DNA from: Alloascoidea hylecoeti
Taxonomy: Eukaryota
NCBI GenBank assembly: GCA_001600815.1
Contig: BCKZ01000014.1
Span: 186,001 to 250,000 of the forward strand
DNA length: 64,000 nucleotides
Direction: 5' to 3'
Part shown: in pieces, positions 1 to 64,000 of the stretch
How positions within the stretch are numbered: the stretch's first letter is position 1
How the letters are laid out: each line of letters starts with the position of its first letter
The notes under the pieces: model-generated
Databases searched by the model: none
The model's input: the letters and a program-made list of their open reading frames with translations, nothing else
What the model was told of the DNA's origin: nothing
Position numbers and translations under genes: made by a program

Positions 1-537
1 CTCAAGCCTCTGCAATTCCTTTATCGCCAACACAATCAGATAGTTCAATTAATCCTACTATACAAAAGGAATCAACAAATCTTGTTAATACTTCTCAAAT
101 AGGTTTGGCTGTTGGAATCCCAATAGGTGTAATGAGTTTATTATTATTATCATTTGTTGGATATTTTTATTTTAAAAGTCGAAAAAAGTCATCATCATCA
201 TCATCATCAAATCAAAGTTTTACTGATAATTTTAATGAAAAACGGAAAAGTTTTGATTTTTTAAAATCTTTAGACCTAAATTTAGCAAATAAAACTCTTT
301 ATGATACAAATTCATTATCTGATTTTTCATTAGGTATGGGTACTACAAGTACAGTTGAACCAGCACCTTTAGGTATAAATCGATCGTTAATGGAAACACC
401 TGAAGATATTCAAACTCCTAAGCCTATATACCATAAAAATAGAGGTTTAAGCAGATTAAGTAATATGTTTTCAATGACAAGTAAAGAGATTAATAATTTT
501 ACAAGAGGACTTGAAAATGGTGTAGCAGTAAATGGTG

Positions 538-583
<46 letters not shown>

Positions 584-1244
584 TAATAATAGCTGGCTTA
601 GAAAAATGAAAAAAACAATGGAATTGAAAAATTCTCAAATTCGGTCTCAAAATGACCATCAATTTCAAGACAAAAATGAAATTGAAAGTGAGACAAGTAA
701 CGGTTCGGTGATAGTTGGAAATTTAGAAGAGCTAGAAAAAGGCGCTAAACTTGGAACTGTAAGACAAAATATGGTTAAAATAACCGAACCAAGAAACTCG
801 GTTCATGCTTTCTTTTTGAATAGTAGTAAGAGCAGATTAAGTTCCAATGCGGTTGTTGTTCCTTCGCCTGGCTATAGCACCAGGAGTGAACTTGAGAGTA
901 GTACTAATTATAATAAGAATAATGATGTTAACGTTGAAGAGAGGACTACAAAGGAGACTACCGAAGGTCCTAAAATTGGCTACATGAATCAGATATTGGA
1001 GGAACCAAGATATAAAATCGAGGCTGAAGAGAAGGAGTTGAAACAATTTAAATTACGACCACGTTCGCAGGCATCTTATGATCCGCTGTCGATGGCATCG
1101 CATATCCCCTCTAATTCACTGAAATCTATAGAATCTGCCAAATCAGTGGCATCCTCTAAATCTTTCTCTCACTCTTTACGGGGTCTTGGCTTCTTGACGG
1201 TGGTGACGGTGGTTGAGTCTGCCAATGGTCATGGTCAAGCATAG
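1..1244 (+). CDS. Type I membrane protein, 5'-truncated (Ser/Thr-rich segment, one TM helix, low-complexity cytoplasmic tail)
   Basis: Frame is open from position 3 (QASAIPLSPTQSDSS...) into hydrophobic IGLAVGIPIGVMSLLLLSFVGYFYF followed by basic KSRKK; poly-Asn from an (AAT)n tract. Confidence 0.7.
538..590 (+). repeat. (AAT)n microsatellite encoding poly-Asn
   Basis: Direct reading of ataataataat... tract. Confidence 0.95.
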
Positions 1245-1452
1245 TGTATATTGTTTACAGCTGAACATAAATTAAAGTTTCCGTATTGTTTGTGTTTTGT
1301 TCTATTGATAACCATGTTCAATAATAAATTTTTATCGTGAGTGTAATTCTAAGACCGGCCGTGTATGTACACTGTATAACATTTACCCTTATTTCGACTC
1401 CGTCTCTTTTCCCCTCCATCGAAAAATAGATCCATTCCTGAAAACTGCTAAT

Positions 1453-4065
1453 ATGGTCTACTCACATGAAAATGGTTCTTCAGGTAGCTCTCGCACAACA
1501 ATCCAACAGGCACCGATGGGTGATTCGCTTGGTAAGTCCCTAGAACAGATAGAATCTTTGGACCCTGCGCTTGCTCCTGCTGTTACTCTTCTATCCGTTC
1601 ATAGTAGACGTAAATATCATGGGAATTACTTTAAATTTCTACACGAATTAAAACCAGATGGAAAACCAGCTGATAAAATCTGGAAAGAGGTCTATGGGAA
1701 TTTGATAGGTACTCAACTAGCTATTTATGACGCTTCCAAAGTAGTGGATCTTGGCGCAGGCCAGTTGAAATACTCCGAAAAGCCTATTTATATTAATTTC
1801 ACAGATTCTTCATTTCAACCTTTATCAATTGCAGGTGATAATAATACAATGGTTGTAGCAACAACTCTTAAAAATCGTTATTTATTACAATTTTCAACTT
1901 CTTTAGAATTTAATACTTGGCATTCTATTTTTAGATTATCAACTTTTGAATATACTTCCTTACAAGAGGCTTATACTGCTTCATTATTATCAAGTAAAGG
2001 TGCAAAACTAAATGATATTAGTGTTCTTTTAGCTGAGTCTAAATTCAAACATGAAGAATGGATAAGTGTTAGATTTGGTTCAGGTATGCCATGGAAAAGA
2101 TGTTATGCAGTTGTTAGTCCACCAGAAGGGAAAAGTTCTAAAAAGAAAGGTTTAAAAAAAGGAAAAATTCAATTATATGAAAATCAAAAGAAATCAAAAA
2201 AGGGTTTAATTGCAACTATTGTTGATGCTTCTGCTGCATATGCAATATATCCTGAAGTACCGGTATTAATTGATTCATCAACAATTATAAAAATTGAAGG
2301 TTCGGTTGTTTTTAATATTAAAGAACCATCAACTGATTCATCAATTTTTATTATGCCTGAACAACATCCAGCTGTTATGGGCTATGAAACATTAATTCGT
2401 TTTTTAATTCCAATATTTGATTCGTTTCATTTATATGGAAGACCAAAACATTTAATTGCAAATAAAACTGATATTAATTCATTATTATTTGGATTACCTG
2501 TTCTACCTAAAGCAGAATACCTTGAGCCAAAAGATTTAGATAATATTTCATTTTCTACTACATGTCTAACTTGGAGCCCATTAGAATGGAGAATGCAGAT
2601 TAAATTGATTTTAAAAGATAAGGTTGACAAAGGATACCAAGGCTGTGGAAGTCTTGCTGCTTCATTTGCACAAGAAGATTCATTTCAATCACCACCACCC
2701 GTTTTAACACCTAATCCTAATTCACATGCAGCACCACCTTTAACTCCTTCTTATTTGCCAACTCCTGTAATGGGTGAGAATACACATACAGATGAAACTC
2801 AATCATCTAATTTATCACCAAAACCACAATTTCAAAATCCATCAAATTTATTACCAGCACCACAATCTCAATTACGTCCACAGTATGGTAATGCAAGAAC
2901 TGGTGGCCACTCCCCATTATCTGAAATTTACATGAGTTATAGAAGAAGTGGCGTTAATCAAGGTGATACATCAGATGAAAATGAAGATAATACATCATTA
3001 CACAATACTACAGATACCAATAATGAAAATCCAAAACAGGTGATTCCTCCTATTGTTATTAATGATCATGATACTAACTCATTAAACGAACCAATGCGTG
3101 GTCTAAATATCACAACAGTTCCAGATAATAACGATAATAAAAACATAATTGATGAAGATATTTTTAATCCAACTTATAATATTCATTCAAGATCTATAAA
3201 TGATGAAGATGATGGTGGACTAACTTCTCCAATATCAGATATAGTACCTCATAATAGTGGTTCTACATATCAAACATCTGTTGTTTCTGAGAAAGAGAAA
3301 CTACAAAATTGGCCCTCTAATAATCCTATTGAACAAAATCAAGGACAGAATATTGATGAACCCAATGGAAACATAAATAACATTATCGTTACGAAGGTCG
3401 ATTATCAAAATGGAAGAATCCAAAGCCCTTCAATAGCTAAGAATCCATTTCCTCCTGTAGTTAACAATCACAATCATAACTTAGATCAACAACAACGACG
3501 CCGACCTCCACCTAATCCTTCGCCCGCAGGACAGTACCCACCATCGCACTCACAAGGACGACCACAGGGACCTTCAGTTCCAGGGCAATATCCTCAATCA
3601 CAAGGGCAAGTCATACAAGGAGTACCTCAAGGTTCATCTTCTCAACCACCACCACGGAGACATCCACTTCATCAAGGACATGAAGGTCAAGGCTACCACC
3701 AACCCTTTGACCAAACACAGCAGTATAACCCGCGTTATCCAGGATCACCTCCACAACAACAACAACAACAACAACATCAAAATCCTCGTGTACAACAGCA
3801 ACATCACCACCAGCATCCTCATGTACAACAACTTCATCAAAATCAAAATCAAAATCAAAATCAAAATCAAGATCCAGAATACCAACAACGGCCACATATT
3901 CAACAACGGCAATCATCAAGGCCTCGTCCTTACCCTAATGCTCCTGATGCTGTTCCATATCCTACACAAACACCATTAAGCTCCCAAGGAATGGATGGAA
4001 TGGTTCCAATGGCAAGTCCTAATGGACAAAGAGGTCACAAGACGTATCGTAATATGTTGATTTAA
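1453..4065 (+). CDS. Skg3/Caf120-family PH-domain protein with Gln/Pro-rich C-terminus
   Basis: 870-aa ORF; motifs WKEVYGNLIGTQL, RLSTFEYTSLQEAYTASLL, EEWISVRFGSGMPWKRCYAVV, MPEQHPAVMGYETLIRFLIP, FHLYGRP. Confidence 0.8.
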   Translation: MVYSHENGSSGSSRTTIQQAPMGDSLGKSLEQIESLDPALAPAVTLLSVHSRRKYHGNYFKFLHELKPDGKPADKIWKEVYGNLIGTQLAIYDASKVVDLGAGQLKYSEKPIYINFTDSSFQPLSIAGDNNTMVVATTLKNRYLLQFSTSLEFNTWHSIFRLSTFEYTSLQEAYTASLLSSKGAKLNDISVLLAESKFKHEEWISVRFGSGMPWKRCYAVVSPPEGKSSKKKGLKKGKIQLYENQKKSKKGLIATIVDASAAYAIYPEVPVLIDSSTIIKIEGSVVFNIKEPSTDSSIFIMPEQHPAVMGYETLIRFLIPIFDSFHLYGRPKHLIANKTDINSLLFGLPVLPKAEYLEPKDLDNISFSTTCLTWSPLEWRMQIKLILKDKVDKGYQGCGSLAASFAQEDSFQSPPPVLTPNPNSHAAPPLTPSYLPTPVMGENTHTDETQSSNLSPKPQFQNPSNLLPAPQSQLRPQYGNARTGGHSPLSEIYMSYRRSGVNQGDTSDENEDNTSLHNTTDTNNENPKQVIPPIVINDHDTNSLNEPMRGLNITTVPDNNDNKNIIDEDIFNPTYNIHSRSINDEDDGGLTSPISDIVPHNSGSTYQTSVVSEKEKLQNWPSNNPIEQNQGQNIDEPNGNINNIIVTKVDYQNGRIQSPSIAKNPFPPVVNNHNHNLDQQQRRRPPPNPSPAGQYPPSHSQGRPQGPSVPGQYPQSQGQVIQGVPQGSSSQPPPRRHPLHQGHEGQGYHQPFDQTQQYNPRYPGSPPQQQQQQQHQNPRVQQQHHHQHPHVQQLHQNQNQNQNQNQDPEYQQRPHIQQRQSSRPRPYPNAPDAVPYPTQTPLSSQGMDGMVPMASPNGQRGHKTYRNMLI

Positions 4066-4780
4066 CAAAAAAAAGCTTTATTCTCTTCAAACTCTTAAAA
4101 CTTTTGTATGATTTTTGTTTTCGTTTGAGTTAAATAATGATGAAATGATAAAAGAAATGTTTTATTACATTATTTTATAATATCTTGTTGCTCATTGCAT
4201 TCTTTTTTTTCTTTTTTTTTTCTTTTTTTTTTTTTTTGGTTGTATTTTGAATTTTGAATTTTGAATTTTATTGATGATTTTTTTAAAAAATATTATATGA
4301 TAGCTAGACACTAAAATTTATACGTTAATATACGAATATTATATAGCTCTGTCATTCTTATCATTGATAACATTATTGGTATAAGGTTATAATATTAATG
4401 CTATCTAGCAATTCGATATCTCCAAGATCTTATAATTATGATCTTATAATTATGATCTTATAGGGATTAAATATAAGATAAGATTATCAATTGTAAATAT
4501 TGCACATTTTTAAAGATTAAAGTAAGATAAGATATCAATTTTATGGCTACTGTAGGGTATTAACGTCATAATATTATTTCATGAATAATTCATCTTGAAA
4601 TGGAACGTTAACGGTATTAAAATTGATAAATATTATAATATTAACTACCATCATAATTGGTTAGCATAGTAGAAACTTTTAATCAAATTGTAATATATAA
4701 TATCTAGCGGGTATGGTGAAAAGTAACAAAAAAATAACTACCAGTAGATTCTAGAAATGAAGTGTTGTGATGGTAAGATA

Positions 4781-4829
4781 CAATCATTCCACTCAATAAA
4801 CAGCATGGTCGAAATTAAGTGAAATGATG
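4781..4829. mobile_element. Internally deleted MITE (TA-flanked TIR family)
   Basis: TA|caatcattccactcaat ... atggtcgaaattaagtgaaatgatg|TA; both ends match the TIR seen at 30118, 36165 and 53372. Confidence 0.5.
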
Positions 4830-5284
4830 TATATTAAAACACCGAAATTAAAAGGGTGCACTTCCTGGTACCAGTATTTATAACTAGCTAATAGCTATTG
4901 ATCGGCCGCGGTAAAACAGGCAATACATATAATAGCATATACTTATTATTCCTTGAGAATTCCGTGTCTACATTATCAATGTCTATCATTACACTATTAT
5001 TCTGTATATGAATGTAATGGGTCGGACACATTTACAAACCCATCGTAGATAATTAACCGTCAAGGTACCATGATGCGCATTGACTCTGGAGTCTATGGAT
5101 GACAGACTTCGTCTATACTAGATAGTTAATGTTATGCTTACGGCTGACGAATGCAAACCTTTATTTTTCTATTCTTCTATATACCGGTATTCCATCCATC
5201 CATCCACGAAATCATAAGTCACAATTCAAATTATAGTTACGTATTAGTATATGTAAAGTAACTATAGACACATCAATGCTATAT

Positions 5285-6916
5285 TTACTCTCGATCTTCA
5301 GTTAATCTCAATACTTTAAAAGGAAGTGATTCCACAGTAGGTTTAGTACTAGTATTGACATTACTATCACGATATTTATCCATAAATTCTTGATGAAATT
5401 TAATCCATCTATCAATATATTCTGTTCCTGGTGCTAAAAATGTAGTTCTAAAATGATAAGTACCTTCAACTTGTCCAAATCCACTACCAGGAACAACACA
5501 AATACCCGTATTATTCAATAATTCCATACAATATAATTCATCTGGTTCTTCATTAGATGATTTTGCAGCATTGATTGCTTTTTTAGGTAAATCAATCTTA
5601 GGGAATAAATACATTGCTCCTTGAGGTTCTTGAACCTCAATGCCTTCCATAGATTTGAATGCTTTATATAAAGCCTGTGATCTTACTTTCAATGATTCAT
5701 AGATTGTATTGAATTCAGTTGTATATTGTTCATAGGATTCATCTCCTTTTTTTGGAGGATTGACCATCAATTCAACTAATGCTTGACCTGTAACAACAGG
5801 GCAAAGAGAGATTGAAACTAGTTTGTATAGAACGGCTATAACTGCAGGATCAAATCCAACTAATTCCATATAACCACCTCTTTGACCACATTCACCAGAC
5901 ATACCTTTTGAAACAGAATGTAAAGAAGCTAATTGAACATCATCATATCTACCTGGGAATTGTGATTGTAATTGTCTTAAAATTTTCTTAAACGAGTGAA
6001 ATTTTGCACCAGAAAATACATTTTCTTGATAAACTTCGTCAGCAATAATAATTAAAGAATTTTTTGCAGCAATATCAATAATTCTTGCAATATCATCATG
6101 AGATAAACAAGCACCGGTTGGATTACCAGGATTTATAACAACAACTGCTTTTAAATCAATATTATCAAGTTTTGATTTTGAAATAACAGTTTCAACATAT
6201 GATGGATCAGTTGCCCAACCTTTTGCTTCATCTAAATAATAAGGAACAGGTATGGTGTTAGTTAAAGCCAAAGTTGCAGTATATAAAGGATACTGAGGTA
6301 TTGGGATCATAAATCCAGAGTTTGAAGAGGAAGCCAAAACTGAGATGAGATAAGAAACAGCTTGAGAAGCACCACCAGTTAAGAAGATATCATTTGGAGA
6401 AGCTTCAAATCCATCTCTCTGTGTTATAAATTGAGCAACTGATTTTCTGACGTATGGAACACCTTGTGAATGAGAATAAGCACCAACAGAACCAACGTTT
6501 TCTAATAAGATTTTAGCTCTTTTGATAACATCACTTTTGTATAATTTTTTAACTTCAGCACTTTCAAGCAGATCAGGATTTTGTAACAAGGACAAAACTT
6601 GTCGATAGAAGGATATTGGCTTCTGTTTTAATTGCTGAGGATTTCCAATATTACAGTTAATAATGGAGTTGAAAGGTAAAGAAGATGGGTCAGTTGCTAA
6701 CTGTTCTCGCAGTTCCTCGGCCCTTATTGCTATCGCACCTCTAACAGCATATTTAGCAGCAACGACATGAGCATTTAAATCCTTGACAGATAGCTTTGTT
6801 GTTTTTTGTTGGGAAGCAGGAGAGTTTAAAAAAGAATAAGAATGAGAAACCATTATTTTTTCACAATTTTTACGCGAAGAAATTAAAATAGGAGAAATTG
6901 GGATATTTGATGCCAT
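5285..6916 (-). CDS. ALT1: Alanine aminotransferase, copy A (26-aa C-terminal extension)
   Basis: YAVRG, NIGNPQQL, GAYSHSQGVP, INPGNPTG, ADEVYQ, PLP-lysine motif SLHSVSKG.GECGQRGGY. Confidence 0.93.
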   Translation of the reverse strand: MASNIPISPILISSRKNCEKIMVSHSYSFLNSPASQQKTTKLSVKDLNAHVVAAKYAVRGAIAIRAEELREQLATDPSSLPFNSIINCNIGNPQQLKQKPISFYRQVLSLLQNPDLLESAEVKKLYKSDVIKRAKILLENVGSVGAYSHSQGVPYVRKSVAQFITQRDGFEASPNDIFLTGGASQAVSYLISVLASSSNSGFMIPIPQYPLYTATLALTNTIPVPYYLDEAKGWATDPSYVETVISKSKLDNIDLKAVVVINPGNPTGACLSHDDIARIIDIAAKNSLIIIADEVYQENVFSGAKFHSFKKILRQLQSQFPGRYDDVQLASLHSVSKGMSGECGQRGGYMELVGFDPAVIAVLYKLVSISLCPVVTGQALVELMVNPPKKGDESYEQYTTEFNTIYESLKVRSQALYKAFKSMEGIEVQEPQGAMYLFPKIDLPKKAINAAKSSNEEPDELYCMELLNNTGICVVPGSGFGQVEGTYHFRTTFLAPGTEYIDRWIKFHQEFMDKYRDSNVNTSTKPTVESLPFKVLRLTEDRE

Positions 6917-7316
6917 TTTATAATTTTAATTTTCCTTTTTTTTTTCGATCTTCGAATTCGCTAAATAATGTCATCCGACCTTTTCCTTGAGTTACGCCGG
7001 CATGCTGAAATGTTCACCCAGCCACTTTTGTTTTTCTCCACATTTTACAAGTTTTTATTTTGATCGACTTTTGTCTGCTGAAAAATTAAGTTTACAGATT
7101 TATACCCGCATATTTCGCCTATGCACATTGTAATTGTATAATTTCTGACTTATATAATATACTGTATCATTAAATAATATTATCTCCTTCAATGGAGTCA
7201 ACCTATATAAGCTTCTAAAATACCCCTTGATTGTCTTTTGATTTGACCTCAGTTTGTCGCTATAACCATTCTGACTGCTAAAATTTCATAACTCTCAATA
7301 TTCTTTGCTAAAAAAT

Positions 7317-8816
7317 ATGGTTCAAGTAAAGTTCTCTTCATTGTCCAATTCACGCCCAGCGGATGACCCAAAAAGATTATCTGTCAAGGATTTGAACACT
7401 CATGTTGTCGCTGCAAAGTATGCCGTAAGAGGTAAATTGGCAATAAGAGCTGAAGAGCTTCGTGAACAACTAGTAACTGATCCTGGTTCTTTACCTTTCG
7501 ACTCAATTATTAATTGTAATATCGGAAATCCCCAGCAATTGAAACAGAAACCAATATCCTTTTTTAGAGAAGTTTTGTCCTTGTTACAAAACCCTCAGCT
7601 AATTTTAAACGAAAAGTCTTTGAATCTTATAAAAGAGATTTATAATAAAGATGTTATTGAAAGGGCTTTGAATGTTTTAAAACAAGTTAATTCTGTTGGC
7701 GCTTACTCTCATTCACAAGGTGTTCCATACGTCAGAAAAGCAGTTGCTGAATTTATATCAAAAAGAGATGGATTTGAAGCTTCTCCAAATGATATCTTCT
7801 TAACTGGTGGTGCTTCTCAAGCTGTTTCTTATTTAATATCGTCACTTGTTACATCTCCTGAATCAGGACTTTTAATTCCAATTCCTCAATATCCTTTATA
7901 TACTGCAACTTTAGCATTAACAAATTCAACTGTTGTTCCTTATTATTTAGATGAAGAAAAAGGTTGGGCAACTGATCCAAAACAAATTGAATCAATTATT
8001 GTAAATGAAAAATCAAAAGGAATTGATTTAAAAGCAATTGTTGTTATAAATCCTGGTAATCCGACTGGTGCTTGTTTATCGATTGATAATATTGCTGAAA
8101 TTATTGATATTGCTGCAAGGCATTCATTACTTATAATTGCTGATGAAGTTTATCAAGTTAATGTTTATTATGGTGAATTTCATTCATTTAAAAAAGTTTT
8201 AAGACAAGTTCAATTACAATTCCCTTCAAAATATGATCATGTTCAACTAGCTTCTTTACATTCTGTTTCAAAAGGTGTTTCTGGTGAATGTGGTCAAAGA
8301 GGTGGTTATATGGAATTAGTTGGATTTGATCCTGCAGTTATAGCCGTTCTATACAAACTAGTTTCAATCTCTCTTTGCCCTGTTGTTACGGGTCAAGCAT
8401 TAGTTGAATTAATGGTCAATCCTCCAAAAAAAGGAGATGAATCCTATGAACAATATACAACTGAATTCAATACAATCTATGAATCATTGAAAGTAAGATC
8501 ACAGGCTTTATATAAAGCATTCAAATCTATGGAAGGCATTGAGGTTCAAGAACCTCAAGGAGCAATGTATTTATTCCCTAAGATTGATTTACCTAAAAAA
8601 GCAATCAATGCTGCAAAATCATCTAATGAAGAACCAGATGAATTATATTGTATGGAATTATTGAATAATACGGGTATTTGTGTTGTTCCTGGTAGTGGAT
8701 TTGGACAAGTTGAAGGTACTTATCATTTTAGAACTACATTTTTAGCACCAGGAACAGAGTATATTGATAGATGGATTAAATTCCATGAAGGATTTATGGA
8801 TAAATATCGTGATTAG
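7317..8816 (+). CDS. ALT1: Alanine aminotransferase, copy B (divergently transcribed paralog)
   Basis: Same ALT motifs; first ATG at 7317 (ORF track start 7305 is TTG). Confidence 0.93.
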   Translation: MVQVKFSSLSNSRPADDPKRLSVKDLNTHVVAAKYAVRGKLAIRAEELREQLVTDPGSLPFDSIINCNIGNPQQLKQKPISFFREVLSLLQNPQLILNEKSLNLIKEIYNKDVIERALNVLKQVNSVGAYSHSQGVPYVRKAVAEFISKRDGFEASPNDIFLTGGASQAVSYLISSLVTSPESGLLIPIPQYPLYTATLALTNSTVVPYYLDEEKGWATDPKQIESIIVNEKSKGIDLKAIVVINPGNPTGACLSIDNIAEIIDIAARHSLLIIADEVYQVNVYYGEFHSFKKVLRQVQLQFPSKYDHVQLASLHSVSKGVSGECGQRGGYMELVGFDPAVIAVLYKLVSISLCPVVTGQALVELMVNPPKKGDESYEQYTTEFNTIYESLKVRSQALYKAFKSMEGIEVQEPQGAMYLFPKIDLPKKAINAAKSSNEEPDELYCMELLNNTGICVVPGSGFGQVEGTYHFRTTFLAPGTEYIDRWIKFHEGFMDKYRD

Positions 8817-9049
8817 TTATATATTTCTTAGTGGTATAATTTTTGGTATGTAATGATGTTTAATGATATTTAATGATATTCAATAATGTGAAACAAATTT
8901 ACAAGTTTTTTATTGATTATAATTTTATAATCGGATAACCCTTCTGCTAGATAGATGACGCCGTAGCCGAAGCTTTTGTAAGTTTAGTCTGTTTAGATGA
9001 TGGGTAATTCTCTAATCTGCAGAATTTTGCAGATATGCATATCATCGAT

Positions 9050-9950
9050 ATGAAGTATGCAGGAGATTGGAAGAGCAAATTTCCGATCGCAATTATCCCC
9101 ACGCTTATGCCTTGAATATTTCGTAGCCATATGCCGAGTTAGAAAACCATCCATATAAGCGAATAGAATTCCTGTTAACAGAATGTCGAAGTTTTGGTAA
9201 ATATTCAGTGCAGGCTTGTAAACTATTTGTTTTAAGTAAAAAATTCCTCATGGTTCTACCGTTGTTTTGTTTCTGAAGTCTGAAGTTACAAAAGAGATTA
9301 ATTATTAATTCTTAATATAATTAACAGGAAGTTCTATTTGTTAGTGGGTGCCCCATTGTCCAGTTTTGTTCATCTATATTAGCAATATTCTGAGGATATT
9401 AACGAAAAAAAATTAATTGGCAATAAATATTGAATTCTAGATATTCATGATACTACACTAAGTATATTATAGGGTATTCCTTCTTTTACTTTAAACATTC
9501 TCAATGAATACTTTTCGGGTATTTAACTATTCATATTTCGCATTAAATTTCATATTTTCAATCCTATACATTAACAATGAATGCGGTAATTAATTGGCAA
9601 ATTGTTTGGAAATAAATGAAGTTTAATTTATATCTGAAAATGATTCAGTCAATTCCAGCGATAATATTTAATTAGCGTTACCTAGCAATAAATCTGTACA
9701 AATTTTTGTTATTTAGTTTCAGTTTAAAAGTTGTATTTTCTTCTTCGCAAGTGCGGTTGTTTCACGTATGATTCCTTTTTCTTCGCAGAATGTCCTGTTT
9801 ATATTTGTACTAGATTTGTTATCAGTTTAATGAAGCTTTTCTGTCAAACTGTTATTCGTAACAGACGCAGCAGATTCATTAATATGTTTTTGCTCGATGT
9901 CATATTTTAAAGAGACTAATGTTACAAGAAAATGAATATATGCTCAGGTT
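9050..9950 (-). mobile_element. Decayed Ty1/copia pol remnant (integrase core and following SH3-like segment)
   Basis: Minus-strand fragments QFDRK (9837-9851), TDN...FCEEKGIIRETTA (9752-9826) and KL...FSNSAYGYEIF (~9110-9195), in copia order, broken by stops and frameshifts. Confidence 0.55.
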
Positions 9951-10422
9951 TAAGAATTAGTTAACAAATTTGTGTTATTCTCATGGATAATTAATCGAGT
10001 TTTCTATCTTTATACAGCAGTATAATTTACTAGGTCTAGGGTGAAATTGATTCATTTAATTCAGAAATATAAATAAATAAAAAAAGGTGACTAGTGACTA
10101 CGGGGAAAGTCTATAAGTTTAAGGGTCTCTATTTTGATTTTTTTTTCTGTTTTAATCTGTTTTATTCTGTTTTATTCTGGTAACACCATGATATTCAAAG
10201 GAAGCCTTTATATATATTCCTATAGATAATCTACTTAAATCCATAAAATCTATAATTTCTATGTACCACACACAGTATTGAAGTATAACTATTTATAAAT
10301 TATACCAGTATTCGAGTTTTCCACTTAGTAAGCAGAAATGGTGTATGGGTGTTATGAAGTATCTTCATAAGTTCTGAAGTCTCCGATATATAATTAAACA
10401 GGGACAAAGACAAAAAGAAAAT

Positions 10423-11520
10423 ATGAGTGAATCAAACAGGACATTAAAACAAGAATATAAACATTCAATTAAACTAATAGATGATTTAAACAATTCAAGA
10501 GAAAGACATGATTCCACAATATTTAAAGAAAAATTAAAAGAAACAATTTTATCATTAGAATCATGTGAATTAATGATTTCAAAACTATCATTATTTTCAA
10601 CAAATGAATCATTAACTGATTTAATTACAAATGAAATACCATATATTGGATTAAATTATCATTTAGCCAAAATATATCAATTAATTATTGAACAAAATAA
10701 AAGAATAAATTCAATTTCAAAAACAATTAAATATTATTGTAAATTTTTAAATGATTGTTTTAATTATGGATTATTAAATAAAATATTATCAAAAAATGAA
10801 ATTGAAAAAATTAAAGAAGTTATTAATAATGGTAAAATTACTTACGATATAATTAAAAAAGGTGATGCAATGAAAAGAAGAGAAGATAAAATTAAAAGAT
10901 ATAAAATTGAAAAAGAATTAACAAATAAATTACAATTTTTAAATGAAAAGGAAAAAAAAAATGATTTAGATGATTTAGATGATTTAGATGAAGAAGTTTT
11001 AAGAAATTTATATCTAGAGCAATTACAACTATTTGCAATTAAATCGGTAGGTGATTTAGAATCATCATTAACGGAATTGGAATTATTACAAAGTATGCCT
11101 TCTTTCCCACAACGAGAAGAACCAGCTAGAGACGAAAGAGAAGCTGAAAGAAAAAAGAAAGAGTTAGGATTTACAGAGAATTTAGAATCAACAAAACCTG
11201 ATCCAATCTTATCCTCAACAGGTAAAATATTACGACCATTCACATTAGTTAGTAAAAGAGAAGATGTTAAGAAAAAAGTATACGGATATGGACAATATAT
11301 GCCAACAATGTCAGTTGAAGAATATATCGATGAAGAAATCAAGAGAGGTGGTATTTTACCTGACAGTTCTAATACAGGCACTAATAAAAAGGGTGATGAA
11401 TCCAGCGATGATGAAGATGATTATGAAGCATCAGATCGTAAGACCTATGAGAAGAGAGACTGGGATGAATTTGCAGATTGGAATAAACGTGGCTCTGGAA
11501 ATAGAACAAATATGGGATAA
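10423..11520 (+). CDS. TAP42: PP2A/Sit4-associated protein Tap42 (alpha4)
   Basis: LSLFSTNE, RREDKIKRYK, GKILRPFTL, VYGYGQYMPTMSVEEY, WDEFADWNKRGSGNRTNMG. Confidence 0.93.
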   Translation: MSESNRTLKQEYKHSIKLIDDLNNSRERHDSTIFKEKLKETILSLESCELMISKLSLFSTNESLTDLITNEIPYIGLNYHLAKIYQLIIEQNKRINSISKTIKYYCKFLNDCFNYGLLNKILSKNEIEKIKEVINNGKITYDIIKKGDAMKRREDKIKRYKIEKELTNKLQFLNEKEKKNDLDDLDDLDEEVLRNLYLEQLQLFAIKSVGDLESSLTELELLQSMPSFPQREEPARDEREAERKKKELGFTENLESTKPDPILSSTGKILRPFTLVSKREDVKKKVYGYGQYMPTMSVEEYIDEEIKRGGILPDSSNTGTNKKGDESSDDEDDYEASDRKTYEKRDWDEFADWNKRGSGNRTNMG

Positions 11521-11570
11521 TGTTGATAATTGAAATATATTAAATCAAATTAAATTAAAACTTCACTTCT

Positions 11571-12017
11571 TTATTCATTTTTTAGTACCTCCTCAACTAA
11601 CTTGACTTTATCCCCCATCCAAAAAGCGTATTGTGTGTGTTCTAGAAAAGCAGTTGTAGAATCTATTCTTGGGTGAACCAACACAGACAAAGTTCCATGA
11701 TTTAATTGAAACCACGGTACAATTTTTGAAAATATTTCTGGAGTTTTAAAATCACATTCCCACATTGCGTAAGGATGAGGTCCAAGAGGTTTATCTAAAT
11801 AATCACAATGGTTAATTATAAATCAAATATTTTTGTTTATCAATCAATTCATACCCCATAATTTGTAAACATTAATCTCTCCCGCTTCAATTTCCTTTTT
11901 GAAATCTTGTTGAAGTTTATCCCTTAAAGCCACTGCTTCAGTTCTTGTAGGCTCATGATGTTGAAAATAGTAGGTATGGATATCGTATGATTTAATTGGG
12001 TCGATAAATTTTGACAT
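11571..12017 (-). CDS. DOPA 4,5-dioxygenase-family protein, copy 1 (128 aa; intron 11795-11854)
   Basis: Exon 1 MSKFIDPIKSYDIHTYYF...YKLW, GTATGA...TAG 60-nt intron, exon 2 DKPLGPHPYAMWECDF...VPWFQLNHGTLSVLVHP...EHTQYAFWMG. Confidence 0.85.
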
Positions 12018-12375
12018 TTTGTGATTGAAAAATAAACTATGGGGAATATGAACTTTTATAGAACATACTTAGTCATCTTTACTAATGTAATCAGGTTTCT
12101 TATTAATCACTGTATCATTCGAAAAATAGCACTAGTTAGTCCCGACTTTCTTCCCATTGAGTTTCCCGGGCCCGCTAATTTTTACGAGCGTCCGAATTTG
12201 AGCCTAAGTCTATGAAAATGTGCATACAAAAGGTTGAAATGCAAATTCTATGTAAGCATTGCTAAGCAACCAACACACCTAAAAACCACCTGATTAGAAA
12301 GCCATATGGGCGTAATAAAACATCAATTTTTAATATATTTTGATTATATATTCTTAGTCATCTTAACATTACTAA

Positions 12376-12876
12376 TCACTGTTTATTATTAATCACCCTA
12401 TCATAATCCTCCTGGGTAGGTCTTTTTTGATTTGGATCACTACCTCCAGGTAATAACAATTCTAAAGATAAAGGAACCGGTTGTCCTAACCATAATGCAT
12501 GATTCGTATGATCTTTATAATCTTGTCCTTCTCCAGTATGAGGGTGGATTAAAACAGATAAATTTCCATGGTTTAATGTAATCCATGGAACTAATTTTGC
12601 AAACAATTCCGTACTACCAAAATCAAATTCCCAAAATTCAGTAAAATGAGGTCCAAGTTTTTTATCCCAAGCTTTAACTAAAATCCTACCATCTTCAATT
12701 TCTTCTGGGAAATCTTCATATAATTTTTCTCTTAATTTTCTTGATTCATTACGAGATGGTGTATAATTGTCATTGAAATATACATGAATATCATAAAATT
12801 GAATAGGATCTTGGAAATTAAATTTATCACTCTTTACTGGCCATGTTGGTTCCCGTGGTCGATTTGTTGCAGCCAT
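12376..12876 (-). CDS. DOPA 4,5-dioxygenase-family protein, copy 2 (intronless)
   Basis: FYDIHVYF, LGPH, WEFDF, VPWITLNHGNLSVLIHPHTG, DHTNHALWLG. Confidence 0.88.
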   Translation of the reverse strand: MAATNRPREPTWPVKSDKFNFQDPIQFYDIHVYFNDNYTPSRNESRKLREKLYEDFPEEIEDGRILVKAWDKKLGPHFTEFWEFDFGSTELFAKLVPWITLNHGNLSVLIHPHTGEGQDYKDHTNHALWLGQPVPLSLELLLPGGSDPNQKRPTQEDYDRVINNKQ

Positions 12877-13368
12877 AATTAATGTATATACGTAAATATC
12901 AATGGTAACTATTGATGATGATTTCAGAAAAATTGGATATTGGTGGATTTTGCAAAGAGTAAGAAAGATTTTTTAGTCTTTATAAGCTTGTTTATGTCAA
13001 AACCTTAATTAATTGCGCCATCGCATGGATACTGTAATCATCACAAATTCACAACTATGGGTAAATGTATCAGCTAAAAAATTTAAGAAGATTCCTTTAT
13101 TTTTAAAGCTGAAGATCCCAATTCAAGAACATTGGAATTTAACCACTAGCTAGAGATGGCAGGCCGCCATTGTTTTCAACTTCTCACCACCCCCTAGACC
13201 TTGAATACTCGAGCTCTAACTTGAGAGAGGGCAAGGATATTTCATATTTTATACATATGCATCAAGTGCCCTCCGTTCATAGACGAGGATCCTGCGTTGT
13301 TCAACGTTCAACGGTGGGGCTCGGGAAATGCAATGAATGTTTTTTTGAAGTCGTTAAAAAAATAAAGA

Positions 13369-13464
13369 CGTCACGGACAAGATTCGAACTTGCGCAGGCA
13401 TAGCCCAATGCCTCAACTACTAGATAATAGCAGGGCATCGCCTTAACCACTCGGCCACCGGGAC
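13369..13464 (-). tRNA. tRNA-Ser(GCT) with 14-nt intron
   Basis: GTCCCGGTGGCCGAGTGGTTAAGGCGATGCCCT-GCT-A[ttatctagtagttg]AGGCATTGGGCTATGCCTGCGCAAGTTCGAATCTTGTCCGTGACG; long variable arm; downstream T-run. Confidence 0.95.
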
Positions 13465-14488
13465 CAATTACAAATCTGTAGCAAAACATTATCCTCTTGT
13501 TTTTTTGTTATATTATTATGATCTGCCACTATGCCTTTATGTCTTGTTGTTATATTATGCCACAGCATTAGGTGTTCTTCATGATCATTCGTTATTCAGT
13601 ACAAATATAATCTTATGCTTATATAACCCGGATTTCTCTTAGAATTATATAAACTTCAATCTTAGTCTTAGTTTTCTAATAGAGATTAACTTAAATTCCT
13701 CTGGAGAAAGCTTCCACCTTGTATTCCTACAAAATTTGTGGCAATAATATTCTATTGTTATGGCTATTTCATTATACCTAAGCCTATAAGGAGGTGGTCT
13801 AGGTTCATAAGAGAAGAAAGAAGAGTGGCAAGAATACACAAAAATAAGAAGAATAGAAAAAGAGGTTTTTATTTCACTATTTATAGTAGAGATTTCCTCA
13901 GAATTTACATAGCTATATAATTTAATTGGGAAATATATGAAAAGTTAAGAAAAAAGAGAACATTTAAAAACAGCGGGTGGATTCGGATTATGTGATTTAC
14001 CAAAGCGGTCAACGTTACTAGGAATACAATACCGTTATTTATAAATTATGGCATGTTCCCAAGCTCCAAATCGATATATCAAATATCTAAATAGTTCTAA
14101 AAATAACTATCACAATTGTCTAATCATGAGTTCCAGACTAAAATATAATTAATTGGTGTGATTTTCTCCATCTAAGAGTTTTATTTCAGGAAAATTTAAA
14201 GATTGGATTAGATTTACACTTGTCTAGATTGTATTTCAGACTATTAATAGACACTCATAGATTCTTTTGGTCTAAAGATAGATTGGAGTGATCTCGGGAT
14301 CGCGGGTCTTTGGGATGGTGTCGTAATCAGAGATCAAGACTAAGGTATGGAAACTACGGGATTCAGATCCTCGATAGCAGTCAGGCCAGGCATTTGAACT
14401 TCAAAATATTTACTGGAAGTTTGTGATTGTAAATCTTATGATACGGGCTAGAATTTTGAAAGTTGGTCGTACTTCACGGTATATAAAG

Positions 14489-14489
<1 letters not shown>

Positions 14490-14518
<29 letters not shown>
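14490..14518. repeat. (TA)n microsatellite
   Basis: Direct reading. Confidence 0.95.
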
Positions 14519-14521
<3 letters not shown>

Positions 14522-15126
14522 TTGGGGATCCTAAACCCTATGACCATGCCTCGTAGAGCAGTAGTTGTTTATGACGTTAAGGGCGCTAACAATAAATACT
14601 AAATTTGAAATGTCTTTATATAGACTAATAGAGTCTCTAGAATTTCCTAAACATTATATACTATTTTAAGAAAAGTATAAGGCTCTATAGAAGACTCAAT
14701 AACTGGTTACAATATTGCAATTTTTATTTGAAGTGGTGACGTGAAACAAACGCACAACTACCACTTTCATGATCATTATGATTATAGCTATTGGTTTTAT
14801 GCCGTTATTCATAACAGAAAAAGTTAAATAATAATCGATTTTTTATATAATAACTTCTAATTTATCTTAATTGATCATTGAAACGTTAATACTTTTGAAA
14901 ATAGGACGTCTCAAGTGTACAATGGCGAAGCAAGGTTACATTCAACAAACTTTTGATGAAAATGTATATGATAGGAATTATAAGATAAACATTATTACAC
15001 ATGATTATATATTCAGATGTATATAATTGTGAATAAAGCTTTCAACCTATGTATAGGTCTACCAAATACAAATATATAAACTTGTCGATATGCATTTCAA
15101 TCACTTAAGCTTTTAAACTTACAAAT

Positions 15127-15971
15127 ATGACTATAACAGATTCGAAAGAGAATTCAAAAGAGTTCACATTTAGAGGCAGCACTGACTCAGATATAGTTAC
15201 AGATTACTATAATATTCCTACATTATTATTCACTTCATCAAATTTTAACAAAGAAATTGAAATACAGGCAGCTGAAGTTTTCACTAAAGCATTTTTAAAA
15301 GATAAACTTCAGGAATTTTGTTTAAAATCAGAAAGAAACATACCATTTGATGAAAAGATTGATAAATATGATAATGAATTAAAAAAATCGTTCCAGATTG
15401 AACTTAAAAATATGATAAAACATGGCTATATAATTGAGATTGCTTTAAATTTGAATTACAATTGCAAAGAGAAAATATCCGCTATTGCTGCTTGGGGTCC
15501 ACCTGGTACCAATAAGAAAGAATTTGACACTGAATATGGTAAACTATCAAGGGAATTGAAAGATAAATATTTGCCAAATGCAGATTATTGGCATCTTAAG
15601 TTCCTGGCTAGAAATCCAGATGATAACACAAAAGGTAAGTAACAGCTAACATATTTATTAGAAAATAATAATTATATATTTATGACAACTGTAAATACTC
15701 TAACTAACATTTGGAAATTTATTATTATATATTAGGTGCTGTATCTCGAGTTGTCAAACCATACTTAAAGCTAGCCAAACAAAATAGACTCCCCGTTGTG
15801 CTAGAAGCTGTCAATATTCATTCAAAGTCTGTTTATGAATATTTTGGTTTTAAATGCTATGGTGAGTTTCTATTAGGTGAAAGTCAAATCTCAAAAAATG
15901 ATAATGGAGAAATTGTCGAAGATAGAAATGGTTCTGGTGTAGCCCAATTCTTCATGGTTTATAATTTATAA
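15127..15971 (+). CDS. GNAT-family N-acetyltransferase, copy 1 (247 aa; intron 15635-15735)
   Basis: IAAWGPPG, YWHLKFLARNP, TK-G|GTAAGT...ACTAAC...TAG|AVSRVVKPYL, PVVLEA, SKSVYEYFGF. Confidence 0.8.
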
Positions 15972-16330
15972 TTATAATATTAGTGAGGCTTACAATCTAA
16001 AATAAAATTGTCAAAACGTTATAGCGTAGGATCCCACTTGCTATAGCTCATCTAGTTAACGTTGATACCACATGCACTGGTTATAACATAAATTACTGGA
16101 AATATTGTAGGGTTTAAAAAATAAAGAGTTATGATTATAACAGATACTAAATATGAGTGTGTATCACTGTGTAAGCTTAGGGCTATAACTATGGGTCTAT
16201 GCATATATATGATTTAACAACAAACGAATTAAAAGTCATTTTGTAAAAGCATAGAAATGTTTTTAGTTACTCAATGATTTAATCTTGTATATTTTTAAAC
16301 TATAAAATATTCTTCAGTCAACTTTGTAGA

Positions 16331-17055
16331 TTAATTATTATAGATCATAAAATATTGAGGTATTCCGGATCCATTTTCATCTTCAACTAGTGTACCATCA
16401 TCATCAACCCGTACTTTTCCTTTTCCAAGTCGAAATTCTTCGTAAAACTTAAATCCGTAATGCTCATAGATAGCTTTAGAATGAAGACTACTTGCTTCAA
16501 GCATAACTGGTACTCCTTCTTTCTTTGCCCTCATCAAATATGGTTTAACTAATTGTGAAATAGCACCTATAGTACAGATAGCCATTAGTTCTAGGTTTAG
16601 AATGCTAATATTAATATTTATCATATTATTTGATACTAACCTTTCGTTTCATCACCAGGCATTCGGACTAGTATGTTTAATAACCAATAATTGCGGTCTG
16701 CTAAATACTTACTTTTCAATGGTCCGCTCAGTTGTTCGAACTCACTATCAAATTTCTCGGTGTCTTTCCCAGGTGGAGCCCATGCAGCAGCAGTTACTAT
16801 TTTTCCACTTCCATCATCACTTAAAACAGCCTCAACGACATAACCATGCTCTATCATACCTTTCAATTTATAAATGAAATATACATATAACTTATTCTTA
16901 TCAATTGGTTCCGAGAATGGTAGTTTTGTATAAACTCTAACAAAATATTCAAAAACAGGTAAAGTTCCAAAAGAAACGCTGATAACTTTTGCAACTTCTG
17001 ATATCATTTCATCTGATGAATTTTCAGTTATGGAAATTGTTGTACTATTCGACAT
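16331..17055 (-). CDS. GNAT-family N-acetyltransferase, copy 2 (216 aa; intron 16567-16640)
   Basis: Same motifs and same phase-1 intron position (GTTAGT donor) as the other copies. Confidence 0.8.
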
Positions 17056-17437
17056 TTTTAAGCTCCTTTTGTAATTTATTAAGGCCCCTAGCTAAAATTT
17101 AAAGTTGTAACCAAAAAGAACCGGTTTCATGAATTGGCAAATTGTTCATATTTATACTAAATAACAGCTCAAAGAATTTTGTATAACAGATAACCGATTC
17201 AACGGGGCTTTGCATTGTTTGCAATAAGTCGATCATGGATTTTGCCACATTAAAAAGTGTTGATTTAGAGTACAATCAAGATCAACTTAACAGATCTAGA
17301 CAAAACTAATGGTGTTTTTACTTAATTCCGGGCACTTGGTAGAGTAAATCTTCGGTCATATAATACAATAAATAGTAATAGCCAACTATGGTGAATAATT
17401 ATCGTCCATGTATAGTATTGTATATCAATGTTTAGAC

Positions 17438-17626
17438 CACTTAAAGCTATCGCTCTACCGTATTTTTTTCCAATATTGGACGGCACAGTGAACAACTTAC
17501 ACGTCATATTCCGTACCGGCACTACCGGTAGAAGTTCAAGGCTGAATTGATCACTGTGCCGTCCATTTTCCTGGCCGTCTAAGATTGGAAAAAAATACGG
17601 TAGAGCTCGAGCGATAACTTTAAGTG
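17438..17626. mobile_element. Fold-back/MITE-like element with long imperfect terminal inverted repeats
   Basis: cacttaaagctatcgctcTAccgtatttttttccaat...ggacggcacagtga pairs with tcactgtgccgtcc...attggaaaaaaatacggTAgag...gagcgataactttaagtg. Confidence 0.6.
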
Positions 17627-17879
17627 AATTTTCTTGAATACAAAGTCTTCTACTGTTAAAATGGTTCTTGCTTATCCTACAAGTATATTGGCTCGAAAAC
17701 TGAAATCTCCTACTGAATCAAATGTTAGAGTAGATATATATATAGTTTAGATTAGTGTCGATAGTCTCTTCTCTCTACTCCTCTCGTGTGCTCCTAGTCT
17801 AACCACCTTTGATGATAGGTAAGTAACCACTCAATATACTGATTCCTTCTGTGTGATCATTGTCTGACGTCACCTGTTG

Positions 17880-18300
17880 ATAGATTATCCGGTATCACTT
17901 CCCTAGATGATAATTTTACTTAATACACCTCTGGGTGTTTACATATCTTTATCTTTTTTCATTTAACTCAAGATCCTCCTGAAAAATTATAAACATTTTA
18001 CATAAATAACTTATATTATAACTCTCGTATAATTCTTTTAACTCAATTTACTACGTCCAATTTTATAAACATTGATAGAAGGACTTTCAGGAAATTAGCC
18101 TTTTAACATAATATTTTTTAAGGCTGTATAGGAGACTCGATTTCCTGTCAGACTGTGCTTCACATGTATTGACCCCATAAATTATGACCAGTTATTACAC
18201 AATGCATCACGACAATTCCAAGTTGTTACCTCAAGAGGAGTAACAGTATTCCTTCACCACCAGTTGAAACAGTTACACTATTAATATTTGTGGATACGTA
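17880..18300 (-). mobile_element. Decayed non-LTR (L1-like) retrotransposon endonuclease remnant
   Basis: Minus-strand PLEVTTWNCRD (~18206-18238), V*QE (~18141) and KIII*GSD (~17895) follow AP-endonuclease motif order; DNA similarity to 55995-56045. Confidence 0.45.
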
Positions 18301-18683
18301 GTGATATTATTTAAGAATATAAGGAGATTCTTACGATATAATAATTCCAAAAACGAAATGTTTTGCGAACATTTTCCAGATTTTGGTGAAAATTGGATTT
18401 TTTGATTTACTCTGAGTCCTTATATTAATGGATATAAGTTAAAGATCCTTAGAAAGAAACCTAATTTTGGAAATTCTTGAATTTTGATTTTGGATAAGGA
18501 CTCATTTGCTTACTGTAACGAATGTTAATATTTTTAGTTTGAGACTGGCAACATTGGTATAGAATCTAAATCGATCCCTAATTACGGTTTGTGAGATGTA
18601 ATATGAATAGTTCTTAGACACATGACGATTTTATCTTGAACAGTGAAAGTAGACAAATAATATTCTTCAACTAATTTTTTAGA

Positions 18684-19401
18684 TCAATAATTATAAATCA
18701 TAAAATATTGAGGTATTCCAGATCCATTTGCATCTTCGACCAGCTTACTATCATCATCAACTCGTACCTTTCCTTTTCCAATATAAAATTCTTCGTAGAA
18801 CTTGAAGCCGTAATGCTCATAAACAGATTTAGAATAAGGACTACTTGCTTCAAGTACAACTGGTAATCCTTCTTTCTTCGCTCTTATCAAATATGGCTTA
18901 ATGAGTTGTGAAATAGCACCTATAATATGGAACATAAACGTTAGTTTGAATTCACATTAACATTAATAATCATAAATGATACTAACCTTTTGTTTCATCA
19001 CCGGGATTTCGGCCTAATAGATTCAATACCCAAAAATCACGCCCTGCTAAATATTTATTTTTCAATGGTCTGCTCAACTTCCCATATTCACTATCAAATT
19101 TTTCATTATCTTTCCCAGGTGGAGCCCAAGAAGCAGCCGTTGCTATATTTCCACTTCCATCATCACTTAAAATAGCTTCAAAAACATGACCACGTTCCAT
19201 TGTACTTTTTAATTTATTAATAAAACTTTGATTTAATTTATTGTTATCAATTGGTACTGAGAACGGTATTTTTCCGTGTGATCTAGTGAAAAAATCCACG
19301 ACGAGCAAAGATGCGAAAGCATTGCTGATAACTTTTTCTACTTCTGATATTAATTCATTTGATGAATCTTTAGTTATTGAAATTGTTTTAAGATCCGGCA
19401 T
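18684..19401 (-). CDS. GNAT-family N-acetyltransferase, copy 3 (216 aa; intron 18920-18986)
   Basis: ATG at 19401 (MPDLKTISITKDSS) aligns with paralog starts; conserved intron. Confidence 0.8.
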
Positions 19402-20426
19402 TCTTAAGATTCTTTTGAAAAAATGACTCTTACTATCGAAATATAATATAGAATTTAAAGTTGCTACCAAAAAATTAAACTGATTATTTATATTTATTTT
19501 AATGAAACCTGCATATGCCTAGTTATCAGATAAAAGTGATTTTGTAATATTAAAGAATAACCCCGAAATTAAATTACCAATAGAGTTGAGGAAATAGAAT
19601 AATTCGTGATACATAAATGATGTAAGTTATACCCTTTATCATAGTATTCATCATATGACGTTGACTATTGCCATCAACCATATGCACAGACATAAATATA
19701 GTTGTTAGTTCTCCACTTTTCTACATGGTTAGAATTGGTTACATAATACAGTTACATAATACAGTTTTTCTACTTAGAATTATCCATATTAAAGGGCAGT
19801 GTTATATTCACCCACGTTTAAGAAACCCGTTTTTAATTAATAAAGGTCTTATGATGTAACAATGTTCGTGAATTCTAATTAAAATTCAATCTGTTAATTC
19901 ACTTAATTTCGGCCACCTTGCTTCAAATATTTGGGCACCTTTGTTTCCAACCAATCAACACCGGTCTTTCAAAAACTTGAAAGGTGTTAAAAGAAATCTA
20001 TATCTCCAATTCATTCATATAAACATTCCCAATATATAACTAGAAAACTTATCTGTGTGGGAAAGGAAAAATAAAAATATATGTTTTGTGTGTGTGTGTT
20101 GGCGAATCGTTTTGAGATTTCAACGGTAAATTAAATATTTTGATCTTTAGGTAGAATCTTAGAAAATAACTTAATATTGGGAATTATCTATTTTTAATCC
20201 TGAAAAAGGGCTCATGAACTTACTGTAACGAATACTCAACTTATCTTTTTAGGATTTATGCTGTGGCATTAGTATAACTTATGTTCCTTACGGTATTCAT
20301 AAGATGTAGAAAAAATAGAGATGTTAGATGAATTGTTCTTCGGCACACATGATGATTTTACCTTGCAAATGTATTTTTTTGAACAGTATAAGTAAATAAA
20401 CAATATTCTTCAACTAATTTTTCAGA

Positions 20427-21153
20427 TCAATAATTATAAATCATAAAATATTGAGGTATTCCAGATCCATTTGCATCTTCGACCAGCTTACTATCATCAT
20501 CAACTCGTACCTTTCCTTTTCCAATATAAAATTCTTCGTAGAACTTGAAGCCGTAATGCTCATAAACAGATTTAGAATAAGGACTACTTGCTTCAAGTAC
20601 AACTGGCAATCCTTCTTTCTTCGCTCTTATCAAATATGGCTCAATGAGTTGTGAAATAGCACCTATAATATGGAACATAAACATTAGTTTAACTTCAAAA
20701 CCGTAATAATAATACTCTTAATCATCATGAATACTAACCTTTTGTTTCATCACTGGGATTTCGGCCAAGTAGACTCAAGTACCAATAATCACGGCCAGCT
20801 AAATATTTATTTTTCAATGGTCTGCTCAGCCGCCCGTGTTCAGTATCAAAAATATTGTTATCTATCCCAGGTGGAGCCCATGAAGCAACAGCTGCTATAT
20901 TTCCACTTCCATCATTACTGAAAATAGCATCAATAACATGACCACGTTCCATAGTTTTTTTTAACTTATTAGTGAAACCCTGACTTAATTTGTTGTGATC
21001 AATTGGCTCCGTGAATGGTGTTTTTGCCTCCATTCTAACAAAATATTCCATTCCAATCAAACTTGCAAAAGCAGCGCTTAAAACACTCTCTACCCTTGAT
21101 ATCAATTCATCTGATGAATCTTTAGTTACTGAAATTGTTGTAAGATTCGACAT
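20427..21153 (-). CDS. GNAT-family N-acetyltransferase, copy 4 (216 aa; intron 20663-20738)
   Basis: Paralog of copies 2-3; conserved intron; exon 2 almost identical to copy 3. Confidence 0.8.
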
Positions 21154-22406
21154 TCTTAAGCTTCTTTTGTAATTTATTAAGGCTCTTTTTCTTGAAGTAT
21201 AAAAGTTGCCACCAAGAAATCAAACTGATTTTCATGAATTGGCAAGTTTATTTATATTTATTTCAGTGACATGCAGCTGTAATTATGAGTAATATTGTAT
21301 GCACAAATTTAAAGTATTCAACCACACTTTGTAGTCCTTAATCCTGATCATTGACCATGGTGTGCCACTTATATTCAAAAAGTGGATTTTGTGTAGTATT
21401 GTTGGATATCCACTCTTGGTCAATTGACAAGGACGATTCATACGACTTTTTGGAGTAGCTGGTTCAACATGGTCTTTAAATTTAATAAGTATTAAGTATT
21501 AGAGAATAAACCTGAAATCTTAATAGAGCCGAAGGAATTGAAAAAGAATAATTCATGATTATAACTTATATTGATAATTTTTGATACCGTAGTATCCATC
21601 ATATGATGTCGACTATTGTCATGAACCATACACATAAATAAGTTGCGTGTTGTTATTGTACTTCTAGATCTCCTCTTTTCTACATGGTTACATGTTACAT
21701 AATACAGTTATCCCATATCTATAGCTTATCATTATGGATAGAAACGAAGTGAAATTTAAAGTAGACTTAAATATATCCTTCAACATTCAATTTATCACAA
21801 CCATAGACTCCCATATTCAGAGAATAAATGATTTATTTACAGCTTGCAAAAATGGTGTCAATTCCACATGTTTTTGTTTTTGATGATGAGATATAGTGAA
21901 AGGTTTGATGTTTCACTAATTATAAGCATGCGCAGTTTAGGTGGTAATTGTTTACCCCATCCTTCGGCAATTAATTCAGAAAATTACCTAAATCTAGTAA
22001 ATAGTTTCAGTCAAGGCATTAATTATGTAGCGCTATGAACAGAAAAACAAACAGACCGCTATAGCTATGACCGCAAAACAAACGATCGGATTTGAGGAGA
22101 AAACAATTACAATTGTTTTAGTGCTCACACCAAAATAAATTTCACTGATATAAACAATATAGATGAATAGCTCCTAAATAATTACATGATTACCGCCCAA
22201 TTATTAAACCTTCCGTAGATAATATGAATAGGTTGAAAAACTATATATATATTTGGCAATGAGATTATCTAAACTAAATGACTTAATACTTGTTGATTAA
22301 AAATGTGACAGGTACAAATTCCGAATTTTCTATAAGGACCTTACAGCTAGATATAGGTGACATAATATGTAGAATTTGAAGATGTGTACACCATAAATGC
22401 ATCGGT

Positions 22407-23861
22407 TCAAAGAGCATCCACAATAAAATTATCATGAAGAGAAGAATAGGATTCAAAAAACGATTGAAATAATTTTATAGATAATTCAATATCATGACTA
22501 CCACATGTTTCTCTAATTGAATGCATACTAAGTTGTGGAGCGCCAATATCAATTGTTCTTAATCCAAGTTTACTTGCTATAATTGGGCCAATTGTTGACC
22601 CACATGGACTATCATTTTTAACAACAAATAATTGTAAAGGAACTTTAACTTTTTCAGCAACTTCTTTCAATAATATAATACCTGGTGAATTAGTTGCATA
22701 TCTTTGATTGGCATTAATTTTAATAACTGGTCCTTTGTTTAGTTGAGGTTGATGGTTACTTTCATAGTTTGATACATAATTTGGATGAACTCCATGAGCC
22801 ATATCAGAAGAAACTAATAAACTTTTCTGAATAGTTTGTTTAACAAATGATTCAGGAACTGGATGATATGGGTCATCATTATATTCACCTTTTAAAGTTA
22901 CAATTCTTTCAAGAATATCAGGTAGAAAACTTGAATCAGCACCTTGAGCACTTGCAGAACCAATTTCTTCATGATCAAACAGACAAACTAATTGAATACC
23001 ATTGTCTTTATCTAAGTTGCTTGTACTTTGAACAAGACCTGTAATTGCAGTATAACATGATGTTAAGTTGTCTAATCTTGGTGAAAAAATAAACTCTTGA
23101 CTTAATCCACCCAATTGACTTGGTTGAGTATCATATAGAACAAGCTCGAAATCTTCAATCTCTGGCACGGAAACTCCAATATCATCAGCAATAACATCTA
23201 AAAGATGTGGATTGTGACGGTCGGTTATTTTTGCCAACGCATGAAATTCATCTTCATTTTCTGGTTCTTCTTTGCCTTTATTATTATTCAATATCGATTC
23301 AGCTAACCCCGCAATAGGATATAATTGCGATTCTTTATTGAAAACAAATTTAGTATTAACTTCACGATCTAAATGAATGGCTAAAGTTGGTATACGTAAA
23401 ATTGGTCGTTCGATTTTACATAACTTTGGTGAAATTTTACCAGATTCCTTATCTTTTACTAAAACTCTCCCGGCAACACTTAAATCTCTATCAAACCAAG
23501 AATGCCAAATTCCACCACCATAAACTTCAACACCTACTTGAAGATACCCTGCAGCGGTCTTTTTGGAATTTGGTTTTATTCTTAAAGTTGGGGAATCAGT
23601 GTGAGCACCAACGATAGAAACTCCATTACCTGGCTCCCATTTACCACCAACGGTGAATGAAATAATACTTGAACCATTTCTTGTCACAAAATATTTATTA
23701 CCTTTTATAATTTTACCTGCCCATTGTTCGTGTTCACTTAATTCAGTAAAGCCTTTTGTTTTAAGAAGTTGTTTTACATTTTGAACGGCATGATAAGGGG
23801 TAGGAGAAGCATTGATAAAAGAGAGGAAATCGTTGGCGTATGACAAGGCAGAAGTAGACAT
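22407..23861 (-). CDS. APE4: Aspartyl aminopeptidase (peptidase M18)
   Basis: SPTPYHAV, GAHTDSP, WFDRDL, RLDNL, FDHEEIGS, SDMAH, CGSTIGP, LSMHSIRE; likely ATG 23861 (alternative 23891). Confidence 0.92.
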   Translation of the reverse strand: MSTSALSYANDFLSFINASPTPYHAVQNVKQLLKTKGFTELSEHEQWAGKIIKGNKYFVTRNGSSIISFTVGGKWEPGNGVSIVGAHTDSPTLRIKPNSKKTAAGYLQVGVEVYGGGIWHSWFDRDLSVAGRVLVKDKESGKISPKLCKIERPILRIPTLAIHLDREVNTKFVFNKESQLYPIAGLAESILNNNKGKEEPENEDEFHALAKITDRHNPHLLDVIADDIGVSVPEIEDFELVLYDTQPSQLGGLSQEFIFSPRLDNLTSCYTAITGLVQSTSNLDKDNGIQLVCLFDHEEIGSASAQGADSSFLPDILERIVTLKGEYNDDPYHPVPESFVKQTIQKSLLVSSDMAHGVHPNYVSNYESNHQPQLNKGPVIKINANQRYATNSPGIILLKEVAEKVKVPLQLFVVKNDSPCGSTIGPIIASKLGLRTIDIGAPQLSMHSIRETCGSHDIELSIKLFQSFFESYSSLHDNFIVDAL

Positions 23862-24548
23862 TTTAAGTAACTTATAATTGAGCTTGTTCATGGAAAAGAA
23901 GAAGAAAAGTGTGTTTTTAAAGAATCGGTTTAAAATATTTAAGTTTGATGCTGAGTCATCCAAATCTCATATGATAACAATTAAAGCCTTATGGATGTTT
24001 GGTAAAGTCTTTCGTGTTGCTAGTATTTTGCATACGTAGTTAATTATGGTGGATATCTGAGAATAAAATTCTTTCATATTTAATCATCATCTAATAGCTA
24101 GAGATTGAGTTAAAAATGAATAATCTGTCTTAGCTTCAAAAAAACCTTCCATGATCACAAATCCAGTTAATAATTCTGAAGTAATGTTATACCGGTAATT
24201 AATGAAAACCATACACAAACACAATATGAAAAAGACTCTTCTTTTTTCTTAACACCAAATTTATTCTTATTATAGTATAGGGGATAAATATGTTATCATT
24301 CAAGGTATTTTCATATAGTGTTTTCCAGTCAATTCCGGAGCACGGTGAGTCTCCATATCTTATATTATTTTCAATATAAATAGGCCTTTCTTTCTCTTCA
24401 ACCTTTTTATATAATTTCCGATTAAAACTTCCAACCAAAAACTATTAATTGGGGAAATCCCAGTCTTACTAAGCGTGAGTGTGGAGAAATTATAAAATAT
24501 CACTTTTTGTCTTAGGATGAAGTTATGCTCTCGAAATTCCACCTAACT

Positions 24549-24664
24549 GCTCCAGTGGCGCAGAGGTTAGCGCATCGTGCTTATAACCGTACAACGACGT
24601 TTATGTTAATGTCACGGTCGTGTGAGGAACGCGACGGTCGTGGGTTCAATCCCCTCCTGGAGCA
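24549..24664 (+). tRNA. tRNA-Ile(TAT) with 43-nt intron (24586-24628)
   Basis: GCTCCAGTGGCGCAGAGGTTAGCGCATCGTGCT-TAT-A[intron]ACGCGACGGTCGTGGGTTCAATCCCCTCCTGGAGCA followed by T-run. Confidence 0.93.
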
Positions 24665-25613
24665 TATTTTTTTATTTTTACTTACTATATTTTTTATAAA
24701 AAAATATCCTTGCCCCAGCGCTAATAAACCTGATCAGCTATTCGAAAAGAAAGCAGTTAAATATCTTGTATACGTAATACGTATCGATCTCAAATTGAAA
24801 CCTGCAATTGGCGATTCGAGTCGATTCGTATATGCATTTAAAAATCAACATCCGTAGTGCCTTCCTCTACACGACAAGAACCTGGTGATAAAACCCCACC
24901 AAATCATTTTAATCATGAGAAGATATTATCAAAGTTCAGTATGGGTAGGAAAAAAAGGTAGAAGTATCGAACATATGTATATTAACAAGATTATGAGATT
25001 TAAGTGGATTTTAGTGATACTATTTTTAATAATTTATATTTGTTCTTCGTTTTGTGGTTAAAATGTAACAATTTTGGGTGTTCCGGTAGGCCTTTTTGTG
25101 TCCTTTGCCCGATAGTGTAAGGAAAACAAAATCAAACACTTTTCTAAATAACTAAATCGACTTCATAGTTTAGCTTAAATAGTTGCAATAACATAAAGTT
25201 CAAATGGGGGCTTATAATTCACCGTTTGATTCTTACTCTTCATCTGAAAGCTTTCCAGAAATTGTCGCCCCAAGTTTCCAGTTAATTTCAGCAATTGAAT
25301 CAAAAACTCTGACATCAAAATCTAAAATGGTGGAAAACATATACATTAATACGGCAATTGTGGCTTATTAAAAAGTTAATAAGAAATTTAAACGCATAAG
25401 TTTAATCAGATTTGATTTGAAATCAATCTAGTTTATGTATGTATAGCTAGTAAATAAATTTATAATAAATAACGAAGTTTTATAAACAATGAATGAATGA
25501 CTATAGCTAGATCTATAATTTCAATATGAATATAATGTAGAATAAAGTCAATTGCATCTTGATATTGAGGCCAGTAATATAAATACTGTAAAAATTGATA
25601 ATAGTTAATTCAA

Positions 25614-26792
25614 TTAGAAATCTTCATTGGTATTGAACCCTGTTGTATCTTTCTGGTCAAGACTTGCCATAACACCTGTCTTTTGATAATCTGAAACTCT
25701 CTTTTCAAAGAAATTAGTCTTACCAACAAGAGAAATATTTTCCATAAAGTCGAAAGGATTTGTAGCATCATAAACCTTTTTATTTCCCAAAGCAACGAGC
25801 AATCTATCAGCAACATATTCAATGTATTGACACATCAAGTCGCAATTCATACCAAGTAATGAGACAGGAAGAGCCTCGGTAAAGTATTCTTTTTCAATCA
25901 CAACAGCTTCAGTGACAATTTTCTCGACAATAGCTGGATCAGGTTTATTTTGCAAGTGAGCGAATAATAAACATCCAAAATCTGTATGTAGACCTTCATC
26001 TCGACAGATAAGTTCATTAGAAAAGGTTAAACCAGGCATTAAACCTCTCTTTTTCAACCAAAATATGGCAGCAAATGATCCAGAGAAAAATACACCTTCA
26101 ATAGTTGCAAAAGCAACTAATCGTTCCCCAAATAATGCTTCATCGTCGTTAATCCATTTCAAAGTCCAGTCAGCCTTCTGTTTGATACATGGGATGTTGA
26201 CAATTGCATTAAGAAGAAAGTCTTTTTCAATAGGGTCTCTAATGTAAGTATCTAACTGTACAGAGTAAGTTTCAGAATGTATATTTTCTGTCATGATCTG
26301 GAACCCATAGAAACTTTTGGCTTCAGGAATTTGAACCTCTGCTGAAAAGTTCTCAACTAAATTTTCATTAACAAGACCATCAGATGCTGCAAAAAAAGCC
26401 AATACTCTTGAGATAAAGAATCTCTCATTTTCGTTTAACTTAGTGTCCCAGTCAGGTATATCCTTAGCAAGATCAATTTCCTCTGTAGTCCAGAAGGAAG
26501 CCTCGTGCTTCTTGTACATTTGCCAAATTTCACCATATTTAATTGGAAACATAACAAATCTGCGTTTGTTTTCCTTGAGAAGTGGTTCATTCGCTTCCAA
26601 TGCCTTTAAGGCATGACGACGAACTTTATGTTTGGCAAGAAATGCTTGATGTTCTGATAGATCTTTTTCCTTGTTAATTGCATCATCAGGATTTACAACT
26701 CCTTTTTTAATATTCTCTGCATGGGTTTGTTCAGCTAACTTTAGTTCAGCAAGAGTTTTAGTAGTACCAGAAATTGAATCTGTATTGGACAT
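25614..26792 (-). CDS. RNR2: Ribonucleotide reductase small subunit
   Basis: [26 protein letters not shown] (radical Tyr), [27 protein letters not shown]; iron ligands intact. Confidence 0.93.
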
Positions 26793-28240
26793 TATAAGAA
26801 GTTATGAAAGTAAAAGTAAAAGTAAAAGTAAAAGTAAAATTGAAGTTTCAATATATGAATTGATGTTTAAACATAAAAATTGAAGGAAATACTCGACTTT
26901 TATATTCTATGAATTATATGAGAAATATAAATGTGTATCTCCAGTTGATTGATCTTTACATAATATTCATTATATTCAGAGCTAGAACTTCCACGTTATT
27001 GAATTAATATAGTCAAATCCGTATCAAATATTACACGGGTTTAAAATGTAGCTATAGATCAACATAAAATGACCTGACTTTAAAATATATTATCGCTTAA
27101 AATTACATGAATCATGATTTGTATCTTCCCTCAATTTTTTTCTAGAGCTGATTAGCACAAACTATAAAGTTTTTATTTTTATAATAAAATATAATCGATC
27201 AATTGATTTGAATATTAGTTATTATAACTCCTGTGGAACTGGGATTTTTTATCATTACCTGGCTATAAATTTATACATAACACAGTTTTAACCAGATTAA
27301 AGATTCTTCATCAACTACAAGTTATTGACCCTCTAACAAGGATTATCAAAACTTTTTACGGTCTTGCAACCACCATTTACAATTCAGCGATTGTAATTAA
27401 AATACCATTATAATCTTGTGATGTTTATAATTATATACCCATAGGACTAACGTTAATTAACTGATCTTGATCATTAATCTTGGTTTAAAAATATTTTAAC
27501 GATTGAAAGACAGTTTAAATTCCCTGCGTTTGATGCGATGCGATGCCCTGAGATATTAATAAAATGATAATTATAAACACTGTTATTCAAATTAATCTCA
27601 AATTAACAGGTTGCAGTTGGTTATATATTGGAAGCTTTAACTAAGTGATCTCAAAATTAAATGTTCTTAAATGTATAAGGCTGTTGTAGTCTACCAGATC
27701 AGGAATAGTCCCAAATCACAAGGCCTGATGGTGAGTACGAAATTAATTTAAATAGCGGTATACCAACATCGGTGCAATTAATGTGGTTCCATCTTTTTCT
27801 AGGATTTATTCTGGGGATCTCATTTAAGTATAAAACTTTATAACCATAGTTAGACATGTACCACTCATTCGATTGAACTAATCACAATATCGGCGTGTTA
27901 TTTATAAGCTGATTAAGTATACTAAAGGAGTTAGTTGTTTTCACGGCAAATAAGAAAGCAGTTATAGTTAACTCTTCCTAGCGCTCCTTTTATTCTTCTT
28001 ATACATCATATATAAGGCTTATATTGATAATGAAATAGCTTACTATTCTGTGAATGGATTAATTTTAGGCTTTAAATTGTAAGCATCGATATCATAATTA
28101 TAATTAATATCGATATAATTTTCTCTTTTTTTTTTAGAGAGCCAGTAAACTTTAAGGAATAGTAATCTTAATCGTTTGTAACCTTTTAACACAAATTGAT
28201 AGATCAAACAATTCTAGACCTAGAAGCATTTGACAATCGT

Positions 28241-28813
28241 ACGCGTCGTGTTCGTGTTTGGTCACTCACTTCAAGTCACTGATGTCGGAGTTATAAGTTA
28301 AAATGATAATTAAAAATTAAAACTGTGGGAAACCCCATTACTTTGATTGTCATTATAAGGATATAACGGATATTTAAAAATATTAAAAATTGATAATAAT
28401 ATTTGAGCTCATTTGATTTGTTTGGTTTAAATTCAATCTTTAAAATTAAATTCATATGTTTAGCAAGCTTCATCAATCGGTTACAGTCTATAACTATAGC
28501 TAACCGAAGAACTTTATGGATGATATTACTTGTTTGATATGCCAAATAATACTCCTGTCGATCAATTTTTTTTAACGCCAGCTAATAAAAACCATATTCC
28601 GATTGTATTCCGAGATCCTTCCGGTTTTGTTCCGAGTGTGCAAACACCTGCAGCTATATTATACCATGTGACGTATAACGCGAAAGTAACGCGAATACTA
28701 CACGATCGCGCTATTGTTAATAAATTTGAAACAACATATAAAAATATAATTACAACATAGTTAGACGTTATTCTACAGCTAAATATTATATATATACAGT
28801 GTTATACACGCGT
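28241..28813. promoter_or_regulatory. Cluster of MCB/SCB-like elements
   Basis: ACGCGT at 28241 and 28808, ACGCGAAA at 28678, ACGCGAA at 28689 in otherwise CpG-poor DNA upstream of RNR2. Confidence 0.5.
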
Positions 28814-30117
28814 ATCATTTTGACACCACGGTTGGTTCCTTGTCTACTATTTATTATGACTGATTGCTCTAATTTCTAATTAATAAGTAGTACCTTATAA
28901 CCCCTAAAGTCCCTAAAGATGTACTATCAATAATAACGTTACTTTCTATTGCTATAATTTAGATCCTAAGTTTATAGCTAATTAATATAACTGTTCCTGA
29001 TATTGGTATAACCCAATTGCAAATATATCAGATTATCATGATCATGGATGTCATATGGCACACTTAATTAAGCAGCCCACAAAGAGTCAATTGCAAATTG
29101 CTAGAAAGGAAAGTTTTAATTTTAGTTATAAAATAATTAAGCTTAAGCCTGATTATATTATAAGGTAATTATAACTCGTTAACAGTTATTTCTGGTATAT
29201 AAGCTTACATTTCTGAAAAGCTGACAAAAATAACAACATATTGATATTATTAATACTCCAATTGCAAATCAGTTTAATATTAAAGCCCAATTAAATATCG
29301 ATGTATACGATATATTATTCGTGAACAGTGAATACTAAGGCAATTAATATCTCAAAGACCTTAATCTCATGATTCCAGCAGTAATACTTTTAGCTGTTTA
29401 CCTTCGAGTAAGTATAAGCAATATAGGAGTTATGCACTTATTTAGTAGTAGTTCATATACACCGTAATATTCCAATATCAAAGTTATCATCGATTCTCCA
29501 TTGCAAACAGCAGTCATCGATTAATATCACTCATGGGTATATGATTAAGAAATATTAATTTAAACAAAATTAGTACTAGTTTGATTTACTTATTATAAAA
29601 CATTATGTTTTATAGTTTTATATATATACTTATTATAATACTATTCTATATTCTATAACTAATTATCAATTGAATCTATAACGTATCTAGATATACATAT
29701 AATAATATAATAAATAGGCGCCCATGGAAGAGTTTGGCTATCTAATTTCTGTTTTTCAAAAGAGAATATCAAATCAATAGACAAATTCAATAGCCGCTAT
29801 CATGGTATTTTGATCATGACTTTGGTATTATTATATGGTATAACGTTAGATTTGAATGTATTTGGATTCTTAAATGTGGAAAAAGAACAAGATCCAGATC
29901 AGATGTCATGCATCTTTAGTTATCTTCAGTTCTTTATTTAATTGTAACCAATCATTTTAAAACTCGGTCTCAAATTGATTTAATCAATACATCTTCAAAA
30001 ACAAATAATAAAATATCAATTCACACAATACAGTAGACCATAGTTGTTCCATGATGTCCCTGCATATTAAAGGGTCATAGGGGTCCAAAATTAGTTACCG
30101 ATAATTAGTGCTCAGAA

Positions 30118-30144
30118 TGACCGAAGTTAAGTGAAATGACTGTA
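30118..30144. mobile_element. MITE-family TIR end
   Basis: tgaccgaagttaagtgaaatgactg|TA, reverse complement of the TIR at 53372. Confidence 0.5.
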
Positions 30145-30961
30145 TAATTTTCAAAATTCATATATATATATATGACTATTAAAGTAATGTAATACCCGGA
30201 GATTTTGTAAGTTATCGAGGACCCAATCTATATTTTATACGTATACCATATGGTTGAATCTTAATCCAGTATAAACATTTCATTTAAGAGCCATGTTCAT
30301 ATATCAAAACATTTGAACTTTCAAACATGTAATTCTTTGGGGAAATGGTCGCACCGACGTGCGTTACGTCATGCATGTCAAACTCCAGATTAATTGCAGC
30401 TATGCATAATAGTATATAAGCATTAAGTTTGCATAAAGATAACAATTGCAAATTAATCGCGGTTCGCGATAGCGCCGCCCAAGCCCTTAACCTAGCTAAT
30501 TACGTTTACCATAGCCTTTGATAATCAAGGTTGGTGATTTATGTAGATCCAAAAAGCTTGCAATGGGTTAAACGAGAGATGAGTATGAATTTTCTAAAAA
30601 AAATATAATAATAACTTAAAAAAAATACTATACAAATGAAAGTAAAAAGCAAATCAAAAGAATACAAATAGTAATAGATATGCATAACACACATAGAGAA
30701 CGATTACAAAAGGAGACACATTTAAAAAGAAAGCAAAAATATATTGACATTATACAATAATAAGTGTTTGTCCATATACCTCCTAACGGTTATGAAGAAG
30801 ATATTAATCCATTTATTAAATGAAACCCCCCAGGTCTTTAATGCTTGAGCGATGAAATTTATCAAACGACTGTGCCTATAAATATGAGGCTGATATTGAT
30901 AGTAGTCTAAAAAAACTACTTATGAATGGGAAATAAACTCAATTTACAATTTTTAGTAAAT

Positions 30962-32872
30962 TTATGTTTGGATTCCAAGTCTCAATGGAAGTGTTTGCTC
31001 TTGGGAATAACTGGGATCATCAACATTATTCAATAACTGTTGCTGATTGTTATAACCGTTAGCATCGCCATTATCAGGTATATACTGAGCCTCTGATTGT
31101 TGCTCATTATAAGTATAATTAGCATCATAAGAATATCCCTGATTTATATGGGGATTGTTTTCAGGTTTTCTTCTTTTGGGGATCGAGATCTTATTTCCGT
31201 CAGCAGTGACGTCATTTTGAATAGGTGAGCTGATGAAATTATTAACAGAAGGAGTTTGTCGAAACGATTGGTTAGATTCAGTTGTAGTTGTTAAAGTACT
31301 ACCTGAGCTTGAATATTCAACTGCAAGAGGTGAGCTTACTTGCCTTTTTGAGTTTTTTCTGTTAAGATTTATAGTTTGGTTGTTGTATGAAATTTCAGGT
31401 GCTGCAATTGCATTATTACTAGAGCCTGGCCGTAAAGCAACGTTTCCATAACTGTCTAAAAATAGATCATCTGAGCCATCATCACCACCCGTGTACTCCT
31501 GATTATGAGTTAAACTTCCAATAAAGGAAGATCTCAAGTCACCACTACCACGCCATCCTTTTTTCATTTTAGCTGCTAATTGGGCTTTCAGTGCATCAAA
31601 CCATTCCCATCTATTCCATTTATCGAAACCTTGCGAACTCCCATTCCTCGCAATAACACTTACCGCATCATCAACTGTTAAATATTCGGTTGCTGGAAGT
31701 TGTGGTAAACCGAAAAATAAAGAACTTTCAGATGTTCTACTTGAATCCAAGTGATCTGGTCTTCCGTATAATAAGAATGCATCATAAAGAGGTAGTAAAA
31801 ACCGTATTAATGTATCGTAGCCAGGAACAGCAGCATGTGGATCGGGCATAATTTCCAAAACATTATGATTAGTACCATCTTTACAAATAATATCACCTTC
31901 AATTTTAAGTAGATTTGATGATTCTATTAATACAGAACTTGAAGGATACATTGCAGAACATGAATAAATGAATTTAACTTCAGCAATTAAATCCTTTTTC
32001 TTTTCTTTTTCATTTTTAAATATTTTAAAGGAACCAATTTTTCTTTTTTTACTTCTAATTGAAGATTTTGATGGTTCAATAATGACAAAACAATGAATCC
32101 ATTTACCACCACCAGATCCAAAACGTAAATTAACCCAATTTTTAACTAAAAATCTTGATCCTGCTAATATTGTTTTAATATCACTTATCATAATACCTTT
32201 TGTTGCTAATAATGAAGCTGTATATGCTTCACTTAATTTAATATTTTCAAAACTTGAAAGTCTTAAGCTTGCATGCCATCTTTCCCATGTTTTCTCGTCA
32301 TCAAAAAGTAAATAATAGCGAGTAGTAGATATCGTTGAAATACATAAAACATTAGAAAGAAGTTGATTATCAGACGTCGTCAAATTTTTATAGGGTTTTA
32401 CTGTAATATCGACAACATTTGCAAAAATAGGTTTAGGTAAGGCATCTGAACTGATTGATAAATCACAGCCAGATAGCCGACCAAATCCTTCAACCCAGCC
32501 TTCTTTTGAACCTTCCTTTAACACCGACAACGATCCTTCAATATATATCCTACTTTGTTGAGCGGCAATGATAGTCAATGTAGGAATGAGCTTCTTTGGA
32601 GTGTCTTCCGGAATATCCCAAGCAGAACCACTGGTCCAAGCGGCAGATTTTGATTTATAATGATTTGGTAAAAAAATGGAATTCCGGGATCTTCTTGAGT
32701 TTGAACGAGGTCTAAAAGCCGAAGCAGGCAAAGAAGCATGACGATTGAGCCGTTGATAATTTGCAGGAAGTGCTATTTGGGGCTGACTGTCATTAGAAGA
32801 GGAAATGGCCGACAAGGAGGTTCTTGATGCATAGGTAGACGATTGTGAGGAGGAGGCTCTTGATGGAATCAT
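30962..32872 (-). CDS. Second Skg3/Caf120-family PH-domain protein
   Basis: LRLSSFENIKLSEAYTASLL, WVNLRFGSG, MPDPHAAVPGYDTLIRFLLPLYDAFLLYGRP align with the 1453-4065 protein. Confidence 0.8.
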   Translation of the reverse strand: MIPSRASSSQSSTYASRTSLSAISSSNDSQPQIALPANYQRLNRHASLPASAFRPRSNSRRSRNSIFLPNHYKSKSAAWTSGSAWDIPEDTPKKLIPTLTIIAAQQSRIYIEGSLSVLKEGSKEGWVEGFGRLSGCDLSISSDALPKPIFANVVDITVKPYKNLTTSDNQLLSNVLCISTISTTRYYLLFDDEKTWERWHASLRLSSFENIKLSEAYTASLLATKGIMISDIKTILAGSRFLVKNWVNLRFGSGGGKWIHCFVIIEPSKSSIRSKKRKIGSFKIFKNEKEKKKDLIAEVKFIYSCSAMYPSSSVLIESSNLLKIEGDIICKDGTNHNVLEIMPDPHAAVPGYDTLIRFLLPLYDAFLLYGRPDHLDSSRTSESSLFFGLPQLPATEYLTVDDAVSVIARNGSSQGFDKWNRWEWFDALKAQLAAKMKKGWRGSGDLRSSFIGSLTHNQEYTGGDDGSDDLFLDSYGNVALRPGSSNNAIAAPEISYNNQTINLNRKNSKRQVSSPLAVEYSSSGSTLTTTTESNQSFRQTPSVNNFISSPIQNDVTADGNKISIPKRRKPENNPHINQGYSYDANYTYNEQQSEAQYIPDNGDANGYNNQQQLLNNVDDPSYSQEQTLPLRLGIQT

Positions 32873-34348
32873 AATGAAGAATGCTTATTTGGAAATTTGA
32901 AAAGAAAAACGATTTTCTTAGTTTATATATAAAAGACCCTTTGTAACTTATAAGCTTTTAGGTTTTGGTAGGCGGCTGCGGCTTCTGCGGATCAAGAGTG
33001 TTTAAGTATTGGTGACGCATCATGCACTGCGACCAAATTGCCAAAATCTGATAAAAGGATCTTGCATTCTGTATAGCCATTACACCTGACATTACATATT
33101 TATATGAAGTCAGTTAACAGCAGCAGAACAATGTATTTACAAAATTAGTACTGCTTTTTTGCAATTACAATTATATTGCTCGATACCGAATCGATTATCC
33201 CAAGAGTTCGGGAGGCTGATGAAGAATAGTTGCTATAGTAACGTTGGTGAGTTGGATTCTGGCAATTGTTTCAGTGCAGTGGCATCAACAATTCTGGCTA
33301 TAGTTAAATAATATAAGCTTCTAATCCAGAACCGCTGATCATGATTCAATGAGAGAAAGGCAAGAATAATAAAGTTAACTTTTGCATTACATTCCCTTAT
33401 TGTTATTGTATTGTTAAGGTTTGCAATTGTGCCGGATCCTATAATTTATAATCATACTACATTATATAGTTTAAATTTCAAGCCATGAACAGATAGTAAT
33501 ATGTTATTATTATATGTCTTATCGAGATTCAAGATCATTAACAAATTTAGGATCTTTCTTGAAAAATTAATATAGTGAAGAAAAAATATTTATCCTGATA
33601 CACATGAACCTGACATCCGCATAAATTATCATCTATTAAAAATTACGTAGATGCAAGTTGGTTGTTTTATGGTTCTTTTTTCATTGTTGTTAATGAAGAG
33701 TAAAAAGACCATACACATGAAAGGACTTTGATTTGATATGATGTTACTAGTTTCGTGCAACGGTATGATTATCAACATTAACAAACGTCGATATTTAACT
33801 AACATAGATGGTTTTAAATATGTTTTATGATGTTTTACATACCATTTTGGAATTAACGGTTTCTATGTTTTGCCGCTTGAGTTGGTATGATAATATTAAA
33901 TGCGACGAAATCATCTATGCGTCTACATAATACCTGCATAATTATAAATATATTCAGTTGCGGTACTAATTTAATTGGATATGATCTAAAGAATAAACAA
34001 TATTTGTAATCATGTTAACGTTGGATTCATAATATCATATCATGAATTGTTTTGTCTTCATATCTGACTGACTGTAAAGTTATAAGGGCAAGTGGGGTAC
34101 AAACAGCGTGCTACCAACAGCAGAACACATATCATAAGAAACACAAGAACTAAAAGGCATTTTAAAATTTATCAATTTTATTAGATACTATGATTATCTT
34201 AGGTGAGACACGGGAGAATTTGGTATTTTCTCTTTTAAAGATTGTACTACAAGTATTTGGGAATTTTGGGGTATGGAATTTTGAGATGATTTTCGGAACT
34301 CGCGGTTTGTACCACATTTACCGTGCCGTATAAAGTGTGTGCACGTTT

Positions 34349-34522
34349 CTCCGCCCAAGGAAAATAAAAATCAAGGCATACCTTTCAAAAATTCAAAAAA
34401 TTCAAAATAAAATTCAAAAGATATAAACCTATGTTCTTTATTTATAGATTGTTAATTTCTTTTTGAATTTTTTGAATTTTTTAAAAGGTGTGTCTTGATT
34501 TTTATGTTTTCCCCGGACGAAG
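34349..34522. repeat. ~60-bp imperfect inverted repeat (MITE-like)
   Basis: ggaaaataaaaatcaaggcatacctttcaaaaattcaaaaaattcaaaa vs ttttgaattttttgaattttttaaaaggtgtgtcttgatttttatgttttcc. Confidence 0.7.
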
Positions 34523-36164
34523 TAACAAACCATGTCCAATGAAGGTCATACATTCTAGCCCTATATGTATAAAAATTGTCATAAATTTCCAGAGGAAAGC
34601 GGAGAAGAAGTACGTAGGGTTTGATTTCTTATCTACATATAAGATTTGAAAGGCTTAGTATGACCGAATATTTAGCGCCCAATTCCAAAAGTGCCAATTA
34701 TTGGCATCCAATGGTCGAATATAGTTAATTATGTGGTCCGATATTAGCAGAACACCAATCTAGAAATTTCATTCAAAGAATGGGCGAATATATAGTACAT
34801 CATATGGTTGAATAAATAATTCAAAATGGTACTGAATATTAGTTTATCAAGTGGTCTAAATTAAGATGTTGTTTTATTAAGCCTTCGCGATCGGTTAAAG
34901 GAGTTTTAATTAACCTAATTCCTTAGGGAAGAATCTGGGAACTGCGAAGTCTTTTCCAATATTGTTACAGGATACTTTAGGCTTCAGCCGTGCGTAAACA
35001 AGACTGTTGTAACTATAAACGTCGATTATTCATTTACCGGTTTGAATCAATTGCTAGGTAATTTAGAACGGTGGTGAATGTCGGTTAATGATTAAAAAAG
35101 AAAATTGAACTTTACACATTTGAACTTTGAAGGTCCATTTTCCCTTATCATACACACTTATAATTATATTCTTGATATTTGTACATGTAACAATAAATTT
35201 ACTCATGTAATCATAAATGCAAATTTTCATTTGCAACCAGAGGAGTACTACATCTACATGTATTTCAAATTTTAAGTATGGATGCTATAGTAAATAATTA
35301 GCTTTCGCTTCTACATGATTAATAAGGCAGGGTATCAGGGACAGCAATGCATTTTACACATTATAGAGGGGGTATAGATTTGTTGAGAAACTTAATATGA
35401 AAATTTAATCCTTGAGAGCTCAAATAATGAGGAAAAATCAGTTTCACACTTGTATCCGATGATTCTGATCTATCTTTCCTTAAAAATGTGTCCCTCCATT
35501 ATTATTATCTTTTTTATCTAAAAGATCAGACGACTAGAAGACGTTATTTCAACCCTCTAAAATATGGAAAATGTTAGATTCAAGTCATATGGCACCTAAA
35601 TTCCGCTGGTGATATTACTACTGGCGTAAAAGTAAATAGCAATGAAGAATATACGGTTGATAGAGCCTATGAAAATGACGTACTTAATAGTATTCAAAAT
35701 AGAGAAGAAGTTAAAGTTAATACTAATTATAATTCAATTGATATTAGATACCAAGTTGGTTGAAGATCAAGATATTAGTGATCATTTTAACATAAACTTT
35801 GGTGCTCCCAATCCCATCTCCTTTACAAATATCCTAATTGTTACATGTAGCTTTAGTTCCCTATAGCATGTACCTCTTCGCTTCTAATTTAATTGGTGTT
35901 CAATTTTTGCCTTAATTATGTGTTCTCCTATACTTTTTTTTCTAATTGGCTTTATAATTCTTAAATGAAAATGCTGTATCACCTAACGTTTACCTCTAGT
36001 AATTGACTCCAAGCAACTCTAATTTACCAATAATCTTATATTCGGATTAAGACAATAAAGAGATTTACAAACACAATGGGAAAAACTATTTTGTGATTAA
36101 GACGGTCCCGGTATGGGTGTCGGTATAGGGTCGAAAAGTTACCAGCACATGTAGGATAAGAGGA

Positions 36165-36349
36165 GAGTTATTTCACTTAATATCGGCGGCCATGTTGGTT
36201 ATTAAATATCGGGCACCAGAGCATTAAATTTAGTCACTATTATTACAGGCATCCTAGGGGTATGTACGGAACAAACAAGGGTGTCAAGCCCTGCAGAAAA
36301 ATGGCTGATACTTAATAATCAGAATGGACGAAAGTAAGTGAGATGACTT
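36165..36349. mobile_element. MITE with both degenerate TIRs (~185 bp)
   Basis: gagttatttcacttaatatcggc ... atggacgaaagtaagtgagatgactt|TA; shares sub-terminal tcagaatg with the 30111 copy. Confidence 0.5.
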
Positions 36350-37464
36350 TATAATATATATTCGTACCTATATGTATAGTAAATACTTCTCTTTTAATTA
36401 ATCATAATCATTACATGGCTCTACACGTTACCACGCAATAGTTTAAACTGTTCCATGGTTTCCTCAAGATGTACTTCGGGGGCTTTCTCTAGCAAGTATT
36501 AGCCCAGTAATTAACATCATAAAGAAATTTAAATCATTAGCTGATTACAATTCATGATCATTATGGCGTTGTCTAACAGAGCGTTAATTAAATTTCGTGA
36601 GAGGTGACATACTATTATGATACATCGTTATATTTCTTATAATCACCGTGAATCACTGCAAATTGCATCTCTATAAAATCTACGATATACTCTCCCCAAA
36701 AATACTCAAAATGCTTTTCTAGAAATAAATGCAAGTAACAAATTTAAATCAATGAATCGAATATCGAAATACTTTAAGCATCATTTTCCGTAACACACAT
36801 GGAAGATCTTCAAGGCATCCTTACAGCTAGTATTGTAGATTATTAGTCTCCTTTTATCTGTCACTATATGTTTATATTCTCATAATCCAAATTGTAGTCC
36901 TTAGAATAATAGTTAAGTGCTGTTGGCGATTTAGATCTGTTTACTATCTCGTCATATATGAGTAAATGCCCTCCTATTTTGAACGAATCAAATTTCAATA
37001 TATCCTAAAAAAATTTAATATAATCGTAGACTCCTGCAGATGTCCCGAAATCGTAAAATTGCATTTTGTAGCTTTAATAATCTTTATAGCGCTATATCTT
37101 CAGCGATTCCTAAAATTAAGGCTTGGTAATTTTAGGGACCAGAGTAAATAACAATTTACTAATATTATAAATGATTAATAAGTAACTATAAGTTATCAAA
37201 TAAGCTATATATACATATAGATGTATGGATATTATATAATTTAGGGCCTATATATGTGTGCGGCTTTAAACCTAAACTTTCATTTACGGTTAAAGTTTTT
37301 GTTACTGTTTGGTTACCTTTTATGCAGCAACGGATGTAGTCATTAAGAATTGTTCCGATTTCCAGCCGTTCTCCATGAGATTATATTATTTAAATATTTT
37401 AAAGTCATATAAATACGACGATGATTGCCAAATATTTTAAATTTTGTAAAATAAAAGTGTGGTC

Positions 37465-39318
37465 ATGACCAAAAAAGTAGTGCCGGCAGAAGAAACCGAT
37501 CATAATTCTTCAAGTACGTCAGACCAAGACTTACCAATATACTCTTCACTTAATCCTAAACCTTCTATACCTGATTTAAATTCAAATACAGATATAAATG
37601 TTGAAGGAGTTGCATCAGAATATACGACCGATGATGAAAAGACTCGCCCATTTACAATAAGAAATGATTCTTATCCAATTTCAGACAACGGAAACAATAA
37701 TACAGACACTTCTTATAATATACCACTAGGATTAACATTATCAAGAGTTACGACAAACGATAGCGAAAATAATGATCTTGAAAGAGTGGACACAACCATT
37801 TCACAATTGGGTACAAGACGCCCCGAATTATTTAAATCGACATTTATAGAAGTTCTTGTGGTTTTAGTTGCAACTATGGCCCCAGCTACAATATCCATGG
37901 CATCGGGCTCATTCCAAATTGCTATTAAGAGTGTATCAGAATACTTTAATGTAACAGGTGGTAGATTAACTTGGATAGTTTCAGGAATGTCAGTTGCTAA
38001 CGGTTCATTCCTCCTTCTTCTTGGTGGTATTTCTGATCATTTTGGGAGAAAAAGATGTTTTGTAACCTCTTTTGCTTTATATACTATTGTTTCATTAGTT
38101 GGAGGATTTTGTACAAATTTTGTCGCTCTTAATATTATGAGAGCTCTTCAAGGTGTTGTTTGTGCTGCTGCTATTCCAGCTGGGGCGGGTATTTTAGGTG
38201 CAACATATCATCCAGGACCACGGAAAAATAAAGCTTTAGCTTGTTTTGCGGCAGGAGCCCCCGTTGGTGTTATTGTTGGATTTGTCTGTGGTGGTATATG
38301 TGCCCAATTTTTATCATGGAGAGCAATTATGTATTTTTATGCCATAATCTATAGCATCCTTACAGTTATTGCATATTTTGTATTACCTGACGATCCTGAT
38401 AAATTAAACTGGGCAATTGCTAAGCGAAAATTGAAAAAAATGGATTTTGGAGGTGCTTTAATTGCAATTGCTGGTCTTTTATTATTTATTGTTGCTCTAA
38501 CACAAGAAGGAGCTGAAGAAAAAGGTTGGAAAACTCCATATATTATTGCATTACTTATTATTGGATTTTTTCTAATTGTTGGATTTTGCTTTTATGAAAT
38601 TTATATCCCAACTGAACCATTAATGCCAATGAATATATGGAAAAATAAAACCTTTGATCTATGTATGGTGATTATGTCAATTAATTGGCTATTATTTAAC
38701 GGTGTTTTAGGGTACTATCCTTTGTTATATTTTGAAGAAATTAGAGGAACTTCTCCAATGTTGACTACTGCTTATATTATACCGATGGCAATAGGTGGAA
38801 TTTCTGTTAACATTTTCGCAGCATTCACTTTACATATAATTCCTGGTAGAATTCTTTTGATAACTTCATCTTTGGGCTTTTTAGCAGCTACTATATTATG
38901 GGCGCTTACGCCAATAGATGTTCTTTACTGGGCAATGCCATTCCCTGCTTTTATTCTGGTTGTAGTAGGTGCTGATCTTTCCTATAACGTTGTTAATATG
39001 GTAGCATTGACATCAGTTCCAAAGGAATTACAATCTACAGCTTCTGGTATCTTTAATACACTTATTCAATTAGGAACGGCTATTGGCCTCAGTATCTCAT
39101 CAGCTATAGTCTCTGCTATGTATCCTGAATATGGTAAACCAGGCGAAACGACAGATATCCATAAATTATACCATGCTTTTAAAGGAGCCTTTTACTTTGC
39201 TGTTGGTTGTGCTGGGGCTGGTATTATTCTTAGTTTTTTTATAAACGTTGGCACGGCTGGTAGTAAACACGATATTCAAAGGCATAAAGATGCACACAAA
39301 AATCTTAGGCAGCAATAG
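37465..39318 (+). CDS. MFS drug:H+ antiporter (DHA2, Atr1-like, ~14 TM)
   Basis: GGISDHFGRKR (motif A), RALQG, GAPVGVIVGFVCGG (motif C), SWRAIMY, MDFGGA; first ATG 37465. Confidence 0.85.
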   Translation: MTKKVVPAEETDHNSSSTSDQDLPIYSSLNPKPSIPDLNSNTDINVEGVASEYTTDDEKTRPFTIRNDSYPISDNGNNNTDTSYNIPLGLTLSRVTTNDSENNDLERVDTTISQLGTRRPELFKSTFIEVLVVLVATMAPATISMASGSFQIAIKSVSEYFNVTGGRLTWIVSGMSVANGSFLLLLGGISDHFGRKRCFVTSFALYTIVSLVGGFCTNFVALNIMRALQGVVCAAAIPAGAGILGATYHPGPRKNKALACFAAGAPVGVIVGFVCGGICAQFLSWRAIMYFYAIIYSILTVIAYFVLPDDPDKLNWAIAKRKLKKMDFGGALIAIAGLLLFIVALTQEGAEEKGWKTPYIIALLIIGFFLIVGFCFYEIYIPTEPLMPMNIWKNKTFDLCMVIMSINWLLFNGVLGYYPLLYFEEIRGTSPMLTTAYIIPMAIGGISVNIFAAFTLHIIPGRILLITSSLGFLAATILWALTPIDVLYWAMPFPAFILVVVGADLSYNVVNMVALTSVPKELQSTASGIFNTLIQLGTAIGLSISSAIVSAMYPEYGKPGETTDIHKLYHAFKGAFYFAVGCAGAGIILSFFINVGTAGSKHDIQRHKDAHKNLRQQ

Positions 39319-39892
39319 AATACCAAATCTCGACTAACCAATGAAGTATAAATTACCTAAAATTTTCTAGATGAACACTGGTGGTTTAAATTTTTAAAAG
39401 TCGTATGCATCAAAAGGTTAGGAGTTAATTGGTTTATAGTTTTACATTTGCATTTATATTTATATTTATATTTATATATGCTCTCAAACATCTATAAAGT
39501 TGTATGTAGATACCTTCACAGGTGAATAAGATGCCGTTTGTTTGGATTTATAATTATAACCGTTTTTGATTTCATAATCCACCTTTTTTACTACGTATTT
39601 CAATGGAAAATAACATTAATACAGAGGGGCTAGTTTTTTATTGAATCATCCTTACACCCATCGGCCACCAACGGAAAAAAATCCAACACAATCGTAACCC
39701 GGCTAGTTCAGTCACTATTTGAGAATTCGTATTTCTTCAGTTCTTCAACGAATATAACACTCCCCTATAATCTCTTACTCTAGTGCTTAAATTACAAAAT
39801 ATTATATTTTGGATTCATTAGGTGTTTTAAGCAGAGGCAAAAACAAATAAACCCATATCAACGGAAAATAAATTTAAAATAGCAACAAGAAG

Positions 39893-41181
39893 ATGGTCGA
39901 ACGAGGACCCGATTTTTGGCTTGAACAAGTAAAGAAATGTCGATCATTACCGGAATCTGAAATGAAAATGTTATGTGAAATGGTTAAAGAGCTATTGATG
40001 GAAGGTATGATATTTTATTAAAGATCCTCGACAAATATCAACGAGCTATCGATATCGTTGACATCACCATTCAAGTTTTGGCTAATACGAAATTTTTTTG
40101 ATTTCAGAATCAAATATTCAACCTGTTAAATCTCCGGTTACAGTGTGTGGGTAAGTTTTTCAGCGATCTAACACCATATTATTGAATATGTATACTAATG
40201 ATTTTTATAGTGGTAAGTACAAAATGGATGCTGAGATTGTCTATAAAATTATGTGAACTAATATTTTTTGGTTAGATATTCATGGGCAATTCCACGATTT
40301 ATTGGAATTATTTAGAATCAGTGGCGGCTTACCTGATTCAATAAATTACATCTTCTTGGGAGATTATGTCGATAGAGGATATTTCAGTTTAGAAACATTT
40401 ACATTATTAATGGTATTAAAGGCAAAGTAAGCAGACAAAATAAATATTTCGTTGATATGAAAAATTCATTGCTAATGATGAATATATAATAGATATCCAC
40501 AACGAATTACGTTAGTTCGAGGGAATCACGAAACTAGACAGATCACTCAAATTTATGGATTTTTTGGTATGTCATACTAGTCATAATTAGTTCTCGGAAA
40601 CTAATAACTAACGAAAACATGTACATCTAGAGGAATGTCTTACAAAGTATGGAAGCACGACAGTATGGAAATATTGCTGTCAAGTTTTTGATTTCTTAAC
40701 ATTGGCTGCTATAATAGACGGAAGAATTTTATGTGTACATGGTGGTCTTTCTCCCGAAATCCGTATGTTGGATCAGATTAGTGTTCTTTCGAGAGCACAA
40801 GAGGTTCCACATGAAGGTGGGTTCTCTGATCTTGTTTGGTCTGACCCAGATAATGTTGATACATGGGCAGTTTCACCTCGAGGAGCCGGTTGGCTGTTTG
40901 GAGCTAGGGTTGCCCGTGAATTTAATCATGTCAATAATTTAAGTCTGATTTCAAGGGCCCATCAATTAGTTATGGAAGGTTTCAGGTATCATTTTGAAGA
41001 AAAGGATGTTGTTACAGTCTGGTCGGCACCCAATTATTGTTATAGATGTGGTAATGTTGCCAGTGTCATGAAGATTGGAGAGGACCTTGTTCCCAAATTT
41101 AAGATATTCAGTGCCGTTCCTGATGATATGAACGCTCGGATTGCACCACAGAAGACACAGAGGAGTGAATATTTCTTGTGA
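39893..41181 (+). CDS. SIT4: PP6/Sit4 Ser/Thr phosphatase, 6 exons (39893-40004, 40108-40150, 40211-40212, 40276-40426, 40493-40566, 40631-41181; 310 aa)
   Basis: Spliced product [11 protein letters not shown]...[14 protein letters not shown]...GDYVDRG...RGNHE...[11 protein letters not shown]...YFL; all five introns GT-AG with CTAAY branch motifs. Confidence 0.93.
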
Positions 41182-41277
41182 TTTGGTATTTGTTTTGTGT
41201 ATTGTGTATGGGTGTAATACTTTCTAAATTTCATGCTAAAGTGAATCAACTTCTCTGTAACCTAATTATAATTAAGA

Positions 41278-43636
41278 ATGGAAGATCCAGAAGAACGTCC
41301 CGGCCAACATCCAGACGAACCTCCGAGGAAGAGGAGTGCCACTTCAGGTATTTCTTTTATTTCTCCTTTTCGAGTGATTTTTTCCTTTTCATTTTCATAT
41401 TCTAACATTTCACATTTGAGGTAGCATGGTGAGTTATAATTATGACCATAAAAATATTCGTCAGCGCCTAACTATTATAGTTCAACATGCCATATACGAG
41501 GGATAATTTGTGAGTACAATTAAATTGTTGTTATCGACTTCCTGACGGTGGTTTCTAACTATGTATTTAATATAGGCGATAATTGGCAGCCTAGTTGCAA
41601 TGTAAGCCAATCTGACATCAAAAGTGGAGTTAGTATAACATAATGACTGGTACTAATATCTGTACAGAACTGTCGAGAAGGAAACAGGCTCGGCCGTTGG
41701 GAATACTCAGTAAGATTTCTTGAACCTGAAATAGAGGCCAATCATCATTTAATCAGTGTACCCCTTACTGAATCAAGTATGTGTTATTGGATTGCTGTTA
41801 TTACTATGACTTTGAACTTTCTGAACTGACAAGCGTCTAGCAAAAATCATCGATTTATCATTCCTTACAGTATCGAAGTACTTACCTATGGGTAGCGAGG
41901 GGCTTGAAGCTTTTAGAAATGCGAACTCTTATATTCCAAAGTCACACAGACCGGTCGAACACAAACTTACTTCCTCCGGCATGATCACAACCCGATCACA
42001 TATATTCACTGAAATTGTAAACCCACCAATAAATGATTTACAAACTGCAACTTTCGTGCGGTGCTTTTTAGACAACATCGCTCTTACATATGATATGTTT
42101 AATTCCAGAAACATCTTTACACAACTTGCTTTGCCATTGGCAAGGACAGAACCATTATTGATGCATGCTATATTAATGTGTGGTGCGGCATCTTATTATA
42201 AAACTAACAGGAAGAGGGAAAATACAACTGGATTACATATACCAATTCATCAAGAGGACCCAAGAATTTCAGAAGGGTATTATCGACGGATGCTTATAAT
42301 AAAACAAAAAAATGCTTGTATTAACATGGAAGCAAAATGCATGGCATATTTATTCATGATTACTTATCATTTCATAAAGTCAGAACCATTAAAACGAGAG
42401 GTTTTCTTGGAACTTTATCAACTAATCATTAAATTCCACTGGGAAAAAGATATTAAAGAGGGCCAATTTCCTGTCAATTCAATGGTTATTGATGCTTGTT
42501 TCTGGACGCTAATCGCTTTGGATTTTTTTACATCATTTTCTCAAGATATTCCTCCATCTATTGATCCTGCTGTGTGGGGTCCTGTACTGAAAATGCATGA
42601 CATACCCAAAAAAGCAAAAGAAATTTGGTGGGTTCGATTTGGCCTTTATGCCAATCTAAAAGTCAACGGCTTCAAATATAAATACGTAAAAGATTCAGAC
42701 TTTGAACCTAAAGACCAATTTTCTCAAGAGTGGACTGTTTTGGCTGATGCAATCTCACTGGCTGAGTCTTGTAATCCATCTGTTTTAATGCCAATTGTTA
42801 GCACAACTGACTATAAACATTTTTCTCTATCTCAAATATCAGAACATTCAATATATCCTGCTGTGGCCTCTCTTGAGCAAAAAGTGTATCCTTCAATTTT
42901 ATACTCATCAACTCTTGCTACTTTAGTCAGGATATTGCATTCTACTTTAATCATTGAAACTAACACTTGGCCTTCTTATAAAAATAATAATTTATTGACA
43001 TCTTTGTTTCACTCCCATTCTGTAGCTCCTGTTTCTATTTATGCTACTTTAAACGTATTTTTTGGAATGTTAACTTTCATAAAAGATACTAGAGTTGGAA
43101 TGATTTTAATACCGGCTGTATTTGCTTCAAACCAATATTTATTGACAAACGAAGAAAAAGAAGCAGTTAAAAATTATATGGAAGAAGTTTTAAATGAATT
43201 TCATAGTGAAGGCCATTCAAGATATTTATTATATGATCCACTGCCAAATGATACTATTTCAAGAATTATACTGGCAGATCGTCGAAAAAGTGCGATAGAA
43301 GAAATGTATTTACAAAATATTGAGGACAAACTAATGGAAATGAAAAAAAAACGATCTCCATCATCAGGAACGTTTCAATATCAAATGTGGCTAACTCGAT
43401 TCGGGATTAACAGTAGACGCGACCCCCTCCAGAATGCGCTACGAGTACCACCGGTTTCACTTCATCTTTCACAAATAATAAATGATGTTGATCGGCAGCA
43501 TAAGATTTTATTTAATCGAACTATTCGATATCGACAATTACTAACACAGTGTACCGAACTTCGGCAACAGCGATGTTTACCTTCAATAGCAGCAACTCCT
43601 CAGATTCAACTCCAATCATTGGAACAACAATCTTAA
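41278..43636 (+). CDS. Zn(II)2Cys6-type transcription factor, 6 exons (41278-41347, 41425-41428, 41481-41509, 41576-41601, 41668-41776, 41841-43636; 677 aa)
   Basis: Splicing gives RKRSATSACSTCHIRGIICDNWQPSCNNCREGNRLGRW in frame with the 582-aa ORF, which carries a fungal TF-like central region (NIFTQLALPLARTEPLLMHAILMCGA). Confidence 0.75.
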
Positions 43637-44448
43637 ATGTACTCAAAAACAACAATTACGATACCGCTTAGAAAAATATCAACAAAATTTTCATCGACAA
43701 CAATCTCATCAGTAATACCAACATTTCCAATTACCAATTATCAACCGAATAACTTTCCTAGCTATATTTATATATATCACTTTTTTATAGCTATAGACTA
43801 GATATCCATATCACCATCATGAATACCCTTTTTAACTTGATCATGATAAACAATATGAACATTTTTTTTAAAGTAATTACAGCTGCTTCAAAAATTCTGT
43901 TTTAATTTAATTTATTTATATTTTTTATTTTCATTATAGAATATAGAATATATTTTCACTTTAATTTTACTCTTATTAGTTTAAATTTATATATATAATT
44001 GCTTAATTAAACTTTCTCTTATTTCTTTATTCAAGCTCAAGTCTTGATCGATAAATCAATCTCTCTATAGATATATGCTAAATAAATATCTACCAAATCC
44101 ATCATTTTTATTACACTTTTCAAAAACATAAACCTTAAGAGTGATGATATCTTTTAACTATGGATACAAAATTAAATTTACTTAAACAATTCGCTCACTT
44201 TCACAATTTAATCCGCTGTTCTAAACATACACGAAGGGGATAATAACAAACTATGAACTAAAAATATATATATAAACTAACGGAAGAAGAATTATAGTTG
44301 TTATAGGTCTATAAGGTGTAGAGTCTGTAGACTCTGTAGAGTAGATATGTTTACACAATTATATTGTAATCATGCGCCGATGTTACATCACTGCTACAAA
44401 GAAAAAAGCATTTAATTAATTTTGCGGATTTCTCCTATAGTATTTAAA

Positions 44449-45485
44449 ATGTCGACCGAAAATCAACCCAAGGGATCCTTTAATATCGAGAATCAGATCA
44501 AAAGAAACCCTCACCCTGATTTCAAGAAAGTTGAATCATCCAGAGATCCTTTTGAGCAGGATATAAAATGGCATTTAAATCAAACTGTTAATCCTAATTG
44601 GAAACAGGGGAGTGGAATGAATAATTTAGAAAGTAAAAAAACTGTTGAAGATACTCCAAAGGTCGAGTTAGATCCATTTGGTGAGGGACGAAACCCAATT
44701 GATAATTATAAACTGTTGGTTTCAGGTATAATTCCAAGACCTGTATGTTTACTCATATAAATATTATGCTTGTTGAGAGATCTAGAGTTTATTTGGATAC
44801 TGTTATAACTTGGATTTTTTTGAATCAATTCAACCTTCTAACATTTTATTATAGATAGGATTTGTATCTACTATTTCAAAGGATAGTATTCCAAATCTAG
44901 CACTGTTTTCTTATACCACGGTGGTTAATCATGATCCACCAATATTCTGCATCGGCTTTTCGGGGGGTTACAAAGATACATGTCAAAATATCTTAGATAC
45001 TAAAGAATTAACAATAAATATCATTTCCGAATGGTTTATAGAGTAAGTGATTGATATATTCTGTAATAACGCCATGCATCAAATTAACTTCATGTCCGAT
45101 CAGAGCAGCAAACTTCACTAGCACAAACTCACCACCAGAAGTTGACGAATGGAAATTATCGGGGTTAACCCCTCTTCCAAGTACCAAGGTGCGCCCCCCT
45201 CATGTGAAAGAGAGTGCCTTTTCAATTGAAGCTAAACTGATTTATTCACATGATTGGACATCACATAATGATCCTGAAAAGAAAACAGGAACATTATGTA
45301 TTGTTGAAGGTATCAATTTCCATATTCGAAAAGATGTTGTTAATGATGATATGAATCAAATTGACCCAGTTAAACTAAAACCTGTATCAAGATTAGGTGG
45401 TATTACTTATGGAAGAACTACAGGTGGATATGAGTTACCCAGGCCCGATTTTGATAAAGAAGTGGTTCATGAAAATGCTAAATAA
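44449..45485 (+). CDS. Flavin reductase-like FMN-binding protein (introns 44743-44854, 45043-45103; 287 aa)
   Basis: NYKLLVSGIIPRP|IGFVST, NLA.FSY, NHDPP, KDTCQNI, INIISEWFIE|AAN, VRPPHVKES, RLGGITYG. Confidence 0.85.
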
Positions 45486-45715
45486 TAATAATAAATGTCA
45501 TGAAACTATTTTGAGTAAATTATATACACTAATATTAGATAACTTCTAGACAATGAACAGAATGTTTCATTTTGCTACTGATTGCTGTCTCCCTCTAGAA
45601 TATATTAAAACGTTTTTCAAAAAGTACTATGATCGTAGTATAGTTAAATGTACAACAAAAAGGGGATCATTTTCAACAGATTTGAATAAAATCAATGTAA
45701 TTATATATAGTAGTT

Positions 45716-48700
45716 CTAGTTTGTTGACTCTTTCATAATATTATCAATAATTGGATGCTTCTTTAATAAAGACTCTGGACTTGGGCGATACCTAGGAACG
45801 AGTTTCTTATCAATTGAATTTTGTTTATTGGTCTTTTGACTTTTCAAAGTTCTACTCCCTTTAGGAGAAGCTAATACTGGTGAAAGATTTAGAACTTTGT
45901 AGAGCTCCAATGCATTTGGTGGTAGTTGATACAGCCAATCATTTTCCTTAATAACATTCAAGAATGTCTTTAACATCTCTAACGTTTCCAAAGTCTTCTT
46001 AGAACCAACAATAATTAGTTTACTTTTCGCTCTAGTAATTGCGACATTCAATCTTCTCCAATCTCTTAATAAGTCACCAACAAGATGTTTATCGTTAGAT
46101 CTAACCAAAGATATAATGACACATTCTTTGTCTGTGCCTTGGAACTTATCCGCCGTCATAATTTGTAAACCTTTGTGCTGCCCAAGCATTTCATTGAGCA
46201 CCTTCAGCTGTTCTCTATAAACTGAAAGAACTCCAATTGATTCTGGAGCAACATCACACAAAAATAATGTCTCAACAAGACATTTTATGATCTTTGCTTC
46301 CACAGAATTACTATATCCATCCTTTTTCCGTTCTTCAAGTCCAGGAAGTTTATCCGTATCAAGAAATACAACTTTTGACTGTTCATTCAAAACATATTTC
46401 ATCCAATCTATTTCTTGTAAATATGTTTCGCCTTGTAAATAAATCTGACTAGCTTTCTTAATACTAGGAATTTTAAAGTTTTGTTCAGCGACCTTTTCTG
46501 TACCACATTTTAATTCTCCTTCATAAATTAAAGTGTTTGCTAGTATAACAATATCATTGCACATACGATATTGATATGATAAATTTGTCACAGCTTCTGG
46601 ATGATCATCTGCTAACATCTTAAATAAACTTAAATCTAAACCACCACTCTTGGCTTCTGGATTTTTCACCAATGGAGTTAATTGATTAGGATCACCAACT
46701 AAAACAAACCTGTCACAAAAACGTAAAGGCCCAATACAAAAAGGTAAAGTGATCATACTAGCTTCATCAACGATACAATAATCAAAATGCCTTTTATTGA
46801 AAAGAAAGTGCTGAATTCCCATCACTGTTGATCCAACGATTGGTGGTTTGTAATAAATATCCTCTAATTCTTGTTGATTTTTTGGGGTTGTTTTTTCAGT
46901 TCTACCAGGTATAAACCTTTGAATTAAAGGATGAACATTTTTGAAATGACCAACTCGAACTATTCCTAATTTATCGTCTTTCAGCTTTAACAAAATATTA
47001 TCAACTGCAGCATGGGTATATGAAGTTAGCAAGACTGATTTATTACGAGCTACTAACATCCTAACCAATTGAGCAATCGTCGTTGTTTTACCTGTCCCCG
47101 GCATGCCTAAAAGCAGTGAATAATCTTTACTTCTCATAACCATATCAAATGCTTTAACTTGATCATCGTTGAACGTATGATTTTTAGGCAATTCATAATA
47201 ATCTGCTTTCTTTCCAAACCTTGGCGGAACTTTATCTATAATCAATTTTGACCTCATTTTATCTCCATCAGGTAAAAGATAATTTATAATATTATACCTT
47301 GCAATTCCCATTCTTTGCATCTCATCCTGCTTATCTATTCTGTAAGTAATTCCAGGTAAATCTTTGATTTTTTTTAAGTTGATCTGTGATCCTTTAAGTT
47401 GTGAAACATGAAGCATGCCTTTGAATTGTTGATTGTCTTTTGAATTGTAACCAGGTAATCGAACTATTGATTGTGTTAATGGTTTATTTGTTGATATTGT
47501 AATTGATTGGGAGGTAATTGTCTTTACGAAGCCATTACAAAGTGCAAAGTGACCTTCTTCATCAGAAATGTGAACATGATCAAGCAAATTTATTTGAGTA
47601 TCTGTGAACAGAGTCGTAATAGGAGATGATGCATTTCTTATAAAAGTATAGTCTATACGACTGACCAATGGAATATCAGCTTCGTCATCCGTAGGTTGTA
47701 AGACCAAGTTTCCAATGCACCTAAATATTGTAAGTTAGAAAGAAACAAAATTGAGAGTAAAAAAAAGAAAAAGCATACCTTCCTGCAGCTTCCCTGACTT
47801 CACTTGTAGATATCCAAAGTTCTTTCAAAAATGTTCCCATGGTTGTTTCTTCCATGCTCAGTAGTTTATCATATTTATTGAAAAATTCTATGTATGGTTT
47901 ACTAGCATTTTGAGTAATTGAATTAAATTCTTCGATGCCAGAGCTTTCTGCATTACCATCCTCCAGTGCTTTATGATAAGTCATACATTCAGATATAGCA
48001 TAACAACTCTTGGCAGAACATGGTCCAACTGCTCTTAACATATCTGGAAGATTTCGATCTCCATTAACGAAAAAATATTTTGCAATTTTATTTCTTCCAA
48101 TTATTAAAGAACGTATTTCATGCCACATTTTAGGAATTTGTGTTGTTTGTTCAAGTTCAGAATAATATAGTAAAGAAAAACAAGTTTCAATATCATATCT
48201 ATCAAACAACAGTAGAGTATATAATAAAACCTGAGCTGAATGGGAAATATTCTGTGTCCGGCCAGTTTTGATTTCAAGTGGTACTAAAAAGTTACCAATT
48301 TCTCTGTTATTCACCTTTGCCTCAACAGTAACATCAATAATCCCTTTCAAACCAAACATTGGTGACCATATTTCTTCTTCAATATCGATTACTCTGTTAA
48401 TTGACAAATCAGATAACTCATTACTGCCTAGAACTGGCACCCGAACATTAGAATGTGAATATGCTGAAGTTCCAGTACCTAATTTAAACATTTTTGCTGC
48501 CCAATCCCTAAATTTTGGAAATTTTGGTCTAATGAAAGATGCAACTGAATCTTTTGTTTCGTTAATAAGCAAAATATTTAATAAATTTGAATCTAAATTT
48601 TCACCTAGTATTGCTTCCATATGATTATTTGAAAATGAATTGAGTTGAAGACAGCCTTGTATAATTTCGTGTATAATTGTACCATAAACAATATACTTAT

Positions 48701-50834
48701 TAACTTCTGATGGTAAAGAAATGCGTTGTTTTAAAACCGTTCTTCTTTCACAATGAAAAGATTCAGAAACTGTTGTAACTGGAATAAGTATATCAGGATG
48801 TAATACCAATAAATTTTGATGATCGTCAACAATGATTTCACTGGCTTTATTATCATCATAATCGCCCACTATATGAATAACATCTTTCGGTGATATCTCA
48901 AGCTGACACCATGAGTCTCTGAGAATAATCCTTTTAAAGAGTGCACCAGACATCTTAGCATTTAAAATCTTTTGTGGTTTCGTCCGATTTCCATTTATTG
49001 CAGCATCATCTTTAACATTTATAATCTGATACCGATGAAGATTCCTTCGTCTAAATGCTAGTGTCGTTAAGTCTTGTTGTTTATTTTTGTCGCTATTCCG
49101 TGAAGTTGTAGAAGTTGTTTCTGCCTTGAATATGGAAGAATGCCTCGTACTACTTCTTGTTGCGGGAGTATTTGCCGTACGTATTTTAGGTATCACTTGA
49201 GACTTTTCAAACTCATCGAGAAAATTATCAAGATCCTCTTGATTTTCATCACTTTCGGTTTCATTATCAAAATCATCAATTTCACAACTTGCTTTTGTAT
49301 TTTTATTTGTTTTTATGATAGTTTCTTTTTGTGGTGGAGGTAGTCGTGGTGGCAGTACAAAGTTTTGAATTTTTGGCGGATTCATATTCGTAGACATTAC
49401 AGAGGTCACAGTTCGCATAGAATCTGCTTCCAAATCATTTAAATCTAGAGATAGATCATCCAAATCATCATCAAAATCATATGAACTTGAACTGTTTGGC
49501 GCAGTATCTTTTGGTTGGGTTATATCTTTATCTATAATGTCGATCTTTTTTATTGGTGCTTGAGTTTGAATTTCAGATTCTATTAAATCTAATTGCTTAA
49601 AATCATATTCCTCATCGTCTTCAAATATGTCATCAAAATCAGATTCACCGGAATTGTTCTTCTTTTCTGAAAGTTTCGGCATCTCTTTAACTGTAGTATC
49701 CGATTGTGTTTGTGATGAATCTTTCTGACTACTTCGGTCAAGATTTGGCGAGGATGGTGGAAGAATTGTGGTACAATTTGGGTCTAACATAGAGATATCG
49801 TCCATTTCATTTTTATTATTGTCATTGATGTGATTAATCCTAGTTTCATTCTGTTGATAAAATGATAGATCATCAATTGATTGATCATTACTCTCAGAAT
49901 TTTCTATTTCATCCATTAAAGAGGATATATTCTCCTTCCCTGTCTTTTGATTGTAAATTTCAAGATCTGTCAATAGTCTTGAGCTTTTTGATTCTAATTG
50001 ATGCAAAAGATTTGTTTTCATTAAGGGACTTCCATAATTTTTATTTATAAACTCTCCTGATTCTAACCATGGTTTTGCAGTAGTCAAAGGAGTAGGAAAT
50101 GGTACTTTTTTTGAAGGGAGTCCGTAAATAGATTTTGATCTTTTAAATGATCTTGATCGTATACTTGAGTTTATATTTGACTTTTCGGGGGTAGTTTGTT
50201 CATAATTCGAATGGCTTCTCGATAATTTTCTATTTGCTGATTGAGAATTAGCCCTTGGAGACCAATTTTCAATTTTGGTATTATATTTCTTTGCTAGGGA
50301 ATTAACTGGATCATTTTCATCTTCAAATGGCACGGAAACCTGATTTTTTCTGCGAGCTGGAGTAATATAGTTTGAATTCCTATCTATTGTAATTGGAGAG
50401 GAGGAAGATATCATAGTTTTCCGCCTATTATCAACCGGATATTCCCAATAAACATGATCATCACTACTTGGATTTAACGCAATGGTTCTCTGTTTTGCAG
50501 GAGTTTTTAGATTCATATTTGTATTTGTGTTCGCATTTATGTTTTTGTTTTTGTTTTTGTACGTATTTGTGTTTGTGTTTGTGTAACTGCTGTCTATTGG
50601 ATCTGATGAAGGTTTGTTTTCATCAAGTCTATCTGTCGGAGTAAATGAGTAAAAACGTTTACTCTTTTGATTTAATTTTGCATTTGGTGGAGAGATCTCA
50701 GGAACAGATACATTCTTCTTATCTTGATTTAATTTGATCTTCTTCCTTTCATGGGATACGGGTTGAGGTAATCCTTTTGCAGTATCCCCTAGACTTATCA
50801 TCACTCTCTTATTTCCTCGGTTCATCGGACCCAT
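45716..50834 (-). CDS. DNA2: Dna2 nuclease/helicase (intron 47721-47778; ~1686 aa)
   Basis: Nuclease motifs DIEEEIWSPMFGLKGIIDVT, PLEIKTG, Fe-S cysteines; SF1 motifs GMPGTGKTT, IVDEAS, LVGDPNQL, QYRM, RRLNVAITRAK; a GTATGC...CTAAC...TAG intron joins the two ORFs in frame. Confidence 0.95.
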
Positions 50835-50920
50835 TGATATCTGAGATTATGTATAATCCCTCTAATTATGTTATTAAACAAATTGAATAATATATTGGGT
50901 GAAAACAATATGGCAAAAAT

Positions 50921-50968
50921 GTCGCGACGCGCCTGATGGTAAGAAGAAACAATTTTAACACGCGTTTT
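50921..50968. promoter_or_regulatory. MCB elements in DNA2 promoter
   Basis: gtcgcgacgcgc and acACGCGT ~90-130 bp upstream of the ATG. Confidence 0.6.
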
Positions 50969-51907
50969 TTTCCGGCCGTATAATTCTGATATAACGTGAA
51001 AATCAATTGAATGAAAATGCAAGAAAAAAAAAAGTATTTTATGATATAATAATAATAATGTATATACTTTCCGGATCTGGAGAATCGTTACTGAAAAAAA
51101 ATTGCAAATGTGGTGTAATGATGTTTGTAAATCTCAAACTTTAAGTTTGCATCAAAGAACTAAAAATTATCTATCAATTGCAATTCCCAATTCCCATCAT
51201 AAGCTGAAGAAAGTGATCTACAATTCATATAATAGTTGGATATTGGGGTGAATTATTTATTAATGTTTTTGAAAAAGCTTCACTACTTCTAGAAATATTT
51301 ATTTGCGATATTGATGAGTACCCTTATCAATATCCTATCATTATATAAATTAAACTATACCAATCACGATATAAGAGGATGAAAAGAATTGAGATGCATA
51401 AAGACGTTAAATTTTTATTTAATTTAAGAGTTTTTCTATTTGCCAATAGTATGTGTTGAACTTTTAAACATTTTTCCATTAACTTTGCATTATTATAGAT
51501 TATGCACTTCTAATGTTGCAATATGCAATATTATAAATTTTCCTTAATAAAGCTTAATCGGGAATTACGTATAAGTGCATACGTATAGGCTATATCATAT
51601 TCATAATAATTTCATATTCAAATTTTCAAGGAGATATCCTATTGGTAAAATTTTCTCTGAAGTCACCATCTTATGTTTCATAAATAATTCTTAGAGATAT
51701 ATTGGTTAAATAGGAGTATTGTGCCATAATTTAGACATAAATCCAAGGCTTCAATTACAATTGAAATTGCAAACTATATAATTATATTTGATATCTCTCA
51801 GCATTATCTATTTATATTTATAAAGTTAGACTCACTTGCTTTGTTTTATCTTACCAATCACAAAATAACAGTTTTAGATTTAAGATATATAATATTCCTG
51901 TTACGAA

Positions 51908-53272
51908 ATGTCAAAGAAATCATCAATGAATCCAGGTTTCTCAAATTTAAAAAGCAATTGTCAAGTGAATTATTCACTTGGAAATCTGATAGGTTTTGGT
52001 TCATATGCTAAAGTCTATGAATCAACTCTTGCATATAATCAAAATTATGGTTATGATATCGATAGTATCAACGGCCATGAACTAAAGTCAAATGAACCAA
52101 ATTGTTCAATAAAGGTTATATCAAAAAATGAACTGAAAGGATGTGAATTTTTGATAGAAGAAGAAATAAGAATTCTATCAATGATCTCTTTAAAACATCC
52201 CAATATTCTTTCTTTATATGACTATTTTCATACGGAAGATAGTATATGTCTTGTTACGGATTTAGCAACGGGCGGCGAACTCTATGATCATATAGTTAAC
52301 AAAGAAGAAGAAAGATTTACAGAAGAAGCAACAATTGATATAATCAGAACCCTAACTGAGGCAGTTAGCTCTTTACATGATCAAAATATTGTTCACAGAG
52401 ATCTTAAAGCAGAAAATATATTATTTAAAAATAAAGAAAGTGAAAATGGATCTAATATTCTATTAATCGATTTTGGTTTTGCTACAAAAATTGAAGATGG
52501 TAAAAACTTACAATTGAAATGTGGAACTGAACTATACATGGCCCCAGAAATGCTAAATGGAAAAGAGTATAGTAAACCTGTTGATATTTGGGGTATTGGC
52601 ATAATAACATATTTTATGCTTGGTGGATATACACCTTTTCAACGAGAAACCCAAAGGGAGGAAAATCTAGCCATAATGGAAGGTGAATATGATTTTGAGC
52701 CTGCTGATTATTGGGGTTCTGTTTCACCACAAGCTAAGGATTTTATTTCAAGATGTTTAGAAGTAGATCCGAATAAAAGAATCAGTATTCATGAAGCACT
52801 ACTACATCCCTTTTTAAGAACCAATACTTCAGTTCTATTTGATGAAGATGACATTGATAGCATTAAAGATTTCAATCGCATTAATACGAATACAAGTACA
52901 AGTACCGGTCATACTAGTACTTATACAGAAGAATATCCCGATCTTACAACTGATGAGTTCCAATTTCAAGGTACTACGAATAAAGCTTCTTTGGATAACT
53001 TTACTTTAGATTTAAAATATTTTTTACTTCCAATAACGGTTGAGGACTGTGATTTTACTTCTACAGAAAGATTTGATATAAATTCAGCTTCGAGTGATGA
53101 TGATACCATTGATACTAATAATAATAATTTTAGTCCTCAAACTAGTCCTAAAATTACGATCGATAATCATCATATGCATCATTTGGATTATTGGAGAGAG
53201 ATAAGCACAGATCATATTGATATCGATGAGATTCCCCCTAGTCTTGATGAGAGGTTATTAAATCATTTATAA
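51908..53272 (+). CDS. CAMK-group Ser/Thr protein kinase (Cmk-like)
   Basis: GFGSYAKV, IKVISK, HPNIL, DLATGGEL, HRDLKAEN, DFG, CGT..YMAPE, DIWGIG, GYTPF. Confidence 0.88.
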   Translation: MSKKSSMNPGFSNLKSNCQVNYSLGNLIGFGSYAKVYESTLAYNQNYGYDIDSINGHELKSNEPNCSIKVISKNELKGCEFLIEEEIRILSMISLKHPNILSLYDYFHTEDSICLVTDLATGGELYDHIVNKEEERFTEEATIDIIRTLTEAVSSLHDQNIVHRDLKAENILFKNKESENGSNILLIDFGFATKIEDGKNLQLKCGTELYMAPEMLNGKEYSKPVDIWGIGIITYFMLGGYTPFQRETQREENLAIMEGEYDFEPADYWGSVSPQAKDFISRCLEVDPNKRISIHEALLHPFLRTNTSVLFDEDDIDSIKDFNRINTNTSTSTGHTSTYTEEYPDLTTDEFQFQGTTNKASLDNFTLDLKYFLLPITVEDCDFTSTERFDINSASSDDDTIDTNNNNFSPQTSPKITIDNHHMHHLDYWREISTDHIDIDEIPPSLDERLLNHL

Positions 53273-53369
53273 TTGTATAAACACACATATATATAATGTA
53301 TTATAAACATACCATGGCTATGGGCTAAATTTAACAACTTCAATTTCAAGTTTTAGTAAGCTTATAATA

Positions 53370-53397
53370 TACAGTCATTCCACTTAATTTAGGCCAC
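53370..53397. mobile_element. MITE-family TIR end
   Basis: TA|cagtcattccacttaatttaggccac. Confidence 0.5.
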
Positions 53398-53742
53398 CAC
53401 TTAATTAATTACTTTCTATACTATTCTTCTTTGACTTCATTTACTTATTTTCCGATTCAAACCAATAATTTCAAGCATTCGCACAGGAGAGCTGGATATG
53501 TCGAAGCATAAAAAAGGGATCCAAAATAATTAAATCTACAGTTGGAACGAAAAGTAAATGAAATTCTATTCTATTCAATATATTGTAGGTACCATATAAG
53601 TTATACATTATTATTAATCAAATTTAGCATGGAGTTCAAGCCCCCAACTCATCTTCTCCTTTAAATATCATTCTATCATTAGCCAGATAGTTTTTGCTAC
53701 TAGTAAAAGTATATGAAAACATGAAAAATATATTTAAAAATA

Positions 53743-55104
53743 TCAATCGATAAAATCCAACACCAATTTATTAAAAGCTTCAGGATTATCAAGATAAACA
53801 TGATGTCCAGCCTTTTCCACCATTTCAAATTGTGCCTTTTGGTTATCTCCCATCTTTTTATTGATCCATTCAACAACCTCTTTTCCAGCATCTTGATTCA
53901 TCCAATCCTTATCTCCATAGACCCATAAGGTTTTACATTTTAATTGATTTCTGAAAAGTTGAATTCTATCAGAAAGTGGGAAATAAGCCAATGCTCCTGG
54001 TGCTAGAAATCTTGTTAAACCATATTCTCCAGATGATTTTCCAGACATGCATTTGTAACAATATAAATGTAGAGTCTCAAGCTCATTTTTTTCAACTGCA
54101 CTAAATCTTCTATGCGACCAAAATGACATTAATCTTGGAGCGACTGGACCAAATGCCTTCAGTATCGCAAATGGTGACCAATGCCTTGTCCATAGATATA
54201 TTGCAATTTTTGGCATATGGGGAACTGAAACGTATTCCTTTTGTTCTTCTTCTTCTTCTTCTGAATCACTGCCACCTGTAAGAGCAGATTGAGGGGCTGT
54301 CAATTCTTGTTCAACATCAGGAGCATCTTTTTTCTTTAAATCAAATTTATTCAAATCAACATTTTTATTTGAAATAATTTGATCTTCAACTTCCTTTGAA
54401 TAATTATTTCTTTCAACTCCAACTGGAGAAACAAGTACTAATTTTGAAACTCTTTCTGGATATTTTAATGTATAAATCATACTTAAATAACCACCCATAG
54501 AATGACCAATCAATATAAAATTATTTAATTCCTCATTGTAAGTTTTACGCCATTCCTCTAAAGGATCCAAAAACCAATTTTCAGCATTTGTAACGATTTC
54601 ATATTGATTTTTACCAGGTGCGACAAAATCATGTCTTGAAGAATTTCCATGACCTGCTAAATCCAAAGCATGGATAGTAACCCCAGGTATTTTACTAAGA
54701 CCATCAAAATTTCTATAAAATAAACCTAAAGCAGCACCAAAACCATGAAGAATAACAATATGTAAATTTGTAGATGAAGGTTCTATATTTTTAATTGTAA
54801 ATTCATTTATTGTTTTACCATTTCCAACACTAACTTGATGTACTTTTGCTATTCTTGTACCATCTGATTTTGGATAAAAAGGTAATATTGATAAAACATT
54901 ATCTTGAGCTTCAACAAGTGTTAATGAACTACACCATTGTTTAAAAGATTCTTTATAAGATATTGCCTCTCTTTTAGGATTTTTGGTTTTTTTGGATTTC
55001 ATTTCAGTATTATTCTTACTTGAATTTGAATTTGAATTTGAATTTGAATTTGAATTTGAATTTGAATTTGAATCAGAATTTGATGTTCGTGAATTTGAAG
55101 TCAT
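53743..55104 (-). CDS. CLD1: Alpha/beta-hydrolase of the Cld1/Ict1 (ABHD4/5) family, cardiolipin deacylase-like
   Basis: HGFGAALGLFYRNF, GHSMGGY nucleophile elbow, YGDKDWM, GHHVYLDNP (HX4D). Confidence 0.75.
   Translation of the reverse strand: MTSNSRTSNSDSNSNSNSNSNSNSNSNSSKNNTEMKSKKTKNPKREAISYKESFKQWCSSLTLVEAQDNVLSILPFYPKSDGTRIAKVHQVSVGNGKTINEFTIKNIEPSSTNLHIVILHGFGAALGLFYRNFDGLSKIPGVTIHALDLAGHGNSSRHDFVAPGKNQYEIVTNAENWFLDPLEEWRKTYNEELNNFILIGHSMGGYLSMIYTLKYPERVSKLVLVSPVGVERNNYSKEVEDQIISNKNVDLNKFDLKKKDAPDVEQELTAPQSALTGGSDSEEEEEEQKEYVSVPHMPKIAIYLWTRHWSPFAILKAFGPVAPRLMSFWSHRRFSAVEKNELETLHLYCYKCMSGKSSGEYGLTRFLAPGALAYFPLSDRIQLFRNQLKCKTLWVYGDKDWMNQDAGKEVVEWINKKMGDNQKAQFEMVEKAGHHVYLDNPEAFNKLVLDFID
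55020..55072. repeat. (TGAATT)n hexamer repeat encoding (Ser-Asn)n
   Basis: Direct reading. Confidence 0.95.
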
Positions 55105-55349
55105 TTTTTATAATAATATATAATATAAATTCACTTTGCCTCTATTGTCTTTTTATATTTGTATCTTTGGAGTTTTGGAATTAGCAATATAAAAAATATA
55201 TATATTAATAATCATTGATTATTATATGGGTACAAGATTAAAGATAAACAACATCCAAACTCCAGCACCACACAATAATAAATAAATAAACTACTATTTT
55301 TAAAATTTATAACACCAACGTGAAAAATGTCGCCGGATTCATAGGATAT

Positions 55350-55558
55350 ATGGTACGAGATTTAAATGATATGCTCTTTGAATCAACCACCCCTAGTTCC
55401 ACTTATATATGTCCATTCTGTGGTAATTGCTTTGACATACCTTTAGATGATCTTATAGATGGTACGAATCCTGCACAGTGCATAATTTGCCTTCGAATAT
55501 TCTAATTATTTACAGTGAAGATGACTTAAAGGAATATATCGACGATAACGAGGAATAA
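55350..55558 (+). pseudogene. DPH3/KTI11-like CSL zinc-ribbon gene with a 1-nt frameshift
   Basis: DMLFE...TYICPFCGNCFDIPLDDLIDG...AQCIIC in one frame, then ILIIYSEDDLKEY...* in the -1 frame, collinear with the Kti11 C-terminus. Confidence 0.6.
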
Positions 55559-55679
55559 AAATATTCTTTAATCATTATTCTATTATTTTGTATTGCTATC
55601 ATCCTTTTAGAAATATAGATCAATAATACATGATAACCTTATACCGGGACTCTATTATTATATTATAATGAGGATCTTT

Positions 55680-56150
55680 TTTATCTACTTAATTCACCAT
55701 ATGAATTTTGATTGTTGTATACATTTATCATTATTTCTTTAAATTTTGACTTCTCAATAAATTACCTAATTATAAACAATAGGAGTAGGAAGGATAATTA
55801 AAATTCTACTTATTTTGATTCAAATAACGTTATTCCATTAATGTTCACACGATGTTATAACTTATATTTTAGGTCTATAAAACTGAAATCTTTGATCTAC
55901 AACAAAGAGATACCACGGCTTTTTTTGTTAGGAATCAATTTCCTTCCAGGTATTGCTTCCTAGGTATCACATCATGCCGATTCTATATTACTATCTCAAG
56001 AGGAATAACATTGTCTCATTACCACTCATCAGTTGAAACTGTTAAGATTATAATCATAATCACACGACCATTATTTTTAGATTAATTTCTATAGATGGAG
56101 CTATTCCCCCCTGATGTTTGATTTTGATTCCTTACCTTTTTTCTTATCTT
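55680..56150 (-). mobile_element. Decayed non-LTR (L1-like) retrotransposon endonuclease remnant
   Basis: Minus-strand PLEIVI*NRHD (55971-56003), KSRGISLL (55900-55925), MINVYN (55712-55731) in AP-endonuclease order. Confidence 0.5.
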
Positions 56151-57036
56151 TATCAACGAAGAAAAAAATACATTAACAATAACTTATGGATTCTATGTAA
56201 CTTATAATTAGTTTAGTTTTTTGAATGATAATTTCGATGTCTAGAATTCAATTTGGAAATCTTCGATTCCCATATACCTATTTAAACTTTCCATCACTCT
56301 TCACAAGCAACGTAAAATATTAACATGAAAAAATTATGGCTGGAATTAGCATACGGCCAAACTAAGCGGTAAAAATCAGAATAATTGTAGCCATAGTAAT
56401 TAGTAGGTACCATACTTTATACTACTATAAGGTCTTTGGTATGTCACATATTATTAACATTGCGATTACAACCAAGGTCTTGATTTTACTTGATAACCTG
56501 ACATAAGATTTTATCCACTTAATGATATTAAGTACTAACACAATAGTTTTTGAGTCTGGATCATAGATACAATATATTTCAGAATTCAAATAAACATTAG
56601 TTTGCTTAATATTATTAATTAAATGATATCGTCGTCCAATAAAGATAGAAAACTCGATTTATTAAAAACAAATCTGTTAACTAATTCTTTAGTTTAAACA
56701 TAACTCATTTTCTTTTGATAAAAGACTGAGAATTGAATCCTAAGTATTCATAAGTAAATCATCATTAATATTAACTTCACTATTCTCTTCAATATCATCA
56801 TTCAGTGTTTTGATTATTGATTTTGGGAATAAGTTTTAAAGCAGTATTCTTCCTCCAAAGACTAGAATGAGATATGTGACACGATATACTCCTGTTCTCA
56901 GATATGTGATACTGTTAATATCATATGCATTATACATCGTGTTAAAAAAAGTCTCATCTTTTTCGATTATACCAAATAATACCATCTTTTTTACAACTCA
57001 CTAAATCAGAAATTGGAAAAGAAAAACTGAAAATAA

Positions 57037-57741
57037 TGGCTAAAGCTCAGGATACAGATTCTGGAGATTTACTAACAACATCTAAGATTTAGGAAAAATC
57101 ACCAGAATCTGAAAAGAGTCTGCAGACATATATCGATTGCTTAAGGATCTAAGTGATCAATTCGAAACTTCAAACTTGATGTTGAACTCCAGAATGGAAG
57201 ATTTAAACTTAAAATTCCGAAGTATCAACCATTTAACCTCTTTTCAACAGACATCTTCCATTCCCGATCCAAAGAAAAATGGTTCCCACCCCACAAATAT
57301 GAAATCCAACGATGAATTCCAAAATAATGATAAAACAAAAGCTCGATTTTGAAATTGATATCTCATCTACTTGATCTGACAAAACTCCTATTGAGTCTGT
57401 TGTTCATAATGATTTTACTGGCCATAATGTTAATCCATTGGAATTTTCTCCTGAAGTTATTAAGTTAAGGGATAGAGCCTTATGGAGGTAATATTCATAA
57501 TTATATCGACTCTGTTAAATGTAATGCAAAACCACTTGCAATTGGACTATTAAAACAAAATCTTGATTATCAAATATCAAAAATATCTAATTCTTCTCGT
57601 TGAGAAAATCTTCATCGTTTACGATCAATGATTTTAAATAGTTCATCAAAAGAAAATTCAAATTTATTTATAAAAACATTTAACCAACTTAATAATATAT
57701 ATTTATTATTTGAAAGAGATAAAGTTGGTTTAAAAAATTAA
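57037..57741 (+). pseudogene. Decayed reading frame of unknown origin (possible gag-like remnant)
   Basis: ~700 bp of long open stretches (MAKAQDTDSGD..., 71-aa ORF, PYGGNIHNYIDSV...) joined by isolated stops and frameshifts; no diagnostic motif. Confidence 0.3.
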
Positions 57742-58281
57742 CCAGAGCCTAATAGTGATAATGTTGTGAGCACCATATCACTCTACTAGGCCATTTGTCT
57801 TGTCTTCCTGACAATCTTTCTTTTTCTGTTTTTTATTCTAGTCAGTAAATACGTACATTTTTTAGTATTTATCAATACTTGAGTATTCACAATTACTTAT
57901 TATAAAGCTTCTATATGTACAATTACTAATTTATTATAGAATGAAGCCGGCTATTAAGATTAGATAATATCTTATATTGACAGATCACAAATATACATGC
58001 TCAAATACGACTCGAGATTGGGGAAGCCAATCCTGAGTCGCGACGGATAAAAATTTGATATTCGAATTTTTATTTTTGATGAAGAATCATTTTTATGTAA
58101 CTCCAAAGAAAGAATATTGCAGCACAAGAAGAAATTGCAACAGCTACAAAATTCCACGGATGCAAAAATCTATACATCAAAAGAGGCAATGACAATCTAT
58201 AATACGAAATAAATCAATTACAATTACATCAAACTTTTATATATATATTTCTATATTTAATATATATTCTTTTAAATTTCA

Positions 58282-59673
58282 TCAATTCTTAAGTTCAGCC
58301 CAAATATAAGGACCAATAACTCTAATAGCAGTAATCATAATAAAAAAACTTTGAAAACAAGCAATTGGAAATCCAAAAAATCCCATTTGTTTAAAATTCA
58401 CCCAAATACTATATAAAGCAACAGAAAAGAAATGATAAAATAAAAATGTTGGACTTAAATTAATACCAGATAATATTGAAACTGGTCCATTGATACATGA
58501 ACCACCACGTTTAAAATATTCAAAAACTCCTTTTTGAAGTTTACGTAAATAAGTATTATCAGCTGCAAATAATGAAAATAATGCAAATGATAAAATATTA
58601 ATTGATGCTGCATATTTTCTTCTATCAAAATGCCATGCTTCTAAAGCAGTTAAAACCATATCAACATCTGTAAAATCAGGGAATTCTTTTTTATTTAAAG
58701 CTTCAACAACTGTAACAATATCTTTAAAGCATACAGTCATACCTCCTCCAGTTAAAGGATGTCTCATATTCATAGCATCACCAATCATTAATAATCCAGG
58801 GGTATGATTACAAGTACCAGGTAAGAATGAATTAGGCATTGGTCTAAATCTTTCAGCTTCTAAAGCTTTTTGAAATGATGGTTTTATTGAATCAGGTACT
58901 GCTGGTAAGATTTGAGTTTCTAAATATCTCTTTAAATCACCATTTGATTGAGATGGAACTTTATTACCACGAACAGCACATAAAACTCTTGATTCATGAG
59001 AAGAAATTGTATAAATTAAAGCAGGTGGTTGATCACCAACAAGAGCATGACCATGGAAAGGACGAACCATATTAGCATCTTTAATTTCAAATCCGACAAA
59101 ATATGATGTAACTTTTGGTGTTAATGATATAAATTGTTTACGAAATTTTGAAAATATGCCATCACACATAACAGTTAATGGAGCAGTAATTTCAATTTTT
59201 TCCTTTTCATCTCTTGTACATTTTACTCCAAGTACTTGTTTTGTATAAGGATTTGAAATAACTTCAGTAACAGTTGCTTCTAAAGTTGTAATATTTGGAT
59301 GGTCAATACATTTTTGTCTAATATTCATTAAAAAATCACCATGATGGAAAGCAACTCCTTCTTCTCTTTTATCTGTGCCTTTTATTTTTGGATATGGAAT
59401 ATGAACTGATTCACCATGGAAAAATACTTCATAGCCATAAACTGGTGCAGCATCAATTCCATTAATACAATCACCTAAGCCTAATTGTTGCAATGCTTTT
59501 AAACCACCTGGTTGAAGTAATTCACCTACAATTCTATCAGGTCTTTTCCAATCTCTTTCAATTATGATTACATTTCTTCCTTGGTTTGCCAAAGCGTAGG
59601 CAATACAGGGCCCTACGGCACCTGCTCCAACGACTATCACATCATTACTTGAATAAGCTTGTTTTGTTGACAT
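58282..59673 (-). CDS. ERG1: Squalene epoxidase
   Basis: GAGAVG, PDRIVGELLQPGG, CDGIFS, GDAMNMRHPLTGGGMT, C-terminal hydrophobic region. Confidence 0.96.
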   Translation of the reverse strand: MSTKQAYSSNDVIVVGAGAVGPCIAYALANQGRNVIIIERDWKRPDRIVGELLQPGGLKALQQLGLGDCINGIDAAPVYGYEVFFHGESVHIPYPKIKGTDKREEGVAFHHGDFLMNIRQKCIDHPNITTLEATVTEVISNPYTKQVLGVKCTRDEKEKIEITAPLTVMCDGIFSKFRKQFISLTPKVTSYFVGFEIKDANMVRPFHGHALVGDQPPALIYTISSHESRVLCAVRGNKVPSQSNGDLKRYLETQILPAVPDSIKPSFQKALEAERFRPMPNSFLPGTCNHTPGLLMIGDAMNMRHPLTGGGMTVCFKDIVTVVEALNKKEFPDFTDVDMVLTALEAWHFDRRKYAASINILSFALFSLFAADNTYLRKLQKGVFEYFKRGGSCINGPVSILSGINLSPTFLFYHFFSVALYSIWVNFKQMGFFGFPIACFQSFFIMITAIRVIGPYIWAELKN

Positions 59674-60602
59674 TAATATAAGGTTTTAAAATAGTTGGAA
59701 ATAACAATTGAATATTTTAAATAAATTAATTGGTGTATATTCCACCTGATTGCTCTTTAAACTTGACCTGTTCTTTTAAGTTGATGGGATAAGACACGGC
59801 AGATGTCCTAATATATATTTTCATAGAGTTGTTGATACAAATCTCAACATTTTTATAATAAAAAACATGTGAAATGATCATGAAATAGAAACAATTGTTA
59901 ACTACCTTATAAAAACTGCATATGGCCTGTTTATAATGGCATTGTATATGATCTGATCCTATTAATTAACGATAGTAAAGAACTTAATCCGATACAAGTA
60001 AAACCGGTGATGTAGGTTTCAGCCAGTAATAAACTTAAAACAATGTCATCCCATTAATTTTTCTGTACAATATACATAGCGTTATAAATCATTCATTATT
60101 TATTTCAATGATCATAAGCTGAAAAGGCCTAAAAGTAAAGCTTTTTTGTCATTATTACTTGTGCGCGGCGTGTGAGAAATATTTCGACGAATACATCTCC
60201 TGATATTTCAAATGCATAAAAATATATCACCGAGAGAATTTATTTATAGGGAATAATAAATAATTAATTATACCTTGAAAAGTATCAGCATTATCTTGCC
60301 ATGTTAAGGGGTATGGTGGTTAACCTTGCAATTGTCGTATAGCTTATAGGGTTAATTAAGTCTCCCAACCAACTTGTCCCTACTAACCTAACCTTCCTGG
60401 CATATGTAAAATGTTGCGATCACGTGCACACAATTCTTAGAAGTTCTTACATTGACAATCTCTAAACAATAAATAAATGTTTATTTCATTTCTATATTTT
60501 TTTAACTAATTCATAATAAGTTCATTCCGATATAATAAAAAACAAAATCATTATCATAACGACTAATTAAATAACAATTCTAGCTAAGTTTAAATTTTAA
60601 AT

Positions 60603-61913
60603 TTAAATAGTAACAGAATCATGGAATTTCTTTCCAGCATAAATAGCCTTATCACCTAATTCCTCTTCAATTCTTAAGATTTGATTGTATTTACCTAACC
60701 TTTCAGATCTTGCTGGGGCACCAGTCTTAATTTGACCAGTTCTTAAACCAACAACTAAATCAGCAATAAAAGTATCTTCAGTTTCACCTGATCTATGAGA
60801 AACCATAACACCCCAACCAGCAGCATAAGAATCTTTTGCAGCTTGGATAGATTCGCTTAAAGTACCGATTTGATTAACCTTTAATAATAAGGCATTAGCT
60901 GCCTTCTTTTCAATGGCTTCTTTAATACGGATTGGGTTTGTAACTGTTAAATCATCACCAACAATTTGAATGTTAACCTTCTTGTAGAAGGATGACCATG
61001 ATTCCCAATCATCTTCAGCAAATGGATCTTCAATAGAAACAATTGGGTAATCAGCAATTAATTCATTATATAAATCACCAAGTTGTTCACCAGTTAGCCA
61101 TTTGCTTGGGTCAGAATCAGGATTCTTGAAATCTAAATCATATTTACCATCTTTGAAGAATTCAGAAGAGGCAACATCTAAAGCAATTCCAACTTGACCA
61201 TCATAACCAGCAGCTTTAATGGCACCATAAACCAAATCTAAAGCTTCACGTGGAGTGTGAATATCTGGAGCAACACCACCTTCATCACCAACATTACCAG
61301 CGGATTGACCATACTTCTTCTTAGCTAAAGATTTTAATGTATGATAAACTTCAGAACCAATTCTCAAAGCTTCGGCGAAAGTTGGAGCACCAGTTGGAGC
61401 AATCATAAATTCTTGGAATGCTAAAGCACCACCAGCATGGGAACCACCATTCAAGACATTTTGGAATGGAACTGGTAAAACATATGGAGCAGGGGTACCG
61501 GATAATTCAGCAAGATGTTGATATAATGGAATACCTTTCTCGGCAGCAGCGGCAACAGCAGCAGCTAATGAAACACCTAGGATGGCATTGGCACCGAATT
61601 TTGATTTATTTGGTGTTCCATCAAGAGCAACAAGGAAATCATCAACAGCCTTTTGATCCTTAATATCAAGATTGGCAGCAACAACAGCTGGTGCAATTGA
61701 ATCATTGACATTGGCAACAGCTTTTAAAACACCTTTTCCTTGCCATTTAGATTTATCACCATCACGGAGTTCTAAGGCCTCGTGGACACCAGTAGAAGCA
61801 CCAGAAGGAACGATTGCTCTAAATCGACCATTTTCTGTGAAAAGATCGACTTCGACAGTGGGATTACCACGGGAGTCATAAACGTATCTAGCGTGGATCT
61901 TTGAAATAGCCAT
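60603..61913 (-). CDS. ENO1: Enolase
   Basis: [51 protein letters not shown]. Confidence 0.98.
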
Positions 61914-62847
61914 TGTAGTGTAAAAAGATAAGTTGGTATAGAATTAATGAGGAAGGAAATTCTTAATAAGAAAAAGAAGGAAAAGGGGGGGATGTGGTGT
62001 TTTTATAGATCAATGGCAAATGCATTATTAAATATATTAATGCAATGGTATAGCGTGGTGTCAATTGGAATTGAATATTATACACCTCTTCCATCTTTTT
62101 CCATTCTTACCTCACGACACTCCTTAATTGTGACATAATTAATGTATTTGAATCCAATTGATCATCACGAGTAAAAATTAGAATATCACCTTCTTGAAGT
62201 TCCTTTAGATCAATTGCGGTATATAATTATCACCACAAAATCTGGGGTACTTCTTAATCTTAGACACCACTACATAAAAGTCAATCGATTAATATGCCAT
62301 CAGTTGACGAAATTACTCAATAACAATCAGGGTAACTTGATTCCATAAACCTTCTTCAATTATATGAATCCTCTCATTTCGATTGCAATTGGAGTTGAAA
62401 AATGATATAGAAAATCATGATTCACTATTAATTATAATCACTTACTATTTTTTCAATTGTGATTGCAATTGTCTGATGTTGATTCTGTTGATTGGATTCT
62501 AGGCTTATAACTTTTTAACATTTGATGAGAGAACATCACAAGATTCCACGTGCATTAAAACATACATCACAAGTTGAATATTGATGCTCATTAAATATCA
62601 TGATATTCACCCTTTTTATGCTACACATTTTGTTTCACTTAGGATTCTTTAACTCCATCGGTATGTTCATTAATCAAATTTATCACTAACTCCAAAATTT
62701 CATCATATCCACCTGTAACTTACACATTGATAATACACAATTGCAAACATAATCTAAAAAACAATTATTTCATTGATGCTAGTAATTAATATTATTTGAA
62801 ATTGCAACTGCATTATACTTGTTCTTTTTTATAAATGTGTCCTTTTT

Positions 62848-64000
62848 CTAATTATCCATCCAATCATCTTTATCATTAACACCAAATCTTGCCCTTAATA
62901 CTTCTTCAATCTTTGGCCAAGCGTTTGTATTACTTACCGTAATTTTCTTAATTCTTGAAAAAATCTTAGCTTTCATAAATCCTTGATCAATTAAACTGAT
63001 AACAATATTTTCAACACCAAAAAATGAAGTTGAAATAGGAATTGGTGATTCCAAAATATTTATAGTAGAATCACTTTCATTAATATTTGAGTTTGAATTT
63101 GAATGTGAATTGGTTATTATTCTATGTAAAAGTGAAAATTCAAGACCCATTTGAATACTTGAATAAGATAATGAATTACTCTTTTGTTGTCTTTGAATTT
63201 TCATTATTAAAGTTCTTAAAATTAATAATGGTATTTTGTCCATTAATAATAATAATAAACCACGTTCTCTAAACCATTCACCATAACCTATTATTTCAAA
63301 TTGTTGTTGATTTGAAATAATATTTAAATGATCAGTGAAAAGTTTTAAATTGCCTGTTTTAATAGATATAACAATTGGTTTATAATTATCATATAAATTA
63401 TATTGTTGTAATAATTCATCTTTTGGTAATATACCCATTATCATTGATACAGGTATTAAATATTTCAAAATTAATCTTATATTATTATCCATAAAACAAT
63501 TTTGAAATGCCCAGTTTAAATGTCTATAACTATCCAAAATTTGTGATTTATATAAATAAAATCTTCCTAAATAATATTTATATTCAACTTGTTGAGATTT
63601 TGGATATAAATTAAATTTAATTGAAGCTGTATGCATATTACTAAAAACATTTGCACAAGACATTGGAACATTATTTGTGAAATATAATCGACATAACATT
63701 GTTGATATAAATAAAAGAATTAATTTCCTACCTGTTATTGAACTAGAGTTATTATTTGATTGTGATATTGATAATGATGGATCTTGTCTTTCACTTCTTA
63801 TACTATTAAAAATCTTTAAAATAATCGTTGATAAATGTGATAATCTTGGTTTTCTATTGAAATCATATTCAAAATCTAAACTTTTTGCTAATGAAACTAT
63901 TTGACTCGTAGTTGAATAAACAGTCATTGTTAATATTAATGCTCTATGATTTGTAAAAGCTGTTTGTAAATTTGAATAAAAATCATCAAATAAATCATAT
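62848..64000 (-). CDS. PCI-domain protein (Thp1/Csn12/PCID2-like), 5'-truncated
   Basis: Frame is open to the window edge; LCRLYF, SQQVEYKYYLGRFY, HLNWAF, ILKYLIP, VISLIDQGFMKAKI. Confidence 0.75.
   Translation of the reverse strand, partial: YDLFDDFYSNLQTAFTNHRALILTMTVYSTTSQIVSLAKSLDFEYDFNRKPRLSHLSTIILKIFNSIRSERQDPSLSISQSNNNSSSITGRKLILLFISTMLCRLYFTNNVPMSCANVFSNMHTASIKFNLYPKSQQVEYKYYLGRFYLYKSQILDSYRHLNWAFQNCFMDNNIRLILKYLIPVSMIMGILPKDELLQQYNLYDNYKPIVISIKTGNLKLFTDHLNIISNQQQFEIIGYGEWFRERGLLLLLMDKIPLLILRTLIMKIQRQQKSNSLSYSSIQMGLEFSLLHRIITNSHSNSNSNINESDSTINILESPIPISTSFFGVENIVISLIDQGFMKAKIFSRIKKITVSNTNAWPKIEEVLRARFGVNDKDDWMDN

Follow-up and report, generated by a model that had tools for sequence, protein, structure and literature searches.

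A probable two-nucleotide exon completes the GDxHG motif of a SIT4/PP6 phosphatase gene in a budding-yeast lineage

The window, by which we mean the whole 64-kb stretch of DNA that was analysed, contains what we read as a SIT4 phosphatase gene at 39893-41181 on the plus strand. The gene has six exons, and its spliced coding sequence of 933 nt is in frame and gives a protein of 310 amino acids with the C-terminus ...YFL. The next gene starts at 41278 (main open reading frame 41825-43636), and an aspartyl aminopeptidase, used below to place the host, is encoded at 22407-23966. The SIT4 gene model consists of the following parts, in which the micro-exon is a candidate:

39893..40004, plus strand: exon 1, with the ATG at 39893; it ends in phase 1 and its N-terminus aligns with orthologues
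40005..40107, plus strand: intron 1, 103 nt, with a GTATGA donor, a GCTAAT branch site at 40081-40086 and a CAG acceptor
40108..40150, plus strand: exon 2, 43 nt, ending ACA GTG TGT GG, that is, Cys and bases 1-2 of a Gly codon
40151..40210, plus strand: intron 2, 60 nt, with a GTAAGT donor at 40151-40156, TACTAAT at 40193-40199 (branch A at 40198) and a TATAG end
40211..40212, plus strand: candidate micro-exon TG, 2 nt, supplying base 3 of the Gly codon (GGT) and base 1 of the Asp codon (GAT) of GDIHG
40213..40275, plus strand: intron 3, 63 nt, with a GTAAGT donor at 40213-40218, AACTAAT at 40256-40262 (branch A at 40261) and a TTAG end
40276..40426, plus strand: exon 4, 151 nt, starting AT ATT CAT GGG (the rest of Asp, then Ile-His-Gly) and carrying the GDYVDRG motif
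40427..40492, plus strand: intron 4, 66 nt, with a GTAAGC donor, a GCTAAT branch site and a TAG acceptor
40493..40566, plus strand: exon 5, 74 nt, carrying the GNHE motif
40567..40630, plus strand: intron 5, 64 nt, with a GTATGT donor, ACTAAT/ACTAAC branch sites and a TAG acceptor
40631..41181, plus strand: exon 6, with the TGA stop at 41179-41181, the protein end ...YFL and a Pfam Metallophos match

Every one of the five introns has a donor of the type GTAAGT, GTATGT, GTATGA or GTAAGC, a CTAAT or CTAAC branch box and a terminal AG. Introns 2-5 share one architecture, being 60-66 nt long with 44-48 nt from the 5' splice site to the branch site (47-48 nt in introns 2 and 3 versus 44-48 nt in introns 4 and 5). 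In both introns that flank the micro-exon, the AG used is the first one past the branch site (40209-40210 and 40274-40275), at a distance of 12 nt from the branch A in intron 2 and 14 nt in intron 3. Neither an N nor a low-complexity run occurs at the micro-exon site.

PPP phosphatases carry their metal ligands, which include the Asp and His of GDxHG, in the signature motifs GDxHG, GDxVDRG and GNHE. The spliced model contains all three, GDIHG on the condition that TG is included. The Pfam family Metallophos (PF00149) matches the open reading frame of exon 6 with an E value of 1.1e-19 and that of exon 4 (40257-40430) with 7e-08, and of the solved chains, those of PP2A catalytic subunits are nearest (E 1.2e-62). 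Among named proteins, the C-terminal exon is best matched by SIT4 of Sugiyamaella lignohabitans (87% identity) and of Saccharomycopsis crataegensis (86%). When the spliced model was compared with SIT4/Ppe1 orthologues, all nine of those tested aligned over the full length at 72-85% identity and without a gap at the junction, and identity to the tested Saccharomycotina orthologues was 80-85% from end to end. Judged by best matches and full-length identity, the gene is identified as an orthologue of SIT4/PP6 and not of PP2A, PP4 or PPG1, which agrees with the SIT4 identity assigned in a preliminary description of this DNA.

The same description had placed a two-base exon at 40211-40212 between introns of 60 and 63 nt with full signals, and direct reading confirms this layout. 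It had further claimed that inclusion of TG is the only way to obtain Gly-Asp-Ile-His-Gly, which we examined by enumerating the splicing solutions of the region in two ways. The first enumeration covered every single GT-AG, GC-AG or AT-AC intron of at least 30 nt and gave two in-frame, stop-free solutions, neither of which restores GDxHG: a GT-AG intron with a GTGGGT donor at 40147 puts Tyr in place of Cys-Gly-Asp, and an AT-AC intron deletes conserved residues preceding the motif. The second covered all pairs of GT-AG introns that enclose 1-30 nt of exon, and here the TG exon was the one in-frame, stop-free solution out of four that restores the motif. Inclusion of TG is thus unique among the enumerated solutions in restoring the motif, and its omission, as had been anticipated, shifts the frame and leads to a stop 13 codons on.

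We also asked how often such an arrangement of signals is expected by chance. On its two strands together, the window holds a single instance of a strict pattern in which 1-5 nt separate two complete introns, and that instance is the one at SIT4; the same pattern appeared in 5 of 300 first-order Markov shuffles, a mean of 0.017 per shuffle. Single-intron patterns are not enriched in this sequence of 31.6% G+C (27 observed versus 20.7 +/- 5.1 in shuffles), so the case for the micro-exon rests on the reading frame and on homology. Given the full-length, gap-free alignment to orthologues, the 258 codons after the micro-exon are under purifying selection and have to be read in this frame, and codons so intact and conserved make sense, in our reading, only with the two extra bases in the message. 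On this evidence, we take TG at 40211-40212 for a genuine 2-nt coding exon that is constitutively included in the message of a functional SIT4/PP6 gene, with a probability of roughly 0.83. The mature mRNA is predicted to contain TG, and its inclusion is probably constitutive. Three metatranscriptome runs compared with the gene yielded 0, 2 and 0 contigs; these were short, joint-free matches at 40960-41061 to conserved parts in other organisms, away from the micro-exon.

A second ultra-short exon probably lies 1.2 kb from the SIT4 micro-exon, in the next gene, where the bases CATG at 41425-41428 follow a TAG acceptor and precede a GTGAGT donor. With these 4 nt retained, and only then, the gene encodes a zinc-cluster-like spacing of C-x2-C-x6-C-x6-C-x2-C, and both an 8-nt alternative and skipping end in stops. 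The gene has four relatives besides itself at E values up to 0.001, and one of them, a distant homologue (P0315), shows the same arrangement of an N-terminal basic stretch and a zinc cluster. A looser pattern consisting of a branch box, an AG, 1-12 nt and a donor matches three times in the window, compared with 0.9 +/- 0.9 expected, and the matches include both tiny exons. These data suggest that tiny exons are a trait of this genome. The third match to the looser pattern, at 33239-33246, is in apparently non-coding DNA and was taken as chance.

The aspartyl aminopeptidase has a best match of 63% identity, and all its budding-yeast matches fall between 56% and 63%. In a single-gene tree with 31 rows (the protein of the window and 30 named proteins chosen from 120 listed), it falls neither in the Lipomycetaceae clade (support 100) nor in that of Sugiyamaella, Trichomonascus and Magnusiomyces, and its place is that of a sister to the Pichia, Candida, Wickerhamomyces and Saccharomyces groups (SH-aLRT 92 and 95). 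From this one-gene tree, we take the host to be an isolated, intron-rich and AT-rich budding-yeast lineage without a close annotated relative.

Relatives of SIT4 were collected in a protein search with the C-terminal exon. Among the best 120 matches, 70 models span the micro-exon site, of which 66 are intact and 4 are broken exactly at the site. The broken models belong to Dipodascopsis tothii, Lipomyces tetrasporus, L. starkeyi and L. oligophaga (clusters of 1, 6, 11 and 2 sequences, respectively) and make up all the Lipomycetaceae among the best 120 matches. A second search, seeded with the N-terminus of the L. tetrasporus protein, returned 73 new proteins, with no additional Lipomycetaceae cluster among them, and all of the 71 that span the site by pattern are intact. 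In the pooled set, 137 of 141 SIT4/PP6 models spanning the site are therefore intact, and the 4 broken ones are all four Lipomycetaceae clusters.

The L. oligophaga model (P0073) reads Thr-Val-Tyr-Ile-His, which is the product that the sole in-frame single GT-AG intron around the site gives in the window, and the L. tetrasporus model reads past Cys-Gly into a back-translated GTATGT donor directly after GG. Eight residues are cut out of the D. tothii model, and the L. starkeyi model is equally explicable by a plain intron with a GTACGT donor. The simplest common cause, as far as protein models rather than DNA can indicate it, would be that the Lipomycetaceae genes share an exon ending in GG and an exon starting with AT, with the two missing bases elsewhere. 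We give the conservation of the micro-exon in Lipomycetaceae about two chances in three. If it is shared, the structure is as old as the budding yeasts themselves, and most lineages have since lost it together with its introns. A more far-reaching proposal combines two claims: that the 2-nt exon is ancestral to budding yeasts, common to Lipomycetaceae and this lineage, lost elsewhere with introns and kept for hundreds of millions of years within the metal-binding motif of the catalytic site, and that its inclusion is kinetically limiting, with skipping throttling SIT4 dosage in TOR signalling through NMD. We regard this combination as improbable.

How the two bases would be spliced in can be outlined from the architecture of the gene. 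The SIT4 introns are short and uniform, which points to pairing of splice sites across introns (intron definition), and introns 2 and 3 would be ordinary short introns that are each recognised alone in this way. As only 2 nt separate the intron 2 acceptor from the intron 3 donor, their simultaneous occupation by two spliceosomes is unlikely, and the two introns would most likely be excised sequentially, in a manner resembling recursive splicing except that 2 nt are retained. Since the primary transcript has the full signals of both introns, either may leave first, and either order would produce the identical mRNA TGT GGT GAT ATT. The intron 3 donor has GTG at positions -3 to -1 whether or not intron 2 has been excised, so pairing with U1 would be unchanged. 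We found no unusual RNA structure that bridges the splice sites (minimum free energy -26.9 kcal/mol, z = -0.07). Crowding of adjacent sites has also been argued in the case of Arabidopsis APC11, where the introns around a 1-nt exon were proposed to be removed one at a time (PMC4674806); the same article gives the 9-nt exon of potato invertase as a case in which the downstream intron leaves first (PMC4674806), and the introns flanking plant micro-exons are described as tending to be detained (PMC8831610). A tandem duplication as the origin of introns 2 and 3 was considered and rejected, as their similarity is not above that of shuffled controls (z = 1.2).

The alternative that survives best would supplement the constitutive exon rather than displace it. 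It holds that inclusion of TG is rate-limiting or condition-dependent and that use of the donor at 40151 with the acceptor at 40275, as one 125-nt intron, yields an NMD-prone message that tunes SIT4 dosage. Such skipping is mechanically possible, with a span of 125 nt within the range of the gene (intron 1 has 103 nt), and the skipped form does have a premature stop. Precedents of a kind are the detained introns that flank plant micro-exons (PMC8831610) and the switch-like 20-nt micro-exon of a Trichoderma transcription factor (PMC11121469). However, the signals of both introns are of consensus type and the first-AG rule favours the productive sites, RNA structure over the region is not unusual (z = -0.07), and neither loss of the Gly nor a frameshift offers a plausible second function. 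The 4-nt exon in the next gene also suggests genome-wide tolerance of tiny exons, which then look ordinary for this genome rather than like a device specific to SIT4. We therefore hold regulated inclusion to be quite improbable.

The preliminary description had put forward its own version of regulation, in which a GTGGTA donor formed after excision of the first intron might remove the Gly alone by a stwintron-like route and so serve as an on/off switch. By sequence, GTGGTA does arise once the first intron is removed, but the remainder of this version found no support. As a donor, GTGGTA matches the consensus only at GT and +3; its bases +3 to +6 are G, G, T and A, compared with A, A/T, G and T/C/A in the donors of this gene, it has no G at +5, and it competes with the perfect GTAAGT located 3 nt downstream. 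The stwintron-like route is not needed either, given that neither intron lacks a donor, a branch site or an acceptor before splicing starts and no signal has to be created by a prior excision. Nor does anything observed favour the switch itself, and the realistic alternative to inclusion, skipping, would leave a dead message that is out of frame rather than a second isoform.

That the gene is a dead or dying copy, with a 2-nt frame defect inside what is really one 125-nt intron region and a working SIT4 elsewhere in the genome, is very unlikely. Our view is confined to one 64-kb window, so a second, uninterrupted SIT4 could exist, and intron-like strings are common in this AT-rich DNA. Against this, each of the six exons is open, identity to orthologues along the whole protein is 72-85%, complete signals are kept in all five introns, and the Lipomycetaceae models are troubled at the same site. 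Coincidence would moreover have to yield an AG, the right 2 nt, a perfect GTAAGT and a second branch site, all at the right distances, for which the rate of 0.017 per shuffled window applies.

Less credible still is an error of sequence or assembly, by which the 2-nt spacing would be artefactual and the true genome would have either one intron or a longer exon between two introns. The sequence does come from a single assembly, but the error would have to leave two perfect sets of intron signals together with the exact two bases needed, in a place that is free of N and low-complexity sequence, and the resulting lengths of 60 and 63 nt match those of the neighbouring introns. Finally, a single non-canonical intron of 123 nt at 40152-40274 (TA...TA) would join TGT GGG to GAT ATT and give the same protein without a micro-exon, and although the arithmetic holds and the product is in frame with Cys-Gly-Asp-Ile, TA-TA termini are to our knowledge outside every known spliceosomal intron class and leave two full canonical signal sets unexplained, which makes this reading next to impossible.

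A constitutive 2-nt exon in SIT4 would join a small group of published cases, and the rarity claimed for exons of this size in the preliminary description is in line with what two of the articles report (PMC4674806, PMC12940212). Constitutive exons of 1 nt, backed by expression assays or RNA data, are described for Arabidopsis APC11 (PMC4674806; Guo & Liu 2015) and Fusarium CYP621A (PMC12940212; Nelson & Syed 2026). According to the Fusarium article, no fungal gene had been shown before to have such an exon; for Arabidopsis, Drosophila and humans it cites exons of 2-5 bp (PMC12940212). Both 1-nt exons resemble the SIT4 TG in that an ultra-short exon between two small canonical introns completes a codon in a conserved motif, is essential for the frame and was overlooked by automatic annotation, and in both cases the authors proposed sequential removal of the introns. 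The SIT4 exon differs in having 2 nt instead of 1, in belonging to a budding-yeast lineage and a PPP phosphatase, and in being known from sequence, whereas the other two have proof from expression assays or RNA-seq.

Plant micro-exons of up to 15 nt are likewise tiny coding exons for key motifs that have long been conserved and are pervasively misannotated (Yu et al. 2022, PMC8831610), and the four broken Lipomycetaceae models of SIT4 resemble this failure of annotation. The plant exons have RNA-seq support, whereas the conservation proposed for the SIT4 exon is drawn from faulty protein models. The Trichoderma virens Xlr2 gene has a fungal micro-exon of 20 nt that lies within a functional domain and is absent from the JGI gene model (PMC11121469), which makes it the nearest published model both for the idea of a switch and for the 4-nt zinc-cluster exon of the neighbouring gene. 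The Xlr2 exon is described as condition-dependent, with two protein isoforms seen by RNA-seq. In a switch-like micro-exon of this kind both forms are usable, whereas exclusion of TG from SIT4 gives a frameshift alone, and a stop is reached within 13 codons.

The stwintrons described from filamentous fungi and Lipomyces (Flipphi, Fekete and co-workers; PMC7138796) are similar in comprising two contiguous U2-type introns that are excised consecutively, and in occurring in related yeasts. They are defined by an internal intron that interrupts a splice signal of the external one; the SIT4 introns are both complete and have a 2-nt exon between them. The Lipomyces stwintron published in that article is in a reticulon-like gene, not in SIT4 (PMC7138796). 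Recursive splice sites, or zero-length exons with the form AG/GTAAGT (mentioned in PMC4674806), share with the SIT4 arrangement an acceptor that adjoins a strong donor, and the SIT4 site may likewise be spliced to first and then spliced from. At a recursive site the acceptor abuts the donor and nothing is left in the mRNA; at SIT4 two coding bases lie between the AG and the GT and would stay in the mRNA, and the downstream donor is complete before the first step. Recursive splice sites occur in Drosophila and vertebrates, in introns of tens of kilobases, compared with introns of about 60 nt here.

Exons of one or two bases represent the lower limit for the spliceosome, and very few have been documented. 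The Fusarium 1-nt exon is the one fungal case that we found in the literature (PMC12940212). Our search, which covered sources outside subscription journals, found by title and abstract no report on nuclear ultra-short exons in budding yeasts and, among the articles listed, none that links SIT4 or PP6 with micro-exons. As exons of 1 to 5 bases are already known in plants, animals and Fusarium, what is credibly new here would be the budding-yeast lineage and the location in a catalytic motif. In a relative of the organisms in which splicing has been studied best, an exon of 2 nt would be well suited to the study of how adjacent splice sites are used under intron definition. It is also a warning for annotation: standard gene finders cannot call an exon of 2 nt, and a model of this SIT4 built in the usual way would also miss the catalytic Asp, the residue that is missing from the public SIT4 models of the four Lipomycetaceae clusters. 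Further exons of this kind may be hidden in intron-rich yeasts.

Relatives of SIT4 in metagenomes were also inspected, with 80 loci kept out of 576, mostly not from budding yeasts, and 77 of them reaching the site. An intron between the Gly and Asp codons was found in none of these 77, and L001, the only close yeast among the loci, is uninterrupted at the site. At 9 of 71 metagenome loci, the sequence just upstream of (I/V)CGDI is unrelated, which fits an intron located two to three codons upstream.

The catalytic Asp of the GDxHG motif is absent from four of four Lipomycetaceae SIT4 protein clusters among the database matches listed, namely the public models P0047, P0048, P0052 and P0073 (Dipodascopsis tothii, Lipomyces tetrasporus, L. 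starkeyi and L. oligophaga). The faulty splice solution differs in each of the four models, and all of them probably contain an annotation error, either at a very small exon or at an unusual intron. In P0001, the SIT4 model of Sugiyamaella lignohabitans, the N-terminal ~40 residues fail to align with other SIT4 proteins and the remainder aligns, and this public record looks to have a mis-modelled first exon or intron.

Among 71 metagenome PP2A-like or PP6-like loci, nine (L022, L025, L035, L036, L038, L041, L063, L077 and L079) carry unrelated sequence or stops immediately 5' of (I/V)CGDI, consistent with an intron located 2–3 codons upstream of the site in the window's SIT4, an apparently widespread position that would differ from the one in the window.

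The gene downstream of SIT4 seems to begin with five very short exons, one of which is itself a micro-exon:

41278-41709, + strand, 5' short exons of 70, 4, 29, 26 and 42 nt
41425-41428, + strand, 4-nt micro-exon CATG
41825-43636, main ORF

Zinc-cluster-like Cys spacing is obtained only when CATG is included, and the resulting stretch is without the sixth Cys of a canonical cluster. P0315, a distant homologue, has a zinc cluster at the equivalent place.

Elsewhere in the window, one further micro-exon-like pattern and one split reading frame were found:

33239-33246, + strand, 8-nt micro-exon-like pattern (branch box, AG, 8 nt, GTGAGT donor, then a second branch box and AG)
45716-50846, - strand, DNA2, two overlapping ORFs

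No coding context is evident in the stretch around the 8-nt pattern, which is probably a chance match. A frameshift in DNA2 was rejected, given that an ordinary intron of ~56 nt, with a GTATGC donor, a TTCTAAC branch box and a TTTAG acceptor, lies at the ORF junction (near 47776-47721).

Two pairs of similar genes are also present, and each could possibly be a pair of local paralogues:

1312-4065, + strand, gene with fungal PH-like domain PF25381
30962-32884, - strand, gene with fungal PH-like domain PF25381
5285-6925, - strand, class I/II aminotransferase gene
7275-8816, + strand, class I/II aminotransferase gene

The two aminotransferase genes adjoin each other in divergent orientation.

Follow-up and report, generated by a model that had tools for sequence, protein, structure and literature searches.

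Gene structure at the locus

The window analysed here is a 64,000-nt stretch of Alloascoidea hylecoeti contig BCKZ01000014.1 (positions 186,001 to 250,000, forward strand). Its DNA is eukaryotic and rich in A and T, its introns are short, and the genome to which it belongs measures 24.8 Mb. The focal gene lies downstream of a SIT4/PP6 phosphatase gene and comprises six exons separated by five introns (Table 1). Every intron has a canonical GT donor and carries a CTRAY branch motif 10–20 nt upstream of a TAG or CAG acceptor. Exon 1 encodes a basic PPRKR patch ahead of the zinc cluster, and its product aligns with the N-terminus of P0003, a Yarrowia protein (KAG5356015.1) labelled 'Adhesion and hyphal regulator 1'. 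The spliced product is an open 677-aa frame with cysteines at residues 25, 28, 35, 42 and 45.

Table 1. Features of the focal gene and its surroundings, numbered from the first letter of the window
Feature	Position	Strand	Length (nt)	Description
MFS transporter gene	37450–39318	+		
SIT4/PP6 micro-exon	40211–40212	+	2	Between introns 40151–40210 and 40213–40275 (intron lister)
Spacer	41182–41277	+	96	SIT4 stop to ATG 41278
Possible 5′-UTR intron	41206–41276	+		GTATGG...CTAAT...AAG; would remove upstream ATGs 41208 and 41233
Exon 1	41278–41347	+	70	ATG 41278, favourable context with A at -3 and G at +4
Intron 1	41348–41424	+	77	Phase 1; donor GTATTT after CAG, branch CTAAC, acceptor TAG
Exon 2 (micro-exon)	41425–41428	+	4	Completes Ala24 and supplies two bases of Cys1 (residue 25)
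Intron 2	41429–41480	+	52	Phase 2; GTGAGT...CTAAC...TAG; found by splice-aware search
Exon 3	41481–41509	+	29	End of Cys1, Cys2, loop HIRGII, first base of Cys3
Intron 3	41510–41575	+	66	Phase 1; GTGAGT...CTAAC...TAG; found by splice-aware search
Exon 4	41576–41601	+	26	Remainder of Cys3, conserved Asp and Pro, Cys4
Intron 4	41602–41667	+	66	Phase 0; GTAAGC...CTAAT...CAG; found by splice-aware search
Exon 5	41668–41776	+	109	Cys5, Gly in place of Cys6, linker with family-conserved Phe
Codon 52	41692–41694	+		GGC (Gly); Cys6 column in 119/119 six-Cys family members
Intron 5	41777–41840	+	64	Phase 1; GTATGT...CTGAC...TAG
Exon 6	41841–43636	+	1796	Helical body resembling Fungal_trans_2, with an internal Met (41888), and C-terminal extension
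C-terminal extension	about 43210–43636	+		~110–140 aa, unmatched by homologues; helical in a low-confidence model
Flavin-reductase-like gene	44416–45485	+		Intron-split
Dna2-like helicase gene	45716–50846	-		

The original prediction for this DNA described a 4-nt exon (TAG/CATG/GTGAGT) that completes an Ala codon and opens the first Cys codon, and this exon is present as described. The pattern C-x2-C-x6-C-x6-C-x2-C that it read from the short exons, in frame with a 582-aa ORF, is borne out by the 677-aa frame; its exon list omitted exon 5, the carrier of Cys5. It also anticipated that annotation would miss the DNA-binding domain, and the automatic gene calls P0001 and P0002 indeed begin at Met 41888. 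At the level of sequence the exon model is real, and its splice junctions are predicted. Three metatranscriptome runs from the same study, compared with positions 36000–52000, gave short pieces that fell mostly over the phosphatase gene; none of them spanned a splice junction, and they are uninformative on expression. We saw no functional link between the focal gene and the neighbouring MFS transporter, flavin-reductase-like or Dna2-like helicase genes.

Recovery of the split cluster

The cluster was sought with a splice-aware Viterbi search, using a profile drawn from 28 clusters of the focal genome that each lie in one exon, 46 candidate introns, and splice scores that were set by hand and untrained. 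This search recovered introns 2, 3 and 4 exactly, at 19.0 bits, a score reached by none of 300 dinucleotide shuffles (maximum 9.7); the runner-up among the 125 distinct matches across the whole window and both strands scored 8.1 bits. When the exon letters were shuffled with the introns kept, 0 of 439 reached 19 bits, and the five-Cys spacing arose in 1 of 200,000 such shuffles. Against the own-genome profile of 28 clusters the spliced product scored 21.0 bits and none of the six unspliced frames more than 1.7, while a family N-terminal profile gave the spliced product 27.0 bits; the spliced product is thus homologous to both sets of clusters.

Intron 1 lies outside the Viterbi path. It is supported by the start codon, by the P0003 alignment and by the reading frame, since a direct join of exon 1 to exon 3 runs into a stop at aa 32. 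Its donor is the weakest of the five and lacks G at +5, as do two of 24 paralogue cluster introns. In cluster position and phase it equals an intron in paralogue L066, just as intron 4 equals one in paralogue L065. Most introns recovered within zinc clusters of the focal genome (16 of 24) share one position, in phase 0 and immediately before Cys3; intron 3 lies one base downstream of this commonest position, possibly through an intron slide. An internal cluster exon shorter than 52 nt was found in none of the 37 paralogous cluster loci scanned, loci that came from six-frame searches blind to heavily split clusters.

The stretch from the Cys6 column to Met96 scores nothing alone against P0003 (731 of 2000 shuffles reach its score) and -0.8 bits against the family profile, so the 3′ end of exon 5 rests on splice signals and frame. 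None of the 46 candidate introns offered an alternative splice route to a sixth Cys. One further junction, donor 41710 joined to 41841, was rejected as an alternative splice, since its frame stops at aa 105.

Protein family and body

A direct Pfam scan of the 603-aa frame returned no family, and six-frame searches of the genome with PF00172 and PF11951 did not list the focal gene. A full HMMER search with the long ORF, by comparison, found four non-self homologues at 23–26% identity; all four match PF11951 (Fungal_trans_2), three of them above the cut-off, and P0003 also matches Zn_clus. Residues 14–64 of the spliced product align without gaps to the P0003 cluster (0 of 2000 shuffles). Among the best 120 of 702 P0003 homologues, 119 have six cysteines, all with 6/6 spacers, and a profile made from these 120 matches the spliced product twice and in order, at the cluster (19.1 bits) and at the body (61.2 bits). 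The body match spans residues 138–529 and establishes homology to the Fungal_trans_2 body, and the top Atlas matches for the body are to PF11951, at 0.93.

The predicted fold of the body is weak (pLDDT 55, six sequences). In a comparison with 48,161 chains, its best match was the ligand-binding domain of Upc2 (Z 14.6, rmsd 2.5, 135 residues aligned), with Cep3-containing chains at ranks 4–5. In a Foldseek search with this weak model, nothing passed E ≤ 0.001; the weak rows were headed by Cep3 and Upc2.

As judged from its sequence, the focal protein is a member of the Ahr1/Zcf37-labelled family of Zn2Cys6 plus Fungal_trans_2 proteins, where 'Ahr1' and 'Zcf37' are automatic source labels and C. 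albicans Ahr1 itself lies outside the comparison set. Within the focal genome, the focal body is the best match to the P0003 body. Another locus, C32:123072 (L018, L039 and L088), carries an intact Ahr1-type cluster and linker that score 64 bits on the family profile, followed by a body that does not match this profile. Because that locus has the better Ahr1-type cluster and a different body, orthology of the focal gene to C. albicans Ahr1, which interacts with Mcm1 (PMC7188989), is uncertain.

In the search for close relatives, word-index searches with the ORF and with the alignment returned P0001 alone, and two metagenome scans were blank. P0001 is a second record of the protein encoded at window positions 41888–43633 and differs from it by a two-residue deletion near the C-terminus, and hence another strain or assembly exists.

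An eroded zinc cluster

The focal cluster has five cysteines at the correct spacing, with 6/6 spacers as in all 119 six-Cys family members, and Gly at the sixth position in the one assembly available. The published form of the Zn2Cys6 (PF00172) motif is CX2CX6CX5-16CX2CX6-8C (PMC10141177). The hidden Zn2Cys6 domain of the original prediction therefore stands in part: the split cluster region does belong to the 582-aa ORF, but it is incomplete, with Cys6 replaced by Gly and an eroded loop.

Compared with the 119 members, the focal cluster retains Cys1–5 and a single Arg of the loop, together with a Thr in the Cys1–Cys2 spacer, the Asp that follows Cys3, the Pro that precedes Cys4, an Asn, and the Phe of the linker. 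The recognition loop between Cys2 and Cys3 reads HIRGII against a near-fixed RERHLK, differing at five of six residues, and none of the seven columns before Cys1 matches the family consensus. A basic recognition loop is likewise gone: it holds a single Lys/Arg, where all 54 distinct intact clusters of the focal genome hold 2–6, and the residue preceding Cys3 is Ile rather than the Lys/Arg of 53 of these 54. As both comparison sets (54 own-genome clusters and 119 family members) were gathered by way of intact clusters, they understate natural erosion. Six of the seven partial cluster matches in the focal genome were checked, and Cys6 was present in all of them.

In the Gal4 structure, Cys1–4 hold one zinc and Cys1, 4, 5 and 6 the other, with the loop lysines reading a CGG triplet. 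C38 is the sixth zinc ligand of Gal4. The C38G substitution, used together with L32P, is cited as abolishing DNA binding by Gal4 (PMC1761428). With both Cys6 and the basic loop lost from the focal module, and binding lost in Gal4 C38G, DNA binding by the focal module is unlikely, and the sequence suggests that it probably no longer reads DNA. The focal regulator is, as far as its sequence tells, of the Zn2Cys6 family in origin and layout, and departs from a canonical cluster in two tested features, the sixth Cys and the basic loop.

Could the gene instead encode an ordinary DNA-binding Zn2Cys6 regulator of divergent specificity, with the Gly codon a base miscalled in the assembly or a lesion that only this strain carries? 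GGC at codon 52 is one base away from coding for the family Cys and may be a miscall, and Cys1–5, the structural Asp, Pro and Asn, and the spacers are all as in the family. Against this, the erosion exceeds one base, extending to the loop, with its one basic residue, and to the seven unmatched columns before Cys1. Single-base errors are also rare in finished yeast assemblies, and no second allele or second copy of the focal gene was found in the own-genome assembly. We consider this explanation unlikely.

Cluster-less paralogues

Four paralogous bodies occur in the genome, at C3:682.2k (+), C4:209.3k (-), C4:212.5k (-) and C4:220.1k (+), listed with L102–L104. A splice-aware search of the 1.5 kb upstream of each found no zinc cluster, the best scores (3.7–8.3 bits) being at shuffle level. 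A tree of bodies was built from 23 sequences, 14 of them from the best 120 of 702 P0003 homologues, and rooted at the midpoint. In this tree, the four cluster-less paralogues form a clade of their own (support 100), while the focal body has a longer branch than any other and falls, with weak support (67), beside three unnamed homologues; these have no called cluster but may carry hidden cluster exons.

Each of the four paralogues appears to have one internal intron, and three of them share upstream non-coding sequence, as expected for recent duplicates. Elsewhere in the genome, L055 (C28:61261) holds half a cluster, from Cys3 to Cys6 and then a stop, which resembles the clusters of L049, L058 and L064; it is probably a broken duplicate.

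Splice variants and start codons

The original prediction further proposed that exon skipping could yield an isoform starting from ATG 41888 and lacking the DNA-binding domain, which the frames do not support. Skipping any single internal exon leads to an early stop at aa 27–91 (aa 32 for exon 2), and with every intron retention included, the stops fall at aa 26–97. The in-frame skips are those of exons 2+3, 4+5 and 2–5, all of which would start from ATG 41278 and not 41888, and they call for introns of 219–493 nt, against the 52–124 nt seen in the focal gene and the clusters of its genome.

These results bear on the idea of a regulated micro-exon switch resembling Xlr2, in which inclusion would give the long form, and skipping, retention or a downstream start would give a cluster-less form from ATG 41888. 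Such a switch has a precedent in Trichoderma Xlr2 (PMC11121469), and the weak intron 1 donor and a 582-aa frame with its own Met would suit it. Yet beyond the early stops and the long introns that in-frame skipping calls for, ATG 41888, with C at -3, is in a weak context and is preceded by three other ATGs in the spliced message, and a switch would serve little purpose with a long form unable to bind DNA. As micro-exons are present here in a housekeeping gene (SIT4), small size alone is no pointer to regulation. Taken together, we regard a switch as very improbable.

Alternatively, exons 1–5 may be vestigial, the working protein starting at 41888 and the old cluster exons now serving as leader or promoter sequence. 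The short spacer between the SIT4 stop and ATG 41278 leaves little room for a promoter, and the eroded focal cluster and cluster-less paralogues are in keeping with such a remnant. Exons 1–5 are, on the other hand, without stops or frameshifts (1,895 of 200,000 shuffles are open), all five introns have intact splice signals, and ATG 41278 is in better context than ATG 41888. This makes a vestige quite improbable. The score of the intron-like element in the spacer is reached by 51 of 2000 shuffles and 12 of 1332 real tiles; a spacer of this length containing such an element hints that the promoter lies within SIT4 or that the two genes share one transcript.

Proposed function of the focal protein

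The explanation that we judge somewhat more probable than its negation is a constitutively spliced six-exon gene that encodes a 677-aa Ahr1/Zcf37-labelled regulator with an eroded cluster, the module being either in decay or repurposed. Each short intron would carry its own signals and be removed by intron definition, in which case exon size is irrelevant and no dedicated machinery is called for by the 4-nt exon; the neighbouring SIT4 gene likewise has a 2-nt exon, and very small exons seem to be a general feature of this genome. By the Gal4 layout, the module would retain the four ligands of one zinc site and three of the other, and with one site short of a ligand it would bind DNA weakly or not at all. 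Brought in by another factor, the protein may then work through its helical body in co-regulation or in sensing a ligand, by analogy with what TamA can do, and it would stand partway toward the loss of the cluster seen in the four paralogues. Against this explanation, the keeping of five cysteines despite the longest branch in the tree suggests that the cluster was under selection until recently, which fits a recent lesion or a miscall.

A narrower form of this explanation holds that the module is repurposed and not decaying. The scaffold of Cys1–5, Asp, Pro, Asn and linker Phe would be selected while the DNA-reading residues are gone, leaving a one-zinc or labile two-zinc module for protein contact or for metal or redox sensing; the gene, perhaps co-transcribed with SIT4, would be an intermediate caught on the way from intact Ahr1-type regulators to paralogues without a cluster. 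We hold this specific version to be rather unlikely.

For annotation, the eroded but otherwise split-and-hidden cluster is a caution that finding the hidden exons may still not yield a functional DNA-binding domain; in the focal gene and its paralogues, one family in one genome ranges from an eroded cluster to none. Should other strains show the same Gly and the same loop changes, the gene would offer a natural test of a Zn2Cys6 regulator that no longer reads DNA.

Comparison with known systems

Hidden Zn2C6 domains upstream of 'MHD-only' fungal transcription factors were described in the CeGAL work (Mayer et al. 2023), where such domains are presented as the rule for fungal regulators that pass as 'DBD-less' (PMC10141177). 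As in those cases, the focal cluster lies less than 1 kb upstream of a seemingly DBD-less body and was missed by gene calls, and one CeGAL example, the Rhizopus-type I1CF81, involves a mispredicted two-amino-acid exon (PMC10141177). The domains recovered there mostly have six cysteines and a fungal_trans (IPR007219) body (PMC10141177), whereas the focal protein has five and a Fungal_trans_2-like body. In the open-licence literature we found nothing on the focal family in these yeasts and no natural cluster without a sixth Cys, the latter a weak negative; the CeGAL supplementary tables may hold five-Cys cases.

Xlr2 of Trichoderma virens similarly has a micro-exon that encodes Zn(II)2Cys6 cysteines and was missed by annotation (PMC11121469). 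In Xlr2, this is one 20-nt exon, conserved across the genus, regulated by glucose and demonstrated by RNA (PMC11121469), whereas the focal gene has three small exons, predicted from genome sequence, and an eroded cluster. With the Ahr1/Zcf37-labelled family represented by P0003, the focal protein shares domain order, 6/6 spacers, structural cluster residues and body motifs; it differs in its low identity (~22%), the loss of Cys6 and of the RERHLK loop, an extra C-terminal tail and an intron-split cluster.

The functional model we propose is that of Aspergillus nidulans TamA and yeast Dal81, a Zn2Cys6 co-activator able to act without DNA binding, although TamA also binds DNA at some promoters (PMC4246892) and belongs to a different family. 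The Cys-to-Gly change at the sixth ligand parallels Gal4 C38G, which is an engineered or selected mutant cited with L32P (PMC1761428), whereas the focal Gly is found in natural genome sequence. Hidden clusters split by micro-exons are known, and a cluster divided by four introns that has naturally lost Cys6 and its recognition loop is a different combination.
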